DNA of 13,592 nucleotides from Candidatus Heimdallarchaeota archaeon (lineage in GTDB: Archaea > Asgardarchaeota > Heimdallarchaeia > Heimdallarchaeales > Heimdallarchaeaceae). The notes under the pieces are model-generated. The model searched no databases, was not told where the DNA came from, and saw nothing but the letters and a program-made list of their open reading frames with translations. Each line of letters starts with the position of its first letter. Position 1 is the stretch's first letter. The translations under genes were made by a program, and so were the position numbers. The stretch lies in the NCBI GenBank assembly GCA_030668825.1, contig DAOVET010000071.1, positions 1 through 13,592 on the forward strand, given 5' to 3'. This document shows, piece after piece, positions 1-13,592 of this stretch.

Positions 1-2401
1 CATCAGAGGTTTTACAAGTGCAGTTTTCCAGAATTTTCAGTGAACGGTTGAAACCTTCTTCCAGTTTATCATATAGAAGTTTGGATAATCCACTTCCACC
101 TTTTGCACCATCATATACAAAAATTGCTCCAGATTTACCCATGGATATTCCTCCAATCTCAGAACTTCCTCCTCCAGTTAACATTGAACTAGATTCAATC
201 ACAACATGTTCAACTGCGTGAAAGGTTCCATTTAACAAAACATCTTCTGGTAAGTATGCAAAAGTGTTTAGAAGTTCTATTGGTTTTGGCATTGTGAACA
301 TGAATCCTTTTGTTCGAAAAGAGTAAATTATGGGCTCATCAAAGGTTTTAGTTTCAAGAAGTTTGTTTGTAAAGATATCATTGACATTATAACCAGTAAC
401 TTGTTCAGTTATTTGTAAATCACAATAAATGACCTCTGTTCCAAGAACCTTTTTTCTTTCATTCACGACCAATATAGATGGAATTGCATATCGATTAGCC
501 GTTGTTTTCTGATTTATAGGTGGTATAGGCTGTAAGAGTATTTCTCCACCACCAAATCGATTATCATACTTGAAAGTTGAAGATCTGTAATGTTTACCTC
601 CATGAAGATATATTGCCCCAAGATGTAATTCTCTAGCGGCCATAGGCATAGATCTTTCCCCTAATCTTTTACCAGTTTTATCTTTGAGCAATAAAGTATC
701 CCCAATCCCCCTTATTGAATAAGCTCGTAATAGTCGCAATATATCGGTTCTAGATTTAGCTTTATATCCCCCATCTGCTGTTTTCCGCAGTTTTTCTTCG
801 CTCTCCAGTTGCGTTAACATAGTTTGGTGTTCAGTGAATTCTTCTTGTTCTATAGGTTTTTCCAGGACAGCAGCTAAAAGCTGATAATAGGAAACTATTT
901 CATTTTTGGGTTCAACATATCCTTGTCTGATGTCAGCAAAGTATGTTTCTGGGTAAACTGAATAGAATGTACTGATGGGATCATCATTTCTTAGAATCAA
1001 AGAACCAATTGATTCTTGTCCTTTTCTTCCAGCTCTTCCCAATCTTTGTATAAAACTTGTAATATTGACAATAGAGGAAACTACACCATCAACATCACCA
1101 ATGTCAATCCCTAATTCTAGTGTTGGTGTAGACACTAACGCGTCTAAATCACCTTCCCTAAATCTCTGCTCTACTCTGTTTCTATAATCTCTTGTTAAAC
1201 CAGCTCTGTGAACAGCTGATCTTATTTTTGCAGAACGTAAAAGTAAATTTATTATCTCAGCGTTCTTGTGACTGTTCTGAAAACAGAGTGTCTTATGACC
1301 TGAGGTTACCAGTTGCCTTGTTATTTCAGAGGTTATAGTATATTGACTGACATTCCAAGGGATGACAATCAATAAATGGGTTGGTGCTTTTCTAGCTTCT
1401 TTAACTATAATTGCTGTTACTTCTCTATCAAAAAGCTGAGAAGAAAAGTCAAGTGCATTTCCAATTGTTGCAGAAGATCCGATAAATTGGATTTTATTAG
1501 ATACAAGTCGTTGAAGTCGTTTTAAAATGAAATAGAGATTAGTTCCGAAAGCACCTATTGCGACATGAATTTCATCAATAATTATGAATTTGAGATTTCT
1601 AATTATTGAAACAAAAGGTAAATTTCTCATATGATAATGTAGCATATCAGGATTTGTGATAAGAATATCAGGAGGAGATTCAAGTATCTTTTCTCTCTTT
1701 GTTTTAGGAGTATCACCGTCATATACTTCGCAAGTAATTCCTAAAGTATCTCCATATTTCTTGATTTTCTTCTCTTGATCTTTGGCTAGAGCTTTTGTTG
1801 GATATATGATAAGAGCAGATAAACCTCTTCTCTGGAGTGGATGGGAAGCTTCATTCCAAATTTGTGTTAAAACTGGTAATATAAAAGCTTCAGTTTTTCC
1901 TGTCCCTGTGGGGGCTACAATAACAATGTCCGCTCCTTTGTCAATTAAATTAAAAGCTTCTTGTTGAAATTCATATAGAAAGGGCAGATTATTTTTACTT
2001 AGAAAGGAACTCAATTTTTCTGGAAATTGTATCTTTGTTGAGCTTTGTTTGGGGGATTTTTGTTCCAGAAAGCCATAGTAAATTAACTCAATATCGGGGT
2101 TGTTAATTATGTTCTTAATTGCGTAAGGTATTTTTTGTGGATCATATCCTCCATCTTGTATTAGTTTTCTCTTCTCCTCCTTTGTTTTCCTTGGAACAGG
2201 GAAGAGATTTTCCTCTTTTTTCTTTTTTAATTGCTTTGCTAATTCACGTCGAGATTGCTTAGAATCTACTAATTGTTTGTATGCTTCAGTTTTATCAGCA
2301 ACAAAAATTGTTTCTTTAAGACCGCAAAAACTACATTGAAACAGAAAGGAACTTGATTGTTTTGTTACATTCAAATCTTTTTTGCAGTCTGGACATTTCA
2401 T
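1..2401 (-). CDS. DEAD/DEAH-box SF2 helicase, Hrq1/MrfA-like, with C-terminal DUF1998 Zn-binding domain and N-terminal zinc ribbon (3' end truncated by window edge)
   Basis: Manual translation from ATG at 2401, preceded by GAGGT RBS: MKCPDCKK...QCSFCG; motif I VAPTGTGKTEAF (~1885-1918); IYPTKALA; motif II IDEIH (~1565-1579); SAT; HRAGL; motif VI QRLGRAGR (~1025-1048); YDGAKGGSG and LENCTCKTSD at the edge. The start, motif I and edge codons share one frame. Absent from the ORF track because there is no stop inside the window. Confidence 0.93.
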   Translation of the reverse strand, partial: MKCPDCKKDLNVTKQSSSFLFQCSFCGLKETIFVADKTEAYKQLVDSKQSRRELAKQLKKKKEENLFPVPRKTKEEKRKLIQDGGYDPQKIPYAIKNIINNPDIELIYYGFLEQKSPKQSSTKIQFPEKLSSFLSKNNLPFLYEFQQEAFNLIDKGADIVIVAPTGTGKTEAFILPVLTQIWNEASHPLQRRGLSALIIYPTKALAKDQEKKIKKYGDTLGITCEVYDGDTPKTKREKILESPPDILITNPDMLHYHMRNLPFVSIIRNLKFIIIDEIHVAIGAFGTNLYFILKRLQRLVSNKIQFIGSSATIGNALDFSSQLFDREVTAIIVKEARKAPTHLLIVIPWNVSQYTITSEITRQLVTSGHKTLCFQNSHKNAEIINLLLRSAKIRSAVHRAGLTRDYRNRVEQRFREGDLDALVSTPTLELGIDIGDVDGVVSSIVNITSFIQRLGRAGRKGQESIGSLILRNDDPISTFYSVYPETYFADIRQGYVEPKNEIVSYYQLLAAVLEKPIEQEEFTEHQTMLTQLESEEKLRKTADGGYKAKSRTDILRLLRAYSIRGIGDTLLLKDKTGKRLGERSMPMAARELHLGAIYLHGGKHYRSSTFKYDNRFGGGEILLQPIPPINQKTTANRYAIPSILVVNERKKVLGTEVIYCDLQITEQVTGYNVNDIFTNKLLETKTFDEPIIYSFRTKGFMFTMPKPIELLNTFAYLPEDVLLNGTFHAVEHVVIESSSMLTGGGSSEIGGISMGKSGAIFVYDGAKGGSGLSKLLYDKLEEGFNRSLKILENCTCKTSD

Positions 2402-2538
2402 TGAAATACCTCTTTATTTTGTTATCATTATTATAATTAATAAAGTTGCAGAGATTGTCTGTTATTAAAACCTCTTAAAGGATATTTAATGGATAGGTTT
2501 AAAATAAGTTATTTGTGTATCGGCTCAAGGTAAGAAAA
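2402..2538. promoter_or_regulatory. Divergent promoter region between the helicase and the small ORF
   Basis: Very AT-rich intergenic gap between head-to-head genes, with several TATA-like boxes (TTATAATTAA, TTATTAAA, TTTAAAAT). Exact boxes cannot be resolved. Confidence 0.45.
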
Positions 2539-2796
2539 ATGGCTTCTCAAAGAGTATGTAAATGGAAGCAAGGGATGACTGGAAGAAGTCCTGAAGGAAA
2601 GGTACAACAAGTAAATTTTCCCTGCAGATATCCCACGGAAGAACTCACAACAGATTTATGTACATTGTGTCTTCTGGGTGATTTGTTTGCAATGTTCTAT
2701 GCACAATCAATGAGTTTCAAGAAAAGTTCAGATATGCAGGAAGAAATTATGGCTTTTCTAAAAAGCTTCACTTCAGAAGATTTTGATATGAGATAA
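2539..2796 (+). CDS. Small hypothetical protein (85 aa) with four Cys, possible zinc-binding
   Basis: ATG at 2539 is preceded by AAGGTAAG and preferred over the GTG at 2515. The ORF fills the gap between two minus-strand genes. Pattern C-x21-C-x11-CxxC followed by a helical tail. Confidence 0.7.
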   Translation: MASQRVCKWKQGMTGRSPEGKVQQVNFPCRYPTEELTTDLCTLCLLGDLFAMFYAQSMSFKKSSDMQEEIMAFLKSFTSEDFDMR

Positions 2797-2836
2797 TTGC
2801 ACATCTAATTTCATCGTTACTGAATCATAATTCATG

Positions 2837-5800
2837 TTATTTTCTAAAGCGTGAGATAACAATCACAATCACTAAAACGCCGGCTAATGCTCCAGTACTT
2901 ATGAGAGGGTAAAGCCAAGGGAGTGACGAGAAAGTAATTTCATCATATTTCTCTGAAAATGGTAGATTTATTTTAATAACTGGTGAGAATGAAATCCATA
3001 GAAACTTATTTTGATCACTTTCACTCACATTAGCAGGAGAATTCTTAATTGAGAGGTTCATTGTATCTTGTGTATTGCTATCAGAATGGGTTTCAGTTGA
3101 TTGAAAATCTGTTGGACGTATTTCGTAAATTGAATCATAATTAATTATAATTGGGGGTATAATGAAATCTTCTGCTAAATCAGAAAGTTGAATTTTAATA
3201 ACTATTCTATCTCCTGGATGAAGGGTTGTATTTGCATAACTAATCAGAAAGAAATTAGCTCTTGATGTAATCACTGGAGAAAGTATTTGTTCTTCACCAT
3301 TTTCTAAAATTAGTGTGCAGTTTATTTCATCAATTTCAGCTGTCTCCTTACCAAACATTTGAGAAATTCTCACATCAGTTGGAGAAAGACCAGTATTTTT
3401 GATTTCATATTCAATATACATTGATCGATCTTTTTCATGCAATGTATAGTCTGATGTCACAACAATTTCTGGAACAGGAAAACTTGGTCTTAACACATTT
3501 TCGAGTGAAATTGGTGGAAATAGTATTCCAAACGTTAGTGTGGAGGTTATTATATTCGCAGTTTCACCACCGTAAATCCAAGGAATCGTAGCATCAATCC
3601 AAGGAATATAAACTTCCTCCGCGGGTTGATTTAAATCAGAAATGAAGCTAATTACTGCTACATATGTATTCAAACCTATATAGCTGTTTGCCTTTATTGA
3701 AAACTCTTGGTTTATTGTCTCCCCAACTTCAATTGCATCAATATCAAAGGACTTCACTACAATCATGTCAGTTGGTAACCACAAGTAATTCAATCTCAGA
3801 TTTACAATATCAACATGGACATTGTAAGCTCCAGTGGTTCCAAAATTATTGATATCAAGGGTGAAGGGGATGTTCTCTCCCACTCTGTAAGTTGTCCTGT
3901 TTGTAATTAGTATGCTTTCAAGAACTGCTTCATCATCACCTAATTGAAAATTCAAACCATTGGTTAATCCGTAATAACCTCTTCCAGAATAATCAAAATA
4001 CTGATAGCGACTGCCTATTGAAACAAAAGAATCAGTTATTGAATCATAGAAACTCAAGAATCTACCTGCACTATTTAAACTGGTGAATAGAGCAAGCATT
4101 AATGTCTTGTAATCGCTTTCAACTGTTTGAAAAACAGTGTAATCTTCTAGACCGTTTTCAGCTGGAAAAATTGAAAAGAACCCGAACCTGTCTGCAGAAG
4201 TAGGTATATCTGTAATTGACCAGAAAGCTTCATAACTCTCATTTACACCAAGTGGTGGAATTTCACATTCTAAGTATCCTCCAAACATAATAGAATTTTT
4301 GTAACTGAAATCTGTAGAACTGAATTGGAAGAGTGTTTTGTTCCTGTAGAATTCATTGAAAACAATGTTGTAAGCATCATTTACAGCAAGTTGCAATTGT
4401 TCATTTATTATCGGTTCAAAATAGGTCCAATTATTTGCTATTTCTGATATAGTATATAAATCCAATATTGGGGAAATTCTTGCCAATACAGCAATGTACA
4501 AATCCTCCGATATACCGTTTGTAGTTTCAATATTTACATACTCATTAATCTCTAAAGTTGTGTTATCCAACCATCTTTCAAGAGAAAGAGTAGTAGTATT
4601 TTCATACCAACCGCGAATATCAAGAATGAAAAATTCAAAAATATAACTAGCATACTGAATATCAAGTGTTATCCCTGAGTTGAACAACTCATTAATTTGC
4701 AAATCATCATGTAGAACTGGTACCTCAAGACCTTCTTGAATAAACATTTCCAAATCCCCAGGGATCGGGAAAATGATAGTTGTGTTATAAGCTGTGTCAG
4801 TTCCAGTATTACTAATATTATAAGTCATATTGAGAATTCCATCATTCTCAAGTAAGAAATCGGAATATGAATTTGATACTGAAATCCTCGGAAAGACAAA
4901 TTCATCATAAGAGAAAGGATAATAGATTATTTCAGGATTAAAAGAATCATAAACAGTTGTACTGAAAAATTTGAGAACCCATTCAAAAGAACCAGTTATT
5001 GAGCCCCCTACATTATTAGGTGGGGGAGACACACTAGTTACATCAGCCAAAAACGGCATATTGAATGAAAATTTTGATACAAACGCATTAGCCTTAGGAA
5101 TTAAAGGGGAGTTTAATGATAAGCTTAAATCAAAAATTCTCTGATTACCAATGGTCTGAATTTTATTTTCTTGTGCAACAACTGCTGTCCTAATGATTCG
5201 TGTAATGATTCCAAATCTTTTCACCAGAGAAAAACCAAAAGCATAAACTGTAGGTGACTCGGTTAGCATGTCTTCTATTATACCTACAGAGTTACCATTC
5301 TCTTCTTGATAGTCAGATTTGAAAATTACATCAAATAAAATTAATGCTTGTGAATATGAAATTGGGGCCACTAGATATAAAACAGTATCAACGAGAGAGG
5401 GATTTTGAATATTGAAAACACCCAAACTTACATTACAAAATTGTTGAACAACACTATTAACAAATTGATATATTGCCTTAATACGCTCGTAGTTTTGTGT
5501 TCTCAGTGTAAGTTTGATTACTAAACCATCTGGATACTTCCAGAGAGGATTAGTCCAGATTTTTGAATATGAAGATTGATTTGCTACAATGAAATCGATT
5601 TGATTGACATATGTGAGTTCGGATCTAGAAAGGTCAAGAGGTGTTCGAAGTAAACCCCCATCTAGTTCCAGAGAAGCTATAACAGAATCGTCTTTTCCAA
5701 CAATAATATCAAATTTTTCTTGAAAAAGAAGTAATTGTTCTTCAGCCATTACAGAGGGGGAAGTTGTATTAGAACTTGCAGAATAAGCACTTCCAATAAG

Positions 5801-5908
5801 AATAGGTGGAGATACTATAGAAGAGAGGAATAAAATGAGTACCACAAGAATTTTATGAAATGGTGGGGCTATTCTATTCTTTAAATGTTGGAGTTTTTTG
5901 GTACTCAT
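2837..5908 (-). CDS. Large secreted, C-terminally membrane-anchored surface (S-layer-like) protein with CARDB/DUF11-like Ig folds
   Basis: 1023-1024 aa ORF with GAGGGG RBS. Basic plus hydrophobic N-terminal signal; three Ig-type strands (YNISNTG, LDINNFG, YEIKNTG); many N-x-S/T sequons; C-terminal TM helix ending SRFRK. Confidence 0.8.
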   Translation of the reverse strand: MSTKKLQHLKNRIAPPFHKILVVLILFLSSIVSPPILIGSAYSASSNTTSPSVMAEEQLLLFQEKFDIIVGKDDSVIASLELDGGLLRTPLDLSRSELTYVNQIDFIVANQSSYSKIWTNPLWKYPDGLVIKLTLRTQNYERIKAIYQFVNSVVQQFCNVSLGVFNIQNPSLVDTVLYLVAPISYSQALILFDVIFKSDYQEENGNSVGIIEDMLTESPTVYAFGFSLVKRFGIITRIIRTAVVAQENKIQTIGNQRIFDLSLSLNSPLIPKANAFVSKFSFNMPFLADVTSVSPPPNNVGGSITGSFEWVLKFFSTTVYDSFNPEIIYYPFSYDEFVFPRISVSNSYSDFLLENDGILNMTYNISNTGTDTAYNTTIIFPIPGDLEMFIQEGLEVPVLHDDLQINELFNSGITLDIQYASYIFEFFILDIRGWYENTTTLSLERWLDNTTLEINEYVNIETTNGISEDLYIAVLARISPILDLYTISEIANNWTYFEPIINEQLQLAVNDAYNIVFNEFYRNKTLFQFSSTDFSYKNSIMFGGYLECEIPPLGVNESYEAFWSITDIPTSADRFGFFSIFPAENGLEDYTVFQTVESDYKTLMLALFTSLNSAGRFLSFYDSITDSFVSIGSRYQYFDYSGRGYYGLTNGLNFQLGDDEAVLESILITNRTTYRVGENIPFTLDINNFGTTGAYNVHVDIVNLRLNYLWLPTDMIVVKSFDIDAIEVGETINQEFSIKANSYIGLNTYVAVISFISDLNQPAEEVYIPWIDATIPWIYGGETANIITSTLTFGILFPPISLENVLRPSFPVPEIVVTSDYTLHEKDRSMYIEYEIKNTGLSPTDVRISQMFGKETAEIDEINCTLILENGEEQILSPVITSRANFFLISYANTTLHPGDRIVIKIQLSDLAEDFIIPPIIINYDSIYEIRPTDFQSTETHSDSNTQDTMNLSIKNSPANVSESDQNKFLWISFSPVIKINLPFSEKYDEITFSSLPWLYPLISTGALAGVLVIVIVISRFRK

Positions 5909-6005
5909 CAAACATTCCCCTCAATATTTCTTATGTTCACGTTTATTGATAAGCATTTATTTCTATAAATTTTAAAGTATTCAGTTCTAATTTTCTCGAA
6001 CTTCG

Positions 6006-6851
6006 TCATATTGAGACCTCCAGCAGGTTCATTATAATGAACGATAAGGCATTAATCATAAAAACTACAAATAGAGCAGTCACTCCTGCCTTTTCAAATC
6101 TTATTTCTTTAATAACTACTATGGCTTCTAATAGAAAACCGACAAAAAATAACTGAAAAATGAAAATCAAAATGATAAACCAGACATCAAGCTCAAAAAG
6201 TGAGGTAGGGTATGTAAAGTCAAAAACAAACGATAAAATCACAGTAAGTAAAATCATTGGGATTTGCACTACAATAACGCTTTGTAGTAGAGCCAATTTC
6301 CCTGAAGTTTTACGAAATAGTAGAAAAAGTAAAGCCTCACAAATCAAATAAGTAGCAACTGTGGTAATTATAAAGATAAAGGGGGCAACGAAATCAGGTG
6401 TTATGAATGAGGGGAATAAAAATATAGGAACAGCTGATATGAAATATGTTGAAACTTGCAATCCTATGAATAGAAGGAGGGTAAAACCAAGTGATCTAAT
6501 TGGATCATTTTTTATAAATTTAAAAACTGGACGAAGGAAAATATAGTGTAAAAAGGCAAATTTTCCATAAGCTACTTGGCTCGGTGCTGAAACGTCCAAC
6601 TCATCCTCAATCAATGCATAAGAGCGTTTTCCTTTTTCTGTTAAGAAATATCGTTTTGTAGAATCTTGTGATATTAGAAATCCTAGAGTATAAAGATGAT
6701 GATAAAGTGTTCCCACTTTCATTTGAAAGCGATCTTGAATCTCTGTAAAGGAAGCAATCCTCTTTTCTCCAATAAAGCAAAGCAAATCTCTTCTAATTTG
6801 ATTGGAGAGAGCTTTCCAAATTTCAGGAGAAGATTGTTTCTTAGAATTCAT
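6006..6851 (-). CDS. ArsR-like winged helix-turn-helix regulator fused to a multi-pass membrane domain
   Basis: N-terminal WKALSNQIRRDLL...SFTEI...GTLYHHL...YFLTEKG is an ArsR/wHTH signature. The C-terminal ~165 aa contain about 5-6 hydrophobic helices. Confidence 0.85.
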   Translation of the reverse strand: MNSKKQSSPEIWKALSNQIRRDLLCFIGEKRIASFTEIQDRFQMKVGTLYHHLYTLGFLISQDSTKRYFLTEKGKRSYALIEDELDVSAPSQVAYGKFAFLHYIFLRPVFKFIKNDPIRSLGFTLLLFIGLQVSTYFISAVPIFLFPSFITPDFVAPFIFIITTVATYLICEALLFLLFRKTSGKLALLQSVIVVQIPMILLTVILSFVFDFTYPTSLFELDVWFIILIFIFQLFFVGFLLEAIVVIKEIRFEKAGVTALFVVFMINALSFIIMNLLEVSI

Positions 6852-6902
6852 GTAACCTAATAAGTAAAATGGTCAATCTATAATTTAAAACTTAGCTTAT
6901 TA

Positions 6903-8027
6903 TTAATGACTCTCAATTATGTTGTATAGAGTATTTCGCTGAACGGGAATCCTGTTCGCATCGCGTATGAGTTCTACAAATTCTTCAATGCTTTTTTCTT
7001 CTCCAAAAGTACCTCCTGCACTTTTGGTGATTTCTTCTGTGAAAATGGTTCCACCTAGATCATTCACTCCAGAACCTAATATTACTTGGGAAAACTTTGG
7101 ACCCAACTTCACCCATGAAACTTGAAGATTAGGGATTACCTCACCTAAATACAGTCTTGCAGTACTGAATAATGCTAAGTCGTGCATTCCCGTACTACTT
7201 GGACGTGCTCCAAAGTATTTGTAGAGAACAGTATTTGTATGTACAAATGGAAGAGGAACGAATTCAGTAAACCCATTTGAGATTGATTGTATGTGTTTTA
7301 TTATTGCTAAATGTTCTGCTTCATCAGCAAGAGATTCTATGTGTCCATACATTATTGTAGAAGTTGATTTTAAACCACTTGAATGACCTGTTAATACGAT
7401 GTTTACCCATTGTTCTGTTGATATTTTATCGGGACAGATAATCTTTCTAACATCATCTACAAGAATTTCTGCAGCTGTTCCTGGAAAGGAGTCAAGTCCA
7501 TGATTCGCTAGATCTTTGAATATATCCTCGACACTTTCTTCAGATATTTGAGACAAATAAGCTATTTCTGAAGGTGAAAAACCATGGATGTGAATATCAT
7601 GAGATACAGATTTAATTGTTTTAAGAAGTCCAACATAATAATCATAATTTAGCTTGGGGTCTAGTCCACCCTGTATGCAAATTTCTGTGCACCCGCGAGC
7701 TACTGCTTTTTCAGCTTCTATTTTGATATCATCAAGAGACATTCTAGAGTTAGCAATTTCCTCTGTTTCACCTCTTAAACTATAAGAACAGAATCTACAT
7801 GTTCCCAAACAATGACGAGAAAAATTGATATTTTGATTAACCACAAATGAAACATTATCCCCAACTTGTTGAAACCTCAAATCATCAGCTAAAGAGGTTT
7901 GAATCCATAGTTCTTTTCCTCTTTTTTTTAGCATTTTTGTGAGATCAGTAATTTCTTCTTGATGTAATTCTTTGAATGTAGCTAAATCACATACAAGATC
8001 AATTTTTGGAGGTGCTAAATTTTTCAT
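6903..8027 (-). CDS. cofH: FO synthase subunit 2 (5-amino-6-(D-ribitylamino)uracil--L-tyrosine 4-hydroxyphenyl transferase), radical SAM
   Basis: NINFSRHCLGTCRFC radical-SAM motif; TEICIQGGL, PGTAAEIL, STSTIMYGHIE, FTEFVPLPFVH, NLQVSWVKLG, NDLGGT..EEITKSAG and QRNTLY; overlaps cofG. Confidence 0.93.
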   Translation of the reverse strand: MKNLAPPKIDLVCDLATFKELHQEEITDLTKMLKKRGKELWIQTSLADDLRFQQVGDNVSFVVNQNINFSRHCLGTCRFCSYSLRGETEEIANSRMSLDDIKIEAEKAVARGCTEICIQGGLDPKLNYDYYVGLLKTIKSVSHDIHIHGFSPSEIAYLSQISEESVEDIFKDLANHGLDSFPGTAAEILVDDVRKIICPDKISTEQWVNIVLTGHSSGLKSTSTIMYGHIESLADEAEHLAIIKHIQSISNGFTEFVPLPFVHTNTVLYKYFGARPSSTGMHDLALFSTARLYLGEVIPNLQVSWVKLGPKFSQVILGSGVNDLGGTIFTEEITKSAGGTFGEEKSIEEFVELIRDANRIPVQRNTLYNIIESH

Positions 8028-9099
8028 CTACCTTGAATTCCTCTATTATTCCGCGCATTCTAGTGTTTAAATACTTTTCATATTGAGGATAAACTGGAAG
8101 TCTCTCTTTTAGCGAAAATCCTGCTAAATTAAGTTCTTTAACCAAGTATTGTTCTTCTTGCCATATCATGTTTGGATTAATATAATCGATAGTGATTGGA
8201 GAGATTCCCCCCACATCGTTTGCTCCATGATTGATAGCGGTAATAATTCTCTCTCGATTAAGATTGGGTGGGACTTGAATACTCACTTCAGCTGGAAGAA
8301 TTTCGCGTGCCAAAGCAATGGTTATTAGAACATCTTCTTCCCTAGGGGCAGGATGGTCTGCCATAGGAGTATTTTCTTGAGGGTTGAAATTTTGAACAAT
8401 TACTTCTTGAATATGATTATATTCCCTACTTATATCTGCAATTATTTGGAGAGATTCTATCCTCTCTTGCCATGTTTCTCCAATTCCGATAAGAATTCCC
8501 GTTGTAAATGGAATCTTTAGTTTTCCTGCATTTTCTATTGTATTAATTCGTAAGGTCGGATTCTTACCTGGGGAATTTTGGTGAGGTTTCCCCTCATCCA
8601 TCAATCTTAAGCTGTGTGTTTCCAGCATCAAACCCATGCTCGCGTTTGTTTGTTTTAATAAGTTTAAATCTGAAGAAGACAATACGCCTAAATTGGAGTG
8701 AGGTAAAAGATGTTGTTCCAAAGCTACTCCACACAAATAATTAACATATTCTACAGTAGTTTGAAATTTTAATGCTTTAAGAAATTTCAATGCTGATTGA
8801 TATTTTTCCTCTGGTTTCTCACCTAGGGTGATTAAAACTTCTTTACAATCCTCAGCTTTAGCTTTCATTATTATTTCATTGTAATCTTTAGGAAGAATCC
8901 AAGTATTGGGATCATCTGAAACAAAACTACAATAATCACAACGATTACGACATTGATGAGTTACTGGGACAAAGACATTTCGGGAAAATGTAATATGTTT
9001 GCCATATTTTCTTTCTCTCTTGGTTTCAGCTTTACTTATTAATTCATCTCGATCATTTTTGAGCAAATGTAAAAACTCATCAAAGCTCATCTTACTCAT
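7999..9099 (-). CDS. cofG: FO synthase subunit 1 (7,8-didemethyl-8-hydroxy-5-deazariboflavin synthase), radical SAM
   Basis: ITFSRNVFVPVTHQCRNRCDYC; LLPHSNLG, SMGLMLE, PFTTGILIGIGE, HIQEVIVQNF, IQVPPNL, DVGGISPITIDYINP and ERLPVYP are CofG signatures. Confidence 0.95.
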   Translation of the reverse strand: MSKMSFDEFLHLLKNDRDELISKAETKRERKYGKHITFSRNVFVPVTHQCRNRCDYCSFVSDDPNTWILPKDYNEIIMKAKAEDCKEVLITLGEKPEEKYQSALKFLKALKFQTTVEYVNYLCGVALEQHLLPHSNLGVLSSSDLNLLKQTNASMGLMLETHSLRLMDEGKPHQNSPGKNPTLRINTIENAGKLKIPFTTGILIGIGETWQERIESLQIIADISREYNHIQEVIVQNFNPQENTPMADHPAPREEDVLITIALAREILPAEVSIQVPPNLNRERIITAINHGANDVGGISPITIDYINPNMIWQEEQYLVKELNLAGFSLKERLPVYPQYEKYLNTRMRGIIEEFKVDEKFSTSKN

Positions 9100-9772
9100 C
9101 TTTCTTTAGTTTTAGAGTAACTAGATAGCCCTCATGTAATTTATTCACAGTCTGTATTTCACAGTTAATTGCATCTCCAATATTGTGAATAGCTTCTTGT
9201 TCGAACAAAAGTTTTGCATTCTTTCCTCCAACAAAAACTGGGGCATAAAAAATGTGCATGATGTCCACCAATCTATTGGTTAAGAACTGTGTAATCACAG
9301 TTGAACCTCCTTCTACCAACAACTTGTTAACCCCAAGTTGAGTTTTCAAGATTTTCAACACATTATCCAAATTCAGATATCTTTTATTTTTTTCGAATTC
9401 CACGGAAACTACTTTTGCCCCGAGTTTTCTAATCTCATCTTGTTTACTTGCTGAACATTCCTTGGATGTAATAATAATTGAGGGTAATCTTTCTTGGTCT
9501 TGAAGAACTTTTGCTGTCAACGGAATTCTGCACCTAGTATCCAAAATTGTCCTTAATGGAGCTGGTTCTTTAGGTTTGATATATCTAACAGATAACAAAG
9601 GGTCATCCTTGAGAATTGTATTTACACCAACAAGTATTGCATCAACAGAGTTTCTTAATTCATGCACTCTTACCCAATCTTCAGTGGTTGATAAAATCAG
9701 AGCCCCTTCACTGGAAGCAATTGCACCATCTAAAGAACTAGCAACATTTACAATTACTTCAGGTTTTTCCAC
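9092..9772 (-). CDS. arfC: 2,5-diamino-6-ribosylamino-4(3H)-pyrimidinone 5'-phosphate reductase (stand-alone RibD C-terminal / Rib7-type)
   Basis: ASSLDGAIA, VHELRNSVDAILVGVNTILKDDPLL and LLVEGG motifs. No N-terminal CDA-type deaminase domain. GTG start with GGTGA RBS at 9777-9781. Confidence 0.9.
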   Translation of the reverse strand: MEKPEVIVNVASSLDGAIASSEGALILSTTEDWVRVHELRNSVDAILVGVNTILKDDPLLSVRYIKPKEPAPLRTILDTRCRIPLTAKVLQDQERLPSIIITSKECSASKQDEIRKLGAKVVSVEFEKNKRYLNLDNVLKILKTQLGVNKLLVEGGSTVITQFLTNRLVDIMHIFYAPVFVGGKNAKLLFEQEAIHNIGDAINCEIQTVNKLHEGYLVTLKLKKDE

Positions 9773-10905
9773 TTTATCACCTTTCCTTTATACATTTGAA
9801 GACGTATATCTGATTGGTCTGCTCGCATAGTAATTGCAGAATAAACATCTTTAGAGAATTTTAGGTTGTTACTTTCTAAATCTATTGCTAAAAGGTCTCC
9901 ACTATAACCAACTTCAATTTGACCAATTTTCTTTTTAACTATTAAACCAGGATTAACTGTTACTGATTTTAAAACTTCCTTTGGTGAAAGATTTTGGTTA
10001 TTACTTCGGGCATTATAAAGCGTGAAAGCCATGAGTCTAAATGGATCAGGATTACAGAAAAGTACATTATCGGTTCCAAGACCAAGCAGAATTTCATTTT
10101 TTGATATAAGTTCCAAAGGTGGAAACTTCAATCCATTATACAAACTTGATATAGGACAACAAATAATGCTAATTTTGTTTTTACTTAGAAGTTTAAGTTC
10201 TTCTTCCTTTGAATAAGTTGCATGAACAATATAGTCAAAAGAATCGCAGTTTCCAATGAATTCTATATCGCGTTTCCCATATTTTGAGATTGATTCTGTA
10301 ATAATCTCTTCTGATTCAGAAGCATGTATTGCAACAAGTTTAGATGAATTATTCTCTTTTAACTTTGAAATGAGTTTCAAATCATCTTGAGTAACAGAAA
10401 AAATATCTCGGATGCCTAAACCATCACTTACCTCAATAATTTTTTCTAATGTATCTTTCTTTGTCTGACGACCTAAAATTATTCCTCGAATAGAGTATCT
10501 TTCTAGTTCATCTTTTAATAACTCTATTCCCTCAATTCCTTCTTCTCGGAAATCTATGAAAGAGGTATAACCATTTTGTACAAGCAATTCAAGGGAATTC
10601 TTTATGCTTTTAATTTTCTCCTCTTTAGAGCTAGTTCTGAATTTAGTATGTTTAACCCCTTTTGGACCTACAGCATCTTCTAGATTTAATCCATAAGTTT
10701 GATCCTTGAGGAAAGCATCTCCAACATGTGTATGACCATTGACGAATCCTGGAATAATAACATAAGAAGAAGGTAAAACATATTTAGTAGGTTTCCGTTC
10801 CTTGGAAATATTGATAATTGTTCCTTCACCATCTATCTGGATACTGACTCCTTGAACAAATGTCAAATCAGAGCCGATTAATGCATTTCCACGTACGGTA
10901 ACCAT
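9754..10905 (-). CDS. Metal-dependent amidohydrolase, deaminase-type (COG0402-like)
   Basis: PGFVNGHTHVGD (HxH), AIHASE (HxxE), IVHAT and LGLGTDN motifs, plus C-terminal GQIEVGYSGDL. Likely start is the ATG at 10905 (MVTVRG) rather than 10971. Confidence 0.9.
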   Translation of the reverse strand: MVTVRGNALIGSDLTFVQGVSIQIDGEGTIINISKERKPTKYVLPSSYVIIPGFVNGHTHVGDAFLKDQTYGLNLEDAVGPKGVKHTKFRTSSKEEKIKSIKNSLELLVQNGYTSFIDFREEGIEGIELLKDELERYSIRGIILGRQTKKDTLEKIIEVSDGLGIRDIFSVTQDDLKLISKLKENNSSKLVAIHASESEEIITESISKYGKRDIEFIGNCDSFDYIVHATYSKEEELKLLSKNKISIICCPISSLYNGLKFPPLELISKNEILLGLGTDNVLFCNPDPFRLMAFTLYNARSNNQNLSPKEVLKSVTVNPGLIVKKKIGQIEVGYSGDLLAIDLESNNLKFSKDVYSAITMRADQSDIRLQMYKGKVIKWKNLK

Positions 10906-10929
10906 TTTCAAGGGAGCGAGTGTATTCCA

Positions 10930-10946
10930 AGCTAATAAAGTCTTTG
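10930..10946 (-). promoter_or_regulatory. Putative archaeal BRE/TATA promoter of the amidohydrolase-arfC-cofG-cofH operon
   Basis: Minus strand reads CAAAGAC-TTTATTA, with the TATA-like box 28-34 nt upstream of the ATG at 10905. Confidence 0.4.
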
Positions 10947-10955
10947 TAGATATTA

Positions 10956-10967
10956 GAAAAAGAAGAA
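10956..10967 (-). terminator. Possible oligo-T terminator downstream of tnpB/omega-RNA
   Basis: TTCTTCTTTTTC on the minus strand, 12-25 nt beyond the inferred element right end. Confidence 0.3.
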
Positions 10968-11130
10968 TCACTAAACTTATGATGAGTTGTTGTCATCTTG
11001 TCGCTTGAGACAAGAGGGTGAGTGTCTTTCTTAGAGCTTATGGAGCAGTTCTATACTCACTCTAAGCGGATACATCACGTATCCTCCTACCCCGTTCACA
11101 CTACGTGGAGGTAGTGCTTTCGGATCGCTT
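10960..11130 (-). ncRNA. Putative TnpB omega-RNA (reRNA) scaffold plus 3' guide; boundaries approximate
   Basis: Dense hairpins overlap the tnpB 3' end: GGATAC/GTATCC (11068-11084), GTGAGT/ACTCAC (11018-11060) and TCTTGTC/GACAAGA (10996-11015). The position matches the known location of TnpB guide RNAs. Confidence 0.6.
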
Positions 11131-12287
11131 TTGATTAGTATATTAAATGCAGCATTGACATCAGCGTTGATGAGATGACCTTGCGCAGACCTGAACAAAC
11201 CTCGAGGTATTCTTCGCCCAGCATACTTCTGTCTCTTCTCTGGTAACTCGTTATCGAGAAAACTACATTTGGAGGTATATTTTTCAGGGATGAGGTCAAC
11301 GTTTATCCCTTTCTCTGCAGCCTTGTACTTCAAGATGGTGATAATTCTCATAAATGGGATAGCCACAAACATTTGGGTAATCTTCTTCCAGAAATGCATC
11401 CCTTGTTTCCACTTCTTATTGTAGCCGATAATTACCTCATGGAGGTTTCGTTCCGCCCACAGATTTACTAAGTAGTTAGTTAGTTTGTGAATAGCGTCTT
11501 TTAATTTCTTCCTCCATTTCTCTCGAAGTTTGTAATATGCTGGACCATAAACTAATCTGTTATTGACTTTCAGTTGGTTTCTTTGTTGTTGGACATATAG
11601 TTCCCGTAATTGTGTCTGTTTTTTCAAATAGTACTGAGTAATTGATTTTATTCCTTTCCCTGCATCCTTGATAACAATTGGTTGATTTCCAAGGTTATCC
11701 ACAAAGGTCACAAGGTTGACCATCCCTAAATCGATAGCTCCTTTTCTCTTGGGTCGTTTTCTGAGTTTGGGTAAAGTCTTCTGGTAGACTAGTTCAAGTG
11801 TATATCCTACTCTTCTTGGTACGACTCTCACTTCTCTTAATTTTGCTTGGGAAGTTAATCTGGTTCTGTAATTGAACCTTACCTTTTTAGGAAGAATTAA
11901 CCATCCATTGACAATCTTAGCTTGTTGATTAGAGAAAATCGCTACAACCTCTCCATCTTTAACCTTGTAATTTGGGGAATTAGGAATGGCGAAAAATGCT
12001 TCAGGGTTAGTCTTCCACTCTTTTCTTGCTTGAAAGTAACTTTTCCAATTCCTGCAAAGAAGTTTAATCGTATGTTGAGCAGTGTGAACAGGAAGAACTT
12101 TATAGCACTCCTCTTGGATGAGTAGAGTATTAAGGTCGTAGTAAAAGAGGAGTTTGTTGTCCTTTTTCAACGAATTCTTAATTAGAAAATTTGCGCGATT
12201 ATAGAGATTTTTGACTTGATGGCAAAGCTTACTTAATATTGGATGATAGTTTACTTCTATACATTCAACTCGAAGAACTTTTGGCAT
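11031..12287 (-). CDS. tnpB: RNA-guided endonuclease TnpB, RuvC-II-rearranged clade
   Basis: KNLYNRANF N-terminus; REVRVVP wedge strand; RuvC-I GAIDLG; IIGYNKKWKQ; PEKYTSKCSFLD; RGLFRS; RuvC-III INADVNAAFNI. Confidence 0.93.
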   Translation of the reverse strand: MPKVLRVECIEVNYHPILSKLCHQVKNLYNRANFLIKNSLKKDNKLLFYYDLNTLLIQEECYKVLPVHTAQHTIKLLCRNWKSYFQARKEWKTNPEAFFAIPNSPNYKVKDGEVVAIFSNQQAKIVNGWLILPKKVRFNYRTRLTSQAKLREVRVVPRRVGYTLELVYQKTLPKLRKRPKRKGAIDLGMVNLVTFVDNLGNQPIVIKDAGKGIKSITQYYLKKQTQLRELYVQQQRNQLKVNNRLVYGPAYYKLREKWRKKLKDAIHKLTNYLVNLWAERNLHEVIIGYNKKWKQGMHFWKKITQMFVAIPFMRIITILKYKAAEKGINVDLIPEKYTSKCSFLDNELPEKRQKYAGRRIPRGLFRSAQGHLINADVNAAFNILIKSDPKALPPRSVNGVGGYVMYPLRVSIELLHKL

Positions 12288-12308
12288 CGTAAATTTAACT
12301 AGAGTTTA

Positions 12309-12316
12309 GTATAAAA
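12309..12316 (-). promoter_or_regulatory. Putative TATA box for a leaderless tnpB transcript
   Basis: TTTTATAC on the minus strand 22-29 nt upstream of the tnpB ATG; no obvious RBS. Confidence 0.4.
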
Positions 12317-12550
12317 ACCCCTGAAATACTCGTAAAACAGTACACTTTAAGCGTATGTTTCATCTTCTTAAGGTGACAAAGTTACAATATCTTTTATAAT
12401 TTCTGTGAAAAGTTAATTTGGATACTAAGGTCGGTTGTCGATCCTGAAACCTAGCTGGTTTATCACTAATAATTAGACTTATAATTCAACCTTTTGAAAT
12501 TAACCTCAAGCACAATTATGTGAATATTCAGATGATTCCTATTGGCTTTT

Positions 12551-12803
12551 AAGGCTAGCTATTTGCACAGGTCCAGAACTTGATGCTGTAGCTCATGGGA
12601 CTGCTATCTATAGTACGTTTTTAGACAAAGACTATGGGAATCATAGTGGCACTTCTATGGCTTATCCCCATGTTGCAGGATTATGTGCATTAATATTGGA
12701 AGCACAATCAGTTCTCACTCCAGCACAAGTTAAGGATATACTCTCAATCACAGCAACTATTATGGTTCTACAGGTGTTGTACATGTGTTTGGCACCCTTT
12801 TGA
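12551..12803 (+). pseudogene. Subtilisin-like (S8) serine protease C-terminal fragment, decayed
   Basis: The frame from 12567 reads TGPELDAVAHGTAIYSTFLDKDYGNHSGTSMAYPHVAGLCALILEAQSVLTPAQVKDILSITA, with GTSMA at 12648-12662. An in-frame TAA lies at 12501, there is no start codon before the motif, and the Asp/His catalytic regions are absent. Confidence 0.85.
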
Positions 12804-12906
12804 AAGCTCACTATCTTACATGTAGGTGAATAAGACCTCCCACACATGAAAGATTGTACTCATTATATCTAAAACCCTTTGATACAAAAAACTAATCTTG
12901 AGATGA

Positions 12907-13592
12907 TTATTGTTTTGTTTGTTTCTTAAATATTTGAAGTTTTGGGGGAAGATGTTTATAGATAAGAACATAAGTGAAAACAGGAACAGCTAACCACAGA
13001 GGGAGCAGATATAATCCAAAGAGCTTAACCCAATTATCCCACTTTAACGGATCATGACCGTTTTCTACTTCCCATCCATCTAATAACCCGTCATTATCAG
13101 TATCTGGGTTAAAGAGTGATGTATGGTAAACTTTAGCTTCTTCGTAATTGGTTAAACCATCACCATCTTTATCCTCATAAGCATCATCAATGAGAGGGTT
13201 AAGCCCCACTTGAACCTCCCAACCATCGACAAAGCCATCGGAATCAGTATCACTTTTACTGCTATTAGTTTGGTAAAATTGTTCTGTTAAATCGTCAAGG
13301 TAGTCCCCATCTGTGTCCATCCAGCCAGTATGGTAAGCAGACCCCATAAAACAGGGCCAAGGAGAAATTTTTCCTTGTGTTTCTTGTTCTAAAGTTAAAC
13401 AGTACAAATTATTATCTTCAGACCCTACCAGAATTTCTAATATCCCATCCCCTTCAAGATCTGCTACACATGATCCTCTCCAAATAGAATCTCCAGTTGC
13501 ATATTGTTCCTGTAATTCCCCTAAATGATTAAGGTAATAGAGATTGTTATCCATAGAGCCTATAAACACCTCGAGAGTATTGTCACCATCAA
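12907..13592 (-). CDS. Membrane-anchored protein with FG-GAP-like repeats and TSP3-like Ca-binding repeats (5' end outside window)
   Basis: The frame stays open to the right edge (DGDNTLEVFIGS). Repeats DGDNTLEVFIGSMDNNLY and DLEGDGILEILVGSEDNNLY; WPCF...HTG; four DxDxDG-type repeats; C-terminal TM helix with a basic tail. Confidence 0.85.
   Translation of the reverse strand, partial: DGDNTLEVFIGSMDNNLYYLNHLGELQEQYATGDSIWRGSCVADLEGDGILEILVGSEDNNLYCLTLEQETQGKISPWPCFMGSAYHTGWMDTDGDYLDDLTEQFYQTNSSKSDTDSDGFVDGWEVQVGLNPLIDDAYEDKDGDGLTNYEEAKVYHTSLFNPDTDNDGLLDGWEVENGHDPLKWDNWVKLFGLYLLPLWLAVPVFTYVLIYKHLPPKLQIFKKQTKQ
13048..13317 (-). repeat. Four tandem DxDxD(G)xxDxxE calcium-binding (bacterial TSP3-like) protein repeats
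   Basis: DTDGDYLDDLTE, DTDSDGFVDGWE, DKDGDGLTNYEE and DTDNDGLLDGWE, arranged as two pairs. Confidence 0.8.

Follow-up and report, generated by a model that had tools for sequence, protein, structure and literature searches.

A cluster of four genes, all encoded on the minus strand, is found in the window, as the whole stretch of 13,592 nucleotides analysed here is called. The first gene (9754..10905) encodes an amidohydrolase of 383 aa (AH) of the COG0402/PRK07213 deaminase type, a predicted pyrimidine C2 deaminase of the kind denominated PyrD. It is followed by a gene for a stand-alone pyrimidine reductase resembling ArfC and Rib7 (9092..9772; 226 aa, GTG start), hereafter ArfC, and by cofG (7999..9099) and cofH (6903..8027), which encode the radical-SAM subunit of Fo (7,8-didemethyl-8-hydroxy-5-deazariboflavin) synthase and 5-amino-6-(D-ribitylamino)uracil:tyrosine 4-hydroxyphenyl transferase, respectively. 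The AH reading frame spans 9754..10971 and has a GTG start. Translated from the internal ATG at 10905, the protein has 383 aa, as do 45 of the 59 closest homologues listed, and the alignment to the NF005552 model also begins there (residue 23 of the long frame). The TAA stop of AH at 9756-9754 and the GTG of ArfC at 9772-9770 were read directly in the sequence, and the two genes therefore overlap by 19 nt, exactly as the earlier note had it. ArfC and cofG overlap by 8 nt, cofG and cofH by 29 nt. The four genes are presumably co-transcribed, and probably translationally coupled. The operon promoter would lie in the upstream intergenic stretch (10906..10983, minus strand), conserved with the closest relative as far as 10983; the window is collinear with the relative L008 over positions 1-10983 (93.2% identity), and collinearity stops at the start of a TnpB element. 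A sigma-70/terminator scan was set aside as unsuited to an archaeon.

The products are well defined by profile searches. AH belongs to the amidohydrolase superfamily, as it matches PF01979 (Amidohydro_1) with 113 bits (cut-off 25). RibD_C (PF01872, 156 bits) is the sole domain of ArfC, in agreement with the description of a reductase-only RibD/Rib7 gene overlapping cofG. ArfC scores above cut-off with TIGR00227 (ribD_Cterm, 173 bits), and below it with TIGR01508 (rib_reduct_arch, 171 bits, cut-off 186). The cytidine-deaminase domain PF00383 was found by Pfam search in neither AH nor ArfC. CofG is recognized above cut-off by both NF004884 (426 bits) and TIGR03550 (404 bits), CofH by TIGR03551 (423 bits), and the latter also carries the CofH_C domain PF19288.

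The best NCBIfam model for AH is NF005552 (PRK07213, "chlorohydrolase"), with 261 bits versus 85 for the next family, a score that falls under the curated cut-off of 294 bits. The cut-off is passed by six of ten relatives, from Methanobacteria (439-446), Bathyarchaeia (348), Nitrosopumilus (336), Jordarchaeia (318) and locus L072 (301), and missed by four, namely L017 (287), a Loki- (262), an Altiarchaeota (261) and a Heimdallarchaeial member (L014, 235), and methanogens seem to lie at the centre of the model. AH is 31-35% identical to members from Nitrososphaerota, and homologues are annotated merely as "chlorohydrolase" or "amidohydrolase family protein". The deaminase-type motifs noticed earlier are genuine: H58 and H60 (HxH), H194 and E197 (HxxE), H228 and D279 (GTDN) are invariant in all 17 aligned family members, and match the corresponding motifs of the solved COG0402 deaminases 3lnp, 4v1x and 4dyk. 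We take HxH to lie on strand 1, HxxE on strand 5, H on strand 6 and D on strand 8 of the barrel. The AlphaFold2 model of AH (pLDDT 95, pTM 0.93) conforms to the COG0402 architecture, a (beta/alpha)8 barrel with an N/C-terminal beta-sandwich. A Foldseek search with this model places COG0402 enzymes exclusively at the top (query-normalised TM-scores 0.80-0.89), and MTA/SAH/adenosine deaminases are among the nearest solved folds.

The gene arrangement is not due to chance, as the order recurs in relatives from many archaeal lineages. Neighbourhoods were compared at the 80 best loci of 563 tblastn-confirmed relatives, a sample including many close kin, so that counts overstate independence. ArfC is found directly downstream of AH, on the same strand, at 70 of these loci, and CofG too at 31. 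Within 10 kb of AH, ArfA is encoded at 38 loci, RibB at 38, RibH at 37, CofG at 32 and CofH at 31. One or more rib or cof genes lie within this distance at 75 of the 80, and the predicted linkage of AH orthologues to these pathways is upheld; the five loci lacking such neighbours are two from Methanobacteria (L037, L051) and three others. Two operon types can be distinguished. The type ribB-(ribC)-ribH-arfA-AH-arfC(-arfB) is found in Nitrososphaerota and in Jord-, Frey-, Hel- and Hodarchaeota, the type AH-arfC-cofG-cofH in Heimdall-, Loki-, Hermod- and Odinarchaeota. One locus (L104) features a full seven-gene rib operon, ribB-ribC-ribH-arfA-AH-arfC-arfB, in which the partners have been confirmed by Pfam (DHBP_synthase, two DMRL_synthase, GCH_III, Creatininase/ArfB) and AH is the sole gene without an assigned role.

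Fusions of AH to ArfC, which would constitute Rosetta-stone evidence, were sought among homologues. None carrying PF01872 was found among the best 120 of 512 near-length homologues, the class in which a fusion of about 610 aa would fall, and no match at E<=1e-20 was found among longer proteins (742-2115 aa), a search that is by itself weak evidence. Prediction of an AH-ArfC complex gave no answer (0.00 versus a mark of 0.32), and has been counted neither for nor against an interaction.

The distribution of AH parallels the demand for 5-amino-6-ribitylaminouracil. The Asgard sample comprised 101 genomes, many of them close relatives, 44 with CofG or RibH and 57 with neither. AH was identified at E<=1e-40 in 42 of the 44, and the remaining two (G036, G052) host a diverged PRK07213-type gene beside ribH, so that the phyletic profile envisaged in the earlier note holds in 44/44 when the two diverged copies are included. 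No clear AH orthologue was found in the 57 genomes lacking both CofG and RibH; three of them gave weak matches only (E 1e-41 to 1e-42), to open frames of 440-451 aa. AH is retained in the family f14, which has RibH and RibB only and no CofG (3/3), as well as in the CofG-only families f1 (8/9) and f12 (12/14). Retention with either set of genes alone is as expected for a step preceding the branch point of the two pathways. In a second draw of genomes from the phylum of the window, the AH gene was present in 58 of 121.

The picture is less uniform in Thermoproteota. In a sample of 121 genomes, AH was detected at E<=1e-35 in 25 of the 42 encoding RibH; the other 17 have no AH at this threshold and no RibD deaminase domain, and weaker matches were found in all 17. 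The AH family is thus not demonstrably universal. Two of the weak matches sit in rib clusters (G245, G269). Three others that were inspected are proteins of 349-364 aa not linked to rib genes, and score 118-128 bits with the family profile, no better than the paralogues encoded by the genome of the window itself (108-116 bits). A FastTree phylogeny was built from 36 sequences, including the window AH, 25 of the 80 locus proteins chosen across taxa, eight diverged copies and the two paralogues as outgroup. The 349-364 aa proteins group in it with the rib-linked G245 and G269 sequences (support 0.93), a placement to be read with an outgroup of only two sequences and paralogue-like profile scores. 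At E<=1e-35, NF005552 matches all four archaeal control genomes (M. jannaschii, H. volcanii, S. acidocaldarius and M. acetivorans; the matched gene is not specified), with no match in the ten bacterial controls. MJ0699 and HVO_2483, which we take to be amidohydrolases, may belong to the same family, as far as these control matches at genome level go.

A canonical RibD deaminase encoded elsewhere, a possibility kept in mind in the earlier note, was searched for with profiles in the genome of the window and was not found. PF00383 matches a single gene, which resembles ComEB/dCMP deaminase and is interrupted by an in-frame TAA, and the ArfC of the window is the only RibD_C gene of the genome. In 25 further archaeal genomes searched for the N-terminal half of RibD (TIGR00326) the reductase half only was encountered, with the exception of G103, which hosts a stand-alone match of 163 aa (39 bits). 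The pathway starts in the genome of the window with RibA (GTP cyclohydrolase II), and not with arfA and arfB, a correction to the setting considered earlier. The lineage of the window has an archaeal riboflavin kinase, but no gene for RibB, RibH or riboflavin synthase was found in it. Two additional COG0402 paralogues (C90, C91) are encoded in the genome. A role of AH as formamide hydrolase substituting for ArfB was considered and rejected, because AH is present in a genome that uses RibA and needs no deformylase; in addition, the creatininase-type ArfB co-occurs with AH in the same operon.

On the basis of sequence, fold and genomic context, AH is very probably the pyrimidine C2 deaminase of the common riboflavin/F420 precursor branch, an enzyme of unrelated fold that would stand in for the N-terminal domain of RibD. 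We infer its activity and substrate, and the order of reduction and deamination, as follows. RibA, encoded elsewhere in the genome, would produce 2,5-diamino-6-ribosylamino-4(3H)-pyrimidinone 5'-phosphate, and the ArfC-like reductase would convert the ribosyl side chain to ribityl. AH would then exchange the 2-amino group for an oxo group via a metal-activated water, with H58, H60, H194 and D279 as putative metal ligands and E197 and H228 as putative proton shuttles, by analogy with guanine and related COG0402 deaminases. A phosphatase would yield 5-amino-6-ribitylaminouracil, which CofH and CofG would join with tyrosine to give Fo, extended in turn to F420 by CofD and CofE. The ring attacked by several COG0402 enzymes, guanine and isocytosine deaminases among them, is a 2-amino-4-oxopyrimidine. 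The same ring is present in the proposed substrate of AH, and the chemistry thus counts in favour of a deaminase.

Co-transcription with two radical-SAM genes might suggest that AH is rather a DadD/MtaD-type nucleoside deaminase, clearing the 5'-deoxyadenosine released as inhibitory by-product by CofG and CofH, the more so as the COG0402 fold is common to both and the nearest structures include MTA/SAH/adenosine deaminases. The NF005557 model (5'-deoxyadenosine deaminase), however, gives AH only 71.5 bits (cut-off 522), to be compared with the 261 bits of NF005552. The constant partner of AH is ArfC, at 70 of 80 loci, and not CofG or CofH; about 38 loci are rib operons without any radical-SAM gene, and Asgard f14 retains AH in the absence of CofG (3/3). 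The removal of 5'-deoxyadenosine could moreover be entrusted to the paralogues C90 and C91. This function is judged very unlikely for AH. The linkage to arfC might alternatively be historical rather than functional, and AH act on guanine, a pterin, a triazine-like compound or the like. Annotations reading only "chlorohydrolase" or "amidohydrolase family protein" would fit such a substrate, as would the five of 80 loci devoid of rib or cof neighbours. Adjacency persists nonetheless in two operon types and between archaea that are very distantly related, and the presence of AH tracks CofG or RibH in 44/44 Asgard genomes, while the remaining 57 yielded no clear orthologue; an unrelated substrate is therefore improbable.

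Linkage and distribution would look alike if AH catalysed the other unassigned step before the branch, the dephosphorylation of 5-amino-6-ribitylaminouracil 5'-phosphate (EC 3.1.3.104), and phosphoesterases are generally known to be included in the amidohydrolase superfamily. EC 3.1.3.104 is likewise listed as a pathway gap in archaea (PMC8305020). The HxH/HxxE/H/D signature is that of mononuclear deaminases, however, and so are the nearest folds; neither is that of a phosphoesterase. Assigning AH to dephosphorylation would moreover leave the deamination without an enzyme, as no RibD domain of the cytidine-deaminase type was found in the genome of the window. There is hardly any likelihood that AH is this phosphatase.

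The assignment of AH as a C2 deaminase has precedents. In 2010, Osterman, Overbeek and Rodionov put forward an archaeal pyrimidine deaminase candidate, PyrD, from clustering and co-occurrence with rib genes, and it appears again, still as a prediction, in Rodionova et al. 2017 (PMC5397151). HVO_2483/MJ0699 is listed as a predicted deaminase by Pfeiffer and Dyall-Smith 2021 (PMC8305020); the main text of the paper naming MJ0699 gives no family name for it. The SEED role name for PyrD occurs in print. Recent reviews pass over the archaeal C2 deamination step, and no biochemical or genetic test of the PyrD family was found in the literature searched. Chromosomal clustering with riboflavin-pathway genes, on which PyrD was originally defined, is a property of the AH family as well. 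The gene in the window is a new member of the predicted PyrD family, and the hypothesis itself is not new: the non-orthologous replacement of the RibD deaminase put forward in the earlier note is strongly backed by linkage and phyletic pattern, and had been advanced already in 2010. A search for homologues from a Methanobacteriaceae member returned only Methanobacteria-like proteins among the best 120 of 3465.

What may be novel is the use of the operon for F420 only, in a lineage devoid of ribB and ribH. Since riboflavin synthase is also missing, the AH operon appears to feed Fo/F420 exclusively. It seems slightly more probable than the contrary that, in the family of the window and in most of the sampled f12 genomes, AH and ArfC have been uncoupled from riboflavin synthesis to form a dedicated deazaflavin operon, riboflavin being imported and Fo/F420 made de novo. 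If so, AH would be required in deazaflavin-only archaea for F420 alone, and these organisms would offer a clean natural setting, free of riboflavin genes, for assigning the missing archaeal deaminase. C2 deamination is among the last archaeal riboflavin/F420 steps without a proven enzyme. The window provides independent support from Asgard archaea, in that AH travels with cofG and cofH where riboflavin-specific genes are absent, a pattern that speaks for an activity preceding the branch point and suggests use for F420 alone. Were the activity of AH confirmed, thousands of archaeal annotations reading "chlorohydrolase" or "amidohydrolase family protein" could be corrected.

AH can be compared with several known systems. 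The closest is PyrD itself, for which the same reaction has been proposed on evidence of the same type, clustering and co-occurrence with rib genes; the window AH is a diverged Heimdallarchaeial member of this family, whose operon is of the AH-arfC-cofG-cofH type rather than the rib type. DadD (NF005557) belongs to the same superfamily and has a logical link to radical-SAM enzymes, whereas the conserved neighbour of AH is ArfC. Fold, metal-binding and catalytic motifs are shared with the COG0402 enzymes of solved structure (guanine deaminase, isocytosine deaminase Vcz, TM0936 MTA/SAH deaminase, AtzA), but sequence identity is just 13-20%. The AH family has invariants of its own, D63, K85, D118, R120-E121 ("DFRE") and R146, which are not seen in the aligned solved structures and may bind the ribityl phosphate. 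The RibD N-terminal domain of bacteria and plants and the fungal Rib2 catalyse the same net reaction as that proposed for AH, the hydrolytic C2 deamination of a GTP-derived diaminopyrimidinone, and are similarly partnered with a RibD_C-type reductase. Fungal Rib2 deaminates after reduction, like the archaeal route. Unlike RibD, the AH of the window is separate from its reductase. RibD and Rib2 have the cytidine-deaminase fold (PF00383), whereas AH is an unrelated (beta/alpha)8 amidohydrolase, and if confirmed it would represent a clear non-orthologous displacement, in which a TIM-barrel metallo-deaminase takes the place of a cytidine-deaminase-fold domain.

Four consecutive minus-strand genes with overlapping ends make up the operon found in the window. 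They encode a 383-aa amidohydrolase (9754-10905), a 226-aa reductase featuring only the RibD_C domain (ArfC; 9092-9772, GTG start at 9772), CofG (7999-9099) and CofH (6903-8027), and all four assignments are backed by Pfam and NCBIfam. The amidohydrolase frame is open up to a GTG at 10971; the ATG adopted here is the start of the homologues and of the alignment to the NCBIfam model NF005552. Its stop (TAA, 9756-9754), read directly in the sequence, falls 19 nt within the reductase gene, and the remaining overlaps measure 8 nt (arfC/cofG) and 29 nt (cofG/cofH). The earlier note had reported the 19-bp overlap and that of the reductase gene with cofG, and was correct in every detail as judged by sequence reading, Pfam and NCBIfam. 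The window corresponds to one complete contig (C85, 13,592 bp) of the source assembly (2.76 Mb, 138 contigs, 33% G+C), which has a completeness of 90.6% and a contamination of 4.7%. The closest protein homologues of the amidohydrolase carry the source names Heimdallarchaeota or Heimdallarchaeaceae.

A minus-strand gene encoding an IS200/IS605-type TnpB (ORF 11031-12287, within the interval 10984-12400; NF040570, 132 bits) is located at least 78 nt upstream of the operon start codon. Since collinearity with a 93%-identical relative (L008) ends exactly at 10983, the TnpB element marks an insertion or rearrangement beside the presumed promoter. Elsewhere in the genome, eight contigs carry nine more copies (74-80% identical). 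Downstream of cofH, three minus-strand genes encode a 281-aa protein that includes hydrophobic stretches and whose N-terminus weakly matches an ArsR/SdpR-like HTH (6006-6851), a 1024-aa protein with a hydrophobic stretch at either terminus (2837-5911), and a DEAD/DEAH helicase featuring the Zn-binding domain of MrfA (2-2401). In the Heimdall loci, cofH is likewise followed by two same-strand genes.

Relatives of the amidohydrolase, sought in one genome per species, were confirmed in 563 cases, of which the best 80 loci were retained. These are found in Heimdall-, Loki-, Hel-, Hod-, Hermod-, Odin-, Jord-, Frey-, Njord- and Wukongarchaeota, in many Nitrososphaerota, and also in Bathyarchaeia, Methanobacteriaceae and Altiarchaeota; they include many close relatives, and counts made on them are not counts of independent events. 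The earlier note's expectation that orthologues be linked to rib and cof genes holds well in this set. An ArfC homologue lies directly downstream, on the same strand and mostly with overlapping ends, at 70 of the best 80 loci, and CofG follows ArfC at 31. Within 10 kb, blastp with the Pfam-verified rib proteins of one operon detected ArfA and RibB at 38 loci each, RibH at 37, CofG at 32, CofH at 31, RibC at 9 and ArfB at 4, the last two counts being probably too low because one query sequence was used for each. Only five of the 80 loci (L021, L023, L033, L037, L051) have none of these genes within 10 kb. Two layouts recur, ribB-(ribC)-ribH-arfA-AH-arfC(-arfB) and AH-arfC-cofG-cofH, where AH denotes the amidohydrolase gene; the linkage extends over widely separated lineages and both of these operon types. 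The seven-gene operon at locus L104 includes ribB, ribC, ribH, arfA (GCH_III), the amidohydrolase gene, arfC and arfB (creatininase family). The other six genes have known steps, and the amidohydrolase gene is therefore the sole one left without. Two loci (L039, L072) belong to records titled bacterial MAGs (Burkholderiales, Deferrimicrobium), though hosting an archaeal-type amidohydrolase, associated at L072 with arfC and divergent cofG-cofH; mis-binning or gene transfer may account for this.

In a sample of 101 Asgard genomes, that of the window included, the amidohydrolase profile (E ≤ 1e-40) matches 45. Strong ArfC matches occur in 42 and CofG in 39, while RibH and RibB are found in the same 23. 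CofG or RibH is present in 44 genomes, and 42 of these have the amidohydrolase; the remaining two (G036, G052) feature a diverged gene of the same type (PRK07213, 139-150 bits) adjoining ribH. The 57 genomes lacking both CofG and RibH yielded only three marginal matches (E 1e-41 to 1e-42), in frames of 440-451 aa, presumed to be paralogues. The amidohydrolase accompanies ArfC, RibH and RibB in all three genomes of family f14, which has riboflavin genes only (CofG in 0/3), and is kept in two families hosting mainly deazaflavin genes, f1 (CofG in 9/9, RibH/RibB in 1/9) and f12 (14/14 and 2/14, respectively). This is the pattern expected of an enzyme making 5-amino-6-ribitylaminouracil, the intermediate common to riboflavin and Fo.

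Two genomes of the window's class, G091 and G095, have ArfC and lack the amidohydrolase, CofG, RibH and RibB. Their ArfC genes (G091:C2:274953-275510 and G095:C189:27135-27698; loci L101 and L102) are good ones (TIGR01508, 165 bits), RibA is also present, and ArfC may represent here an orphan reductase or what is left of the pathway. Amidohydrolase and ArfC are found along with neither GTP cyclohydrolase II nor III in 12/14 f12 and 3/3 f14 genomes (for example G008, G040, G010, G021); the M. acetivorans control also matches neither enzyme. GTP cyclohydrolase II has strong homologues (200-226 bits) in 13/15 genomes of family f9 and 3/3 of family f16, which have no amidohydrolase, strong ArfC, CofG, RibH or RibB; in these genomes the RibA-like enzymes may serve a different function. 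Several of the full-length amidohydrolase matches in G026, G069, G003, G017 and G019 include one in-frame stop (TGA, TAG or TAA), which may fall either at the overlapping gene end or inside the gene.

The genome hosting the window encodes RibA (GTP cyclohydrolase II; C119:3339-3824), and its only RibD_C gene is the arfC of the window; GCH_III was not found in it. Neither was a canonical RibD deaminase, the alternative source of the activity considered in the earlier note. The sole gene with a cytidine-deaminase fold (PF00383 type) is ComEB/dCMP-deaminase-like (G000:C54:604-960; locus L001, 559-960), and contains an in-frame TAA, which may denote a pseudogene or a sequencing error. CofD (contig C61), two CofE genes (C3, C14) and an archaeal riboflavin kinase (C89:15976-16341) complete the set, and searches of the genome for lumazine synthase, DHBP synthase and a Lum_binding riboflavin synthase detected none. 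The same absence recurs in each of the other four genomes of the genus and in 8/9 genomes of the family, including the one-contig G069; as the absence is repeated across genus and family, an assembly gap is unlikely. From this gene content we infer that the lineage salvages riboflavin and retains the pyrimidine branch only for Fo/F420; the prediction for the organism is riboflavin auxotrophy together with F420 synthesis. The exception in the family is G026, a closed genome in which a bacterial-type RibBA fusion lies next to RibH (G026:C1:242281-243929). DHBP synthase and GTP cyclohydrolase II are here joined in one 400-aa frame, RibH scores 194 bits, and both genes are missing in the sister genome G069; the cluster looks like a horizontal acquisition.

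The pattern is less clean in 121 Thermoproteota genomes, where the amidohydrolase (E ≤ 1e-35) is present in 29, RibH in 42 and both in 25. In the four genomes with the amidohydrolase and no RibH, ArfC lies directly downstream in three, and about 0.9 kb downstream in the fourth (G226). The reverse situation, RibH with no amidohydrolase match at this threshold, is found in 17 genomes, all having weaker PRK07213 matches; a RibD-type deaminase domain was found in none of the 17. Two of the weaker matches sit in rib clusters, in G245 (arfC-arfA-ribB-ribC-ribH-AH) and in G269. Three others that were inspected are proteins of 349-364 aa not located near rib genes. In a small tree these cluster with the G245 and G269 copies (support 0.93), but they score against the family profile no better than the paralogues in the window's own genome. 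They may not be orthologues, and some archaeal riboflavin producers may therefore lack the family.

Among the control genomes, NF005552 (PRK07213, annotated as chlorohydrolase) is matched at E ≤ 1e-35 by those of M. jannaschii and H. volcanii and by none of the bacterial ones. MJ0699 and HVO_2483 are presumably amidohydrolases. Orthologues of the RibD-type deaminase are apparently missing in Archaea, as stated by Rodionova et al. 2017 (PMC5397151), who cite a 2010 proposal by Osterman, Overbeek and Rodionov of a candidate, PyrD, whose gene often clusters and co-occurs with those for riboflavin. Pfeiffer and Dyall-Smith 2021 (PMC8305020) class HVO_2483 as a "prediction", giving its identity to MJ0699 as 34% and remarking "also predicted for MJ0699". 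The relevant passages of recent reviews and papers (PMC13151069, PMC13028884, PMC9478397) do not name an archaeal deaminase, and the literature searches detected no experimental test of the candidate. The PyrD description fits the amidohydrolase family, because its gene is the one without a known step in the L104 operon and because of the control-genome matches. The deaminase assignment repeats a published prediction. The AH-arfC-cofG-cofH operon in lineages lacking riboflavin-specific genes is an addition, not found described; the section of an F420 review dealing with Asgard F420 genes (PMC8498797) does not mention this arrangement.

The amidohydrolase matches PF01979, and its best NCBIfam model is NF005552, at 261 bits, far ahead of the next family (85 bits) but below the model cut-off of 294. 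NF005552 is also best for 10/10 relatives from other archaeal groups (235-446 bits, the top being in Methanobacteria). The window's gene thereby adds a diverged Asgard representative to the predicted PyrD family. In mononuclear COG0402 deaminases a metal-bound hydroxide attacks the amidine carbon, and the HxxE glutamate and strand-6 histidine shuttle protons. Guanine and isocytosine deaminases act on a 2-amino-4-oxopyrimidine ring; because the same ring is found in the RibA/ArfC product, the amidohydrolase would plausibly catalyze the hydrolytic deamination at C2 of 2,5-diamino-6-ribitylamino-4(3H)-pyrimidinone 5'-phosphate. Reduction would precede deamination, as reported for archaea, the order in this organism being assumed by analogy. 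That the enzyme is the pyrimidine deaminase is quite likely, and independent genomic evidence lends good support to its role as a replacement for the RibD deaminase, proposed in the earlier note.

The deaminase-type motifs (HxH, HxxE, H, D) recognized earlier are confirmed: H58, H60, H194, E197, H228 and D279 are invariant in a 17-sequence family alignment. Family-specific residues, such as D63, K85, R120-E121 and R146, are also kept, and the basic K85, R120 and R146 are candidate phosphate binders. No solved structure of a close relative was found. The AlphaFold model is confident (pLDDT 95, pTM 0.93), and the solved structures nearest to it are COG0402 deaminases and chlorohydrolases (13-20% identity), including 3lnp, AtzA, MTA/adenosine deaminases, TM0936, isocytosine deaminase and guanine deaminase, with whose catalytic motifs those of the amidohydrolase align.
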